In this document: piece after piece, positions 1 through 64,000 of the stretch
Position numbering within the stretch: the first letter of the stretch is position 1
How the letters are laid out: each line of letters begins with the position of its first letter
Assembly: GCA_977016875.1 (NCBI GenBank)
Contig: CDRNST010000104.1
Span: forward strand, 5,332,001 to 5,396,000
Origin: Pavona decussata
Lineage: Eukaryota
Length of the DNA stretch: 64,000 bases
Direction of reading: 5' to 3'
Program-made: the position numbers and the translations under genes
Notes under the pieces: model-generated
Database searches by the model: none
What the model saw: only the letters and a program-made list of their open reading frames with translations
What the model was told of the DNA's origin: nothing

Positions 1-366
1 CATCACTCTCTAAAAGACTGGAATGAATTAGAGAGAGAGACCAGAAATGCAACGAATATTGCTACTTTTAAGCGAAACATGTTTGCCAGGTTTTTTAATT
101 AACCCTATCGGTAAGAATTTTTGTAGTTTTAGCTTTTTTGCTTTTATCATTTTTTATTTTTTGTCAATTTGAAGTTTTTAACCCCATCGATGATATCTTT
201 GAAGTTTTAGCTACCAGTTTGAATTGCTGTTTTTATCATTTTGTAATTTTGTCTTATATATTGTATTTTTTAACCTTTTGTAGATTTAATCTTTATAGGA
301 CCTTTCTGAAAACCACATTTAGTGAACGAAAGCTTCCTAATAAAAGATTATTATCATTATGATTCA
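1..366 (+). mobile_element. 3' end of a non-LTR retrotransposon (LINE, CR1/L2-like): RT C-terminus, 3'UTR and tail
   Basis: Frame 1 reads HHSLKDWNELERETRNATNIATFKRNMF* (typical LINE ORF2 end, WNxL...FK). A T-rich UTR follows, ending AATAAAAG-ATTATTATCATTATGATT. Confidence 0.7.
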
Positions 367-969
367 AGAGAATTAGCGTGCCTCATATCTATCTTTCTCT
401 TGCTATCACGCCAACGACTTTCCGCTTACCTTTTTATGCGATACTTGATGCAAAGGAGATTTCAAAGGTGGCGGTTGCCTGCAATGATACAACAGAGTAC
501 TGCTGTCTTAGCTAGAAGAATTCAACGTTGAGGAACTAAAGTGCGAGCACGTCGAAGTGTTTGGAGTCTTCCTCGACCACAGCTTTGGTTTGAAAGATTG
601 CTAAATGATGGATCGCTTGATGGCTGGTGGAAAGAAAACTTTCGGGTTTCCAGAGCCACTTTTGAATACATCTGTAGATTAGTTGGGCCAGCGTTATCAC
701 GACAAGATACTGCCATGAGAGTCGCAGTTCCTGTGGAGAAAAGAGTGAGCTGCGAAGAAATTTTGCTGTCAAACGGAGCATCATGATTGGCTCTTGTACC
801 TTGGGCATCAAAACACCAAAGCAATTTACCACGTTAAATGTCATGGGCGCTTCGTGTGATCTTTTTGACGTATCCATGGATATTTAACACGCGAAATTTA
901 CTTCGGGAAACGTCGGTCACACTACTAAATACAGTTTCCCGTGGTAAAAGGGCCCCGTGTAACCGCACC
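367..969 (+). mobile_element. Internally deleted PIF/Harbinger element: N-terminal transposase fragment plus right TIR
   Basis: ORF 541-786 contains WKENFRVSRATFEYICRLVGPALSRQDTAMRVAVPVEKRV (HARBI1-like N-terminus). The element ends ...CCCGTGTAACCGCACC followed by TAA (970-972), the Harbinger target trinucleotide. Confidence 0.75.
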
Positions 970-1149
970 TAATAGTTTTAGACTCTTTATTGATGCCAAA
1001 AGACACTTTATCATGATACATTGAAATTTTTTAATTTGAGTGTGTGATTATATTAAGCATCCTGAATATTGTTTGAATTCTTATTGGTCTGACTAATCCC
1101 AACTGTTTCTAATTTTAGGCTTGCACATGTCATGGTGTGGCCACAGATC

Positions 1150-1985
1150 GGTAATCATTTACCTGGAAATAACAGCAAACTGGGGCATTCATTTGCCAGT
1201 TTCTCCTTCTCTTTTCTTTTTTCTTTTCTTTTTTTCTTCTCCAATTTAAATCAACTGATTTTCCATTATAACTTGAATTAGTTAGGCTAAACTAAAATAT
1301 CTGTTGTGACCTTGGGTAATCATTTACCTGGAAACAACAACAAACTGGGGCATTCATTTGCCTGTTTCTACTTTTCGATAATTTTTTCACTTTTCACCAA
1401 TAAAAATCAATAGAGTTTCCATTTTGACTTGAATTAGTTAAAGGCCTCAATTAAATTATTGAAGAGTAGATGTCTGTTGTGACCTTGGGTAATCCTTTAC
1501 CTGGAAAAACAGCAAACGGGGGCATTCATTTGCCTGTTTCTCCTTTTCTTTTCTTTTTTCTTCTCCAATTCAAATCAACTGATTTTCCATTCTAACTTGA
1601 ATTAGTTAGGCTAAACTAAAATATCTGTGGTGACCTTGGCTAGTCATTTACCTGGAAACAACAACAAACTGGGGCATTCATTTACATGTTTTTCCTTTTC
1701 TTTTTTTCTTCTTCTCCAATTTAAATCAACTGATTTTCCATTCTAACTTGAATTAGTAAGGCTAAACTAAAATATCTGTTGTGACCTTGGGTAATCCTTT
1801 ACCTGGAAACAACAACAAACTGGGGCATTCATTTGCCCGTCTACTTTTTAATAATTTTTTCTTCAATCTGAATCAATAGTTTCAATTTTACCTTGAATTA
1901 GATAAGCTAAAATTAATTATTGAAGAGTAAATATCTGTTGTGAGCCTGGGTAATCCTGACAAACCGGGGCATTCATTTGCCCGAA
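1150..1985. repeat. Tandem repeat, about 5.3 units of 151-173 bp
   Basis: GGTAATC(A/C)TTTACCTGGAAA...GGGGCATTCATTT recurs at 1150, 1315, 1488, 1639, 1790 and 1949. Confidence 0.95.
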
Positions 1986-3099
1986 CTGACCTTGGCCAAG
2001 AATAGTGCTCTTGGTCCTAACCCGATTAAACAGCCAACACTTAAATAATTTTTGCGAACGTTTTGTTAGGTTAAAAGGACGTTAAATCAGATTTTTCACT
2101 TGTTGTGAGTAACAAGTCATAGTTTTCATAGCTTTCCCGGTTAGATTTGTCAGTTACCAAAACTGAGATGTTTGTTTGGTGCCGGGTTCAGTGTGGACGG
2201 AAGTGCGTTCTCTACAAATTTTTCAAGTTGTTTGGCTGCACAACATTGTAGCATAGACTCTTAAAGTCAATTGATTTTTTGTCAAATTTACACTCATAAA
2301 AAAAACGCCCCGCGCGTAAGTTTGATTTGATGATAGCTTGTTGTTAGTGGCAGGTTTCTAAATAGGTTTCCTTGTCACTATCAACTTATAGTATTCGAGG
2401 ATAGTTTAACAAACGTAGCTATACAATTTAGCGATTTGTTCGTCTTTTTATCAGTTAATTTATGACGTGGGCAATACTTTTCCCGCAAAGATTTTTTCGC
2501 ATCCTTCATAATAGCTTTTGCTGTGAGGGCCATGGCGCGACATTTGGTTTCCCGCATTAAGTGCCGGCAATAAACAAAGGCTTCAAAAAATGTATCTCAT
2601 CTTCTAATTGTTTGCCTTCGAATTTCAAATGTTTTGCCTTGATTTCTAGAGAACTCGCCATGTTTCATAATCAAAGCGGCATACCTATGCGAATTGTGCC
2701 AAAATGAGTGTCTGCTCTGAAAAAAAAAATTAAGCGTTTCTTGTCGCTTATATCACAGGTTAGTCTTGCCATATTTAGAGGCGCAGCAGTAGTTTTAAAT
2801 AAGTTAAAATAAATTGAAGTTGGAAGAAGTTGAGGTCTCATTCTCAGTTACCACGATTAAACTACACAAACCATCAAAGAGGCAGCGAGAGCTTGTAGTT
2901 ATCGAACTAACAGCGGAACGCCCCTAATTGAAAGAACTAAGCGAAATCTTTTTTAAATCTGGATTGGCTTTGCGAGACATGGCATCTGGAAAATAACTTT
3001 TAATGTCAAAATGTACCTTAGTCGGGGGTTTAATTTTACGCTCTGCATGTGCTTTGCCGATCAATAAGTTCGAAAAAAGCGTTACCGCAAACATTACAC

Positions 3100-3554
3100 C
3101 AACACATTACACTTAATTTTCATCGGCTAACGATAATGAATAATTACAGAGCTGCCACTTTTGCATTTGTAGGGTATAAAATTTGGGAAAAAATTCCTTG
3201 TAAATTAAAAAAAGCTCTCATATAATAGCTTGTACAAGCAGTACAAATCGTACCTTTTAAATACCCAATATATCATTACTATTGTTTTTTATGTAAAAAT
3301 GGTAGTAAGTTTCTATTATTGCACTTTTATTATTCTTTACTTTTTTTTTGCTCTAGTTAGTTGCACATTATAGGCCAGTTGCACGTGGCAGTGACCAAGT
3401 CGAAAGCCTAAGCTCCTTTGGTCACTGCGCACACTTAACTTTTCACATTTATGTAATTTAAGGCTGTCTTTATGTTACTTTTCTTATAAATTGTAATTTC
3501 CTTTTATTGTGAACCATTGAAATAGTGCATAATAATAAAAAACTTGAAACCTTG
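3100..3554 (+). mobile_element. 5'-truncated LINE 3' end with 3'UTR stem-loop
   Basis: NNYRAATFAFVGYKIWEKIPCKLKK/LSYNSLYKQYKSYLL is an ORF2 C-terminus. There is a perfect 11-bp hairpin, GCAGTGACCAA (3388-3398) / TTGGTCACTGC (3418-3428), then AATAAA and a (CTTGA)-type tail. Confidence 0.7.
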
Positions 3555-3884
3555 ACTGCAGGGTGTGCAAAAGACAAAAATGGCGGCTAAAGGGGAAATC
3601 AAGAAGTTCCCTTATTTTTCTTTCTTTTCTTGTTTTCTTCCATTGTCCATTTACGGTAGGCATCAGCCATTGTTAGACTGATGCTGTTCTAAATTGTAAA
3701 CTATGGCCTCGATGTGGGGTGCAGGAATTGTACAGCATGATTGTAATTTTAGCACTCGAGGATGTTGGAAAAGCTTTGTTTGTCTTGCAACATCTTAGAC
3801 TTAGGTAAACATTTTATTTGCCAGAAGTATTTACTCGACTACAGTGCCGTGATTTTATGGTACCTAGTAATATAACTTATACAA

Positions 3885-4140
3885 CTGGGCCCAGTCGTTC
3901 AAAGTCCGATTAAGCTAATCCTGGATTAACGTGAACTTTGATTTGAGTTTGATTACTAATCAGTAAAGATTCTTCCAAAAGATTTTTGGCCCTCAGTTTT
4001 GACTTAAACTTTTCTTTACCTTTAGCTTGAAATTAGGCTTTAAAACGACTTTAAAACGACTTTTAAAGAGCGAACTGGAAACTTCATTAAACTTTTAATC
4101 GTAGATTAGCGTTAATCGGCTTTCGAACAACCCGGTCTTG
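3885..4140. mobile_element. MITE / non-autonomous DNA transposon (~250 bp)
   Basis: Imperfect TIRs: GTCGTTCAAAGTCCGATTAAGCTAATC on the left and GATTAGCGTTAATCGGCTTTCGAACAAC on the right. Confidence 0.7.
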
Positions 4141-4360
4141 TAGTTTACTCTCGAACTAAACGTGTTCGATTGCATTTCTACATCAGTTCATAGAGCTAGC
4201 AACTTGGCAACTTTAGCGCCTTGTTTTATTTCCAAGCTAGCAACTACTTACAGCATGACAGCCAAATCGACAGATCAAACGTTTGTAGCAAACAGCAATG
4301 ATAGCGATAAACAAGATACACTTGCGGTGTTCTTGGAGACTTCCTTAAGTTCCTGAATAC

Positions 4361-5200
4361 TTGAAGCGAGTTCGCAAGTGTTCGGGGTGCAAGCTGCCCC
4401 ATGATGTCCATTCGTGGGGACCTCCTGGCCCTTATTGTACCAGACCAGCTGAGTACATGGAAGCAGATCAGGAGGACGAAGGAGCCCTGCAGCAACAGCT
4501 GCAAAAACTTAAACTTGCGGAGCTAGAGTTGGCAAAGGCTTTGTGTATCAGGTAACTCAAAAAGGCAATCGCTGAGAGTCAGCAATGTCTCGTGCACCTA
4601 CAGCAGAAACCGCCGCTACCCAGTCACAAAAGCTCATCACAGACAAGTACATCGTCGGTACAAGTATCAGCCCCGCCATCCAGCCAAATTACAGCCTCAA
4701 ACGCCGCTTCATCAGCCATTTCAGCAGCAAATCCCTCCACTTCGTTCGCCATCGTCACCATGTCTTTTACAACAACAGCTCCTGTGACTCCACTGGATAT
4801 GTTACTGGCCGGCTACCAAACAGGCGCGGCACCTCAGGCGGTAAACAATCCAGATGGGCATCTTGCCGAACCACAAGCGGCTCAGGAGTCTCAGATGTTT
4901 GTCAAACCTGCAAAGCTGGCTAAGGGTGAGGAGATATTAAGAATAATAGATTTTATCGACAAGATTGTGTCTACTGTGGAGGACAGAGCTTTATCAGAAC
5001 TCGGAGCCACAAAACTTGTGGTCTAATACGGGCCTAAAAAGCCCAAACTTCAGTAAGTACCTATCGCCCAGTGGGTGATTGCTAATATTAGAATATTTTA
5101 TGCTACTTAGTGCCACTAAGCTGCCATCCCCACAGCATGTGCAGCATTATCTAGCGTACACTATAAAAATTATGGAGCTCAGCACCAAATTCACATGGTG
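4361..5200 (+). mobile_element. Degenerate gag-like ORF1 of a DIRS/Ngaro-type retrotransposon (truncated)
   Basis: CxxC..H N-terminus and a low-complexity linker. Then LRIIDFIDKIV...KLVV*YGPKKPKLQ*VPIAQWVIANIRIF...HYLAYTIKIMELSTKFTW, which resembles the ORF preceding RT in invertebrate DIRS-like elements. Several stops. Confidence 0.55.
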
Positions 5201-5899
5201 CTCTGGTTAGCGGTAAGAAGCATGCATGCAAATTTCCGTAGCTTATCCTCAACTCCACGAAGGAAAGATCAAATGCGTCTGACCCTCGGTGGAGACTAGT
5301 TTCTTCAAAGTGCCTAGACGTATCAAGATACATGAAAAAAAAAAAACAAAAGAAAAGAAGAAAGGAAAATTGCATAAGGCCACAAAGTTAAAGAGGTAAA
5401 TGCCAAGTAGTCACTACCCGTGGAAGTATCTTTCTCCTGCCACCAAAACCAAACGTCTAGGGAACGTTCGTCAACAACAATCAAGGCTGAGCAAACAAGT
5501 GCTGTGATTTTACAAACAAACGAAGATTGAGTTGCTGGGTGAACAATCTAAGCAGCTATGTCAGCTCAGTCAAGCAATAGAAGCAATAGTCCGGAACAGG
5601 ACAGAGGATATAGCTGGTGCTATTGACATAGATGGAGATAGATACCCTTTGCCTGAAGCTGCTAAACGTCCTGCTCATCACCTGCACTCCCTTCTTATGT
5701 GGGAGCTATCCTTTTTGGTTGTTTGGCTGTACTGCTACCTGACAAGCGACAATGCGCTACTTATGCAGCTGAGATTTTTCAAAGCCTATTTAACATACAT
5801 TGGAGGTGTTATTCAAAATGGAATAGGTGCAGAGTTTGTCCTCTCCTTGGGTGTTCTTGTGCCATCAACAATGACTCATGAAGAAAGGTTTTAGGAGTT

Positions 5900-6749
5900 G
5901 CTAGGGACAACTTTGAGAGCGACATATGCCCCAAGTGTACAAAATTGTATAGACCAGAAGATTGCCTATGAAGAGTCAGGAATCAAGGTCAGCTAATTTT
6001 TTGCGATGACATTTTATTTCCAAGGTCCAGGAACACGCTGGCATGCGGTAGCAAGCTTGTTCAAAAAGTCATCTTGAAGATTGGTTTGCCAAAGTATTAT
6101 TCTCTCAAAGTGTACTGCTACAAGAGTGTGATTCATGTGCTAGAGACAGGTTTGAAACATCCAAACTTTAAAGAAGCATGTGAACATTGGTGCGATTGTC
6201 AAACTGATGAGCAATTATATGGCAACATCTACTATGGTAAAGCTTGGAAATCCTTTCATCGATGGAATGACAGGAAGTTTTGGCGTGATGTTTACTGTGG
6301 ACTGGTTTCAAACATACAAACACTGCAAAGACATATCTGTTGGAGTACTATACGCGTTCATCATGACCCTTCCTAACTCAGAGCGATTCAAGTGGGAAAA
6401 AGTGATTATTGTTGGAATTATTCCTGCACTGTCTAAAAAGCCATCATCACTAAACTCTTTACTGAACCCACTGGTAGACAAAGTTAATGAGCTGTGGCAT
6501 GGTATTAAAGTCACAACTAGGAAATCTCCTATTCATAGAGCGGAGATACGTGCTGCACTCATTTGTGGTGCAGCTGACATACCGGCTGCAACGAAACTGT
6601 GTGGTTTTCTTGGACATAGTGTGAACCATGGTTGTTCACACAGCAACAAGTTTCCCCCTCGTGGTTTTGGTGAAAAGAAGGATTACAGCAGGTTTAATCG
6701 CAGCACGTGGCCTGAAAGAAACCGACAATTATGCATGACAAAACGCTAG
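5900..6749 (+). pseudogene. CACTA/EnSpm (Tnp2-like) transposase fragment, copy 1
   Basis: FTVDWFQTY..SVGVLY..LPNSERFKWE..IVGIIP...LNPLVD...LWHG...AALICGAADIPAATKLCGFLGHS..GCS are canonical Tnp2 motifs with the first two catalytic Asp. Frameshifted and 3'-truncated. Confidence 0.85.
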
Positions 6750-7689
6750 AAAGATAGAGTTCAACTCTAGACCAGAACTAAAGAATTTACGCGTTCTCTG
6801 AACAGATGGAGTGCTGGCCCTCTGCGCCATTCCTAGACGGATGTCCAAAACAGCCTTTCCTGCGAAACTGTTTCTGAAAATCTCCACATATGACTGCAGA
6901 GTGCGCAAAAGAATGGCGGCTGAAGGGGAAATCAAGAAGTTCCCTTATTTTTTCTTCCATTGCCCATTTATGACCAAGGAAAACTGGTTACCCATAAGCA
7001 TGCATGCAAAGTTGCATAAGATTTGGCATACTGCTTATCCTCACCGAAACGTCTTGAGGGAAAGATCAAATGCGTCTGACCCGCAATGGAGATGAGTTTG
7101 TTCCAAGTGCCTAGAGGTGTCAGGATAAGTGAAGAAAAAAATAAAGAAGAAAGGAAAACTGGATAAAACCACAAAGTTGAAGAGGTAAATGCCAAGTAGT
7201 CACTACCCGCGAAAATATCTTTCTCCTGCCACCAAAACCAAATGTCTAGGGAACGTTCGTCAACAACAATCAAGGCTGAGCAAACAAGTGCTGTGATTTT
7301 ACAAACAAACGAAGATTGAGTTGCTGGGTGAACAATCTAAGCAGCTATGTCAGCTCAGTCAAGCAATAGAAGCAATAGTCCGGAACAGGACAGAGGATAT
7401 AGCTGGTGCTATTGACATAGATGGAGATAGATAACCTTTGCCTGAAGCTGCTAAACGTCCTGCTCATCGCCTGCACTCCCTTCTTATGTGGGAGCTATCC
7501 TTTTTGGTTGTTTGGCTGTACTGCTACCTGATAAGCGACAATGCGCTACTTATGCAGCTGAGATTTTTGAAACCCTTCTTGACATACATTGGAGGTGTTA
7601 TTCAAAATGGAATAGGTGCAGAGTTTGTCCTCTCCTTAGCTGTTCTTGTGCCATCAACAATGACTCATGAAGAAAGGTTTTAGGAGTTG

Positions 7690-8548
7690 GTAGGGACAAC
7701 TTTGAGAGCGACATATGCCCCAAGTGTACAAAATTGTATAGACCAGAAGATTGCCTATGAAAAGTCAGAAATCAAAGTCAGCTAATTTGTTGTGATAGCA
7801 TTTTATTTCCAAGGTCCAGGACAAGGATGGCATGCGGTAGCAAGCTTGTTCAAAACGTCATCTTGAAGATTGGTTTGCCAAAGTATTATTCTCTCAAAGC
7901 GTACTGCTACAAGAGTGTTTTAATTGATGTGCTAGAGACATGTTTGAAACATCCAAACTTTGAAGAAGCATGTGAACATTGGTGCGATTGTCAAACTGAT
8001 GAACAATTATATGGCAACGTCTACTATAGTAAAGTTTGGAAATCCTTTCATGGGTAAAACAACAGGAAGTTTTGGCTTGATGTTTACTGTGGACTGATTT
8101 CAAACATACAACAACTGCAAAGACATATCTGTTGGAGTACTATACATGTTCATCATGACCCTTCCTCGCTCAGAGCGATTCAAGTGGGAAAATGTGATTA
8201 TCGTTGGAATTATTCCTGCACTGTCTAAAAAGCCATCATCACTAAACTCTTTACTGAGCCCACTGGCAGTCAAAGTTAATGTGCTGTGGCATGGTATTAA
8301 AGTCTCAACTAGGAAATCTCCTATTCATAGAGCGGAGATACGTGCTGCACTCATTTGTGGTGCAGCTGACATACCGGCTGCAACGAAACTGTGTGGTTTT
8401 CTTGGACATAGCGCGAACCATGATTGTTCACACAGCAACAAGTTTCCCCCTCGTGGTTTCGGTAAAAAGAAGGATTACAGCAGGTTTAATTGCAGCACAT
8501 GGCCCGAAAAAACCGACAATTACCCCTGACAAAACGCTAGAAAGATAG
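7690..8548 (+). pseudogene. CACTA/EnSpm transposase fragment, copy 2
   Basis: Same motifs as copy 1 (ORF 8146-8529), with additional stops. Confidence 0.85.
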
Positions 8549-10244
8549 AGTTCAACTCTAGACCAGAACTAAAGAATTTGCGTGTTCTCAGAACAGATGG
8601 AGAGCTGGTTCACTGCGCCATTCCTAGACAGATGTCCAGAACAACCTTTCTCGCGAAAAACTGTTTCCGAAGATGTCCACATATGACTGCAGAGTGTACA
8701 AAAAAATGACGGCTAAAGGGGAAATCAAGACATTCCCTTATTTTTTCTTCCATTGTCCATTTATGACCGAGGAAAACTGAACACAGGTAAGAAGCATGCA
8801 TGCATAGTCGCGTAAGATTTAGAAAATTGCTTCTCCTTACTGAAACGTCTCAAAAGAAAGATCAAATGTGTCTGACCCTTGGTGAAGTTGAGTTTGTTTT
8901 AAGTGCCTAGAGGTGCCCAACTACGTGAAGAAAAAAGTAAAGAAGAAAGGAAAATTGGATAAAGTCACAAAGTTAAAGAGGTAAATGCCAAGTAGTCACT
9001 ACCCGTGGAAGTATCTTTATCCTACCACCAAAACCAAACGTGTAAGGAACATTTGTCAGCAACAATCAAGGCTGAGCAAACAAGTGCTGTGATTTTACAA
9101 ACAAACGAAAATTGAGTTGCTGGGTGAATAATCTAAGGAGCTATGTCAGCTCATTCAAGAAATAAAAGCAATAGTCCGAAACAGGACAGAGGATATAGCT
9201 GGTGCCATTGACACAGATGGAGATAGATACCCTTTGCCTGAGGCTGCTAAACGTCCTACTCAATGCTTGCACTCCCTTTTATGTGGGAGCTATCCTTCTT
9301 GGTTTTGGCTGTACTGCTACCTGATAAGCGACAATGCACTACTTATGCAGCGGAGATGTTTGAAAGCATTCTTGACCTGCATTGGAGGTGTTATTCAAAA
9401 AAGAATAGGTGTAGAGTTTGTCCTCTCCTTAGCTGTTCTTATGCTATCAACATATTTGAGCGGCGATCAAATGGTGAAGATGGAAGATTCTTACCTCGGT
9501 ATGCTACATAAGGATTCTTACTCAGACTACAACTATTACGGTTCCCAAGTCTACGTTCCAGCCGAATCTCCAGGGCCAAGTACTGTCTAATTTGTGCATC
9601 CCTATACAAACCGACCAAATACACATCTGTATGCAAACCATCCGAGTAAGTCAAAGTAGCAACTGCCTCTGCTGGAGTTGAACAAATTCAAGGAACAAAA
9701 AAACTAGAATACCAGCAATAATATGCCAAGGCAGCATATTCGATCCAAGCGGTTAACGGATCACCATAAGCCCATGACTCCTGAGATCTCATGTAACCTT
9801 TCCCGTGAACAGCACGCAAGCGATGGTGTTTATTTCCGTGTCATTGACACTTGTGGTTAACAAATATTTTGCTGTGTCTCAGTGCGACCACGCTTGACAA
9901 ATTGAAAATTTGGCAGAAACAAATTTTGTCGAGATTTTGGAAAGGCCAAGCAAATTTTGTCAGTCCAGTGCATCTGGACCGTTATTGTGATGTTTTGATG
10001 TTTGTTACACTGCTTGAGCAGTGTGACGGAAGTTGAAGAGCTAGTGCATTTGTCTCCGCCGCAAATCCCCGCACAAATGCTATCGACAATAGTAAAAAAC
10101 GAACAAGACATTGTTTGTCCGTGAAATTGCCCATCAATCAACTCTGGTTTTAGATGTAATGTTTCAGAGATATGGATAAGTAGATTTGTTTATTTAGAGA
10201 ATGATGAAATATTTGCTTTTCGTGGGAACAGTTGGCAAGATCAT

Positions 10245-11930
10245 CTATTGAAACTGCCTAGTTATACCTCCCATTCTAAAGTCTGAGGTATTGGAACGTA
10301 TCCATGATGGTCATCAGGGCATGACCAGGTGTCGTGACAGAACTACTATGTCAGTTTCGTGGCGAGGCATTGGTCATGAAATTCAAAACAAAGTTTCGAT
10401 GTGTGACATTTGCCAAAACATTTTATCCACTCAGAGAAAGCAACCACTAATTACTACGCCTCTACCAGAAAGGGCTTGGAAGATTGGTGCAGACTTGTGC
10501 GAACATTAAGGGAAGTAGTTCCTTGTGGTCATTGACTATTATTCAAGATTTCCCAAGATAATTTTCATGTCCAGTACCACCAGTGACGATGCTGTGATTA
10601 ATGAGCTCAAGGACATATTTGCCCAATGGGGAGTACCACACGAAATTGTGAGTGACAATGGACCACAATTCTCCTCTGATCAGTTCCGTAAGTTTAGCCA
10701 AGAGTATGACTTCAAGCATACTACCACTGGTTCTTATTATCCACAAGCAAGTGGTGAATCACAAAGTGGAATTCACATTGGCAAGAAGATACTATGGCAG
10801 TATGATCCTTTCTTTTGGACTCATACAGCCACAGGTGCAAGTACTTACAATTGGGCTACTATTGTATCTTATCCATTTAATGCATGTTGATACTGATATA
10901 TATTTAAATGTTTTATTTGTAGGTGATGAATTGTCAGTGGATAGATAAAGATTATCTATCTGCTTGCCAGCTTATGATAGAGAGGGAAATTCGCACCCTT
11001 CTACCGACATTAGAATCCAACCTAAAGCTAGTTTTACCAAGTTTTACCAAGCCATGAACCAGTTACCATAAGGGATGAGGATACCTCTTACTGTCAGTAC
11101 TTTGACCAGGGACATGGAGTATGAAACCTTCCTGACCTACAGCCAGGCTACTCAGTGCATGTGAAGTTGGATCAGCAGAAAGGATGGAAGACTCCTGGGA
11201 AAATCATTACGAGAAGCCCTACTGCTAGGTCATATGTCATCTAGACACATTTCAGCATGGTGCAGAGAAACCGAAGACACCTATGCACAGCCACCAGTCC
11301 TGGTGGATTTGAAATGCCTGATAAGCAAGATTTGGATCTGGAGCCAGCAACACAAGCAAAAGACCCAGCCTTGGAATCTTCAAATGCTGAAGCAGATCAA
11401 CTGCCACAAATTGCGAAAACTTTCAGAGTGATCCCAGCTGTACCCTCCTCTGCAGAAACACAGTCCAGCTGAAGCAGATCAACTGCCACAGATTACGAAA
11501 ACTTTCAGAGTGATCCCAGCTGTACCCTCCTCTGCAGAAACACAGTCCAGTTTATCACAACCAGAAGTTAGGATCTCAAGTGGTCGTGCCGTGAGAAAAC
11601 CTGTCCGTTTGAGAGACTTGATTGGTGCTTTTGAGAACAGTCATTGAGACATTAACTGATTACGATACAAGGCTCTAAGGCAGTTGCTTTATATATTTTC
11701 ACGTTCATGTTTTGTATTCACTAAGTCTTTAAGAACTTAAAGGAGGGAGATGTCATGAGAGACTAGTTTTTGAGGATGATGTTTTCTTCATTGTATTGCG
11801 CATGCATGCCAGTAATTTTACAGACCTCATGGTTAGTTGGATACAAGCCTGAGTAGAAATGAGGATGTACACATAAGACCTGTGGAGTTAAATAATGTTG
11901 TTCCTGTTTTTACCGAGTGTTCATGTGTAA
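10245..11930 (+). mobile_element. Gypsy/Ty3 LTR retrotransposon 3' part: integrase, PPT and probable 3' LTR
   Basis: HHCC zinc finger (IHDGHQG...CDIC) and core GADL/VIDYYSRF/SDNGPQFSS/YPQASGE. The polypurine tract AAAGGAGGGAGA is directly followed by TG at 11751. A ~115-bp foreign insert lies at ~10844-10961. Confidence 0.85.
11386..11550. repeat. 82-bp tandem duplication in the Gypsy integrase tail
   Basis: GCTGAAGCAGATCAACTGCCACA...GAAACACAGTCCA starts at 11386 and 11468. Confidence 0.95.
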
Positions 11931-11944
11931 CATGGACATGACAC

Positions 11945-12330
11945 TTAGTAAGAGCGTTTTTGAGCCTCAAAGCTTGAATTTGACTGACTGCAGGACATAT
12001 GTATTCTAATGTATAAGAGTGAACATAATTTTGTCTCCTGAATATTTGTGACATGTTTCTGACTAACAGCCACACTTACACTTTACGGCAGAAAGATTTT
12101 TATCAACCTAGTTTTAACACACTTACGCACATAAAACACTTAATTCGATACCTAGGCCCAAGACTCTGGAGCAAGATACCAAGCAAAGACAGAATGGCTG
12201 CCAGTCTTAAGCTCTCTAAGACCCGGATACACAGTCTTGATCTAAGTAACATCTAAGATGGATGTAGTAGCTGCTACCTTTGCGATTGGTAATTACAATT
12301 TTAATTACAAGACTTTAGAATTTTGATACT
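11945..12330 (+). mobile_element. LINE ORF2 C-terminal fragment
   Basis: YTLRQKDFYQPSFNT...IRYLGPRLWSKIP...SLKLSKTRI..*DGCSSCYLC is a typical LINE RT tail. Confidence 0.7.
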
Positions 12331-12959
12331 TAGCATTTTCTTTGAATTGTTATGGCCCGTGAAAGTTTCAAGTTTTGATGGTTTTTTGGTTTACCACTGC
12401 ACAAGAAGGAGAATGGGTTTTAGTTTCGATGTGAAGACACAGAAGGACAATAAAAGACATCCTTCTTGCACAGCTATGAACTGCAAAAAATTGAAACTTT
12501 CACAGGTCTTAAAAATTCAAAGAAAAATGCTACTAAATAACAATTTGGCACAGATATTCAGGACATTAAGCAAAAGAAAAAATTGGGGTTATTCGTTCTT
12601 TAAGGAACAAATGTAAATGAAAGCAGAGGCTATGTAAGAATTCAGAGTACATGCTAGGTAGTATAAACTCAATTCTGTTTCCATGTCATGAGATGTTTAA
12701 GGACCTTCAAGGAATATAATGCTATGAATTATATGGCATTATTATATTATGGCATTGCAATGTGTTGCAATGGTAAAACGTTATATGGACTCTTAAGAGG
12801 AAAAGCCTAAAGCGACTATTAGTTTACATGAATTAGGACATCGGTTCAATAATGATAACTTCAAAACAATACAAGGTACCACCTACATTCATCTCTGATG
12901 CTTTCACAGACTACAACAAGAGGGCAATTTAGGCAACACAGTATACAATGCATATGAAT

Positions 12960-13077
12960 CAATACGACTGGAAACATGAATAAGTGAATGATCATCCCAC
13001 TTAGATGTAAATATGCAACTTAAGCAGTTGCAAAAAGAAAGCCTGGAAAAAATTCGGGCTTGAACGGGATTTAAACA
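12960..13077 (-). mobile_element. tRNA-derived SINE fragment (5' truncated)
   Basis: The minus strand reads a degenerate B-box GTTTAAATCCCGTTCAAGCCCGAATTTTTTCCAGGCTTTC..TTGCAACTGCTTAAGTTGC, the body of a common cnidarian-type SINE. Confidence 0.65.
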
Positions 13078-13850
13078 AGTTGGCAGGGGTGGTATGCACA
13101 AATTGTCTTCTCCACCTGTTCGTTCATTTGCGGACCATGCCCTGGTGGCCTTAAGGACCATGCTTTAACCATGATGATTTGTCTCCAAAGGCACTACTGA
13201 GGCATTACAATGCGGGCTTCTCTCATCATTAATTGTCCCACTACCCAAAGTTCATCCTTCACTGCTTTGTAGATAGTGCCTGGGAGCTGGCTCCAGTCAC
13301 CTGGTACCACAGCTTAGCGCACTAGCTGTAATGTTGGATCATTTGCTGAGGCAGTCTCCACTTCTTTGTCAATAAGAAAGATGACAAGGCTGCACTTGCC
13401 AGGCTGTATGCAGATGGAGGATTAGAAGTTGCACTGAATACTATGATAAGTGGCTTGTGGTCAGTGCGGATCTCAAATTCAATTCTGTTTAGGTACATGT
13501 AAAAGTTTTTGCAGGCCCATCTGACAGCTAGGGCTTCTGGTTAGCATAATAAATCAGCCTGTAGGTGCCATCTTCTTGGTCTTGCTAGGGAATCACTCCA
13601 ACGCCAACAACAGGTGAGCCTTGTTGGGGCACCTTGTCTGTGATAGGCTATCACTGGTACTCTAGCTAAACAATCTTAGATTTGTTGGAGGGCCTTATTC
13701 TCCTTTGCACCCCACTGCCACTTTGCATCTTCTCTGGTGAGGTCCCACAGCGGACTTCATATGGTTGTAAAGTTTGGGATGATCTGTGCACAGAATTGAA
13801 CAGGCCCAAGGAAACTCCTAACATCTGCCTGGTTCTTTGGAGTCTACCTT
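13078..13850 (-). mobile_element. Degenerate Gypsy pol fragment (RT connection, RNase H, start of integrase)
   Basis: Minus-strand translation gives LWDLTREDAKWQWG, EALAVRWACKNFYMYL...RTDHKPL and GHQGMVR...HPCQLV. Confidence 0.8.
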
Positions 13851-15481
13851 TTTGTCGAGAGTCGATATGCCGAGGGTATTTTTCAAGTGTCGAGGGTCCC
13901 TATTTTACATTAAAAAATGTATGGAAGTCAGTAAAGACAGCTTGCATTAAATTGCGCGTCGCGTGTTCTCCATTATTATCCTTGTTAATATCTGTTTATA
14001 GTGTCATCACGCCATGCTCCTTGGCTGCAAGACTACGATTATCCTTGCATGGCACGTTTGACATTTTTTTAAAATAAATGTACTCATTTCCTGTCTGTAC
14101 GCATTCCTATCGTGTGTGGTCAGATATCCTTAAACTTGCCGAAAAAGATGCTCTCATCCACTTCTCTGTTAGTGAACATTTTTCAGTTTGTTATGAGTTT
14201 TTCTTATTCTAGTGTTTGATCTAGTTTCATAGCAAAGAAACAGAAAAATATCAGAAAGTAAAATCAGAAGTGACTCCTTTATCTTGTGTTTTATCAGCGC
14301 GGTACCTTTGCCTTTTGGGTAAAAAAATTTCCCCTCACATATCTTGAAGGTTATAGTGGATCAGTAATCACACGTGTTGGGTGGCTGTCATATAGATAGC
14401 CTCTTTCCAAATAGAAATATTCTTCTTGAAAGCGCTTATTTGCTGTAATACTTCGAAATGTCAAAAAAGTTGTATTCAGAAGTTGTAAGTAGTGGATCGG
14501 ATAGCGAGGTGGAGTCAGGCCAAATTGGTTCTACCAGCCATGGTTCATCTTAGATATTGAAATTTCAAAAAGAAGACAAGGAAACTGCCCTGAAGAAAGC
14601 AATCAAGCATAGCAAGGTAAACAACAGCGTGACAATTTTTTTCTGACATGTCTTTCGTTTGTATATTTTTGTGCATTGAAATAAGTTACTGACCCGACCC
14701 AGACATGAATGCGCCGTTTTATCTGCCCGTAGAAATCGGCTGTTGTAAAAATAAAAACTTTACCTGTTAAGAGGGACAAATGTGTCGAGTTTTGAGTCTT
14801 GGGAGGATAAAGAATTTTGCCCAAGAGAGCCTGTTTTACCCATCGGAGCATACATGTACAATTATAATACAGTAAGTATCCCTTAACTTAACCAGCAGAC
14901 AAGAATGATTGGTGGTCTTAGACTGTGTTATTAATTATAATGGAAATCCTCCACCAAACACTGTACACAGAAAGCTGTCACAAAAACATAATATACCTAA
15001 TCACGAGTCCGTTTTTTACAAATGGGTATAACTGTTTTTTGCGGGCAAATATTACCAAATGACAAGTCATTGATCTGACAGTATTGGCTGAGAAAAGGCA
15101 AGGCAAAAAGCGGTCAAAACAATCAGTAGAGCTTTTGAAAGAGTTCATTCAGATTGCGATTAGGAGATGGAGAAATTTTCAGAGAACAATAGGTGGGTTC
15201 ATACTAGCGTAGTAAGTAGACCTTAAGTAAACTTGAACCCTACTTCAGATGTGAACAGGTTTAATTTAAGCTCAATTAGCCTACTTTGTAGCCATGATAA
15301 GGCATTTCCTTCAAAGGAGCCGAAGCACACTCTCAAGTCTAGTACATTCATCCTTACGAGCTTACTTATGCACTATTAAAACACATTCCGGTAATGGACG
15401 TCAATCAAACACATTGTACGGCGGGAAATTCAGAGCACGCTAACACACGAATTCGCAAATTTGCCTCTACTTCACCTGAAG

Positions 15482-16210
15482 ATGAATCCGTATAGATCTT
15501 ACTGAGGGATGGATGACGACAACTTTTTAGACAAAGGCCTTATGTAAGTCTTCATGCTGTGTTTTTTGTTTTGTTCAATTAACATACATGTGTCTTGTCC
15601 GACAGCAATACCTTAAACCAACGCTTTGCAAGGGTACCTTCTCCTGAGCAAGCGCAACCAACGTTTAATAGACAATACTGGCCATTTCTTTCGAGCAGCG
15701 CCTCCTTTTATCGGCCGTCCAAACTGAGAAGGGCGCAGTTCGACAAACAGCAACAAAAATTTGTTGATGATTTCTATCTTTTTTTTATGAAGGGTGCAGT
15801 TCGACGAACAGCAAGAAATAGTTGTTGATGATTTCAATCAGCTCAGCGGCCAAAGTAATTTCAGCAACTCATCACGAACGCGCTCGCAGATCCCAGTGGT
15901 AGCAAGCACTTCATCTGCAAAAGTAGTGGAGGAAAGGTCCCAAGTTAAAACTAAGAAGGCGTGATCAAAGTCTAGAAGCACGGGGGTCCAAGATATAGCC
16001 AGCTGCGGAGTGCCTCTCAAAGAGAAAAGGTAAAAACATGGAAAGAAATTTATGCCTCTACAAGTCTGCCCATCCCCAAAGCCAGAGGACCCTGCAGCAA
16101 ATAAAGAAACGGCAGCAAAACTTGGAGTATGAGTATAAGCTACGGAAACAGAAGTCGCAGAAAACCGGGGAAGCAGGAATCAATCAAATCAAAGATGGCA
16201 TCCCATACAA
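15482..16210 (+). pseudogene. Myb/SANT-like DNA-binding ORF of a Harbinger-type element (fragment)
   Basis: RTLQQIKKRQQNLEYEYKLRKQKSQKTGEAG..IKDGIPY has a trihelix-like signature. A possible Harbinger terminus GGTGGGTTCATAC lies at 15192. Confidence 0.5.
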
Positions 16211-16214
16211 CATT

Positions 16215-17142
16215 GTGTCAAATATTGTAAAGAGAATGGTATTGAAAATCCTGTGGAAATTTTACTTATTGCTCAGAAGCTTACTGTAACAGCAAGATGT
16301 TACAGAACCTACTGTCTGTTTGGAGGGTGAAACTAACTATATCCTTATCAACCGAGATGATATTTTGAAAACAGCACTGGAAGAAATTCAATTTTTGAAA
16401 TAACCCAGACTAACACTTGAAGTTGGATTTTATGATGAGAGTGCTCGGGATTTTGGCAGCCCACGTCAAAAATTCTTTCGCCTTTCTTTCCCAAAATTCA
16501 AGGCTAAGTACTTTGACAATGGTCTAAGAGATCATCTTGTTGATGATTATTCCACAGTAGGGTTACTAATGACCTTTAGTATTTTGCAGAATGGAATCGA
16601 CCCAAGATTTTCGAAGGAAGATCTTCAAGCCCTTTTCTCCTCAGAAGAGCCATCAGGATTGTTGTATTTCAAAGCTCTGAGTATGTTTTGTAAGCATTTG
16701 ACTCTGTCAAATAGGAAATGTTATACCTACCTTCCTTTATCTCTTCAGGCCTTCAGGAAGCTATGCACTTACAAGGAGAAACCTGCTAACAATTCTTAAA
16801 CCAAATTTCTTTGAAGTTGGTGGCAACACACATCATTTTGAAAGTGAAGTTCATGATTTATTATCCAAATACACCAGGCTGACAGCAAGTAAACAAAGAG
16901 GTTCAGTTGCCCTAGGACATATCCTGCAGTTCGTCACAGGCGCTGAGGAGGAGACCCCATTGGGCTTTGAAATAGCACCTCATATAGAATTTGTAGGGAA
17001 AGAAACCATTGGCACAAAATGCCCGTTTCTACCCACAAGGAACACCTCTGCTAATACACTGTACTTACCAAGGCATACAAGGAATTCCGTTTTGCCAAGC
17101 GAGCAGCAGATCTTTGGTCTATATGATCTAGCCTTTGCATGA
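16215..17142 (+). pseudogene. Intronless degenerate HECT-domain (G2E3-like) ubiquitin ligase fragment
   Basis: EGETNYILINRDDILKTALEEI..PRLTLEVGFYDESARDFGSPRQKFF, then LGHILQFVTGAEEETPLGFEIAPHIEF and FLPTRNTSANTLYLP (HECT C-lobe; Ser at the catalytic Cys position). Contains stops and frameshifts. Confidence 0.7.
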
Positions 17143-17786
17143 CGTTTGGAACAGGCCTTAGAAACAGGTCCATCTAATTTGCCAGGTGGTTTTTTGAGCA
17201 AAATTTTATCTGATCGCATTAGACTAGTCATACAGACCGCTCCCTTTTCCATCACCATTTAATTTTTCCCAAACACTGAAGATAATGCCACAACTCTTTA
17301 CAGCTTTTGTGAGGGCCTGCAGATGCTTGCCACTTGTTTGGCTTGGGGGCTTGTCAGGATTTTCTTTTTTGTCCCATTCAAGTGCATCAGTGACAAGGTC
17401 GTCTGTAAGCTTAACTGTTCAGTTTGAAGAAAATACTGATATTAATATATTATCTTTGGCGCTGAATAAAGCCTTAAACAAGCAGTGTTATAAGGTTTAC
17501 CTGTAATCCTTAGTATCAAACGGAGTTCATCCAACACCGCATTCTCAGAGGGAATATTTAGGAAAGACTAGTGCTCAGATGAATGTTTTTTGTGCTTCCG
17601 TCCTCCCTTGTGTCACATATCTTCCTGACAACATGGTCTACCCAATAATAATTTTGAGGCTTCGCCATGTCAAATCTAAATGTAAGAGAAGCAACACTGA
17701 AGCAAAAGGTTTGCAAGAATGTACTGAAAGGTGAAAAGGTGTTCAAGTTTAAAGGCATAGGTTTCTTAGACTAAGTCAAATAAAGC

Positions 17787-17787
17787 A

Positions 17788-17858
<71 letters not shown>

Positions 17859-17868
17859 TACTACTATT
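17787..17868. repeat. (ATT)n/(ACT)n microsatellite, probably a retroelement tail
   Basis: A run of ATT follows AATAAAGC. Confidence 0.9.
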
Positions 17869-18341
17869 CTTTTTTATTTTAATTTTATACCTATCTTTTA
17901 TGTACACCAAATGCAGGCAAAGTCTGAAGTTGCTGAGTTCACTCCAATGACAAGGAGCAGAAACTGTAACGTAAACAATGCATGTTTGGAGACTCCAGAA
18001 GCACTGTTATCCTAATTTGTTATTAATTTGCTTTTTGGGAACAATACGAATAAATTGTCATGATTTATAAAAGTATACCTTGTAATCTCCACCAAGAAAT
18101 ACTTCTATTGCAACGTCTTTCCCATTAATTGACACCTTCCCTTTATCTATCAGAATGTTTACTTTATTAAACACAGTCACACAGGAAGATTGCAACAGTT
18201 CACAGGATTCATGTCCTTTAATAACTGCTATGGAATTGTTACCTGTTTTAAAATTTTAAAGAAATTGAAACATTAAATTATTGTTATAGTAATAATAATG
18301 ATGATGATGATGATAATACTAATAAGTTTTATTTACTTAAC

Positions 18342-19582
18342 GTGGAGAAGTTTAAGAACGCTGTTAGTGTCGGGAAAGATCATTGCTTAAAATGTATTTG
18401 CCAGCAAAGTGTTTCCTCTGAAGATATAGTCTTGACAGTAACCATCAAATATGACTGTTTGCGACACTTGTACGAAGGGAAGCAAGCTGCATCAACACAC
18501 CAGATAAGCTGCAGATATGTTGATCTACTAAATGTTTTCTTGACCATGAAGTATACTGCTAAGATAAAGGAGGATTGCAGCGGATTATAGGGGCAATTTA
18601 CGGCACACCTGTGGGGAGGTCAATAATAAATTTAAAGGAAAATTGGAAATCATACTGAGATTTGCAGCAGAGCAAACATAACCTTGCCATGAACTTTAGC
18701 TATATCTGAATTGGAAACCACCACAATGAGACATGAAAAGAAGAGAGCTGATGCAGCATGATGCAAATGAAGTTTTGAAGGCCCGTCATGGAGAGCTTTA
18801 CAACAAAATGGTTGAATATGGAGCTACTAAGAAAGAACGAGTGAAGACCTTGCTGCGACAAAGCAAAGATTGACAGATAAGAAACTCCATGCATACATTG
18901 ACAATCTTGGACATGACATTGCCTTTGAAAATAGTGGAAAGAACATAAGTCAGGTGGGAGAAAGACAGCAAAGAAGGAAAATAGAAGAACTAAAAACAGA
19001 CGTTGAAAAAGCATTGTGGTTAACAAAGTCTTTTGGTTTCTCAGGCGATGATGACTCCAATGAAACACTATGGTTTGAAGAAAATGGGAAAAATGCTTTA
19101 ATGATTTGTCAGAAGAGGATCAGGATAAAGTGAAGTGTCTTATTTCTGCTCGACAATTTCTGCATTGGGGTTTGCAGGATATCATGAACTGACAATGTGC
19201 TCTGTAGGGAAGATGTTCCACGGTCTTACTTAATAAAGCAATGTAAGGATGACTTGAACAAGCTTTATCACATCACAAGAACTTCTGGAGTGGCACCAGG
19301 AGCATAGATTGATTTTGCCACAGAGCTGAAGTCCATTCTTAAGAAACAGGTAACAGCCCTATCTTGGGTGAAATGGAATGTAAGAGAAATATTCTGATGT
19401 ACAGTTTCCTTTTTCTTCTTTTTTTTTCCCAGATCAACCAAAAGAAAATTGATATTGATGACCCAGACTTAACAGTCAAAATAAAACTATCTGGAGATGG
19501 AGCAAAATGACAAAACTGACAAGTTTTATTGTAATTTCATTTTCTGTTCTCAACAATGATGAAGATCCCATGTCATCAAAAG
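18342..19582 (+). pseudogene. Degenerate spliced transposase-like gene of unclassified family (xIKLSGDGA motif)
   Basis: The fragments join to ...VGERQQRRKIEELK..VEKALW...FLLDNFCI..YHELT...PRSYLIKQCKDDLN...|intron ~19350-19432|...VKIKLSGDGAK..TSFIVISFSVLN..MSSK|GT. The beta-strand plus DG resembles an RNase H-fold first catalytic Asp. Confidence 0.45.
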
Positions 19583-19866
19583 GTAAGAGATATTGAGACT
19601 AAATCTAATTGAGACTAAATCTAATCAACTAATATAATACAATTAATGATAGTAAATTATTATTTTCTGACAAATTTAATCCAACCGCTGCAAATTCTAA
19701 AAGATTGCACTAGAAGTAGGTAAAGCAGTGCAGTAGAGACAAAATATACCTTTTTTTCTGGCGAATATTTCACGCCGGGCCAGCGTGCGTCTCAAAAGTG
19801 CAATTAGGCGCCTGCTGTTGGCCCATGTTCCGCCAGTGGTATATATTTATAAAATACAAGTTTATA

Positions 19867-20490
19867 ATGGCGGCCAAGTTAGAAATTACTGCAGCCACGA
19901 GGGCTTTGCGTCCTCTGCGTGATCATGTTGAGAATTTTCTGCTCTTTGAAGACGAGGCTGAGGAAGTGCTTCATGTATCCAGTTCATTCGAAAAGCATCA
20001 AAGTCATCAAAATTCAATCGAAAGAGTGCGACATTCGGTGCTTGAAGTTGGCTCAATCATTGCGGAAGAAGACATCCTCTGGCTTAAAAAAGTTGTATCG
20101 GCGACTCACTCCCCGCAAGGCAGTCCGTAATCCTTGGACTGCGCAAGTGGCAAGAGATTTACCAGTGGAAATCTTCGGTTTTATATTGGAGATGGTAAAA
20201 AAGGCAAGGTCAAGGTTTGGTGTCACCTATTTTGAGAGCCGATCCTCAGATTCTGTGGTTTACACTGAAGGAAATCGAGTCACCAGAGATTTGTCTAGAC
20301 TTTGCGACATTTCCAGAGCATCAGTTCTTGAATATTTTCAAAGAAATGCAAAGTTGCCAGGAGAGGAACCGTAAGGGTTGTTATGACGGCAGAAAAGCCC
20401 TTTACAGTGTCTTATTTGAAGAAAGGATCTCAAGTTGTAATGAAATGCTACTACAAGTACACAAATGAGCATGATTACACTTTTGAAAGT
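19867..20490 (+). pseudogene. Frameshifted ORF of unknown family (RDLPxExF motif), copy A
   Basis: Starts MAAKLEIT at 19867. It continues through ORF 19919-20374 (RRLTPRKAVRNPWTAQVARDLPVEIF) and a third frame to ...KCYYKYTNEHDYTF. Confidence 0.45.
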
Positions 20491-20626
20491 TGAAATACAG
20501 TTGTAAAACCAAAAGACGAACTCTTATTTTGATGTGCATGATTAATCAGTCTACATCTGTTATCAAAGCTTGTTGACTTTTAAAAAACTTCAGCTTAAGA
20601 AATGCTTCAGTGTATCTTATTGAGAA

Positions 20627-21078
20627 ATGCATCACTCAATTCCAGCAGTGCCCATCCCCACCCCCCCCCCCCCCTAACTCTCCCGGATAACACATGGGCA
20701 TTAGCATTTTTTTTTTTTTTCACAAAAAAAGAATGGCAAATTACCAGGGGTGGAGACACATAAGCTGTCCAAATGCCCTGGGGCAGAGACGAAGGAAGAT
20801 GGAAAATGCCCCACCCCCAGGATCGTCACCTGTTAACACCGACAAGACTTCAAGGACGAACTCTTTTATTCTTTTCATTTTGCTTTGAATGGTTTGTAAA
20901 TGCCTCCATCATGTATACACACGGTTTGGAAACCACGTGTGTCAAATGCCTAGGGGTCGCCCCGGGGTACACAAATGCCCCACCCCAGGACAGGTGATAT
21001 AATTGCGAATGCCTTACCCCCGGAACTGGCAACTTGAGCAAATGCCCAAATGGGCACTGCTGGATTTGATTGATGCAT
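20627..21078. mobile_element. Non-autonomous DNA transposon (MITE, ~450 bp)
   Basis: TIRs ATGCATCACTCAATTCCAGCAGTGCCCAT and ATGGGCACTGCTGGATTTGATTGATGCAT, with internal CAAATGCCC repeats. A further partial end lies at ~21245-21305. Confidence 0.85.
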
Positions 21079-21739
21079 AATCACTAAAGCATGATCCTTA
21101 CCTGGCAGTCAGAAAAGTAAAACTTATCATCTTACATAGCTTTAAAATCCATATATTTTCTACAATTAACCTCATTTGAGCCATATTTGACCAAAAACTG
21201 ATGAAATAGTGGAATAAGGGCATATCTGCCTTTTCTGTCATGGGTGATCAAAGCCATGCCCAGGGGAGGGAATTGGAATGGGACTGCTGGAACTGACTGG
21301 TGCATTGGAGGTGACAACAATTAAAATACTACAGCTGATTTGCAACGTTTAAAGTTTATTACAATGAGTTCGAATAAAGATGCTAAATTTTCTGTTTACA
21401 ATTTTTTTGTTGTCTTTGCTTGCCAAAGTATAAATTTAACATTATTAAAATGCTGTCAAGTCATCTCTAGAAAAACATTTTCAAAATAAATTTCTAACAT
21501 TGTAATAAAAATGTTTCAACATCATTAACATGCTTCCAACACTAGCAAACCATTTTCAAAATAACTTTCTAATATGTTTATAAAATACTTATAAAATTTG
21601 TTACAACTATTTGAACGTGAAAGTAACAAATAAAAGAAATAAATGAATAAGACCACTTGTCAATTTTATTACTGACACGAGACTACCTTCTCTGTTACCT
21701 TTTTCTGACTCAGAACATAATCTTTAGTTTTATAACCTT

Positions 21740-23200
21740 TACATCGTTTGACTTAAGTGTCAAACATCCCATCTAAGGCTGGACTTGGGTTATTCTCAGA
21801 ACCTCCATGGATTTTGGAAGCAGCCTTCATTGTTTCAAGTCGCCTTTTCGCTCCTGTTCTTGCCGGGATACTTGATATCCCCTCCACCAATTTACTTGGG
21901 GTTCTTGTTCGTGAACTGATATCAGTGTTCAGTGATTGTGACTGCAAAGGAAAATGCTTTATTACTCCCTTTTCTTTGAGTTGCTGAAAAAATTTAGTCT
22001 TAGTGTGAGACTAACCTGAACATTTTGACTTTTGTGAGTCAAGTCCCTCAAAACGTCTCTTGAAAAACTGGCTTTCAGGTAGGGAAAAAAATTATCAGCC
22101 ACCACCAATAGCCTGAACTTCAGTCCACCAGCTTTGCATAATTATTGATTAAGAAACATAAATGAATTGAAAAAGGCAGACATTTGAAGTGGAGAACCAG
22201 TAAAGTTCATTTTCCTGTTTGCAATATGATTTTTTTGGAATTTGAATTCTATGCAAACATGAAATTCAGTGAATTTTAAATTACATGTACCGTCCATTAG
22301 CCAGAATTAATTCAATAACATTTTCTTGTGCAGTTCTTTTAAAATATTCAACCAATCAAATTAAATCACTTACCAGTTTTCAGGAGTGTTGTGACTGGAC
22401 AACATTGGCAGCTCATCAGTTTAGATGTCTTTTCCAGGAGTGTACAACTGGAGAAGACGGTTGAAATTCAGGCTACAACACCAAGTGGTTACGGTGCATG
22501 CACAGAAAAAAAAACCCTACCACAAAAGAGAGCTCCTACACATGCACTGCCAGGTTCATGATTTCACGATGTTCTCACCACAAGGTTATACAAAACTTTT
22601 ACAGAAAAAATATATCCCCCAAAGCCTAAGACATGCCTCCCCCCCCCACCCCCTCTAATTTTTCCCAGCCCTCATCTCCAAACCAAAAATGAGCAAAATG
22701 AGCAGCTCACAAATAAAACAAGAGCTAACAGCATATAATTACAAGCGGCAGTTCATATATATACATAGCATTTAGAAGAAATGCTAAACAAATCAGAAAT
22801 ATCTATCAATAATAATGTGTTTGTCCCCACACAGTGCAGGTCAAACAATATGCTTACAAAGCAAATAAGCTTAAGTTTGACTTTATCGATCTGAACATAA
22901 ATTATTTGCACTTCTGGGGCCTTAAAGCAGCCAATAAAGTAACTTTAATTGGCACGCATTTTTAATACAACAAGAACTCCCACTAACCTTCGACTTCAGT
23001 TTGTTAATTTTCCTCGTGTTTGTGCTATGCTCTGATTTCAAACTTCTACACTCCTGTACTGCCTTCTGCCTCGCTTCCTTTCGGGCCTTCATAAAGGCAG
23101 AAACATCAAATCGACTGTTCTTGGTATGTGGCATAAGCATACAAGCTAACCTAGAGTAATGTACAAGGTACTATAACTTGTTGGGCCCAGGCATTTTGAT
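21740..23200 (-). pseudogene. Degenerate multi-exon minus-strand gene, probably the N-terminal part of a TE protein
   Basis: Coding-like blocks MPGPNKL*YLVHYSRL...SAFMKARKEAR (23200-22985) and RTGAKRRLETMKAASKIHGG..PALDGMFDT (21947-21753) are separated by AT-rich intron-like DNA. Confidence 0.35.
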
Positions 23201-24182
23201 ATAAGCAAAAATTCAGCAAAACAAAATGATACGATTCTTACCAACGTCTCAAAGATGCAAGATTTGGCTTTAAAATACTTCTGTTTGAAAAACTGTCAGA
23301 TTCTTTCCAAGCCAAAAACTGAACTTTATAATGTCGAGCAACTTGACGCCATTAGACCAAGATGATCAATGCATGTTTGCGCTCTCAAAGGACGGGCTTT
23401 GGTGGCATGTTTGGTATAAAACGAAAGCTCAGACAACAAACTTCAAGGATCTTTGATGAATGAAAAACCAAACATTTCCCAGAAGGCAGCAGAACCCTGT
23501 ATTTATAACATACCTAATGTTGGATCTAACACCCGATTGTTAAAATGGCCTCAATTAGTATTCCCCCAGGCCTGTTTTTGCGCGGGAAGTTAGGTTAATA
23601 ATTGGCATTTTGCAAGTGACACTTTGCTGAAATGACATTTTCTGTTCATTATACCTTGAACTTTCAACGAGACGCGCTTCGCGTAGTCATCCGCAGTTAC
23701 TGCAGTCTGCTACCAATTTCCGCTAGAAGTTTCGTCTAAATGCGCCACAACAATGTAAGTGTGCTGTATTTTCCATAGGCTTTATCGGTTTGTTTACCTT
23801 ATAGTTGGTACATTTTGTAGTTGACTTTGTTTGTATGTTTCAGTTTAAACCTTCTTCGCCTCGTCAGTGACACTGTTAAGCTACAATGTTCAGCCCTCCC
23901 GCGCAGCCGACAAAGTGAAAAGAGTTTAGAATAAATTGCGTGAAAAGAAGTGTTTGCCTCTGGCGGTTACACCTAAGTAATCCCTAGTCTCCTCTCGAAA
24001 ACTCGGATTTCGCACGCCATTTTTAAAACATTACAATGCAGCTTTTTGCAATCTGTGGGCCCGGTATGTTTTAAGCTTCTATGGTTATGTTTGCTGACCA
24101 ATATTACCATCAGGTTAAGGCATATCCCAGATTCCCCTACAGCATTAGAAAGCTTACTTTTTACTGAAAATTTTGATACCAA

Positions 24183-24684
24183 ACATGGCGGTGTTTGCTC
24201 TAAGCTTTGGGTTTTTGGCTCAAGAATACAACACAATGTTTGCGGATAAACACCGACATGAAGCTCGCGTGACATTCGATATCTTTGCTTCTCGTGGAAC
24301 CTATTTGTGTGATTCTGAATCTTTTTTAAAAGCAATTTGCAGGGCAAAGAAATCAACCCACTTAGTAAAAATGGAACAAACGACAGTTCATACCGAGCTT
24401 ATTCTTAAGCGATCCTGGCACACGAGTTCCCTTACATGGTGGTGTTTGCTCTAAGCTTTGGGTTTTTGGCTCACGAATACAACACAATGTTTGCGGATAA
24501 ACACCGACATGAAGCTCGCGTGACATTCGAAATCTATGCTTCTCGTGGAACTTATCTGTGTGATTCTGAATCTTTTTTAAAAGCAATTTACAGGGCAAAG
24601 AAATCAACCCACTTAGTAAAAATGGAACAAATGACAGTTCATACCGGGCTTATTCTTAAGCGATCCCAGCACACGAGTTCCCTT
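24183..24684. repeat. 251-bp tandem duplication
   Basis: ACATGG(C/T)GGTGTTTGCTCTAAGC...CACGAGTTCCCTT starts at 24183 and 24434. Confidence 0.95.
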
Positions 24685-25625
24685 ATTTATGTTGCCAGTT
24701 ACGATGCATCAAATTCTGGTTTTGAGGCTTTCAAGCTTCTCGCATACAGTGTTGTAAGAACCAAGCTTGGAAAATAAACAAAGGAAAAAACAGAGCCATG
24801 AGAATTTGTTTGTGAAACGTATTTTATCAGAAAGACCTAGTAAGCTTCCAGAAATTCAAAAGGCATCGCGGCACTTGTTCAAGGTAAGCAAGAATTCAGT
24901 ATATTTCACTTTGTTTTATTTTTTCCATACAAATCCATTAATTGTGGCGGCCATATTGCCAGTGATATACAAGCCTGCGCATAGAACGTCAGCATGAGGG
25001 AGGGAGGAGTTCTTTAACACAAGTATAGAAATAATGGACAATCACAATATCAGTTCCCTTTCATTCTTTATCTGGAAGTCACTGGATGGACTTGTCAGAA
25101 GTTACAGGAGAAAACGGTCTCGAGAGTGGCACAAGCGATTTTCAACAATTACATACTGAAGAAGACAATGCTTCTAAAAATTGTTCCCCATGGCAGACAA
25201 AATTTAAAGGATCCACAAGCCAGTATGTTGGGTACGTCGACTCAGTTGAAGCAGCCATGACTGTAATGAAAGAGTATGAGCTGGAGACCACAACTAAGTT
25301 CTAATCCTTTAAATCAGACAGCAAGTTTGGAGCTGGAGGTAACTAATTTATTGTTACTATTCTATTTTTCATTAACACCGGTGAGGCTGTTTTACATTTT
25401 CCTATTGTTTATGACTTGTGTAAATAGGTCTTTGTTGACAAACACCAGCGAGCTACATTGAATCTTTCTTGTTTGTGTTTTCCGGCTTTTCACCAAGCAA
25501 GTGAACTAGGTTAAAAAGATATTAAATCATAACCTGCTCTCTTCCATTTTCATCTTTAAGCACTGTACATGTGATTTTTCTCGAAATATTAGTAACAGTA
25601 CTCCCTTGGCTTTATTTTTATTTGA

Positions 25626-26006
25626 ATGTACCAAAAGGACATGGCGTGGTCATATAAACATGATTTGGTGCTCTGCAGAGAAGTGTTGGCTATGGAGCCC
25701 TACCAACATCCGTATAGAAGCAAGAAAAGGGGTAACGCATGGAACCAGATAGCTATGAACCTGAATAGCCTTGATCATTCAAAAAGAGAAAGGCTAACCT
25801 TGTCAATTACCAAGCATAAAGCGAAAATGTGCCAAGAGGAAAATTCCTCTGGAATCGCTTGCAAAGAGACCGAACTAGACCAAGCTCTCGTAGAGATAAG
25901 TGACAAGAAGAAGTTGGTCAACGAAAAAAGCTCTGAGGCAAAGAAAAAAGAAAAGGAAGAAAAAGCAGCTGCAGAGGAACATAGACAAAAGCCAAAAAAA
26001 ATATAA
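25626..26006 (+). pseudogene. Myb/SANT-like partner ORF of the Harbinger element (truncated)
   Basis: MAWSYKHDLVLCREVL..EPYQH...RGNAWNQIAMNLN...RERL..L..KHKAK...SG..ETELDQAL; convergent with a Harbinger transposase. Confidence 0.75.
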
Positions 26007-26019
26007 CACTACAATCGTT

Positions 26020-29000
26020 TCAAAAGTGCATCACTCACCTTCTGCCACATAGAAGTTGCCTATCAGTCCATTTGGCAGGGCAAGAGACTGAAACTTAAGG
26101 CTATGCAACCTGTTGTTCTCCTGGTCTGGTCTGGTCTGGGCAGAAAATACCATCTATGAAACCACACCGGTTCTGTAAAGAGGCCCCCTTCACAGCAACA
26201 GCATCAATGTAGATCTGTAGATCATCAGGGCTTAGAACAGTGGGATTCCACTGAGAAATTCTATAACTATGTGTTAAGATGACAGAACACAAACTGGATA
26301 GAGCGCGCGCACGCATTGACTGATTTGAATTGTCCTAAGCATTTTTGAGTTTCATAAGTAAGTTACGCGAACTTTGTCACGTGAGCGCGATGTCTCGTAG
26401 AGTTTAGTGCCAACCCCGTTACTGTTTTGAGGGGGTTTTTTGGGCCGAATTTAGTCCCTTTTTTAAGAAGAGTTTTCCGCAACTGCTTGTGAACATTTTT
26501 CTGGCGACCATGACGGCAGAAAGGTATGAACTGGTGTTTGTTTTGAGGTTTCGTTTGTGAATTGAGTTTTGAGTAAGCTCGTAGCAATCTGTCGTGTTCT
26601 CACTTGATGACCTGTTTATGTTCACGGTTTTGGCCGCGCGGACGTATTGCATCTTGTCCTGCCTCAATCGCTTTTTGTACTTCTTTTCCGATGTTTCAAA
26701 CTCTTAAAAAGCTTCGTTTTTTCCAGAATCGTCTCCCACTTTGACATAGAACGCGGGCAGTTCCTCTAAAATTCCTGTGCATTTTCTAGGGCTGCCCACA
26801 GCTGCTAAATTGCACTTTCGATGACGGTTACTTCGGGTTTCTTTACGCAAAGTCTTTCCAGTTCATGTTGTAGTTAGGTAACTTTCGTTTTTGCAGTATG
26901 TTTTCAACTTTTATCTGTATCAACAGAAGAGTCACTGCCCCCGAATACGAGGAGGCCAAACAGGTTTTAAAAACGAAGTATGGTGGTGCACGACAGCTAC
27001 ATGGATCAACTAGAAGAGATGGAACCCTGCATAGTTTGCTGCTAAAGAAGTTGCCTGAACATCAGCTACAGAAGTACAGCCGCTGGTTAAACAAACACGC
27101 CAGAGAAAAATCAGTCGTAGCTGTTAGAGACTGGCTGAAAGACAAAGTCAGATTCCGAGTAGAAGCGGCGGAAATGGTGAATGGGATCAAATCGAAACCA
27201 GTCGAGTACGCAAGACCACCGAGAGCACCAAGGTACTAGGATCAGAGCAGGATACGAAATTTTCATACCGCTGCGATGGGAAATGATCCAAGGAACACGC
27301 GGCCTCCCTGTTCTCTCTGTAGCAGTTTCGATCACAGTGTGTGGTTTTGTAAGCAGTTCTATGACAAAGGGGTAGATGACCGTTGGCAGATCGCTAAAGA
27401 AAGAAAGCTGTCTTTTCGTTGCCTAGCCAACGATCATAGAGGGAAAGACTGTACAAAGGCCTGCATATGTGGAATCAATGGTTGCTCTTGAAATCATCAC
27501 CGCCTTCTCATAGGAAGAAAAGTGTTGGCAGAAACCAGACCGATGACTATGTTGCTCTATGTTGACGATGGGAGACGCCCAGTAGTTCCAAGGGAGGAGG
27601 TGCCCGCAGTGACCCTGACCCTGACCAGCTGTAATGCCGAAAAGCTCACAGAGTCTTAAGCGTTACTAACTGTCCCCATATGGATGAAGGCTAATGGAAG
27701 AAAAGTAAAGATAAACGCTATTCTAGACGACGCATCAAACAAAACTTTCCTGAACAAAGAAGTTCCTGCAGGTACTGGGACTGCAAGAACCTTTTCAGAA
27801 AGTTCAAGTTCGTGTTATCAACGATACAGTGGAAACCTTTCAGTCCACGCCGTTAAAGATTGAAGTAGAAAGTGTCGATGGGAGGTTTTCAAAAGAAATC
27901 AGCGTAAAAACGTGCCCGAAGAAAGTCACAGGCAATTACAGAGTCATGAACTGGACCGAACATCAGAACAAATGGCCTCACCTGACCCAGTGCAGTTTTG
28001 CCAAGCCAGCAAACAATGGACTTGACGATCTTTTAATTGGATTTGATAACGCTGAACTCCGCTATTCCCATGTTGATCTTTGAGGGAGAGATGGTGGACC
28101 TATCGCCCGTCTCAGATCACTTGGGTGGAGCTGCGTTGGTGCTCCTGACAACAATGAAACTGCAAGAACACAATCTCATGTTATCCGTGCCTTGTTCACA
28201 AGGGAACCTGGACTGTGGAGCCAGGGAAAAGAATCTTGTTGCGACGACGATGCCAGCCTAAAGAGATTCTGGGAAATCAAGAAGTCTGGCACGATGACAG
28301 ACTAATATTCACCGAAGAAGAGAGACTAGCCTTAAATAAAGTGAAAGATTCTTTCAAGTATGAAAATGGAAGATATCCCGTAGCCGTTCCTTGGAAAGAT
28401 GACAAACCCGAGCTCCCTGACACTAAGCTGATGGCACTGTCTTGCCTCCGAAGCACCGAAAGAAATTTGAAGAAAGACAACCGCGTCGCCGAAGAGTATA
28501 AAGCAACTATCCAGGCCTATGTCGAAAAGGGATATTTACGAAAGCTTCCTTCAGACGAGCAGCTGCCGAATAACGTATGGTATTTGCTTGATTGTGCCGC
28601 TAAATGCGATGGAATTTCCCTGAATGATATGATCCATGCAGGGCCAAAATTACAGAAAGATCTTTTCAACATCCTTGTTCGTTTCCGTCGAGACCCTGTT
28701 GGTATCGCTTGTGACGTAAAGGAAATGTATCTCCAGATCGAGATTGAGGAGAAGGACAGTTCCCACTTCCGACTCTTGTGGAAAGACCTTCACCCCAACC
28801 GAGAGCCTGACGTATTCGAGTTTAGCTATGTAGTCTTTGGAAAGAATGCCGCCCCTATGGAGTCGCAGTTTGTTGCGCAGGAGAAAAAAACCAAGACTGC
28901 TATCCCCTTGCCACTGAGACGGTCCTTAAGTCAACCTATATGGACGATTCTATTGACAGTGTTGAAAACGGCGACGAATGAGTGGAGCTGTACCGTCAGT

Positions 29001-30006
29001 TGAAAGCACTATGGGGAGTTGCCAACATGCAAGCCAGAAAGTGGATCTCTAATTCACTGAAAGTTATTGAAGCTATTCCAACTCCGTGTGGAGTCAAGAC
29101 TGTCGTAAGACCAATTAACAAACTGATTCCTCTTGGAATTAATTGCTAATCAGTTATTTAGAAACACACTAGGACTACCTCCCAGTGTGGGGAGGGGGAA
29201 TGTTAAGAAGACAGAACACAAACTGGTGTGCGTGAGGGATAGAGCGCGCGCACGCATAGACTGATTTGAATTGTCCTAAGCATTTTTGAATTTCGTAAGT
29301 TACGCGTCCTTTGTCGCGTGAGCGCGATGTTGGGAGTTGAGACGTTTTTTTGGGGATTTTTTCGTAGACTTTAGTGCCAACCACGTTACCGTTTTGAGGG
29401 TTTTTTTTTTTGGCCGATTATCGTCCCTTTTTTTAAGAAGAGTTTTCCGCAACTGCTTGCAAACACTATGTGTATCATAAACAAAGTCAAGCACATTGTT
29501 GCAAATCATGCTGAGTACTGGGACAGGCGAACCAAATCTCAGTATATCACTGTACCTACAAGGGTAGGCTAGCCTTCTAAGCAGGATACAGAGACCTTCC
29601 ATGCCACTTACAACACTTTGTTGATAGCATATGAAGCTGTCCAGTATTTGGAGTGCTCCAGCAAGAATTGGTAGGTCCCTTCTCTTAACTTTTAACTCGG
29701 CCAATCATTCATTTTCATACGAAAAGTCTGTGTTTTTCCTGCGAAAACTCTTCATAAAGTAAGAGTACCTCTTTATCATCTATTGTACCCTCATTATGGC
29801 TGAGAAGCAAGAGCCCTTGTAACTTGTGAAAAGACTTTTGCACTCTTAATTCGAATTTTCCCTTTGTTTACATGGGACATCTGTCATCCACAGAGAATGC
29901 ACGCTTAAGTCTAGAATTTTCCCACCATGAACAACGTTCTCAACCCAGTCCTCTCACGGCGCAGTTCGTGTTTGTCATCTCTTTCGTTGTCGATGCCTAA
30001 GGTCCC
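26020..30006 (-). mobile_element. PIF/Harbinger transposase pseudogene and terminus, split by the BEL insertion
   Basis: GMEGLCILLRRLAYPCRYSD..RFG.PVPVLSMI...DTH (29704-29466) continues as YRISQWN...GFIDG...FQSLALPNGLIGN (26271-26050). The terminus ...GCCTAAGGTCCC (ends 30006) is followed by TAA. Confidence 0.85.
26272..29465 (+). mobile_element. BEL/Pao LTR retrotransposon, internally deleted, with both LTRs and a 5-bp TSD
   Basis: LTRs 26272-26495 and 29201-29465 (TG...CA); TSD CTATG at 26267-26271 and 29466-29470. PBS TGGCGACC at 26502, PPT GGGGAGGGGGAA before 29201. Triple Cys/His gag knuckles, protease AILDDAS, RT SLNDMIHAGPKLQ..DVKEMYLQI..YMDD, integrase tail RPINKLIPL. Confidence 0.95.
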
Positions 30007-30297
30007 TAATGTCACCTGTGGTTGAATTTCTGTTCAAGCGCTCGGTATCCTTCAAGAACCCTGTATCAAATTGTCTGTGGTATTAACAGACACATCAGGA
30101 ATGTAAGTGGTGAGGATGGAGTAAACATGTTAGTGAGGAGTGACCGAACATAAGTCAAAGGAAATGTTTTGCATGCTACCTTTAACAATTGTAGTACTGA
30201 CTTTTTTTTAAACTCAAATTAATTACAAATCGTTTAGAAGTTTGATTTGTTCTGAGCAAATAAACTCTTTGTTTCTTTCCTCTCAATTGAAAGTTCT

Positions 30298-30468
30298 GGT
30301 TTTCTGTATCATATACAAAATACTAATAGATCTATTAGTATTCTGTATCATATACAGAATACTAATAGCTTAATTAGTGTTCTGTACCAGTTATACAGAA
30401 TACTTATAGATCTATTAGTATTCTGTATCAATTAGACAGAATACTAATTGAGCTATTACTATTCTGTA
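30298..30468. repeat. Array of ~38-40-bp self-complementary units
   Basis: CTATTAGTATTCTGTAT-cat-ATACAGAATACTAATAG (17-bp perfect arms) repeated about 4.5 times. Confidence 0.9.
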
Positions 30469-30639
30469 GCAATTCATTATCAATTCATAAACCCCCGTTT
30501 CTCCCTGCTAGCTTTTCAAACCCCACCCAAGCTTTCAGACAGCTGAGATTGGTATCAGGTTAACAGTGGTATCCATGTGAACTAAATTCGACTTTTGGAT
30601 TGGTTTACACCCTCATAAGTTAGTAATGAATTTTGTAAG

Positions 30640-32760
30640 ATATATCAGAAGCTAAATGCTTTGGACGTCTAACAGATGAAGTTTGTGATGCATTACAACT
30701 TCACGCCGATTTAAGTGTGTCATTCAGAAATGGGAAAAACCGCTGGATTTTGTAGCTTGAAGGCTCGTTTTTAGTCCTTTGGGCATTCACTTCGGGAACT
30801 ACCGAAAGCGTGTTGAATAAGTTCGGTTTCATTCGTTTGGAAAAAGGTGAGATCTTTTGGATGAGGACCTGAAGTGACTTCAAAGGAATGGAAATTTAGC
30901 GCAATAAAGCGACCACGCGCGGCAGAGTTTATTATCGTATCCTTTTGTTCTTGACGTGTGAATGAACTGCATAGAATGACTTGGGACTTTACATGCATTT
31001 AGTTTTTTTCGCAAAACATTTCCAAGTTCGATATGTATTTATGAAAATAGAGCATTTTGAGAGCTTCAAAAAGAGATCTTGAACAAGGCTTTTTGGTCAA
31101 TGTTGGCCGAAGTTCGATGTTTGTTTGTTGATTGTCAGTTCGAACTGCAAAGTTAATTTATGCGAAGCCGTCTTCTTCCGACGCGTGTGTGAATTCCCGA
31201 AGGTATTATTGCAGAGATTCTTGAATTTGAATAAAATTTAAGTTCATCCCGAAAATGTTGCTTTTTTATTTGTATTTTTTAACGAGAAGGTCGATTTGAC
31301 GGCCGTAAAATGTGGTCTGAATGAGTTTCTGTGGTCGAGATTTCTCAACGTTGCGCCGTCTTACAGTTCCGCAGCCGACTGCTCCTTCTCGTTTAGATTT
31401 TGAATTATTGAAGTTATTCCCTACAGAGTAAAAAAGTTGTTAGATGAATTTCACTTTCTTCTTTAAATAAATCGAATGAAGCCTGGATTTTTTATATTAC
31501 TGCGAACGCTGAGCATCCTGAGTTCTTGATATTAACAGCCGTGTTTACGTTTGATATTCAAGATCGTTCCGATAAGCACGTGCTTGATTATAAGCATAGA
31601 ATAAACTATAAAAGTTGAGAAATTATCGGATTATCAAAGAAAAGTTGCAGTCCGACAGCTTTGAAAAGTTTTTTGCGAATGAAACTGAGCTATTGTTCGT
31701 TCTCAGATGATAAACAAAAGGAAATTGTCACACATTTCCTCAAAGGGCCTTCCGATTTCTATAGTTGTCTTACATTCCCGAGTGACATCCGACGTGAACA
31801 GCGATGAATCGGCAATGAGTCTAAACAATAGCATGAATATATGAATACTAAACGACCCACGAAACGTGGGTACACACTTAAATCGACGTGAAGTTGTCAC
31901 GGTGTCTAACAAGAAGCAGCTTATAACATTTGTGAAATTTGTCTATGCTGAACTGAAAAAGAGAAGATGGCATTCCTATCAGCAAGCAACCTTCTTGAGA
32001 ATTCAAGCTCAACTATGTATTATGTAATAAAAGATGCTATTGTTGTGCAAGTAGAGGATGCTGGGATTGACAAAAGGAAGCTTACAAGTTTTTCCACGGA
32101 TGGAGCTTCAGTTATGACAGGGAAAAGAAATGTTGTTGCTGCAAGATTGCGAGCTGATACCAAAGAGTCAATAAACATACACTGCATCTCCCATCGCTTG
32201 GCATTGGCATGTGGTGATACCAATGACAGGATTTCCTACATCAAGGAAGTGGAGAAAGTTCTCCTCCAGTTGTGGAGTTTCTTTGAAAACTCAGCTAAGA
32301 AAAACGCAGCTTACGCAAATTAGCAACAGAGGCAAAAAAAAAGGTAAGAAAGTGATTCCAGAAGGTATGCAGAAGTAGATGGTTATCACCAGAAAAAGCA
32401 ATAGAAGGAGCTTAGGAGGATTATGAGGCATTGCTACAAACACTCCGAGTTTTCAAAGAACGTGGAGATGCGACTGCCACTGGTCTCCTACAGCAAACAA
32501 GCAACTTGAAATTTCTTGGCACCATATACTTGCTGCAAGAAGTACTCCGTATACTTGGCCACTTGAGCAAAACTTTCCAAGAAGGAGAAGTCTGTCTGAA
32601 ATTCATTGCTCCAGCGATAGACTACACAGCTGATCGTCTTGATGAAGTTTGTCATCAGCGTAAGCACTTGGCAAGATTAAAGGAAGACTTGACTGAGAAT
32701 GGTAAACTTCAAGCCTAACACCCCACATGGAGAAGCAGCTTAAGAGTTTAACCTCACAAA
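30640..32760 (+). pseudogene. hAT transposase (ZNF862-like) fragment, interrupted by an insertion
   Basis: FGRLTDEVCD | insertion | SNKKQLITFVKFV...FSTDGASVMTGK...IHCISHRLALAC...RSRWLS are hAT DE, DG and CxxH motifs. Confidence 0.85.
30691..31901. mobile_element. Non-autonomous DNA transposon (~1.2 kb, ~30-bp TIRs)
   Basis: ACAACTTCACGCCGATTTAAGTGTGT (30695-30720) is the reverse complement of ACACACTTAAATCGACGTGAAGTTGT (31872-31897) with one mismatch. The flanks rejoin into the hAT frame. TSD is ambiguous. Confidence 0.85.
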
Positions 32761-33138
32761 GCAGTTAATAACTTAGTTTTTTTCATCAATAGTGACGCTT
32801 TGCCTTTAACCAGTTAAGTATTGAGATCTACTAGGTCATCAAGCAGAATGCTATTACTTACATTCCTAAGCGAAGTAGAACTGTTACTTATCAACCCTCA
32901 TTTTTCATACGCTCATGCAGCACATGGAATGTTCTGCAGGCTGAACTTCGCACAAGCCACACCTCTCTAGCCTCATTTAAAAGTTTACTACTTTAATTCT
33001 CGGTTTTCAGCTGACGTCATTAGATTATGCAAATTAGGTTTCCGCCATGTTGGTGCCCATGTGCGGTGTGAAATTGTATGCAAATCTATGCCATTTCTAA
33101 GCGCTCACGTCAAAGTCTTCGAGTAATTCATCTCTCTA

Positions 33139-35864
33139 ATGGATATTTCCCAAGAAAGCGACCCAAAACCACAAGATGAGATACCAGTGCTTTCATCCTA
33201 CGCAAAAAATCTCGAAAGCGACGTCCGAGTGCGCTATTTAAAGAAAATTTCTGTGGTTGGCGTAGATCCAGCGGCCATACCGAGCGAGCAGTTCAGCTCA
33301 GAATGTTTGCCTCCTATAGAGGTCTCGGACTTGGTATCCTATTTAGTTTTGGAGACGAGTTACTACACAAATAAGCCATTTAAGGCCTTCAAAAGTTTGG
33401 AGGCATACAACCAAATGGTTTCTGGTTTTGTTGCGTCAGTTCAAGGGAAAGAAATCACGGGCAAGATTGTTGTTGTGCCCAAGGTGAGACATTCACAGCG
33501 AAAGAACCATCCTCTTGTGAACATTTGGATGATTGTAGAAAAGGACGGCACCATTATCTCCGCGCATTGCTTAGGCTGCAAGGCAGGACTGGCTGAATCC
33601 TGTTCTCATGTAGCAAGCGTGATGTTTTACGTCGAAGCTGTGACACGGATTCATGGAAAGCTCGCCTGTACACAAACGAAATGCATGTGGATTTTACCAA
33701 CATATGTCAACGAAGTATCGTATGCAAAGGTAAGGGACATAAACTTTTCGTCAGCTAAAAAACTCAAAAGCGCGCTGGAACAGAAAATCGAGACATTACA
33801 TCAAAATACTGGGGAAGGAAGCAAAACAGAAGAACGGTGCGATCAAACCAGTTTGCGTCCAATGCCATTCCATCATATGGAGAAATGCAGGAAGTCTATG
33901 CCAAACTTAACGCTTTCAAAATCAAAGCTGTAGCACTTAGCCTAATCGATCCCCATGCCAACCAATTTATTGATGGTAGCCGCACACTGCCAATTATTCC
34001 TGACTTGTTTGAAACGGAAAATCTTAAGCTGGACTACCCAGAATTAATCAAAATGTGTGTTGGAGTATCACTGGGTGTTCCTGAAGAACACATAAGCAAA
34101 GTAGAAATCAGCACACGTGCTCAAGCAAGTAGTTCTGGTTTTTATAGACATCGTGCTGGCAGAATTGGTACATCTCAGTGCTTTTCAGCCTTTCACACAA
34201 ACCTTGCTCAGCCCTCCCAGTCTTTGATCGAGACAATTTGTTACCCAGGCCTCTATAAAGTCAACACCAAAGCTACGAGGTACGGCCAAAAGCAGGAAAG
34301 TGATGCCATAAAGGCATATGAAACATCCATGAGAGCATGTCATGTGAATTTAGAGGTCAAGAAGTGTGGGTCATTCATCAACAAAGAGCATTCATTTCTT
34401 CATGCAACCCCTGATTTTCTTGTGTCCTGTGACTGCTGTGGAAGTGTAGGTGGAGAAGTTTAATGTCCAATAGTCATTGTTGATGGCAACTTTGAGGACT
34501 ATGTTAAACATAAAAATTCCTGCCTGGAAAAAGTTGATGGGAATTTACAGCTGAAAAAAAGTGACAGGTACTACTATCAAGTACAGCAGCAGCTTTTCTC
34601 AGTCCCAAATCTGCAATATGTTGACTTTGTTGTGTGTGCCATTGATAAGGCAAAAAACATTCATTCATTTGTGCAGCGTATATATCCAGATGTGCAGCAC
34701 TGGAACTTTGTTTTGCCTAAACTAGAATTATTCTGGAGAATATGCATTCTCCCAGAGATTTTGAGACGGTGGTACACCCGAAGGGGCACAGTACCACATA
34801 CACTACCAAGCAGGGATGCTTTTTGTTTTTGTCGCGCAGAAAGAGACGAGGACAGCATTTTATGTTGTAACAAGGACTGCCCTTATCAAAGGTTTCATCC
34901 GTCTTGTCTCTCTCTCACCTCTATCGCAATGCCAAAGACCTGGTACTGCCCTCACTGTTCCAGACCTCCTCAGTTCAAGAGGGAAAGGAATACCAGAAAA
35001 TCCGCACAACCTACTTTTGTGTCAGATCATGCAGAGATGAAACGTGATAGTATTTGTATTTGCAAGGCAAAGCCTACCCCCACCGACAAGTTAGTTGAGT
35101 GCCATGGAAAAAGCTGCAAAAATGGAAAATACTTCCACCTTGCTTGTCTTGATTTGAAGCGAATGCCGAACAATCGCAGAACTACCTGGAAATGCCCTGC
35201 CTGCAAAAAGGTTGCCCCTGCCCAAGCTACAACCACCTCTACCACTTGTTCTTCTTTGTCAGATTCCTCCAGTAGTGAGGATGAAAGTGATGTCGTTATA
35301 ACAAAAGTCACCCAGGGTGAAACTGATAAGACCAACGCATTGGCAAATCTAACAGACGACCATTTTGAATTAACTATTAACCCTACTGGATAGCTAGATT
35401 GTGATATCATCCAACGAGCTCATGTTTTATTACAGGCTGAGAATCCGGCAGTCGCAGGTTTTCAGCGACCAACACTTGGCCCTGTTAGAAATTTTGATGT
35501 TGTTAGTGGTGAATTTGTTCAAATTTTGCACACTGGGAATGATCATTGGGTGTGTGTGAGCTCAATTGGGTGTGTGCCTGGATATGTAAACCTTTTTGAT
35601 AGCCTCTATCATGACTCAGTCATAATTCAAGAAGTAGAGGAACAAACAAATGATTTGATAGGGGGACGTTTGATTGCCCTTGACCCAAAGCCAGTGCAGC
35701 AACAAAGCAATGGGAGTGACTGTGGGGTTTTTGCAGTTGCATTTGCCACCTGTTTAGTGTTTGGAGTAGACCCCACATTTATGAACTTTGATGTGCAAGG
35801 TATGAGACCTCATTTAGCAACATGTCTAAGAAATGGCCGAATCAGCTTGTTTCCTTCATTTTAA
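33139..35864 (+). pseudogene. SWIM - YqaJ/lambda exonuclease - PHD - PHD - Ulp1/C48-like protease fusion gene (one frameshift, two nonsense lesions)
   Basis: SWIM: AHCLGCKAGLAESCSH. YqaJ: [33 protein letters not shown]. PHDs: CFC..CCNKDC..FHPSC..WYCPHC and CIC..CHGKSC..FHLAC..WKCPAC. Protease: G*LDCDII, NDHWV, FDSL, QQQSNGSDCGVFAVAFA. ORFs 33837, 34632 and 35526 share one frame. Confidence 0.88.
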
Positions 35865-36019
35865 AAACAGATGATAATTTACAACAGTAAATGGAACATG
35901 GAAAATCGTCCGACTGTAATTTTGTATTTTATCATTTTCAGGCATTTCAATTTTTGATTCTGTGGCTTTGATTTAAAGCAATTCAGACAAAGCCTTCACA
36001 TAAAATATTAGGCAGCCAT

Positions 36020-36224
36020 TGTGTGATTCCAGATAATATCCACACCTCCCACATGGAAGGTTTAATTTTTTTTTTTTTGAGCCCTCCTTCCCCCCCCCCC
36101 CCCTGGAATTTCCAATTAAGGTTCATACTTTTCCTTATAAATTTTGGCTGTTGAGACCCCCTTCCTCTTGGAATTTCCAACGACCTTCCACGGGGAGGGA
36201 ATGAATATTTTCTGGAACCACACA
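36020..36224. mobile_element. MITE (~205 bp) inside the ISL2EU element
   Basis: TIRs TGTGTGATTCCAGATAATATCCA and TGAATATTTTCTGGAACCACACA. Confidence 0.8.
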
Positions 36225-37544
36225 TTCCCACCACCCATGCACTGCATGTCAGTAAGTGTGGGACACCTGTATTTCTTTTGCTGAAGAACACAAAGTCATA
36301 CCATTACAGATGTAACAATGTTTGCAAAAGCAGAATTCAAAGAAAATATTATACCTAAACGTAAAAGGGGAATGGACATTTAAAGGGCAGAGGCCATTAC
36401 ATTTTTTTACATGAGAAGTGAACACTGTTGTAAACTTAGAATATCCAGTAGCCGGAGCCATGATATAAATGAGCTTATTTATTACCTTTACAAATTCATA
36501 CCAATCCTCTAATTAAGCCACCCCTCTTTAGAAAAAGAAAGTTATTAAGCCATTCCTCCCCTTTCAAAAAAGATCTCTTACAAATTTTCGCTACTTTGAG
36601 ATTTGCGTATAATTTTTCTTTAATGTTCCCAACCCATGAAATAACACATGACAACGAATATGTGGGTAAAAGGGGTAGGGGATGAAGTACTTGAGTTTTC
36701 GATGCACATCCATCTTTAAGGATCATACAGGTCATGTGGCTTGGCAACGAGAGTGCTAAGCCTGACATGGGGTCCTCATCCCCAGGCCACTGGGAGGCTT
36801 TATTCCCATCTGTGGGGTCCTAATTCCCAGGCCCTGGCCTCACATGGGGTCTAATTCCCCAGGCCCGGAGAGGTACTTATCCTCTCGAAAAGACTGATCA
36901 TCAACCAACTATGTACTCATTGTTACCATATTAACACAGCTATCCTGGGGTCTGAGTCTATCAAGATAGGTGGAGCACTTTATCCCCTCCCAAATTTTAT
37001 AACATTTGTAACAAAGTCTCAATGGGAACAAAGACCCTCTAACAGGGTTAACATCACATAACACGTGAGCCAAAATAAATAATGGCACAAGTAATAATCA
37101 TTTCTCATGACATTGATGGCACTATGTAGAAAGTCACAAGGTTGATTAATTACTTTGAATAAAATCTGTATTCTGTACTATAATTATGTTGCAAATATGC
37201 AGACAAGACAATGTTTGGACCAATGTTTGGAAAGGTTAAGAGAATTATGAAGTGTACAACGGGAATGTGATGCATGCTTGCTGTAATGTGATAAGCCTAT
37301 AATGACACCGCATGTCATATGCACAAGGCTGGACTGACCTTTTGATGTAAACACAGAGGCCATTGCATTACAGATCTGTTTTCATAGAGACCTAAGCTGT
37401 TAACTATTGCAATTTCCCTTTCATGGTTGTCAAATTAACTTAAAATGATATTATCTAGCCCCTGAAATAAATTAAACACCCAGGTGGCTTAATCAGAAGA
37501 CTTAACACTTTCACTCCCAGAGTCAATTATGGAGACCTGTAATT

Positions 37545-38057
37545 TTAAAGTTCTTCGTTTCGATTTCCCTCTTCTTCTGTCGAAGTACTTGGCTGACTAA
37601 AGTCGATCTGAGCAACAGGAATAGAAGGAAGGCTGCTTTCTAAGCGCTTTTGACGTTTCTCTGCCACTTCGCGTTCTCGTTGTTCGACCGCAAGTTTCTG
37701 TCGTTTCTTTGCCCTTTCAGCTCTCTCTAGGTTCGCTTCATGGTCTAATTGAGGACTATAATTTTTCTTGCCCAGTTGCAATGTGGGCACCCAATCAACG
37801 TTGTGCTTATCCCAGGAAAGAGCTGGCTTCCCAGAAACAAAATGCTTGCCACATACCCGTTTGCTTGTGAGCACGTTTTTCGAAACCGTGTCTCCGCGAC
37901 TGATCGCTTTTACCCATTTTTCTCTCCGCTCTGTAGTCAGTTCTTCTTCAAATTCTCCTTTGTTGGTTGCCACTGAAGGTATTGGATAATATCCAATCCC
38001 TTTATCTCGGTCACTTCGACTTCCACAACCAAAAACAATGCAAAGCACCATTGCCAC
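37545..38057 (-). pseudogene. THAP-domain N-terminus of the ISL2EU transposase (DDE part not found)
   Basis: MVLCIVFGC...YPIP...RREKWVKAI...RVCGKHF...DWVPTL is the C2CH THAP signature. It starts ~110 bp inside the right TIR. Confidence 0.85.
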
Positions 38058-39498
38058 GCTTTCTTTCTCACTGTGATATATCTATTGAGCACGTTTTTTT
38101 TGGGCACCAACATGGCGGATAGCAACAGTTGTCAAGGCGGAGGTCACGTGGGTGAAAACCAAGAATATTACAATAAGGCTCTGAACCTGTACAATGTTGA
38201 TGACATCAGAACCTGGAGAACAATCTGTCCCAGGTGCAACATAGCGAGGACTCTACTGTGCTCGCCGATGTGCTGTTTCTAGCAATTTGAACTTCTGTTT
38301 TTTTTTTCTCTTGATTTTTCTTGTTTATATATAAGTAGTGTAAGTTTTTAAGTTTGAAATAATTAACATGGGATCTGCTGTAATTGGCTATTAAGGTAAT
38401 TGGCTGTAGTGGTCTCTCTGTCTAATAAATTTTTTCACGTATTCATGAATATAGATCCGTATCTGTATTTAAGTTAGGCAAAGCAAAAAAAATAAATTTA
38501 ACAGATTTGAAGTCCAGAAACAGATCTCACTAAACTGAAGTCCTTAACAGAAGAATACTACAGAGCCAATGCACTGTTCTCACCATCTGCAGTAAATCCA
38601 ACTAGTAGGACAATTGGGCATGTTTTGCCTGTGCACAATAAGCAAATTTATGACATCTACAAGCAGGTCCTTTAAACAGTCACGATAGAGGGGAGGGAAG
38701 CAAAGCATATTGTATTGCACAAGTTAAGGGTAAACACCACATAGCAGCAGAGGCGGAAAGAAATATTCAAGCATGAATTTGTCATGCAAATATGGTTACC
38801 AGAACCTTGTTTCTATACCCCAAGCAAAAGTGTTTACATACCCTCCTGGATTTTCAATGACTCTTGTTTCTGCTATTGTGGTTTACAGAAAGCAGATCCC
38901 ACATGTACAAGCTGTTACTTTTGCAGTGATAACCTTTTTTCACTCATCCATGACAGTGACAAACAGGTAAAAATTTTATCTGGTTTAGCTAAGTAGCTGT
39001 CTAGAAAATGTCTGCAAAAGGGATGAAGCCCAAAAAATATTATGGATATTTCATCCGCGAAAGTGTAGAGGAGGGGAACATTTTATCTACTTTAGCTAAG
39101 GCTACTTAGAAAATGTACTCAAAAGGCAAGAAGCCCAAAGGGATATTATGGATAGAGTTCTGTTGTTAAAAGCAAGTGTCCTAGGTATTGCACCAGCGTA
39201 AGACATTTGTTTATGTTTACCTTACTGAATGGGATAGCATTTATTATCACTAACTCATCCCAGTCAGAAATGCACAATTTAATTTGTTGAAAAAGTTTCC
39301 ACACAGAAAGAAAAGCAATGTTTCTAAATATAACGTTTTATTGACTGTTTGAACTTGTCTGACATATAATTTAAAGTTGTTCATTTTCAAATAAAGTTGT
39401 TTAACTGAACTCATAATGCAACTGTTCTGTTGTTATGCACCTGTCAATGTTAAACCCAGAGGAACAGGTAGATGAGATGCATTCCCTTACAGAATTTA

Positions 39499-39815
39499 AA
39501 TATACTTTAAGTATACTTCTGGTATACTTCTTATGTACTTTCTGGGGAAAAAGTACATTTGAAGTATACCTTGTTTGTACTTCAACAAAAAAAGTATAAA
39601 TGAAGTATATTTGGCAAGTGTACTTCATTTATACTTCAAATATTTAAGTATACTTCAAGTATACTTCTTCAAACTTCAGTGCTTGTGAAAAATATTTTCC
39701 CAAACAAAAGTGTACTTTAAGTATACTTTAAAACTTAAAAACACACTTAAGAATATATTAGAAGGCAATCTTTATAATCACTCCAAAACAAAAGTATACT
39801 ATAAGTATACTTCAA
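39499..39815. repeat. Left subterminal array of the palindrome AAGTATACTT
   Basis: 5 exact copies (39509, 39646, 39657, 39719, 39803) plus several 1-2 mismatch variants. Confidence 0.95.
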
Positions 39816-39859
39816 CTTTAAATAACAATTTCAGTGTCCTTCTATTACGATCATGTCAT

Positions 39860-40005
39860 TAGGAAAGAAAGAGAATTTCAACGCTAGAAAGCAAAGGAAA
39901 AATTCTGAGCTCCAGGCAAGAAAGGAACTCACGACCCTCCAAGTTCTAGATCGGACACTCTAACCACTTTGCTACTGGAACTCGCATGGCAAGAAGGGTT
40001 GGAAT
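39860..40005 (-). mobile_element. Degenerate tRNA-derived SINE
   Basis: The minus strand shows A-box-like GTAGCAAAGTGGTTAGAG and B-box-like GAGTTCCTTTCT, followed by GGAGCTCAGAATTTTTCC. Confidence 0.55.
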
Positions 40006-40403
40006 GTAATTACAAATATGCATGTTTTTAGAAATCAGAGTTTATCAAAAAAGCCAGTAAGATTTTGCATTTCAATATGGACTTATAAAATCAATTTCAA
40101 TGTAATGAACTCTTTTATAAACTATTAGGAAGCAAAAAATAACATGCACATTCAAATGCTTTTGATGAAAGCAGCAAAAGTAATATTATTTGCTTGGAAT
40201 TTTTACCTTACTATTTTTTTTTCTTCAATTTCACTTTTATATATTTTAATATTTGTTTGCACAAGTGGAAATGGAGCTTAAGTACAGGTACACCTAAAAG
40301 ACTGGAAGAAAACTTGAAATACCAGTCTAAATTACGGAAATAAGTACTACTTTTTAAACTGTAAATACAGTACATACATGCAAAGAATTAAGAGTATGCC
40401 ATA

Positions 40404-42098
40404 TCAGTCTTTCTCATATCTGTTTGGTAGCTTACAGACAAACATACATTTGTCGTGTTTGCAGTCCACAAAAATGCACAGAGCTTTGATACTCGTAATA
40501 GGGAAGATCACATTACTAAATTCTTCTTTCCTAACAGGAATAACATGACCCAGTTTACAATCAGTGAACTCATCAAACGACATTCTGATGTCAGTGGCTG
40601 GCTTCAAACAGCAGTCAGCTATACCAAAGTAATGTGGAGTCTTGCAGGTGCATGCATCTGTACAAAATAAAACATTTGGGCATTGCACAAACAGCTTGAC
40701 ATAACACTTAACTTGAACAAATCCTAAATCCTCCACAAAAACAGTGTAACTATTTCTCCGCGAAATATTTAAATAGCTTTTGCTATGAATAACGTCTCTG
40801 TTCATTTGGATCCGTTTAAATATGAAAGCTTTGGAGATAAAACCTGTCTTGTTTTCAATAAAACCTGTAAGAGCTGCACTCAAAGTAGCTGGTGACATAA
40901 CACCAAGTGCAAATACATTGTCAGATATTTCCTCACGTTTGCACTTCAAAATGAACCTTCCACAGGTCATGTGCTCATAAAATTCTTTGCTAGCTGAACC
41001 TGGAAGAAGCAGTGGTATAAGTTCAGGAATTTTCTGCTGTACACAAACAGAAAATGCGATTTGTAATTCCACTTTTTGTGTTCCATGAAATAAGGTTCTC
41101 AAATCACCATTATAATCCTCGAACCAGAAGCAAGAGGTAGCCCATAAAGGACCAATGTTCTTCACACAATCATGGAGATGAAGAAGGCAGTGAACATTAA
41201 ATGTCTCATATCGGCTCCCATACAAGGCTTCAATTCGCAGACAAAAGTGCCGCAGGAGGTCACCTGCTTTCTGTAAGCACTGAGGTGAAATTGAACTCTG
41301 ATCTAATAACCAGATTGCTTCCACGAGCAAAATGAAATGTTGAAAGTATTCATCAGGTAAAATATTCCACAAACAAGGAATACCATAAAAAAACAGAAAT
41401 GATCTAAACTCTGAAGCTTTCCAATGAGGAAGGTCCTTTGCAATACTTCTTGGTGCCCGAGAAATACAATTGGGTGGAGATATATTTATCAAGCGACTGT
41501 CAACATCTTCAACTTGTTTGCTTATGCTCCATTCTTCAGTTGCATGCGTCTTGTCGAACCACAGTGTCATAAGCATTTTTGTGACGCCCAGAAGAACACA
41601 GTGCATGTAATCCACTGCAACACCTTTAATAATATCAAATCCAGGTATAAACATAAACCATGAATGTCCCTTAACTCCACAGACAGGTGAATATTTTCCC
41701 TCAAGTTTTGATTTGTGCGCTAGATATGCATACTCCAGAGTGTTCTCGTGGGTACGATCTGCTCCATAACCTGTTAACGGGTTTTCTCTGTTGAATGGAT
41801 AGGCATGGGTATGTCCTCTAGCACTTGTTTTTACACTGGTTCCCTTATGCAAGCAATAAGGACACCCGCTAAAACCATTGAACTGCACAAAATTTTGCAT
41901 TAGGCACTTAGCTGGTGCATCCATGGTACCACTTAACAAAATTCCTCTTAAAGTAAGGTCTCTTCCTTTACTGTCAGTAATTACCATTCCTACAAAAGAA
42001 ATTTATTAAAGAAAAACATGTCAGTATAATAGAACACGGATATGTATTTTTTATTCAAATTGAGACAAAATAGCACATACAAAGCACACCACATTGTA

Positions 42099-42150
<52 letters not shown>

Positions 42151-45145
42151 TGAGTTAAGTTGGCTTTGTTGGGGCTCTTTTACTGTAGCCAATATTAACC
42201 AGCCCTATTTCAGCCGATTTAGGAAAGGATGGGTACAATCCCATACCTTCAAATGTACTGGCAATTAAGGGAAATTTAATCCCCGTTACCAAGATGAAAA
42301 ATGTCAAAAGGCCCCCAAAATACCCGTAGAATCATGTTCCACCTTGTCAGCGACCTTACAAACCATGCCCAGTCGAAAATGTTTCGTCACTAACAGTCCC
42401 GGTATCCGGGCTGGAGTGTTCATATGGGAAAAATTTCCAGCTTGGTTACTGAGATCTCGGTAACCGGGCCAGCCCGCCTTGTCATAAGAACACATTGAAG
42501 TTTTTGAAAAGAAAAGAGTGGCGAGGCGAGATCTCGGAAACCAAGCCAACCTGGTCGACCGGGCTCTAATATATACAATAAAGGTATTGCTTTCCCCACA
42601 TTTCTCTTATCTACATTGGATTTTGATATTACATTTTGTGACATCTTTGTCCCAGAGTGCCAGAATTGATCTGTTTACGTACACAAATCTTTACCTTCGG
42701 AGTATATGTCTTGAAACTCTTTGCTTAAGGGTTGCAGAAATGTCAAGAAATCTGGTTTTTTGTAACCAAACCACAATCCAAGAAAAATGCTATTGGATCT
42801 TGCAAACCTAACAACAAACAAAATACAAGCAATATCACATTAGATTCACAGCAAAAACTGAATTTCAGCTATGTTTAGAGAAATTGCTAGGAGAATAAAT
42901 TAATAAAAATTTATTGCTTTGTTTCATTATGATAATTAACTGACCTATTTTGATTAAGATTATTAGCAAGTCCTAAGTTAAAAAAAAGGACAGTGCTTTG
43001 AGGTCAAGTCTCTACCATCTCTAATGTCACCTTCTTTGTTACCAGACCCTCTTGTCTTATAACAATAATTGTTATTAATGTCAGCCATAATACTAAATAA
43101 ATATTCTACAAAATGTAACTACAAATATCATATCGAATACCATATGTATACCTGCAGTTTGGTGGAAGCTCATTAAGAACAAGGTAAACTGGCCAAATAC
43201 TGTATTTCGAGGACCTAAAGAGGGCCACCCCATCAGTATTGATCTGAAAGCTTATGTGGATTTCAGTTTTCTTTTTCTCATCTGAAGCACCCTTAAAAAA
43301 CCCATCATTTCCAAAATGCTTCTTGTACAGCAATCCATCTTGGATGTCTTCAATTGCAACTGAATTGCTCTTGGTTCTGGTAACTGGATATTTGATGAGA
43401 TCAAGAATGCCAGATTCTGAAAGAAGATTATATGATTATATGAAGATTACTATATTCCTTTTTGGAAAATTTAAAATAATCAATTAACAGTAAATTTTCT
43501 CTGTATAAAAATGAAAAGTAACATTCAATTATTTATTAATTGCATTCATTATTCTCACTATTATCAATAATTGATAAGTATAATTTTTGTAAGTATTATT
43601 TCAAGTCCATACATGGACTTGTTGGTTTGTAATATGCAGCTATCCTAAAGGTCTTGTTCAGTATGAAATCAACAACTGCTTTTTACTGCAATTTAAAAAT
43701 TTTGTACTCTTTCGAACCAATAAATTTGAACTTAACTTGGAATGAAATCTATTCATTGTATAATGTTGTGTAGTTAAAAGAGAGAAGGTCAAACTTATCA
43801 AAGAAATGCTGCTTTTTGTGGTAAACAGCTGGTTCTTGACAATCTGCGAGCCAGTGAGCCATGCGAGGCAGATGTGCGGGGCACTCAGGTTAGCCTAAAA
43901 AAAAACTCCGGTTAGCCTAAAAAGCACTCTGCCTAGCCTAAATAGCACTCAGGTTAGCTTAACAGTTAGCATTTATGTTAGGGGCTGTTCATGCCTCGCA
44001 AGCCTCGCATGTTTTGTTCTGCCTTGCATGGCTCGCACATTGGCCACACTCTAAACAGCTTCCATTTGAATGCCTGTGTGAGACCAGAGCCCATTGTATT
44101 GTATTGCTTATTTTATACTGTTTTTTAACAAATTATGACAAAGTCAAAGACCACTTACTTTGCATTAGGTCCCTCAACTGGCACATAAGTGGAATAATGA
44201 TGAAGTAAGAAGAATTTTCCTTCTTGCTCAAATCCTTCAAACAGCATTTGTTCTTACACAATTTATCCTCTGGTATAGACAGCCCCTGATATTCCATACA
44301 AAATGTACAATAATAGTGGAACTGGATCGGATTCTTTAATTTCATAAAAAATTTCTTGAGTAAGTCCATTGAAGAGGCACATTCATTTGGCACCCTGGCA
44401 CCGCACAATGGAGGCTAACAAGTGTCAACAAATCAACAATGGCAAGTCCAGTTAAACTATGACGAATAGCGAACGTTACAACAAGTAGCATGCTAACTGC
44501 CACACTTATAGGTGCCCCTTTGTACAAGGGAGTATCTGCAAACATACATGTATTCTCTTCCGGCTCTTCAGTGAAATTGTCACCGTTGGTGTGGCTAGTG
44601 TTTTCATCAGAGTAAAAAGCAGCCAGATACTCATCAACGCAGTTGTCGTACAGTTCATCTTCAAAAGCACCTATCCTGGTTTGTTCTGACTCAGAGGGGG
44701 CAGAAGTTTCTTCGTGTATGATATCATCTTCTGGAGGTTCGCACTGATTACTCGGAGACTCGAAAGATCGATCGTCTTCATCGTCATGCGTCTCGTATTC
44801 ACTCAAAGATTTTTCTGAAGAGTTATCAGTTTGATATAAAGAGCTGAGCGATAATTCAGAGCCAACCGTCTCCATGTAATCGGTAACAATGTCAGTGCTG
44901 CTATGGAAGTCACTGAAGCTATCGTTCGACGTCGTGGGAAGATCATCCGCCGAATTTCCTGTGGGTGAAATTGACGTAGTCGCACAGTTTCTTTCTGGCC
45001 ATTTCTTTAAGGTCGTTCGTGGAATTTTCGCATTTGGCTGAGAAAGGTACTGGTTGTAAGGACCACGTCGTTTTACGTCCTTTTCGCGAGAATCTGAAGA
45101 AACAGAACGAGAACTGGAAGCAGTATCATCGGCCATCTTTTTCAT
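40404..45145 (-). pseudogene. CACTA/EnSpm transposase, 4 exons, 980 aa after removing one 8-bp duplication
   Basis: Exons 45145-44159, 43416-43152, 42807-42695 and 41989-40404, all GT-AG and phase-compatible. Motifs: DIQDG, INTDGV..SIWPV..NELPP, LWFG..KP, GTMDAPAK..QFNG..GCPYC, DYMHCVLLG, WKASEFR, NVHCLLHL..GPLW..FWFEDYNG. The only lesion found is the frameshift at 44388-44403. Confidence 0.92.
42100..42570. repeat. (ATT)n microsatellite and a MITE-like insert in transposase intron 3
   Basis: ATT run at 42100-42150. A GC-richer segment at 42280-42570 carries repeated GAGATCTCGG(T/A)AACC and ends GACCGGGCTC-TAA. Confidence 0.6.
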
Positions 45146-45339
45146 GTGCAAAGTGTTCGATTACCGCTGACTGGCAAGACGAACGGACCATATACGGGAT
45201 CTTGTAGATTTCCTAATATGGTTGTGTATGAACATTTTGGCGGGCGATACCGACTCAAAGCAGTTCGTTGCGTTCAGCTTCGCCGACCAAAGTTTGCAAC
45301 GCTTGAGATATTGCCTTTGTCTGTTTTTTCGATTACAAT
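45146..45339. promoter_or_regulatory. Putative compact bidirectional promoter / 5'UTRs (194 bp)
   Basis: CpG-containing gap between the two head-to-head start codons (45145 minus, 45340 plus). Function is inferred from position only. Confidence 0.5.
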
Positions 45340-48300
45340 ATGAGTGGCTCAAGACAAAACAAAAGAAAGAGTACACCATCGTCGAAGTTTGGCAATACAA
45401 GTAAGTTGTGGTGTTGAAATTATCGGTTCTAAGCATGTAGATTGTGTAAATATAACTTCTGGTAGGCGCGCGCTAAACACGTTCTTGAATCCTTGAATGT
45501 TTCAAACAATTTGTTGGTTGTTTTCATGGCTAAAAAGTGCGGCAGAGGTTCTGAAAATTAGTCTGTTTTGCCATTGATTGAGTCTGTCATAGATGTCGCG
45601 TGTAAAATTATTATAGAATAAATTTTGGTGTAATCTCGTCAATTTCAATTCTCCTGCTCTCCGCTCGCGCGCCGATTGATCGATTAAGCGTCTTCTCTCT
45701 TCGCTATGCGAAACTTCTGCTCTTCGTACTTCTCTTGCATTCCAGAGTCGTATAGTGGCTTGAAAAAACGACAAAAACCAAAAAGCACGACGCCTCGATT
45801 TTTTCAATTCATGTGTTGACGTTTTCTTGCCTTAAAAATTGTAGCATTAGTTCATGAAATATATTTAATAATTTTATCTGCCATTATATTGATTCCATTT
45901 GTAGAATTTATTCTGGTTCAGTTTATTGAGGACAGCGTTAAAGTTATTGTGACCGAAAAGGAACTTATGAAGGAAGGTGGTACAACCAAAGCTATGTATC
46001 TAGACAAGAAGTATTATCCTTGTGTTGTGCTGAGTGAAAGTGGTAAGTTTAATACTTTAATTGGTTTGTGATTTACTAACTCGGACTTAGTAGAAGTAGA
46101 TGCCCTAATGGCATTTACACGGAATGCTTAATGTAGCCCCATTTATATATTCCCATTGTATGCCTCGCAGATTTTTGAAAACTATCCTCCCTTCGGAATT
46201 GAAATAATTGAATTGTTTTATTCTGAGAGACTGCGTGATATTTTATTGTTGTGTTACTGGGAATCATACCGGAAATTACTCTGTGATAACGTCATGACCC
46301 CGCTGAACTTGACTGCCTTCCTTCGCGTTGAATTATTCGATCTGTTTGTGAAAGTGGAGTTTCTTCGCTGTGAACTCTCCCAATTTCCATCGTTTAAACC
46401 GTCGAATACTTAGAAGTTATTATTTCGTTTTACCGCCGGAAAAAGGTTTGTTTTATTTCTGAAAACGGCAGGTCAGAGTCTTAAATTCATACATGTGGCC
46501 GCCATTGAACAAAAACAACCTTTCAAATGATGATTTGCTTTGACGTCACACAGGTAAAGATGAGTGGGTCCCCTTCCTTGTGATATACGCGCCGATAATG
46601 GTTTTTGATTGGGCCGTTTTTGTTTAAGACAATCAGAACAATAGATCCCTCCTAGGGGGAGCAGAATTTAATCCAGGTTTAATGAAGAAATCAAGTGATG
46701 ATTTGACATCAAACAGGAAGGGATGAGTGGGTTCCCTCCCTCGTGATATGCGCACCAGTAATAGATTTTGATTGGGTCGCTTTTGATGTAGACAATCAGA
46801 ACAATACATCCCTACTAGGAGAGGACAGAGTTTAATGCATAAATTATTGTGCAGATTTGTGACTACGATGAAGAAAAAAATAAGATACCCGGGCCAAACC
46901 TAGACATGGCCTGCCCTTCGGCCATCCTGTGTAATAGTATGATTTTTATTGAAATTTGCCACTGTTTGAAGTATTCAAAAATAACCTGCCATTAATCCTT
47001 AGCTAATAACTAACTCTGAATTTTTTTTCTTGGGGCAGATGATAAAGACCAGTTGATCAAAACAAAAACTTCAATGGAGTCCACATCCAAAAAAAAGAGT
47101 AGTACTGTGGCAACACACAAAGGGAAAGGCAAAGCCAACAAAGAGCCTGCAGCTCAAACGAATGCAACAGGAAAAAGTAAATCAAAAGAAAAGCAAGCAG
47201 AAGAAAAAAAAATACAAGAAGAAAAGAAGAAAGAAAAAGTGCAGAAGAAGAAGGCCCTTGATGAAAGGGATTTTAATATTCTAGGGCAGTTGTCACTACT
47301 CAATAAGTCGGTGGTAGTGATTGATGAGCAAGGCAGAGATATGGAGGAGAAAGAAAAAGAGCTGGAAAGAAAAAAGGAAGAACTAGAGCAAAGGGAGAGA
47401 GAAGTACAGAGGAAAGAAGGAGAAAGAAACAAGGGAAATTGTTTAAATTCCAGTGAAGTTGTATTCAGCAACTTAGAACGTATTATCGCAAGCCCCTTCA
47501 GGGATGAAAGTGATGAGGATGAGGAAAACGAAATGGACGATTTCAGTAAGTACAGGCTTTATGTTCTCTAGATACATAATTGCATGTGAACAATAATTAT
47601 TGTTTCCGGTCAAGATTAAATTTAGGTTAAAATTTTTTAACTTAGGTACCTAGGAGACAACAGAAATTGAGAATCAACCTAGGTTGAAAATAATACCCTT
47701 AATATAATTTAATTTTTACCTGTAGCATAATCATACCAAACCGTACTAGTCTAGATGTTACTCATCTTCAAAGTTTAAATCAAATAAATTTTCCTAATAA
47801 TTGTTTTTGCTGTAAATCTTAATTTATTATAAACACATACAGCAATTAATAATCACACTTCTATTTCAGCATTCAACACACTGCCACAACAGAATGTTTT
47901 TAGATTCCTTACTCTAAATTTGTGCTACGTACATGTATATTGTGTTAAGAAATTATAACCAGGCTTTTCTAGTCAAAGCATGAAATATAAAAACTGTGGA
48001 TCAAGTTTGATTTATAAATGTTGTGTTTACATTATTGTCTAGGTCCCAATGATAGTGGCTCCAACTCAACGGCTGACATTGACATAACAGAAGCAAGTAG
48101 TCTTATCACATCTACTCCCAAACATGTAAGACCAACTGTTGGCATGAAAAGGCCAAGAGCAAACCTAATTACTAAAGCCAACAAATGTCCAAGAAGGCAG
48201 GGTGGGCCAGAATGCACTCAGTGTCTCCACCTGTTAGCGGAAAACAAGGAACTGAGGGATGCCAATGCCTTGCTCACTGAGCAGCTTGCTCAGTCAAGGG

Positions 48301-50185
48301 AGGCTGCAGCAGATCTTCAGCTGAGTGAAGCCCCTAGACCTGGCAAAGTGCCCAGAGCAATTGCTGAACGTAACAAAGTAAGATTTGTTTTGGGCTATAT
48401 CAAACAAAGCATAATAATGAAGGGTTGCCTGGAAAAAGCCTTTAGTGATGTATGATTAATTCACCTCATGTGAACTGTGTTGTATTTCCTTGTACAGGGA
48501 GAATTTAATGTATCGTTACATATCAAGTCACAGCCTTTTTCATAGTACCTCTTAACTTATATGATTGGCTGCAAATTGTTATGTTTTAAGATTCTTTAAC
48601 AACAATCAAAACTGTCAAGCCTTACACAGAAAGAGGTTGCTGACAAGAAATGACAGGTTCATGTTATTCACAGTTAAAACCTTGTGTAGACTGACCTCTT
48701 GTAAGAAACCATAATTTATTTGCTTAATCACTAGTTTTTCAAGGGTTCAACTGCAATAAAAACCTAGCTAATTAATTGCACTTTCTTAATAGTAATTAAA
48801 TGCAACAGACATTTCCACTGTAATATAAATTAATTTTATTACTTAGCAGGGAGGTGCATGAGAGTAGCAATCAAGTTATTTTGTTTATAAATTTATACAT
48901 GTTCTTTAAATAAGTGTATAGGCATTAGGGAAACATAACCCTGAAACATGTGCTCTTTCTATAAAGTATTTCTTTCTTTTGCAATCTTGTACCCAGATAT
49001 CACACCGTGTCCTTGGTGACTGAGTGTTTGGTAGAATCAGCTTCATTCTCCAACCAGTACAAACAGTTTCACCATTTTTGTGTAGACTTCAAAACAATGT
49101 ATGCCAGTGTACATTTGCATATGTGAGTTTACCATGACACAAAACAACTCTAAAACATGTGCCCTTGAATGTCAATCTCTAAAGTATTTATAAGAACTTT
49201 TTATTCCCTGAAGAGTGAAAAGATCTGGGTACAAGATTAAGTTTTTTGTTTCTTTGGGACTGAGATGCACTCAAAATATGATTGTTCGCCATAAAATTTG
49301 TGTTTAAACAAATAAATGGTACTGGCAAGTGTTTTAGTGACAAAAAAAAAAAAACTACTAAGGTCCATGCAGATGTGAATGTGTGATGCATAAACTCAGT
49401 AATTACCATATATATGTTGTTGCTTGCAGATGATAGAACTGTCTCCTGGACAAAGGGTTTTTGTGTATGAAAGCCACATTACAAAAGCTTTTTCAAAGAA
49501 AACAGCTACAGCAACAGCCTGCTTCTTGCTTAACTGTTTTTACAAGGATGACGAACTGATAGGCAAAAGCCTAACTGGTAAAAACAACAAGCCATGCCTG
49601 GATACTGACATCCTCAACAGTATCCTGAGTAAGAGTTCCTTTATACAGTTATATTACACTTCATTAAACAGCTCACTCACTAGAATGTTAGGTCATTGCA
49701 CACACAAAAAAAGAGCCCTGGCTAGATTAACAAATTAAACAAAATTTTGATCTAGATATTACTGGTAGTACATAAAAACATAATTGCATGTGAACAAAAA
49801 AATAAATGTATCATTTTATATAAGATGCAGTCACATAACAGCAAAGAACATGTAGAGCAAAGATGGCATTAGCCTTTACCGCTTACTCCATATTGCCTCC
49901 TCCTTGCATGACAGATGCAAACTAGTGAAAATATTTTCTCTCAGTTATTAGGTTAATTTAATTGAACGATGACTTGCTACTTTTGTCGCCTTGTTCAAAT
50001 GAAATGAGATTAAATTTTTATCATTATTTTACTCTGAGACTTTTGTACTACACATTTTTATTTTTGCAGGCTACACAAGGAAAAGATTCCCTAACCAAGT
50101 TTCCGACAGTGCAGTAAAAATTGCACTGCGGAACAAAATAACTTGCGTGGAGGCCAAGTCAAAAAGGAAGACTCCTGTTGATTAA
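45340..50185 (+). CDS. Intact 6-exon, 451-aa protein with charged coiled-coil and C-terminal BEN domain (accessory gene of the CACTA element)
   Basis: Exons 45340-45400, 45905-46042, 47039-47545, 48043-48377, 49430-49628 and 50070-50185. All are GT-AG with matching phases; total 1356 nt with no stop. The C-terminus ATACFLLNCFYKDDELIGKSLTGKNNKPCLDTDILNSILSY..F.....VKIALRNKI fits the BEN pattern. Confidence 0.85.
46535..46835. repeat. Diverged ~163-bp tandem duplication in intron 2 of the BEN gene
   Basis: GATGAGTGGGT...AGACAATCAGAACAATA at ~46558 and ~46721. Confidence 0.8.
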
Positions 50186-50844
50186 CTCTTTTTTATTTAT
50201 GAAATGTAAATTTTTGATTAGAAAATGACTTACTTATTTTTTTATCTGTAAAAATACCTCAATGTTATAAATCTCAATCAATAGCTGTGAATGTGCACAT
50301 GTATACCATGATAATTTATTAAATTTCATCAACATCAAAATTACATTATAGTGATAATTAACCCAGATCTAAATGAATTTAGGAAGAAATTTGAAAACAT
50401 CGTTGGGCCTGAACATTAACTTATCCAAATAGCATTCAGTATTTTTTCAAAAAAAAATCGTTAATTTTCTTTCCACCTTTCAGATTTTATTATACTCTTT
50501 GTTACATTGGGCTTTTATAGTACTATCAAAATGTAGAAGCATTCTGTTCCAGTTTTTGTGTGTAAAAGTTAGACATAGTATTTCATTAATAAAATAATAG
50601 AGCACTTTACTTTGCAACCAAAGAGTCCATAATAAACAGGTATGATATATACTATAGACATCTAAGTTATCCTGTGTAAATAGCAAAACATGAAAATGAT
50701 TTTATCAACTGATGTCAATTGGCCATTATAGAGAGGTTTGAGCACTTTAAACAACTCAGGTGATAAAACTAAATTTTCATGTTGCACTCCCATTTGAAGT
50801 GGCACCCCAATTTCTTGATAAGCTAGCCAAAAACATTAATATAC

Positions 50845-51060
50845 ATGAAGTACATTTAAAGTATACTTTTAGTACACTCCAAGTACACTTCTTGGAAAGT
50901 ACACCTAAAGTATACTTCTTGTGAAGTATACTTGAAGTATACTTTTTAAGTGACCAAAAGTACCCTACTTTAAGTATACTTTTTTAAGTATACTTAAAGT
51001 ATACTTGAAGTACAAATGAGGTATACTTTTCTTAGTGTTAAAAAGTATACTTTAAATATA
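50845..51060. repeat. Right subterminal array of the palindrome AAGTATACTT
   Basis: 8 exact copies (e.g. 50859, 50908, 50924, 50935, 50972, 50986, 50997) plus AAGTACACTT-type variants. Confidence 0.95.
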
Positions 51061-51424
51061 CTGAATTCCTACAAGGGTTTGATGTAGTCTTTGTCCAGTC
51101 CCACCCTCAGGCATTTGACTGACAAATTTACCACCAGAATGTACTCAGAAAGGGAAATAAACTTTCCAACATGAGGGAATTTGACCTGATTTTGGCCATT
51201 TTGTTTCCCTTGGAGGGGCTTTTGATAAAAGTTCAAATCTCCACCCCTTGCCTGATTCCTCACCCTCGCTTAATCATGCAATCTCTTAACTCTGAAATTC
51301 ATACCCAAATTCATTCCACAATCCATAATGACACGTTACAATGACCTTCATTCGCTTGTGATCCTAACAAATTATAAAAGGCTTGTTCTCATCCACTTGT
51401 ACTTCTGCTCTGTAATTCTTTCAA

Positions 51425-51780
51425 GTAATATGTCAAAAACGAGGGCGAGTGCTTTATCACGGGTTCCAAATACCGAGAAACAGATGAAAGCACGAGGTCG
51501 CAGGCCGAGTGCTTTCATCTGTTTCGAGGTATTTGGAACCCGTGATAAAGCACGAAGCCCGAGTTTTTGACATGTCTTCTCAAATGAAACAATAAGAAAT
51601 TAATCTCATTAAAATGCAAAAGTTTGATCTCAGATGAAAAACATGTTTCATCTCAGATGAAAACCTGGTGGTGTTTCATCTGGTGTTTCATTGGGGTATC
51701 AAGATTCATCCACCTGACCGAAATGGAGGTCATTTATTGGCTTTTGACTGCATGAATTATTAATGAGTTTGAGAATTTCC
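51425..51780. mobile_element. Short non-autonomous element with a ~145-bp hairpin
   Basis: ATGTCAAAAAC...GTGCTTTATCACGGGTTCCAAATACC..GAAACAGATGAAAGCAC (51429-51493) pairs with 51509-51573 around a GAGGTCGCAGGCCGA loop. Confidence 0.75.
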
Positions 51781-51799
51781 ACTGAAGGTTTTCTTTAGC

Positions 51800-52324
51800 T
51801 AGTCTTAATGTCACTTTGCATAAGACCATAGAATTTAGAAAAATCACAGAACAATTCCTTTGAGTGAACTTTACAACGAAGTCCTCTACTGATACTTCAA
51901 ATGCTTAAACTCCTTTTCTGATTGCATCCCTGATGTAGTTGAATGTTTCCTAAGGAAGATCACGTTTTATCTCAATACACCATGAGTCTCTAGCCTTGGG
52001 GGTGGCTAACATTCGCCTATTTATACATTTCACCCACATTAAAACTTCTCCACTGATCATTGGCCAAACACTTGCTCTTGACAACAGAACTTGATCCATA
52101 TTATTCCTTTTGGCTTCATGCCTTTTGAAGACATTCTCTAAACAACTACTCGCCTCTACCTGAAAGGTGGGATAATCGTCCAAAAGCTGCCTCAAAGGAG
52201 GAAAGTTGTTTCAACAAAGTTTTATGACATCTTCCAGGCTACAATCCAGCTCTTTGGAGTAGCCACCACTGTTACCGTTTGAACAAACGTCCTCCAGCAC
52301 TCATTTCACAGTGATGGACGCCAT
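51800..52324 (-). pseudogene. Degenerate ORF of unknown family (RDLPxExF motif), copy B
   Basis: MASITVK* at 52324, frameshifting into ORF 52195-51950 (RRMLATPKARDSWCIEIKRDLP*ETFNYI). Confidence 0.45.
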
Positions 52325-52849
52325 ATTGGTATACGGGATAGCCGCTGACTAACTCCAGTACCTTAATGATGACTTTCTAGAGACAGCTGACCCGGCATGT
52401 TGGTATCAAAAATTGATATGGAGCCTTAAATTTACAATTTTCAAGAAAACTCAAGAATGTTTTAAACTTGAATAATAAAATAAATATTTACATTTTCGTG
52501 TTTGCAGTAATTCTAACAAGAAAACACAATGACCTGAATACGGATGTCTTGTAGCTACAAAGTAAAGTGAAAAAAGCGTGAAAGAACCTTGAAGTCTACT
52601 GGATTGAAAACAGAACAAGTCAGCAACAAACTAAGGGGGGCAAAATCAGCCTCCACAAAATTGAAAAGACATTTAAAAAAAAAAAGTTGGAATTGTAAAT
52701 AAGACAACTAGGTATTCCCTTGTGGATGGCTTAAAATAGTTTGCGAAATGAAACAAAACAAAAGGAAATGAAAACAAATGAGGGGTAAAATAATGATATG
52801 AAGTGAGATCATTGTTCAGCTTGCGTTTTGATGTAACAAAATTGAAGAA

Positions 52850-53340
52850 TAAACACCGGAAGTGTAGAGTTTTGAAATTAAAGATCTGTATTTTGCGAAA
52901 CAAGCTCTTTTCAGATCGCAGCAAACTTCAACTTGTTTTATTACATGCGTAAATGCTTTTTGTAAATATTCCCAACGACGATGAATTCTAAACAAAAAGC
53001 GGCGAGCCAAAAGTTCAGAAATGCCGTTCTTGTCAGATCACAGCAAACTTTTACCTCCTTCATTACATTCGTAAATACCTTTCGTAAATATTCCTCGTTG
53101 TAATGATGAATTCTGAACAAAGTGGGGCAAGCCACAAGGTCAAAAAAAACTGTTTCGAAATTAAATCAGATTTGTAACAAAGAATAGACACTGGAAGTGC
53201 AGAGTTTTGAAATTAAAGATCTGTATTTTGTGAAACGAGCTCTTTTCAGATGGCAGCATACTTTAACTTGTTTCATTACATACGTAAAAGCTTTTCGTAA
53301 ATATTCCTCATTTCAATGATGAATTCTGAACAAAAAGCTG
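52850..53340. repeat. Compound direct repeats (3 copies of a ~90-120-bp subunit, 2 of a 60-bp leader)
   Basis: TCAGAT(C/G)(G/A)CAGCA.ACTT...GATGAATTCT(G/A)AACAAA at ~52911, ~53033 and ~53246. GGAAGTG.AGAGTTTTGAAATTAAAGATCTGTATTTTG at 52858 and 53193. Confidence 0.85.
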
Positions 53341-54458
53341 GGAAATTTCATTCAAATACTTATATATTCGGGCATGGTATGATGTCCCATGTGATACTAA
53401 CTAAACTAACATTTTGTGCCTTATTTCTAGCCTTTATAAATGGATGCCCTGTATTTTGCAAAAGCAAGAAAGGCTTAAACATAAGCGAAATTTTCGAAAT
53501 CTGCACACGCCAGAAAGCGCCATCAGCTTATGTGTGCTGCAAGGTTCCCTCGGCCAGTTTGAGAGAACGCTGCCTTTGTCATGGACACCTATGGTGGCCC
53601 ATGTGTGCCATACGAAAACGCTGTTGAACGACCAAACATTCTTGGATTTTTTTTTATGAAAAAACATTTTTTTAGAAAAAATGATCACTTATTTTTAATT
53701 CATATATTTCTTTTATTTTTTATTTAAAAAAAAAACATTTTTTATTACTTAGTTTTAATGCAATTTTTTTTTATTTTTCAATTTTTTTTTTAATTATTAT
53801 TATTTTTAATTTACTCAAAAAATAAAAGAAAGGAAATAAAAAAATTAAAATATATAAAAAGAAAAATAAAAAAGATACGAGTATAGCCTACAAGTGCCAT
53901 TGCAAAAATAAAATTGAGTGGCCTATGTGTGCCATAGACCAAGATGCATTGAAAGTGCGAGTGTGTACGACATCAATGAGAAAGTTATCAAGCGATCAAG
54001 TGGAAATCGGTAAATAATGAGCTTGTTTTGCACTGTTCAATCATGTCCAAGAGAAAGCGGAATCCTAAGTGGGATGACTATAAAGAGAAGATGTCAAACA
54101 AAAGAACAGGGAAGCATAATGAAGGGAGTTGCAGCAGTAGCTTGGATAATATCACAGTACAAACGCTGTCTTCAACTGTCGAGGGAAAGTGCCAAAAATA
54201 TTCTCGCATCTGACGATAGTTCCTCTGGGTTGTGAGCCAACTTTAAGCAACATGAAGAAGGCCTGCACAAATCACTTCAAAATATGGGAAATGGAATGCG
54301 ACTTACTCGCTGGCGAAAGAGGGCCATCGTTCACCGACATCAGTATGATAACTAATTGGAAGGTCCTTCACATTCGCTTTATTCCAAAGTCGAACGAAGT
54401 GTGCGATCCTTCGCGAGGCCTGAAGACCAGGAAAGAAGTTACAGCAAGCCCTGAAGTC

Positions 54459-57400
54459 TATGGAAGGCGGAATGGTGCAAAATTCAAGGAATCAAAATCG
54501 CTTCCAACATCAACAGCCAACCTGCAGTTCAACATTTTCTTTCTAGATCAACAATAAAATCCGTCCAACTTCAACGGCAAATACAATAACCAACAACGAA
54601 AGTAAGTCAACACCAACAACAATTCCTCTCGTCTTCAACAACGAATCACCTCAAAACCAACATCGAACAGAGTCTCAACTTCAACAACCCAAAATTCGTT
54701 CAACAATTTGGGGACGAGCGACTGGCTATGGTCGGGGGAGGTTGGGACCGAAAAAATCCATTGTACGGGAAATAGAAGATGGCGGCCGGCGGAGCTGCTA
54801 GCCATAGTATCGGATGGGACTTGTTTTCTTATAGATTTGGAACAGCTAGTCTTAGATTATGAGCAATTGAAAGCGTCAAACTTTACTACAAACTATTCAT
54901 TAGACAAAACTCTTTGTTAAAGGTTTGAAAATGCTATCCAAGCTTTACGAAACGTGCTTTCTCATGTCCATCATTCACATTCAGTTGCTGCTATATTGTC
55001 AGAAATGCACACGATCTCCAGCTAATGTACTGGGACTATATTAGTCATGGTGATTTTCCTTGTCGCTCGAGATGCTCTCAAGTAGCAGTTTTGTCATTTA
55101 ATTTACCAGAAAGTGTTAAAACCAGGCATCCAGGAAGACCCAAGTTTGATATACATGAGGAAACTCTACTTTTTTTTTTTGAGCTGAGGTCACTGGGCTT
55201 TAACTGGAATGAAATAGCTCGAATGTTATTGGTATCACGCTGGACAATTCAGCGCAGAGTGGCTGAGTTTGGACTAGAGCATTTGTCAAAATTTGACGAA
55301 ATTAGTGATGATGAGGTGGACCAAAAAGTTAGGAACTTTATGCAACAACATGGTTGCTTTGTTGGACCATCCATGATTCGTAGATATTTTCACTCTCGGG
55401 GAATTAGAATCCAGCGAGATCGCATTCGTAAGAGTCTAGCAAGAATTGATCCCAGAAATGCAAGAATTTGATGGGCCATTACCATCTCTCGACATGCATA
55501 CTGTGTGCCTGGCCCAAACAGCTTGTGGCACCTAGATGGCCATCATTCTCTGGTATCTTGGGGATTTGTTATACATGAAGCTATTGATGGCTATTCACAT
55601 TTAATCACTTATCTTCACTGCTCAAGCAATAATCGCAGCGAGACAGTAAAAGAATTGTTCTTAGATGCCGTCCAGTCATTTGGAATGCCTTCAAGGGTCC
55701 GGACAGATCAAGTTGGGGGAAAATGTTGGTGTCTGGCAAGAAATGGAACAAAAAAGAGGCCCAAACAGGGGAAGCTACTTGGCAGGCACATCAACCCACA
55801 ACCAGAGAATCGAACGGCCCTGGCGTGATGTCTTTCGTTGTGTGGCCCACATTTTTTACTACACATTCCAGGTAATGGGAGAGAATGGTTTATTGAATAT
55901 GGATAACCCAATTCATAAATCTGCTCTGCATTATGTGTTTCTACCCCGTATAAACAGAGCTATTACAAGCTTTGAAACAGCATGGAATAACCATCCTCTT
56001 AGAACTGAGCACAACTGGAGCCCACAGAGAATCTGGTCCAATGGTATGGTTGATATCAGAAACCGTACTTTGACTGCAGTAGCAGAAATCGCTGAGGCGG
56101 AGCCAGATGTTGATGATTTAGAGTGGTATGGATTTGATCCAGCTGCACCTATACCAATGGATGACGAATTACCCACAGTGGAAGTTGATGATGCCACTCT
56201 ACCCTCAGATCGTATCTTAGACCAGCTATGTTCTATGGTTAATCCACTACAAGAATCAAATCGTCATGGAATTGACATATACACACATTGCCTTACTACT
56301 CGTCAAGGTCTAGTTGCTAATGAGTAATGTACACAGAGAAAGGCTGAACATTTTGGGGGTCAGAGTACAGTACAGTATTAGTACAGGACCTCCTCCCCTT
56401 CTCTCAGAGATGTTGGTCAGTGGGGTGGTATCTTGGCAATCTTTGTACAACAGTACCCCTCTCATTTGCCCCTCCTCGTCCATACTGCCTTCATTGTGCT
56501 TGGATTCAGAGAATAATGGACCATAGAAAGGAAGCTACTAATTGAACAGTACATGCATGTTGGTATATTTCTCACATGTTTATTACCTACTTGTTACAGC
56601 TGTTCATGGACTACAGACCAACAGTAAACGGATTGCTTTGGGTTTCCAAAGCATTGTAGGCATGCTAACAGAATTTGAACAAATGCATAATGCTTGAATA
56701 TGAAAATATTATTTTACTTAAACTCTCTGGTTCGGAGTGCAGGTATCAGAACCATGAAACTCTACTAAATCAAAATAGCACTATTTCTGTTCTGTGCTTT
56801 TGTTAGCCGTAAATATTGAAGAGTATTTCCTGTGTCTAATGTCTGCACTCTAGCTTCTAATGCTTTCCTGAGTGTTCTGTTGTGTTTACAAATACGCTTT
56901 AACTAAAATCACATTGTTTGTTTTATACTAAACAGTTGTGTCCAACTCAGCGTGCAAATTGTACAAGAGGGTCCACAATATGCCCACAAACCCTGATTCC
57001 CACTTATTTTTTCTTGGACTCCTGAATTCTAAAATAGCTAAGAATTCCTGAATATCTAAAGTTGGATTTAACATCCTGAATCTTGTGTCACCAGAAGCCT
57101 ATATGTTGTAAAGTGGAGTAGGAATTAAGTAAAATCCCACATTTTACATTCCTAAAACCGATTGTGTACCCTCCAAGAACTTACAATTTTCATACTGTCA
57201 ATTTAGCAGACACAAACTTTGTTACATTTTTCAAGTGTATCTTATTGTTTTTTAGATTAAAATTTCAACCTTTGTCTTGTAAAATAAATGTTGATCTGAT
57301 TTTAATTTCAACTATTGAATTACAGGGGAAGGTCACCATGGTTGCACTCCAAAATGATTGGGAGGTGCAAATTTGTGGTAAATAAATTATAATCCCTCAA

Positions 57401-58648
57401 AACTCCCCCAGGCTTGAAGGAAAACCTAAAAAATCTCGTTAATAAAAGATACAGATGAAAAAAATATCACAATCAAATTTGGATCTGCAAAAAGTCAATG
57501 ACAGATAAAGGGGGAAACAAAGATGACCCAAGTGAAAGATATTAAGTGTTCCTTGTGCAAAAGAGAATTCAAGTGGAAAGCGGCAGGGATATTTTTACTG
57601 TAGCACTTTTCCCTGGACTTTTGTGAGGCCTATATGTTTGAGTGGTCATTGAGTCACGGTGATTGCAAACAGTGCGATGCAAATAAATAAAAAAATAATA
57701 GTAACTATAATAAATGCCTCTTTTCTGACACAATGCCCCTGTCAAATATCTATTTCTTTACGTATTGAAACACTCGTTTACTGCCAATTCTCCATTGTTT
57801 TCACTAAAAAACAAATTTCCTTGTAAAATAAAACTACTCCACAGAATTCACAGCAAAAATTTCTTACCCCACACCCTTAAAAAACATGGCAGATTCCAAA
57901 TCCCCCAATGCATCACACCTCCTGTGACCTCAGCTCAATTAGAGTTTCCTCATGTATATCAAACTTGGGTCTTCCTGGATGCCTGGTTTTAACACTTTCT
58001 GGTAAATTAAATGACAAAACTGCTACTTGAGAGCATCTCGAGCGACAAGGAAAATCACCATGACGAATATAGTCCCAGTACATTAGCTGGAGATCGTGTG
58101 CATTTCTGACAATATAGCAGCAACTGAATGTGAATGATGGACATCAGGAAGCACGTTTCGTAAGGCTTGGACAGCATTTTCAAACCTTTCACGAAGAGTT
58201 TCGTCTAATGAATAGTTTGTAGTGAAGTTTGACGCTTTCAATTGCTCATAATCTAAGACTAGCTGTTCCAAATCTATAAAAAACAGGTCCCATCCGATAC
58301 TGTGGCTAGCAGCTCCGCCGGCTGCCATCTTCTATTTCCCGTACGATGGATTTTTTCGGTCCCAACCTCCCCCGACCATAGCCAGTCGCTCGTCCCCAAA
58401 TTGTTGAACGAATTTTGGGTTGTTGAAGTTGAGACTCTGTTCGATGTTGGTTTTGAGGTGATTCGTTGTTGAAGACGAGAGAAATTGTTGTTGGTGTCGA
58501 CTTACTTTCGTCGTTGGTTATTGTATTTGCCGTTGAAGTTGGACGGATTTTATTGTTCATCTACAAAGAAAATGTTGAACTGCAGGTTAGCTGTTGATGT
58601 TGGAAGCGATTTTGATTCCTTGAATTTTGCACCATTCCGCCTTCCATA
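54459..58648. mobile_element. IS3EU-type DNA transposon, 4190 bp, with ~730-bp inverted arms
   Basis: Ends TATGG...CCATA with a perfect 6-bp TSD GAAGTC (54453-54458, 58649-58654). Arms lie at 54459-55193 and 57924-58648. Confidence 0.9.
54779..56327 (+). pseudogene. IS3EU/integrase-core DDE transposase
   Basis: GRPKFDI, HTH (WNEIARMLLVSRWTIQRR), then PGPNSLWHLDG..IDGYS..NNRSETV..PSRVRTD..GEN..STHNQRIER.WRDV..WNNH. Contains stops and frameshifts. Confidence 0.9.
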
Positions 58649-58915
58649 GAAGTCCGAGGAGGTAAGACGACCTCAAGCACCACCAACGCCTTCTAAAATC
58701 CCTGCTTCTGTTCCACTTAGTGCCATGCTTCAAATTGGGAAGCTTATCCAGCCCAAAGTTGACACTGTAACAGTAGAACTTGAACAGTTCGACTTAAAAG
58801 CGAGGGAATGACTGCCACCATTCAAAGCAAAACTCACCGAGCAAGGAGAAATTTGCCAGCGGGGTATTTAGAGATGCCTACGAAGCCACAAATCAGTGAC
58901 GTGTATTCACCCATC

Positions 58916-60031
58916 TCAAAGCATGTTTGGGTCAAACATTGATTTCAAAAATCTATACACATCAGCTGCTTCAGCAGGCTCAACACTATCAGGGCTTGGT
59001 AAATGCCTTTAGCATTCCCTTCGAAAAGCTACTCTTAAGTAGTCGTCTGTTCCTTCCAAAACATCTGACAAGTCAGTCACTTCCTCTAGCTTCTCCTCTG
59101 TTATGTGGAAGCCATATTTCTGTCCACCATACCGTTCCGGGAAGTTGTAAATATGTTCTGGTATGCCACATGGCAGTTCCCTTTCTTTCTGTTGACCGGT
59201 CCTATGGTTGTTCCAGACTGATGTTTGGAAGACCTCAAGCTCTTTTTGTAGAACTGGGATATAAATGTAAATAAGGAGATTTCTGTAAAAGAGCAAGGTA
59301 TCATTAACTTCTGGTTCACACAAGTATATTAAGGCAGCTTTTCAGTTTATTTCACAATATGCGTCACTTTATGCATACCAGGCACACACAGTTTCGTCAG
59401 TCGCTTAGGAGCCCCCAAAAAGGCAATGCAGGGCTTATTAAAAATGTTCACGCTTCAGTGCCTAAACAATGAATCAGGTAGACAAAAAAAGGATTTTGGA
59501 GAAAAATACTATTTAAAAAAAATTAATACAATAAGCCCTATTTAATCAATTTGTTGAGTACAGTCTGTAAGCATGATCAATCATTGACAATAGTAACACT
59601 CCTATTTATTCTAATTTCCTGCTCATCTGTTTTACCTCATAAATACATGAATCACTAAATAAATAAATAAATTAATTAATTAATTAATTACATAGTTATA
59701 GTTTCATTAATGTCATTTTCCTCATTCTCTGGCTCGAAAATAGGCGAGCATCCATGGAAAGCTGTCATATTCGAGGCCTACCTGTCTGTTCGGTTGCTGG
59801 AGTCGTAATGTCCACCCTCAACAAGAGATCTGAGTTGCGATTTAAAGTACTTCTCCATTCTGTCGTGGAGCTTCCTCCACCACCTTTCTATTTTATTCTG
59901 GGTTGATGGCCCATATAACACACTGTCAAGTTAATCATCTTAATCACCTTGTTTGCTTCGCAAGAAGCAATGGATGGTGGCCATTATATCAGTTTCTGTT
60001 CCCCTATCTATTCTCAGCGTTCTAGGCAATA
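58916..60031 (-). pseudogene. Second, intron-containing integrase-core transposase (C-terminal two exons)
   Basis: Exon 60031-59782 (LPRTLRIDRGTET..MATIH.FLR...YGPSTQNKIERWWRKLH) splices GT-AG in phase to exon 59282-58916 (NLLIYIYIPVLQKEL...WNNHR...LPCGIPEHIY.FPE.YGG). Three in-frame stops. Confidence 0.85.
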
Positions 60032-60798
60032 CTAAAAGATAAAAACAATATTCACAGCAGTGCTTTACTTCATTGGCCTTACCACAGTTAAAGAGGCATG
60101 ATATGAGAATAGGAATTTTACATAGTACAATTGCAATGGAAAAGGCAGCTCTAATACTTTAAATGATGAACAACCTCGTGCATTGGCTCTTTAACATACT
60201 ATAAAACAAATTGGTCATGTAATGAATTGTAGGATGTTTCAAATTATGCCTTTAGTAAACTCAGTGTGACTCACAATTCTGAGAAACGGGTAAGAAATGT
60301 ATTAAGGAATTCTACCTAAAATTCACGCATCATTGGTTGCAAAACATGGAATAAATCCACTTGCATTCAGTAATGTTATGTGCTATCCCACCACTACTGT
60401 ACTAACATTGGGTAAGGGAAATGGTTAGTCTTGAATACCAAATCATCTGTTTACTGTCAAAGGAGAATCCGACCTCATATCTTTTGACAATGTCGTAATA
60501 ACGCTGCCCTCAGACCTGATTTGCTCACTGCTGCTGCTCCTATTGTCTCTGATCAATGATTTAGATATTCTGAGAAGCAAAAAGTTGAACTTTTTCTATT
60601 TGGCTCAACTTTACTGGCAAATAGCGAAAATATTTCTCTCATGTTCAGCACTTTATAAGAGAGTCTAACCATTTTTCTTTTTTCTTTTGTAGTCACTATA
60701 ACTAACTTAATACTTGAGTCCGTGTCTGTGTCAATTCTATGTTGTAATTTAAAGTTTAGGTTTAAGCCCCCTGTGATGAGCTTAGTTACCGCTTGAGG

Positions 60799-62265
60799 TA
60801 GCCTGCGGACAGCAGACGTATTTCCGGTCGTACCTCCGAAAAAATAACGTCTGCGATCTCGAGCTCCAAAACGATTTCCGTGACGCCAATAGTTCTTCAC
60901 CAATCAGAATTCGGCTCTTCGGTTTATGAAGCTAACACACATGGGCTTTACGTGGGGATCTTGATGTCCACGAGAAAAACAAAATGGCGGAAGATGGGGA
61001 GAGTTCACTAGATCACGCATTTGCCAAAGCATGTGACATTTTCGGCTTTGAGAAGCTTAACCCTTTGACTCCTGTTGTGTTTCCATAGGTTTCGCATAAA
61101 TTAACTTTTTCCCAGAGCGGTTTAACTTACTAATGCACAGTAGATAAATAAATATTGTTGGCTTACAAAATAAATTGCAGATTAAACTGGAATGATTAAA
61201 CAAATGTTTTCTGACATAAAATAATATGGTTACCTATTAATCATTTGCCGAAAAATACACTTGAACGCAACAATTGCTAAAATTCACGGCATATTGATGA
61301 AGACCTTTGGCATATCAAATGTCAACCCACTTATACAAATTGTCCTTGATTACGCATCTGTCGCCTCTCAAACGGATATATGAATTCACAAGGACACAAA
61401 AATCAACAAAAAGCTTTTCCAACAAAACATTTTAATGAAATAAACAATACATTTGCTATTACAGGCAAAACCCTTTCAGTTTTTTTGCGTGCCTGCAAAC
61501 ACGCATGTAAAATTTCAAGACACTCCGTGTTTGTTTAAAGTGATCACTCGCAGTATTAAAATTCGGGCACGCTTGCGATGAAAATTACAGAAATTACAGA
61601 ATTCTGGTTCAAATCATCACTTAAACTATTTTTTAAAAGCAAATCAACATCGGAAAACATCATTTACCGTGTTGTCGCCATTGCCCTGGTCTTATAAAGT
61701 CTGTTTGAAGCCCGAGGTTCGGTTTTAATTTTTGAGTCAGTTTTGTTGAATCTTTCGATAATCTTTTGATACGGAGAGGTCCGTTGTTTTCAAATTTCTG
61801 CTTGATAGCATCGAAGATCTGGTTGATGTTTTTAAGGCCTTGATGTAGGCATTCAACATGTTATAACACAAGTGACATATCGGGAGATTCTCGCTGCCGA
61901 CGTAAACAGACAAATCAACTCCAAGTGAGCGATGAATTAACGCACCAATTTCCAGTTCGCCCGTGCCAAAGATCTTCACTTTCTTCTTCAGAATGGGAAT
62001 TTTATCCTTACTCAAGAACAATCTCCTTCGGCCGAGGTAACTTTTTTCGGCGTTTCCGCACTCATGGCTACTTATGCCACTTCTGAAGCACTTGTCGGTC
62101 CTTGCGATTTCGCGCCTGTTATCAATAACATCTTTCTATCACTCAATTTCATTGGTCGAGTAAAGAAGAAAAGAAATGACATCACGAAAATCGTTTCGGG
62201 GCTCGAGATCGCAGACGTTATTTTTTGGAGGTTTGACCGGAAATACGTCTGCTGTTCGCAGGCTA
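60799..62265. mobile_element. Internally deleted Academ (AcademH-like) element
   Basis: ~85-bp TIRs TAGCCTGCG(G/A)ACAGCAGACGTATTTCCGGTC. Flanking 9-mers CGCTTGAGG and CTCTTGAGC match 7/9. Inward-facing gene starts: MAEDGESSLDHAFAKACDIFGFEKL (60984, +; RecQ-helicase-like leader) and MSAETPKK...ICHLCY (62065, -). Confidence 0.7.
61061..61620. mobile_element. Probable piggyBac-type end inserted at TTAA (other end not found)
   Basis: TTAA (61057-61060) followed by CCCTTTGACTCC truncates the helicase-like ORF. The right boundary is approximate. Confidence 0.45.
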
Positions 62266-63770
62266 CTCTTGAGCTGAACATGTAATGAAATATGTTTCAA
62301 TAAAAAAGTAATAACAATAATCCTACCTCTACTCTCATAAAGGTAGTCAAGATAAAATCTACCAATAATCTTGGGATTGTTATTCGATGTCCATGTTCGC
62401 AAAAAAATTGATGCGACTATGATATGTCTTGCCCGCCATATACGCCCAAGGGGAACATGGCTTTCTGGTAGCCACATAATTTATCATGTCCATCCAGAGA
62501 CATGGTGCAGTCTGGTCCCTACAAAACAAATGAGAATTAATTCAGCTGTTAAAACACAAATATAATATGTATTTACTATATGCCTCAATGTGAGACCATG
62601 TGGTGACACAAACATACAGAAGTGGTGGGTGCGTGTAACACTGTGTTGTTACTATACACTGTAGATTTGATTTTGCTATCTCCTGAGGACAGATTTCTGC
62701 ACAGTCCCATACATGCATCATTTTACATACTAACCTTGTTCCAAAAACACCAAGCATGGGTAGAGTTTGAGCCACAAAATGCATACATAATTAAGTATGG
62801 GGCTGTGAGGAAATCTTGCATAGGGTTTCCTTAATTTCTGAAAATTAGTTTCAGTACTAAGAAGCATGGTACAGTACCGCCTAGAACTATAGACCCATTT
62901 GCCGCGTCGTTGCCGCGGGACCTACTTGCGGGTTTCCCTCGGTATTCCCGCGGTACGACGAATTTTTGCCTCGGTTTGGTTGCGGTATCGCTCCAAAGTT
63001 GCCGCGGGAAAGTTCACCGAGGTAAAACCTCGGTAAAGAAAAGACGCGGTAGAGTTTAAATACGCTTTTGTCTCCGTTGTGTTTTGGTTCGTCAACTTCT
63101 AATGGCAAAATCGCACCAAAGAGCATTAACTAGGGAGGACGATCATTTGCGATACACATAAGACGTTTTGGCCTTTGAAACATGCAAAGAGAATTGATAA
63201 TCCAACCACATTTGAAAATCGTTTCACGGAGATTCTGATTATCGCAAAAGTCATGAAGACTTCATGTGGACTAGGCGCGCATTCAATCAATGCTTTAGCT
63301 TCGAAGCATGTATTTGCGATTAAGAAAACTAGCACACTTGAATCAATCGGCACTCGGTCTGTGGAGTTCGGTTTTCCGGACCTAAATCACTTTTATTCAT
63401 TGAAGTTTTATTCACATACACCGTACGTGGACAGAAAGAAAACAAAGAATACGTATTTCGACATGTTTTGTGTCAATTTAAACACTTTTCGCTTCTGACG
63501 TGACCTGCAACACGGTAGCGTTACATTATCCGCGGTTTGTTAGGTATCGCATTCAAAGTCATTTCAAATGTAAGTGTAGAGAAGCGAGCAAACAACTTAT
63601 AAATCAAAAACAGGATTGCTCATGAGAGAACGCAACAATACTCGCAAGATGTCAACAAAAAATCGACCGTTGCATTGTTCCACAACAATGTGAGAGTTGT
63701 GGATGCTTACGTAACAGATTCGAGCACGTGACGACAACAGAACACAGCACACACACTCGTGTTGATCGCG

Positions 63771-64000
63771 ATGGTTCGAACATCAGAGTAGGTAAAATTG
63801 AGAATTTTGGCCTTCTATAGGCAGAATTTCAAGATTTCCCAGGCTGTCCGTGAATTAAGTCTAGAGGGAAAGAAAATCACAAGAAAAACTGTCTCGAAAT
63901 ACTACAAGAAGTTCAGGAACAAATTGACGTTGAGCGAGTTACCTCGCTCAGGTCGTCCATCCTTGCTCGAGCGAAGGCATTACAACTTCATTGACGCTAA
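63771..64000 (+). pseudogene. Tc1/mariner-like transposase N-terminus (runs off the window)
   Basis: MVRTSE*VKLRIL...ISQAVREL...ITRKTVSKYYKKF...LPRSGRPS is an HTH plus GRP motif, with a stop at codon 7. Confidence 0.7.

Follow-up and report, generated by a model that had tools for sequence, protein, structure and literature searches.

The window, the whole 64,000-nucleotide stretch of Pavona decussata DNA that was analysed, carries a decayed copy of an ISL2EU-type DNA transposon. The copy holds two convergent genes, a broken accessory gene for a multidomain protein and the remnant of a transposase gene, between short terminal inverted repeats.

32996-32997 (unstranded): left AT copy of the 2-bp target-site duplication, from empty-site comparison
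32998-38165 (unstranded): ISL2EU-type DNA transposon, decayed copy, 5168 bp; the edges are limits of similarity
32998-33011 (+): left terminal inverted repeat, TCTCGGTTTTCAGC, with 2 mismatches to the reverse complement of 38152-38165
33012-33019: CRE-like palindrome, TGACGTCA, directly after the left terminal inverted repeat
33042-33059 (+): subterminal 18-mer, CCGCCATGTTGGTGCCCA, with an inverted repeat of the same at 38101-38118
33139-35864 (+): accessory gene, a pseudogene here, ~908 codons, intronless, with SWIM-like, YqaJ, PHD, PHD and C48 domains
35865-37544 (unstranded): spacer between the two convergent genes, with a high-copy repeat and a poly-C tract at ~36050-36300
37545-38057 (-): transposase remnant, THAP domain and linker only (Pfam THAP, 1.3e-9)
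38152-38165 (-): right terminal inverted repeat
38166-38167 (unstranded): right AT copy of the target-site duplication

The element and its transposase

Five other copies in the genome (92-97% similarity) match the window element from exactly 32998 to exactly 38165. Three paralogous empty sites of the host repeat hold a single AT, and the filled site in the window reads AT-element-AT. AT/AT flanks were present in all five independent insertions. The terminal inverted repeats start with TCTCGG or TCTTGG, not with GG. A GG start is a soft criterion, because ISL2EU repeats are described as "usually" beginning in this way (PMC4482050). The 18-mer CCGCCATGTTGGTGCCCA was found at both ends in all copies and is a candidate binding site for the THAP domain of the transposase. 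No conserved long ORF occurs in the spacer. The place in locus L002 that matches the spacer repeat showed very high contig depth.

The transposase gene in the window has suffered a 1.24-kb deletion with a junction at ~37553/37554, where other copies have 1238 extra bases. The intact sibling transposase (L018:3597-5150, minus strand, 518 aa) matches the Pfam families DDE_Tnp_4 (2.8e-50), HTH_Tnp_4 (1.3e-18) and THAP (6.5e-10). Both genes survive intact in a sibling copy on contig C11, where the accessory protein has 908 aa and the THAP-HTH-DDE_Tnp_4 transposase 518 aa. Intact sibling elements measure ~6.4 kb. Published ISL2EU elements comprise a THAP-DDE transposase and a YqaJ ORF (PMC4482050, PMC4122938, PMC9179366). 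The assignment of the window element to ISL2EU, PIF/Harbinger-related cut-and-paste transposons, in a stony-coral genome is supported by the three domains of the sibling transposase, the AT duplication and the agreement with this description, which upholds the membership claimed in the first-pass annotation.

The accessory gene lies in the window as four ORF pieces, with 33139-33933 in one frame and 33837-34463, 34464-35393 and 35394-35864 in another. All four align to an intact orthologous ORF of the sibling copy on contig C11 (L002:1641-4367), uninterrupted over 908 aa. This naturally intact copy was used throughout for full-length analyses. Relative to it, the window gene has exactly three breaks:

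33848-33849 (+): 1-bp deletion (frameshift) in a C run, within the overlap of the first two ORF pieces
34461-34463 (+): nonsense codon, K442 AAA>TAA
35391-35393 (+): nonsense codon, W752 TGG>TAG

The first-pass annotation of a single intronless gene of ~900 codons with one frameshift and two nonsense codons (34461, 35391) was correct in all of these points; only the frameshift, put at ~33870, had to be moved to 33848-49. The window gene differs from the intact sibling by 83 substitutions (28, 23 and 32 at the three codon positions; 32 synonymous, 51 not), an even spread that indicates neutral decay. Pfam matches in the window pieces were YqaJ (1.1e-8), PHD (8.5e-8), a second PHD-type match (9e-6) and Peptidase_C48 (1.1e-8), all passing the gathering cut-offs except the second PHD-type match. 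The assembled contigs contain no splice-like joints inside the gene apart from 2043>4104, which more likely reflects a copy with an internal deletion than a splice. The gene is present in RNA-type libraries; this evidence for transcription is weak, coming from assembled contigs of same-species runs whose "RNA" label was guessed. With a frameshift, two stops and a truncated transposase, the window copy is dead, a relic of no functional consequence.

Domains of the accessory protein

33310-33651 (+): SWIM-like N-terminal domain, residues 58-171, with zinc ligands C144, C147, C155 and H157 at 33568-33609
34035-34793 (+): YqaJ / lambda-exonuclease-type nuclease domain, residues ~300-552
34413-34415, 34455-34457 and 34461-34463 (+): YqaJ motif residues D426, E440 and K442 (the last TAA in the window)
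34824-34958 (+): PHD finger 1, ING-like, residues 563-607 (Pfam PHD, 8.5e-8)
35055-35204 (+): PHD finger 2, residues 640-689 (Pfam PHD-1st_NSD, 9e-6)
35283-35303 (+): SIM-like motif, an acidic/serine run followed by a hydrophobic V-V-I-T core, 36 residues before the protease GWLD
35355-35864 (+): C48 (Ulp1/SENP-type) cysteine protease domain
35391-35393, 35544-35546, 35598-35600, 35703-35705 and 35721-35723 (+): C48 residues W752 (TAG in the window), H803, D821, Q856 and C862

SWIM zinc fingers possess the motif C-x-C-xn-C-x-H in a beta-beta-alpha unit. The N-terminal domain has C-x2-C-x7-C-x-H, and the canonical C-x-C appears in one amphioxus member (P0051). An alignment of 55 sequences showed no variation at C144, at H143 next to it or at C155, and at least 90% conservation of C147 and H157; all four ligands are invariant in 32 more distant sequences. 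The predicted fold aligns with residues 113-213 of ZSWIM8 (VIA-align; Z 9.4, rmsd 2.8 A, 98 aligned), and ESM Atlas neighbours of the domain carry SWIM-type names. Pfam SWIM yielded no match to the domain, even at E 10. The SWIM domain of the earlier annotation thus stands as to motif and ZSWIM8-like predicted fold but not as a Pfam match, and this putative assignment is the weakest domain call in the accessory protein.

The nuclease domain of the intact copy matches Pfam YqaJ (3.2e-12). Its fold resembles LHK-Exo (Z 15.9) and lambda exonuclease (Z 14.7), with a Foldseek E of 7.5e-7, and D426, E440 and K442 are invariant across the aligned homologues (54-55 sequences). These observations agree with the YqaJ exonuclease reported at first pass. 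Pfam Viral_alk_exo is also matched by 26 of 32 aligned proteins (the query and 31 distant relatives). YqaJ / lambda-exonuclease nucleases are processive 5'-3' exonucleases that form a toroidal oligomer.

Both PHD fingers are borne out by their C4HC3 ligands. In finger 1 these are conserved in the homologue alignment; in finger 2 the pattern was recognized by a regular expression, with ligands at least 90% conserved. A family profile of finger 1 retrieved the ING3, YNG1, ING1 and ING2 fingers from the PDB (E 7e-12 to 1e-10), which share its C-x-C...C4HC3 layout and match the profile strongly (E ~1e-11). ING/YNG PHD fingers are H3K4me3 readers. At the aromatic cage positions (Tyr and Trp) known from ING2 and YNG1, alignment of finger 1 to ING3/YNG1 showed that the Trp is kept, whereas Ile or Val replaces the Tyr that precedes the first Cys; the ligand of finger 1 may therefore differ from that of ING fingers. 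The SIM-like motif lies 35-37 residues before GWLD, with the strict pattern in 31 of 54 homologues and close variants in others. It could be merely a strand of the protease domain.

The C48 domain was matched by Pfam Peptidase_C48 with 35.7 bits in the window piece and 28.9 bits in the intact protein (cut-off 20.7). The window codons for H803, D821, Q856 and C862 are all intact. Among 54 sequences H803, D821 and Q856 are invariant and C862 is at least 90% conserved, so that the His-Asp-Cys triad and oxyanion Gln described at first pass are confirmed in the window and in the family. The tunnel-type Trp residues W752 and W804 are also invariant among homologues. An AlphaFold model of the domain (pLDDT 85) was searched with Foldseek, SENP5 ranking first (E 2.5e-8, TM 0.64 on target), followed by SENP1, SENP2, SENP3 and Ulp1. 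The SENP5/SENP1/SENP2/Ulp1 matches range from E 2.5e-8 to 1e-5, with TM 0.5-0.65 on target. A lack of the C48 fold, considered in the first-pass annotation, was thereby checked; the fold is of the SENP/Ulp1 type, in accordance with the SUMO-protease-like domain proposed there. SENP/Ulp1 SUMO proteases share with the coral domain the fold, the His-Asp-Cys triad and Gln, the WL(N)D-type Trp and the His-Trp pair. The coral domain, a predicted protease, is compact (~165 residues) and 14-21% identical to them, and an N-terminal regulatory region of the SENP kind is absent from the coral helper. Specificity for SUMO, NEDD8 or ubiquitin cannot be told from the sequence.

Distribution of the architecture

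At least 50 full-length homologues of 880-1000 aa share the same domain order at 45-89% identity. They occur in corals, anemones, a jellyfish and amphioxus (Anthozoa, Scyphozoa, Cephalochordata), the best match being from Oculina patagonica (89% identity). Another family of the same coral genome (C65, 50% identity) carries YqaJ and C48. The protease is not a separate insertion, a possibility raised at first pass: every copy that retains this part of the gene has the segment in frame, as do other families of the coral genome and the full-length homologues, at least 50 in number.

In fish, molluscs, arthropods and a sponge, more distant relatives end after YqaJ or after one PHD finger, and C48 was found in none of 31 near-full-length proteins of this kind. 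In a tree of the N-domain and YqaJ region only, the C48 carriers form one clade (support 0.88). The distribution shows that PHD finger 2 and C48 were added once, long ago and in one lineage, to a shorter helper that is widespread and consists of the SWIM-like and YqaJ domains with or without one PHD finger. The single PHD finger is widespread in ISL2EU helpers. When the C-terminal module alone was searched, all hits were fragments from this same family, and no free-standing donor gene with PHD-PHD-C48 was among them. Homologues of 520-650 aa, at first sight a YqaJ-only version, proved to be truncated gene models, broken off in the YqaJ tail or within one of the two PHD fingers; genuine short forms occur only among the more distant relatives. 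An abundant ISL2EU family of the same genome has ~20 copies with an intact transposase ORF and only a stump of the helper gene, which suggests that the helper may be dispensable in cis. No paper describing the architecture was found in the literature searched on YqaJ with Ulp1, SUMO protease, C48, PHD or SWIM in transposons, where only automatic database labels for it turned up.

Proposed role and known systems

For the second ORF of ISL2EU, no activity, substrate or binding partner has been established (PMC4482050). In the most probable explanation of the decayed ISL2EU copy in the window, its helper, with the order SWIM-like, YqaJ, PHD, PHD, SIM-like and C48, would combine a chromatin-targeted nuclease with de-SUMOylation. 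In this mechanism, the THAP-DDE transposase would excise the element and insert it into A-AT-N sites. The PHD fingers would bring the helper to chromatin, and the SIM-like motif would bring it to SUMO-modified proteins. The nuclease may resect 5' strands at the double-strand ends that arise from transposition, favouring homology-directed repair of the donor site. C48 may act on factors of chromatin, repair or silencing in the vicinity and remove SUMO or a related modifier from them, by which the element would stay accessible or its repair be shaped. De-SUMOylation, end resection and chromatin targeting by the helper are inferred, as is the first-pass idea that such a nuclease could steer integration or counter silencing. 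More tentatively, the cnidarian/amphioxus ISL2EU lineage may possess its own SUMO protease, tethered to chromatin by the PHD fingers and the SIM-like motif, that de-SUMOylates factors of silencing or repair at the element; such an enzyme, anti-silencing or repair-steering in function, would be an animal parallel to VANC-KIU. Plant VANDAL MULEs offer a precedent for the role inferred for the coral helper: their anti-silencing protein VANC forms a fusion with a captured Ulp1 domain (KIU) that is conserved across eudicots (PMC13317346).

It is unlikely, though it deserves weight, that the target of C48 is not SUMO but NEDD8 or ubiquitin, the modifiers on which SENP8 and bacterial CE-clan effectors act, and that the helper interferes with signalling by cullins or ubiquitin. 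CE-clan deubiquitinases are among the matches (OtDUB 2.9e-4, SseL, ubiquitin-bound XopD), and RickCE_cat appears at ~1e-3 in two homologues. However, the best matches are all SUMO proteases (Ulp1-like 2.9e-7; SENP5, SENP1, SENP2, SENP3 and Ulp1 as the leading Foldseek hits), SENP8 has a score of only 0.1, and the acidic SIM-like motif sits just upstream of the protease.

Self-cleavage that frees the nuclease from the PHD/protease part, a processing of the adenain type with no host target, is improbable. In adenoviruses, poxviruses and Polintons the CE-clan proteases serve in maturation, and a disordered Ser/Thr-rich linker (pLDDT <50) precedes the coral domain. However, no conserved Gly-Gly cleavage motif was seen in this linker among 54 sequences, the closest folds are SENP/Ulp1 and not adenain, and a capsid or polyprotein context is absent.

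PHD finger 2 and C48 might also be a captured host fragment that hitch-hikes by transduplication and is useless to the element. DNA transposons capture host fragments, the MULE-borne Ulp1 having such an origin (PMC13317346), and the successful ISL2EU family of the same genome lacks the module. This reading is very improbable, given that at least 50 divergent homologues keep the module in frame, at 42-90% identity and with His, Asp and Gln invariant and Cys nearly so, and that decay is confined to dead copies such as that in the window. A separate YqaJ ORF beside a PHD/protease ORF, or chance open frames, would fit the threefold break of the window frame but is practically dismissed by the continuous 908-codon ORF of the sibling, the many independent gene models of 880-1000 aa and the absence of splice-like joints in the assembled contigs, 2043>4104 being more likely an internal deletion.

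The analysis shows the ISL2EU helper to be a modular chromatin-type protein. A histone-reader finger has been added to it in many lineages, and a SUMO-protease-type domain with intact catalytic residues in a single old one. End resection, chromatin targeting and de-SUMOylation become concrete hypotheses for what the second gene does. Because transposon silencing and the repair of double-strand breaks both depend centrally on SUMO, a SUMO protease carried by a transposon would offer, in early-branching animals, a natural probe of how mobile DNA fights or uses these pathways.

The coral element shares with ISL2EU (PHIS / PIF-Harbinger-like) the THAP, HTH and DDE_Tnp_4 transposase, the YqaJ second ORF, the 2-bp AT duplication and a size of ~5-6 kb. 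It differs in inverted repeats that begin with TC instead of the usual GG, in convergent genes with a 1.7-1.9 kb spacer, and in the helper: the YqaJ domain alone is named in published helpers, whereas the coral protein has in addition the SWIM-like N-domain, two PHD fingers and C48. Lambda exonuclease, LHK-Exo and viral alkaline nucleases (YqaJ / PD-(D/E)XK) have the same fold (Z 14-16) and D...E-x-K motif but lack the multidomain chromatin-type context around the nuclease. No gene for an annealing-protein partner was seen in the coral element. KIU (Kaonashi Ulp1) of plant VANDAL/MULE likewise joins an Ulp1/C48 domain to an accessory protein of a transposon and has long been conserved. However, it belongs to the Mutator superfamily of the plant kingdom, was acquired independently, and has a partner without nuclease or PHD fingers; the anti-silencing role is that of this partner, VANC. 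Zisupton / KDZ transposases combine, as does the coral helper, a SWIM-type zinc finger and an Ulp1-type protease in one transposon protein. There the domains reside on the transposase itself, whereas in the coral they are found on a separate nuclease-bearing helper beside an IS5/Harbinger-type transposase.

Integrity of the helper gene

The accessory (helper) gene of the ISL2EU element, located at 33139-35864 (+), is split into four ORF pieces, of which the first lies in a frame of its own and the other three share a second frame. Pfam assigns YqaJ (1.1e-8), PHD (8.5e-8), a second PHD-type match (9e-6) and Peptidase_C48 (1.1e-8) to these pieces. Breaks and substitutions were determined against an intact sibling of the same genome, the copy on contig C11. 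This copy harbors an uninterrupted helper ORF of 908 aa (L002:1641-4367; L002 and L018 are stretches of the copy) and, on the minus strand and convergent with it, a 518-aa ORF (L018:3594-5150). The 518-aa protein comprises THAP, HTH_Tnp_4 and DDE_Tnp_4 domains.

In comparison to the sibling, the window gene lacks one base of a C run at 33848-49 and carries two nonsense changes, K442 (AAA>TAA, 34461-63) and W752 (TGG>TAG, 35391-93; residue numbers of the 908-aa protein). The first-pass annotation, a single gene with one frameshift and two nonsense codons, is thus correct, apart from the position of the frameshift, which had been placed at ~33870, ~20 bases from the C run. The pieces in two frames could be read as separate genes, which the sibling comparison leaves practically without probability. 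The His, Asp, Gln and Cys codons of the protease are all intact in the window, as had been read. The 83 substitutions are distributed evenly over codon positions (28/23/32), 32 being synonymous and 51 nonsynonymous.

A word search yielded 142 helper relatives. More than 60 clusters contain both YqaJ and C48, each with 880-1000 aa and 45-89% identity, among them sequences from Oculina (89%), Montipora, Stylophora, Acropora, Nematostella and three Branchiostoma species. Two of the relatives originate from the jellyfish Sanderia. The affinities of the helper thus identify the host as a stony coral. Far more divergent ISL2EU families of the coral (contigs C65, C88, C80, C64, C441) keep a full-length helper convergent with the transposase; the helper ORF on C65 matches YqaJ (2.6e-17) and C48 (1.4e-7) in Pfam. 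A separate protease insertion absent from other copies is ruled out by these clusters and families, and the protease is an integral part of the helper gene. Short forms in the first homologue list were rejected as a shorter version, being truncated gene models.

The helper was aligned with 53-54 homologues, and its two halves were modeled by AlphaFold2. The domains are (residues):

58-171: SWIM-like domain, four strands and a helix; ligands C144, C147, C155, H157
~300-552: lambda-exonuclease fold (YqaJ); LHK-Exo Z 15.9, lambda Exo Z 14.7, Foldseek E 7.5e-7
563-607: PHD finger 1; family profile matches ING and YNG fingers (E 7e-12 to 1e-10)
640-689: PHD finger 2, a second C4HC3 PHD finger
~745-908: compact C48 domain, from Foldseek, profile match and conserved residues

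This order bears out the predicted YqaJ exonuclease and tandem PHD fingers. The predicted SWIM domain holds as a fold likeness to the ZSWIM8 SWIM region (Z 9.4, rmsd 2.8 A, 98 residues aligned), and ESM Atlas neighbours of the N-domain carry SWIM-type labels. Pfam SWIM had no match on the N-domain, which is therefore termed SWIM-like. The nuclease residues D426, E440 and K442 are invariant across the aligned homologues. PHD finger 1 shares the cage Trp with the ING/YNG fingers, whereas the cage Tyr is replaced by Ile or Val. The linker before the protease is disordered and Ser/Thr-rich. At its end, an acidic run leads into a V/I-x-V/I-T core, always 35-37 residues upstream of the protease. The strict pattern at this distance is present in 31 of 54 sequences, with close variants in others, and looks like a SUMO-interaction motif (SIM-like).

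Element boundaries, copies and possible transcription

Six copies of the stretch, of 92-97% identity, were located in the 602-Mb assembly. Their similarity starts at window 32996 and stops at 38167, and the termini are 14-bp inverted repeats, TCTCGGTTTTCAGC and TCTTGGTTTTCACC. An AT is located on both sides of every copy. The window copy is nested in another repeat, whose uninterrupted paralogues possess a single AT at the site. Hence, the AT is a genuine duplication of a 2-bp target, which leaves 32998-38165 as the element itself. At least 40 genomic copies of the host repeat (32650-32997, 38166-38520) exist and were used as empty sites. Immediately upstream, ORF fragments (31967-32718) resemble a hAT-type transposase by appearance; Pfam gave no match on them. 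Two element copies (G000:C110:643-649 kb and G000:C35:2061-2068 kb of the coral assembly) have both flanks in common and thus represent one insertion multiplied by segmental duplication.

Opposite the helper gene, the window copy retains:

37545-38057, minus strand: THAP ORF (Pfam)

Other copies hold 1238 extra bases at 37553/37554, so the window copy has lost most of its transposase gene. An 18-mer occurs in inverted orientation ~45 bp inside each end (33042-33059 and 38101-38118); with its GGGCA-type core, the 18-mer is a candidate THAP site. A perfect CRE palindrome, TGACGTCA, adjoins the left inverted repeat (33012-33019), and a CACGTG box lies near the right one (38135-38140). These three motifs are candidate promoter and THAP-binding sites. 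The first 139 bases, from the left end to the helper start codon, stand alone elsewhere in the assembly with 97-98% identity, probably as short non-autonomous derivatives:

C88:2588489-2588628, solitary left end
C83:457505-457644, solitary left end
C36:400990-401129, solitary left end
C67:5244662-5244800, solitary left end

The transposase domains of the intact copy, the YqaJ ORF and the AT duplication agree with the published definition of ISL2EU, a THAP-DDE transposase plus a YqaJ ORF (PMC4482050, PMC4122938, PMC9179366). One soft mismatch is the lack of an initial GG in the inverted repeats.

Expression was assessed from assembled contigs. Same-species runs, presumed to be RNA, gave short near-identical contigs that cover the helper gene in patches and are almost absent from the unique flank. 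Two coral metatranscriptome RNA-Seq runs provided contigs of 0.9-1.7 kb with ~92% identity over most of the helper gene. Transcription of family members would be in keeping with this coverage, which says nothing certain on the window copy. Contigs of two coral metatranscriptomes (runs X10 and X12) join L002 2043 to 4104, skipping 2060 bases of the helper gene, as would be expected of a related element in other corals that has lost an internal segment. In all copies, the spacer separating the two genes contains a high-copy short repeat with a poly-C tract (~36050-36300; L002 4600-4800), on which contigs from RNA-type libraries of several corals stack to very great depth.

Distribution of the architecture

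With the helper N-domain and YqaJ part as query, a full HMMER scan detected 9047 representatives at E <=0.001 and 564 at <=1e-30. The more distant sample comprised 31 near-full-length representatives with 26-39% identity from the best 150. Ten were looked up and nine named, covering pipefish, abalone, periwinkle, tick, mayfly, thrips, calcareous sponge and amphioxus. YqaJ was present in all 31 and C48 in none, and 18 possess a single C4HC3 PHD finger 2-18 residues from the C-terminus. This one-finger ending is seen in ISL2EU-type helpers of Sycon ciliatum (P0253, source name 'Inhibitor of growth protein 1'), Haliotis (P0247), Syngnathoides (P0256) and Ornithodoros (P0257). The helper of another ISL2EU family of the coral (L038, G000:C83:541000-548999, ORF 2757-4163) stops after one ING-like PHD finger, so that the genome contains short and long types side by side.

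When the tree was built from N-domain and YqaJ columns alone, the C48 carriers all fell into one clade (support 0.88), and the single tip failing the C48 pattern has a Pfam C48 match. Together with the 0/31 distant relatives, this clade points to one addition of the C48 module. The basic ISL2EU helper is SWIM-like plus YqaJ, to which one PHD finger may be joined; a lineage now in cnidarians and cephalochordates gained a second finger together with the SIM-like motif and C48 a single time. Because a long query supplied the long forms and the best 150 representatives supplied the short ones, this distribution is a sample and no census.

Proposed function and known systems

The THAP-DDE enzyme would perform the cut-and-paste reaction, while the helper nuclease would resect double-strand ends. 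PHD fingers and SIM-like motif would place the helper on chromatin and SUMO-modified proteins, and the C48 domain would strip SUMO off silencing or repair factors. The SUMO-protease-like assignment was upheld by the fold: in the AlphaFold2 model of the C-terminal half (pLDDT 85 overall), Foldseek ranked SENP5 best (E 2.5e-8, TM 0.64 on target), followed by SENP1, SENP3, SENP2 and Ulp1. Profile matches are an Ulp1-like SUMO protease (2.9e-7) and SENP5 (1.7e-5). With these matches, a modifier other than SUMO as substrate is unlikely. H803, D821, Q856, W752 (in GWLD) and W804 (after the His) are invariant, and C862 is at least 90% conserved. Such a protease might process the helper protein itself, for which the probability is low; a functionless cargo with these conserved residues is more improbable still.

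A strict need for the helper is doubtful because an abundant ISL2EU family of the coral (L025, G000:C10:4956000-4963999; ~20 similar places) retains only a helper stump, an N-terminal fragment and a 158-aa YqaJ piece without PHD finger and C48, beside intact 490-496-aa THAP-HTH-DDE transposase ORFs. This family may not need the helper in cis, or may obtain it in trans.

ISL2EU elements with a YqaJ ORF are already known. No paper was found in which a transposon joins YqaJ with Ulp1, C48 or a SUMO protease, nor a mention of PHD fingers on helpers in the ISL2EU literature, and the databases give helper homologues automatic labels only, e.g. 'PHD-type domain-containing protein'. Ulp1 domains are carried by Zisupton. 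They also occur on Mutator elements, and the nearest precedent for the proposed helper role is VANC, an anti-silencing protein of plant VANDAL elements to which a captured Ulp1 domain is fused (KIU) (PMC13317346).

Follow-up and report, generated by a model that had tools for sequence, protein, structure and literature searches.

A coral CMC-type transposon carrying a divergent gene for a predicted BEN-domain partner protein

Some DNA transposons work with two proteins: plant En/Spm has TnpA beside its transposase TnpD, and PIF/Harbinger pairs its transposase with a Myb-like protein. A locus in the genome of the stony coral Pavona decussata raises the question of whether an animal element may employ a BEN-domain protein as such a partner, and what that partner would do. 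Within the window, meaning the whole 64,000-nucleotide stretch that was analysed, positions 39484-51077 form a bounded DNA transposon of 11.6 kb that holds a transposase gene and, on the opposite strand, a BEN gene. The explanation that best accounts for the whole, held here with moderate confidence, is a two-gene cut-and-paste transposon of the CMC group (EnSpm/CACTA-Mirage-Chapaev) whose BEN partner is likely an end-binder.

Boundaries, ends and subterminal arrays

The terminal features of the element, with the evidence for each, are as follows.

39482-39483: target duplication, left copy, TT (flanking sequence; 2-bp duplications also at the C66 and C54 insertions)
39484-39518, plus strand: left terminal inverted repeat, starting CCCTTACAGAA (end-to-end comparison)
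39498-39812: left subterminal array, 11 copies of AAGTATACTT with at most one mismatch, four pairs at 11-bp spacing (motif count)
50859-51052: right subterminal array, 10 copies of AAGTATACTT with at most one mismatch, two pairs at 11-bp spacing (motif count)
51043-51077, minus strand: right terminal inverted repeat, CCCTTGTAGGAA on the minus strand (end-to-end comparison)
51078-51079: target duplication, right copy, TT (flanking sequence)

The boundaries, terminal inverted repeats and TT duplication of the original prediction hold. The two 35-nt ends (39484-39518 against 51043-51077) are imperfect inverted repeats, 77% complementary, and TT stands at both flanks. At C66 and C54, which are diverged copies elsewhere, the duplications are GT and AA; all three lie within the 2-5 bp range of CMCT elements (PMC12730594). 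The ends read CCCTT(A/G)(C/T)AG..., with CCCTTACAG / CCCTTGTAG in every copy. A genome search found only five exact ends in 602 Mb, a very low copy number for the family.

The array unit, AAGTATACTT, is a perfect 10-bp palindrome and the sole repeated short motif of the element. Allowing one mismatch, it occurs 25 times in the whole window against 3.2 expected, and 21 of the 25 lie within ~330 bp of the element ends. A motif search of the window found none in the central spacer or close to either start codon. The element belongs to a clade marked by CCCTT... ends, 2-bp target duplications and 10-bp palindrome arrays inside both ends.

As in plant En/Spm, short inverted ends are followed by dense subterminal arrays of a short motif at both ends, a second protein is encoded beside the transposase, and the element exceeds 10 kb and contains introns (plant features from PMC4219821 and general knowledge). 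Strict plant CACTA elements have CACTA...TAGTG ends and a 3-bp duplication, whereas the coral ends begin CCCTT and the duplication is 2 bp. TnpA arises when one transcript of the transposase's own transcription unit is alternatively spliced, whereas the coral partner is the product of a separate, divergent gene on the opposite strand with six exons of its own. The predicted BEN fold of the partner has no relation to TnpA; also unlike En/Spm, the arrays are built from a perfect palindrome, and the putative promoter region is central instead of at one end. The earlier label "CACTA-type" thus suits the EnSpm/CACTA-related (Transposase_21) transposase but not the ends. With Mirage/Chapaev the element shares an animal host, a DUF1258 match (C. 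elegans family) and the 2-bp duplication, which is the Mirage value in the Repbase classification; the likeness is one of features. The coral ends are CCC..GGG, whereas "most" CMCT ends are 5'-CA..TG-3' (PMC12730594). A BEN partner gene was found described for neither the Mirage nor the Chapaev group, and a search of the accessible library turned up no paper linking BEN with CACTA/EnSpm elements that would bear out the original remark on BEN-transposase associations noted before.

Two divergent, spliced genes

The transposase lies on the minus strand and the BEN gene on the plus strand, with their start codons facing away from a short central spacer.

45145-44159, minus strand: transposase exon 1, acidic/serine-rich N-terminus followed by a cysteine-rich block (alignment; RNA contigs from X6, X11 and X12 show splicing at donor 44159)
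44388-44395, minus strand: 8 extra bases, a tandem repeat of 44396-44403, frameshifting (without them: RNA contigs, four of four runs)
43416-43152, minus strand: transposase exon 2, first catalytic D (NTDG motif), weak Transposase_21 and DUF1258 matches (Pfam, alignment)
42807-42695, minus strand: transposase exon 3 (sequence comparison)
42266-42566: nested unrelated high-copy repeat in transposase intron 3 (dozens of copies elsewhere in the genome, 83-90% identity)
41989-40404, minus strand: transposase exon 4, 527 codons plus stop; second D, CxxC, HxxxH, E (residues invariant in 14 homologues)
45146-45339: spacer between the two start codons, 194 bp (RNA contigs cover its whole length)
45340-45400, plus strand: BEN gene exon 1, ATG at 45340 (open frame; junction 45400>45905 in X6)
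45905-46041, plus strand: BEN gene exon 2, small N-terminal module, conserved in diverged copies and Desmophyllum (RNA contigs, comparison)
46098-46936: nested unrelated high-copy repeat in BEN gene intron 2 (more than 40 copies elsewhere, 84-91% identity)
47038-47545, plus strand: BEN gene exon 3, lysine/glutamate-rich, low complexity (RNA contigs)
48043-48377, plus strand: BEN gene exon 4, CxxC, then a leucine-rich stretch (helical by eye), N-terminal to the BEN domain (RNA contigs)
49430-49628, plus strand: BEN gene exon 5, N-terminal two thirds of the BEN domain (Pfam, profile searches, RNA contigs)
50070-50185, plus strand: BEN gene exon 6, final BEN helix and stop codon (RNA contigs, weak alignment)

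The four transposase exons that had been predicted are real. The frame is broken, as the 8-base insertion produces a stop at codon 267, and the predicted 980 aa (981 codons) are obtained only when the 8 bases are removed, the form found in the RNA. The copy is therefore not fully intact in this assembly, contrary to its description as complete, and in its assembled form would depend for movement on transposase made by a different copy or allele. The splice of intron 1 is also seen in oligo-dT RNA-seq. Exon 2 matches PF02992 (Transposase_21, E 4.6e-4) and PF06869 (DUF1258, 5e-5), both under the Pfam cut-offs. Among 303 homologues found, the full-length ones have PF02992 and PF06869, and those carrying both are 38-50% identical. 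Exons 1b and 2 are colinear with a protein of Pecten, with which the cysteine-rich N-terminal block is shared. In the last exon, D23, C42xxC45, H266xxxH270 and E290 are invariant across 14 sequences, the same D, CxxC, HxxxH, E set that defines the CMC clade (PMC12730594). By these sequence features the transposase is classed as a DDE enzyme of the Transposase_21/DUF1258 (CMC) kind.

The BEN gene corresponds exactly to the six-exon, 451-aa divergent gene that had been proposed: its frame is open from the ATG at 45340 and all five introns are GT..AG. All five predicted junctions (45400>45905, 46041>47038, 47545>48043, 48377>49430 and 49628>50070) are present in RNA contigs, and the assembly, when searched, holds no DNA in which exons 4 and 5 are joined without their intron. 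X1 and X6 are runs classed as RNA by guess, and their contigs do skip introns. Both genes of the element are expressed and spliced. RNA contigs cross the spacer unbroken (44159-45400 in X6, 44100-46041 in X1), so the two divergent transcripts probably overlap at their 5' ends. Of the proposed 194-bp head-to-head promoter, the start-to-start distance stands, and the promoter is a putative one.

The protein consists of the N-terminal module, a charged linker, a short cysteine-/leucine-rich stretch and a C-terminal BEN domain. Because an intron splits this domain, exons 5 and 6 were searched separately. Exon 5 matches Pfam BEN (PF10523) at E 1.4e-3 and 19.2 bits, under the cut-off of 23.2, as does the homologue P0150 at 19.5 bits; exon 6 aligns weakly to the last BEN helix (E 0.006 and 0.04). 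A family profile run against the PDB sequence set returned BEN chains only, BEND6 at E 0.003 and then BANP, and it also matches canonical Pfam-BEN exons elsewhere in the coral genome, of which there are at least 38.

The fold itself was assessed in AlphaFold models of homologues 41-42% identical to exon 5, not of the window's own joined domain. For P0181:205-325 (pLDDT 92), the best 20 Foldseek rows are all BEN domains. For P0199:290-408, the Pecten neighbor (pLDDT 93), the Z scores are 13.0 for Insv, 12.7 for BANP, 12.1 for NACC1 and 12.0 for Bsg25A; BEN domains fill rows 1-16, after which the score drops to a Z of 3.7 for the next, non-BEN row. The BEN fold is a mostly helical domain with two short strands, and solved BEN structures are the nearest neighbors of these homologue models. 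The modeled C-terminal fold resembles Insensitive, Elba/Bsg25A, BANP, NACC1/2, BEND3 and BEND6 (Z 9-13, rmsd 1.9-2.6 Å over 83-107 residues), and the domain likewise sits C-terminal, behind a helical stretch. Unlike these host-gene factors, with which sequence identity is only 14-19%, the coral BEN gene lies inside transposon inverted ends. The models identify the partner's C-terminus as a true BEN fold, as originally predicted, even though exon 5 stays under the Pfam threshold.

The pairing in other copies and phyla

The original prediction had called for other copies with both genes, and these exist in three further families of this genome and in other phyla, so that a one-off capture is not borne out. 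Family 2 is represented by C66 and C54, which are 97% alike and have both genes in the same divergent order. Since these copies occupy different sites with different duplications, the two-gene element appears to have moved in the evolutionarily recent past. C88, with a transposase 49% identical, keeps both genes in divergent order, while in C273 the left end survives together with the transposase and BEN gene exon 2. The other coral copies are decayed, being truncated or carrying stops and frameshifts. In the comparison with family 2, the BEN gene has a pN/pS of 0.24/0.75 (~0.3) and the transposase one of 0.13/0.67; silent sites of the BEN gene are saturated, with pN at 0.21-0.24. These values show purifying selection on both genes.

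Outside corals, a search with the transposase and a search with BEN exon 5 led independently to one Pecten maximus locus. The neighbor of the Lingula transposase has a BEN-like exon (E 1e-11), and that of the Ptychodera transposase has one with a weak match (E 0.04). No BEN neighbor was found in the neighborhood of the Clytia transposase homologue. By these comparisons, the divergent transposase/BEN pair is present in Pecten (scallop) and Lingula (lamp shell), and probably also in Ptychodera (acorn worm). Because the same pairing recurs in these lineages, the two-gene design appears to be old and no accident. The Pecten and Ptychodera elements each have their own palindrome, arrayed at both ends as AAGTTATAACTT and GTAGATCTAC, respectively, and their ends read CCCATACC (Pecten) and CCCTTACGG (Ptychodera).

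Possible role of the BEN protein

The BEN protein may be the array binder, equivalent to TnpA. A BEN dimer would bind the AAGTATACTT palindromes, with site pairs one helical turn apart, and the bound protein would mark or unite both element ends for the transposase. Such a role is the job of TnpA in maize En/Spm and of the Myb-like protein in Harbinger, where movement needs both the transposase and the Myb-like protein (PMC2836001). That the coral element may likewise depend on its partner is supported indirectly by the purifying selection on the BEN gene and its retention across phyla. PIF/Harbinger, too, moves by cut and paste and codes for a DNA-binding protein separate from the transposase, as predicted for the coral element; it differs in its unrelated transposase superfamily, in having Myb/SANT instead of BEN, in its 3-bp duplication and in lacking such palindrome arrays. 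Known BEN factors bind short palindromes as dimers or at paired sites with fixed spacing: the Insv BEN domain binds a 12-bp palindrome 2:1, and that of NACC2 favors paired palindromes 10 nt apart (PMC8887127). The end-binding idea fits the palindromic sites, often spaced at 11 bp, which lie only at the ends, and the fact that two other lineages have palindromes of their own.

The cysteine-rich N-terminal region of the transposase could equally be the array binder. The transposase would then read the palindromes, and the BEN protein would repress or activate the element's genes, counter silencing as VANC does for Arabidopsis VANDAL elements, or anchor the element to host chromatin. This division of labor is judged rather unlikely, although several observations favor it. 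The cysteine-rich block is conserved as far as the Pecten protein, single-protein elements read their arrays in the same way, known BEN proteins are mainly transcriptional regulators and insulator factors, and the overlapping divergent transcripts suggested by the RNA contigs call for regulation. Sequence-specific anti-silencing accessory proteins are also described for other DNA transposons (PMC10398659). However, no site is visible through which a regulator could act on the promoter of the element itself, the repeated motif being confined to the ends, and the paired palindromes match the known BEN binding modes.

The pair might instead be an immobile relic or a domesticated locus with a host function, expressed from a fixed position in several coral species. 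The low copy number, the decay of the remaining copies, the frameshift in the window transposase and the occurrence of contigs 95-99% alike in runs under two species labels and a "coral metagenome" would suit such a locus. It is nonetheless improbable: the two ends can still be recognized along with their arrays and the 2-bp duplication, family 2 appears to have moved recently, and the expressed versions are without the 8-base frameshift. Scarcely credible is the idea that the BEN gene rides along as a passenger, captured once from the host and carried without a role. DNA transposons do capture host gene fragments, and the canonical BEN exons of this genome are possible sources, but this gene, always placed divergently, accompanies four transposase families here as well as those of Pecten, Lingula and probably Ptychodera. 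Its open, spliced frame and low pN at saturated silent sites bring this reading close to refutation.

Outside animals and a few animal viruses the BEN domain has, to our knowledge, not been recorded so far, and the finding places it in mobile DNA. A BEN partner whose conservation, together with its transposase, spans corals, molluscs, brachiopods and probably hemichordates would be a third, animal-wide case of a two-protein transposon. A broader proposal, which is tentative and doubtful, holds that an ancient animal-wide CMC clade with CCCTT ends, a 2-bp duplication and an obligatory BEN end-binder predates the cnidarian/bilaterian split, that BEN domain and palindrome co-evolved in each lineage, and that host BEN factors (Insensitive/Elba, BANP, BEND), perhaps with viral BEN genes, derive from such partner genes. 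The compact invertebrate set of transposase, partner and ends could serve as a new genetic tool. The palindromes AAGTATACTT, AAGTTATAACTT and GTAGATCTAC, with their matching BEN domains, are predicted to form a natural series on how BEN domains read DNA.

Element ends, gene models and transcripts

The two-gene DNA transposon at 39484-51077 has 35-nt inverted ends that are imperfect (77% complementary); the left one reads CCCTTACAGAA and the right one CCCTTGTAGGAA. Both flanks are TT, a 2-bp duplication, as originally predicted. The prediction had also called the element CACTA-type, which holds for the kind of transposase and the terminal arrays but not for the ends, which read CCCTT..., nor for the 2-bp duplication. 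The arrays consist of a 10-bp palindrome, AAGTATACTT, whose 13 exact copies in the 64-kb window all (13/13) fall within ~330 bp of an element end. When up to one mismatch is allowed, the window holds 25 matches against 3.2 expected, 21 of them at 39498-39812 and 50859-51052. Six pairs of sites are spaced at exactly 11 bp.

Exons of the two divergent genes, in window coordinates (BEN gene junctions from RNA contigs)
45340-45400, plus strand, BEN gene exon 1
45905-46041, plus strand, BEN gene exon 2
47038-47545, plus strand, BEN gene exon 3
48043-48377, plus strand, BEN gene exon 4
49430-49628, plus strand, BEN gene exon 5
50070-50185, plus strand, BEN gene exon 6
45145-44159, minus strand, transposase exon 1
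43416-43152, minus strand, transposase exon 2
42807-42695, minus strand, transposase exon 3
41989-40404, minus strand, transposase exon 4

The six-exon BEN gene matches the predicted model exactly, with introns that are all GT..AG and a 451-aa open frame starting at the ATG at 45340. All five junctions occur in contigs of two sequencing runs: X1 provides 46041>47038, 47545>48043, 48377>49430, and 49628>50070, and X6, which carries a different species label, provides 45400>45905 and 48377>49430. The label of X1 and X6 as RNA is by guess only; however, contigs in which four introns are skipped cannot be genomic DNA, and the exon 4/5 junction does not occur anywhere in the genome assembly in intron-less form. 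The RNA runs with element sequence include "coral metagenome" libraries, and contigs have loose ends at 45125, 46154, 47650, 48325, and 48368 where the continuing sequence is absent from the window. Intron 2 contains a repeat of ~840 bp (46098-46936) that is foreign to the element, has more than 40 copies elsewhere in the genome at 84-91% identity, often in tandem-like clusters, and includes a 132-bp direct repeat (46525-46656 and 46688-46819).

Contigs of X6 and of the oligo-dT RNA-seq runs X11 and X12 show the first transposase splice (44159 to 43416). The assembled frame is closed by a stop at codon 267. The segment 44388-44395 duplicates the next eight bases, and the frame without it is 981 codons. 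Since contigs of all four runs (4/4) lack the eight bases, the predicted length of 980 aa describes the expressed form and not the window copy. The 980-aa and 451-aa products were joined only for counts of codons and stops, and searches were run exon by exon.

Exon 2 of the transposase carries the motif NTDG...WPV...NELPP and weak Pfam matches to Transposase_21 and DUF1258, and exons 1b and 2 align colinearly to the Pecten protein. The 527-aa last exon has no Pfam match; its 303 database relatives come from corals, bivalves, a gastropod, a starfish, a nemertean, Lingula, Ptychodera, and Clytia. PF02992 and PF06869 are present in the full-length relatives, and the closest named homologues are those of Acropora, Montipora, and Porites, which together with the "coral metagenome" runs marks the host as a stony coral. 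The second D, CxxC, HxxxH, and E are invariant among 14 sequences, and these are the motifs by which PMC12730594 describes the EnSpm-Mirage-Chapaev-Transib clade. The element is classed as a CMC transposon whose accessory DNA-binding protein is of the BEN kind. A nested repeat of ~300 bp in transposase intron 3 (42266-42566), with at least 35 copies elsewhere at 83-90% identity, probably represents an inserted SINE or MITE.

The two start codons lie 194 bp apart, a distance that the original prediction had interpreted as a head-to-head promoter. The distance is correct, and the spacer is fully covered by RNA contigs of X6 (44159-45400) and X1 (beginning ahead of 44100 and reaching 46041). The 5' ends of the transposase and BEN transcripts therefore probably overlap, or else a long plus-strand transcript runs antisense to transposase exon 1; the contigs carry no strand information. 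One X1 contig extends without a break from the beginning of transposase intron 1 through exon 1 and the spacer into BEN exon 1, and is then spliced; it may be such an antisense transcript or a merge of overlapping divergent ones.

Fold of the BEN protein

The BEN domain of the window protein is divided between exons 5 and 6, and exon 5 alone matches Pfam BEN at E 1.4e-3, under the cut-off. Searched in full against 1.84 billion representatives, exon 5 has 79 relatives, a few of them full-length: P0181 (a spliced transcript contig), P0199 (Pecten), and P0150 (the coral Desmophyllum pertusum). P0181 has a near-identical twin, P0200, in the clam Tegillarca. Word-index searches returned three proteins for the BEN part of P0181 and one for the N-terminal part of P0150.

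The original prediction of a BEN C-terminus is borne out by profile and structure searches. Against 177,635 PDB sequences, the family profile matches BEN chains only, BEND6 at E 0.003 and then BANP; it also recovers canonical Pfam-BEN exons at other sites of the genome. The AlphaFold model of P0181:205-325 (pLDDT 92) finds BEN domains in all of its best 20 Foldseek rows (20/20; TM 0.65-0.75). The model of P0199:290-408 (pLDDT 93) resembles Insv with a Z of 13.0 (rmsd 2.0 over 98 residues), BANP with 12.7, NACC1 with 12.1, and Bsg25A with 12.0, and its ranking contains 16 BEN rows before a fall to Z 3.7. Window exon 6, a short exon, aligns weakly with the last BEN helix of P0181 (E 0.006 and 0.04). 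The BEN fold can be taken as established for the protein family, and it is very likely for the window protein, whose exons were searched singly. The homodimer prediction for P0181:150-325 has a score of 0.20 against a mark of 0.32 and speaks neither for nor against a dimer.

Pfam has no match to BEN gene exons 1, 3, and 4, nor to most homologues. A small N-terminal module (window 45907-46041; P0150:1-80), likewise with no Pfam match, is kept in the copies on contigs C66, C54, and C273 of this genome and in Desmophyllum. An ESM Atlas search with this module returned unnamed clusters and weak structural leads only, namely small beta-barrel readers, represented by the ARID4B Tudor-knot, and the BEND6 N-terminus (TM 0.49); the resemblance to either is a lead only.

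Families in this genome and in other phyla

The genome (602 Mb in 1180 contigs) contains other copies that share both genes, as the original prediction required of a true partner: those on contigs C66, C54, and C88 keep the transposase and the BEN gene. A second family has two copies, C66:1413190-1426232 and C54:91006-115375, which are 97% alike, occupy separate sites with different 2-bp duplications, and differ by big insertions in C54. It is ~75% identical to the window element, with similarity only at the ends and in the exons of the two genes. Silent sites between the two are saturated (pS 0.67-0.76), with pN values of 0.10-0.14 in the transposase and 0.21-0.24 in the BEN gene, so both genes were under purifying selection while the families diverged. 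In the C88 family, whose transposase is 49% identical, a BEN-like exon (E 4e-35) on the other strand, 5.6 kb upstream, reproduces the layout of the window element. For five more distant transposase families of the genome, the BEN link was judged by coordinates alone. Partial copies comprise a left end with decayed transposase and retained exon 2 (C273), a 90% copy without the transposase body and exon 4 (C175), and a fragment (C326). The readings of the BEN gene as a passenger and as a chance open frame were both rejected.

In the scallop Pecten maximus, a locus reached independently by the transposase search and the BEN-exon search encodes an 882-aa transposase (P0059) and a 408-aa BEN protein (P0199), head to head. 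This element is ~20 kb, with both ends reading CCCATACC... and dense arrays on the palindrome AAGTTATAACTT. The Ptychodera element is ~13.4 kb, and its ends, CCCTTACGGAAA, are inverted at 12/12 positions and nearly equal to the coral left end. Its palindrome, GTAGATCTAC, differs from that of the coral and has six copies divided between the two ends; the divergent 371-aa neighbour of its transposase has a weak, near-full-length BEN match (E 0.04). The divergent 395-aa neighbour in Lingula, where runs of N mask the element ends, has a BEN-like exon (E 1e-11), and the Clytia transposase homologue has no BEN-like neighbour at its locus. From the Pecten and Ptychodera sequences, a design of CCC ends, lineage-specific palindrome arrays at both ends, and a divergent transposase/BEN pair is conserved. 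The anatomy and a family-wide BEN partner can be held with high confidence.

At a Desmophyllum pertusum locus (L047:10290-20551, MU825406.1), a related BEN gene with matches to exons 2 and 5 is followed by a cluster of eight copies of AGTATACT, the core of the palindrome of the window element. The 10 kb upstream contain no transposase match, and the locus may be a deleted or solo copy. The 366-aa protein P0125 combines part of a Mutator-like transposase with a Myb/SANT-like domain and a BEN segment resembling exon 5 (65% identical), and is probably a gene-prediction chimera of adjoining transposon fragments.

Proposed role of the BEN protein and neighbouring elements

Beyond the observed anatomy, expression, fold, selection, and conservation, the BEN protein would serve as the reader of the terminal palindromes, in the manner of the plant En/Spm protein TnpA. 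The sites are palindromic and often paired one helical turn apart, they lie solely at the ends with none near the start codons, and solved BEN domains bind such targets. The Insv BEN domain binds a 12-bp palindrome 2:1, and that of NACC2 prefers paired palindromes set 10 nt apart at fixed spacing (PMC8887127). A cysteine-rich block is also conserved at the N-terminus of the transposase itself, which may count against the BEN protein as reader. The TnpA-like role has close to an even chance, perhaps slightly under, and the complete statement of a two-gene element with a BEN partner in such a role is somewhat favored. Full-text searches, which left Repbase entries and subscription journals aside, found no paper connecting BEN to EnSpm, CACTA, Chapaev, or any further DNA transposon.

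The genome has at least 38 BEN exons above the Pfam cut-off, several as identical copies. Four of them (contigs C78, C126, C206, and C274) share the same score and a 192-aa frame, and BEN genes may accordingly be carried on other repeated elements. On the contig of the window, a canonical Pfam BEN exon (32.9 bits) is located on the minus strand at C104:5399862-5400071, 3.9 kb past the window end. A further CMC-type transposase frame, 40% identical with 470 aa open, is found 15 kb past the window end (C104:5411206-5412603) and, together with ISL2EU, IS3EU, and Tc1 elements noted in the original prediction, points to a transposon-dense neighborhood.
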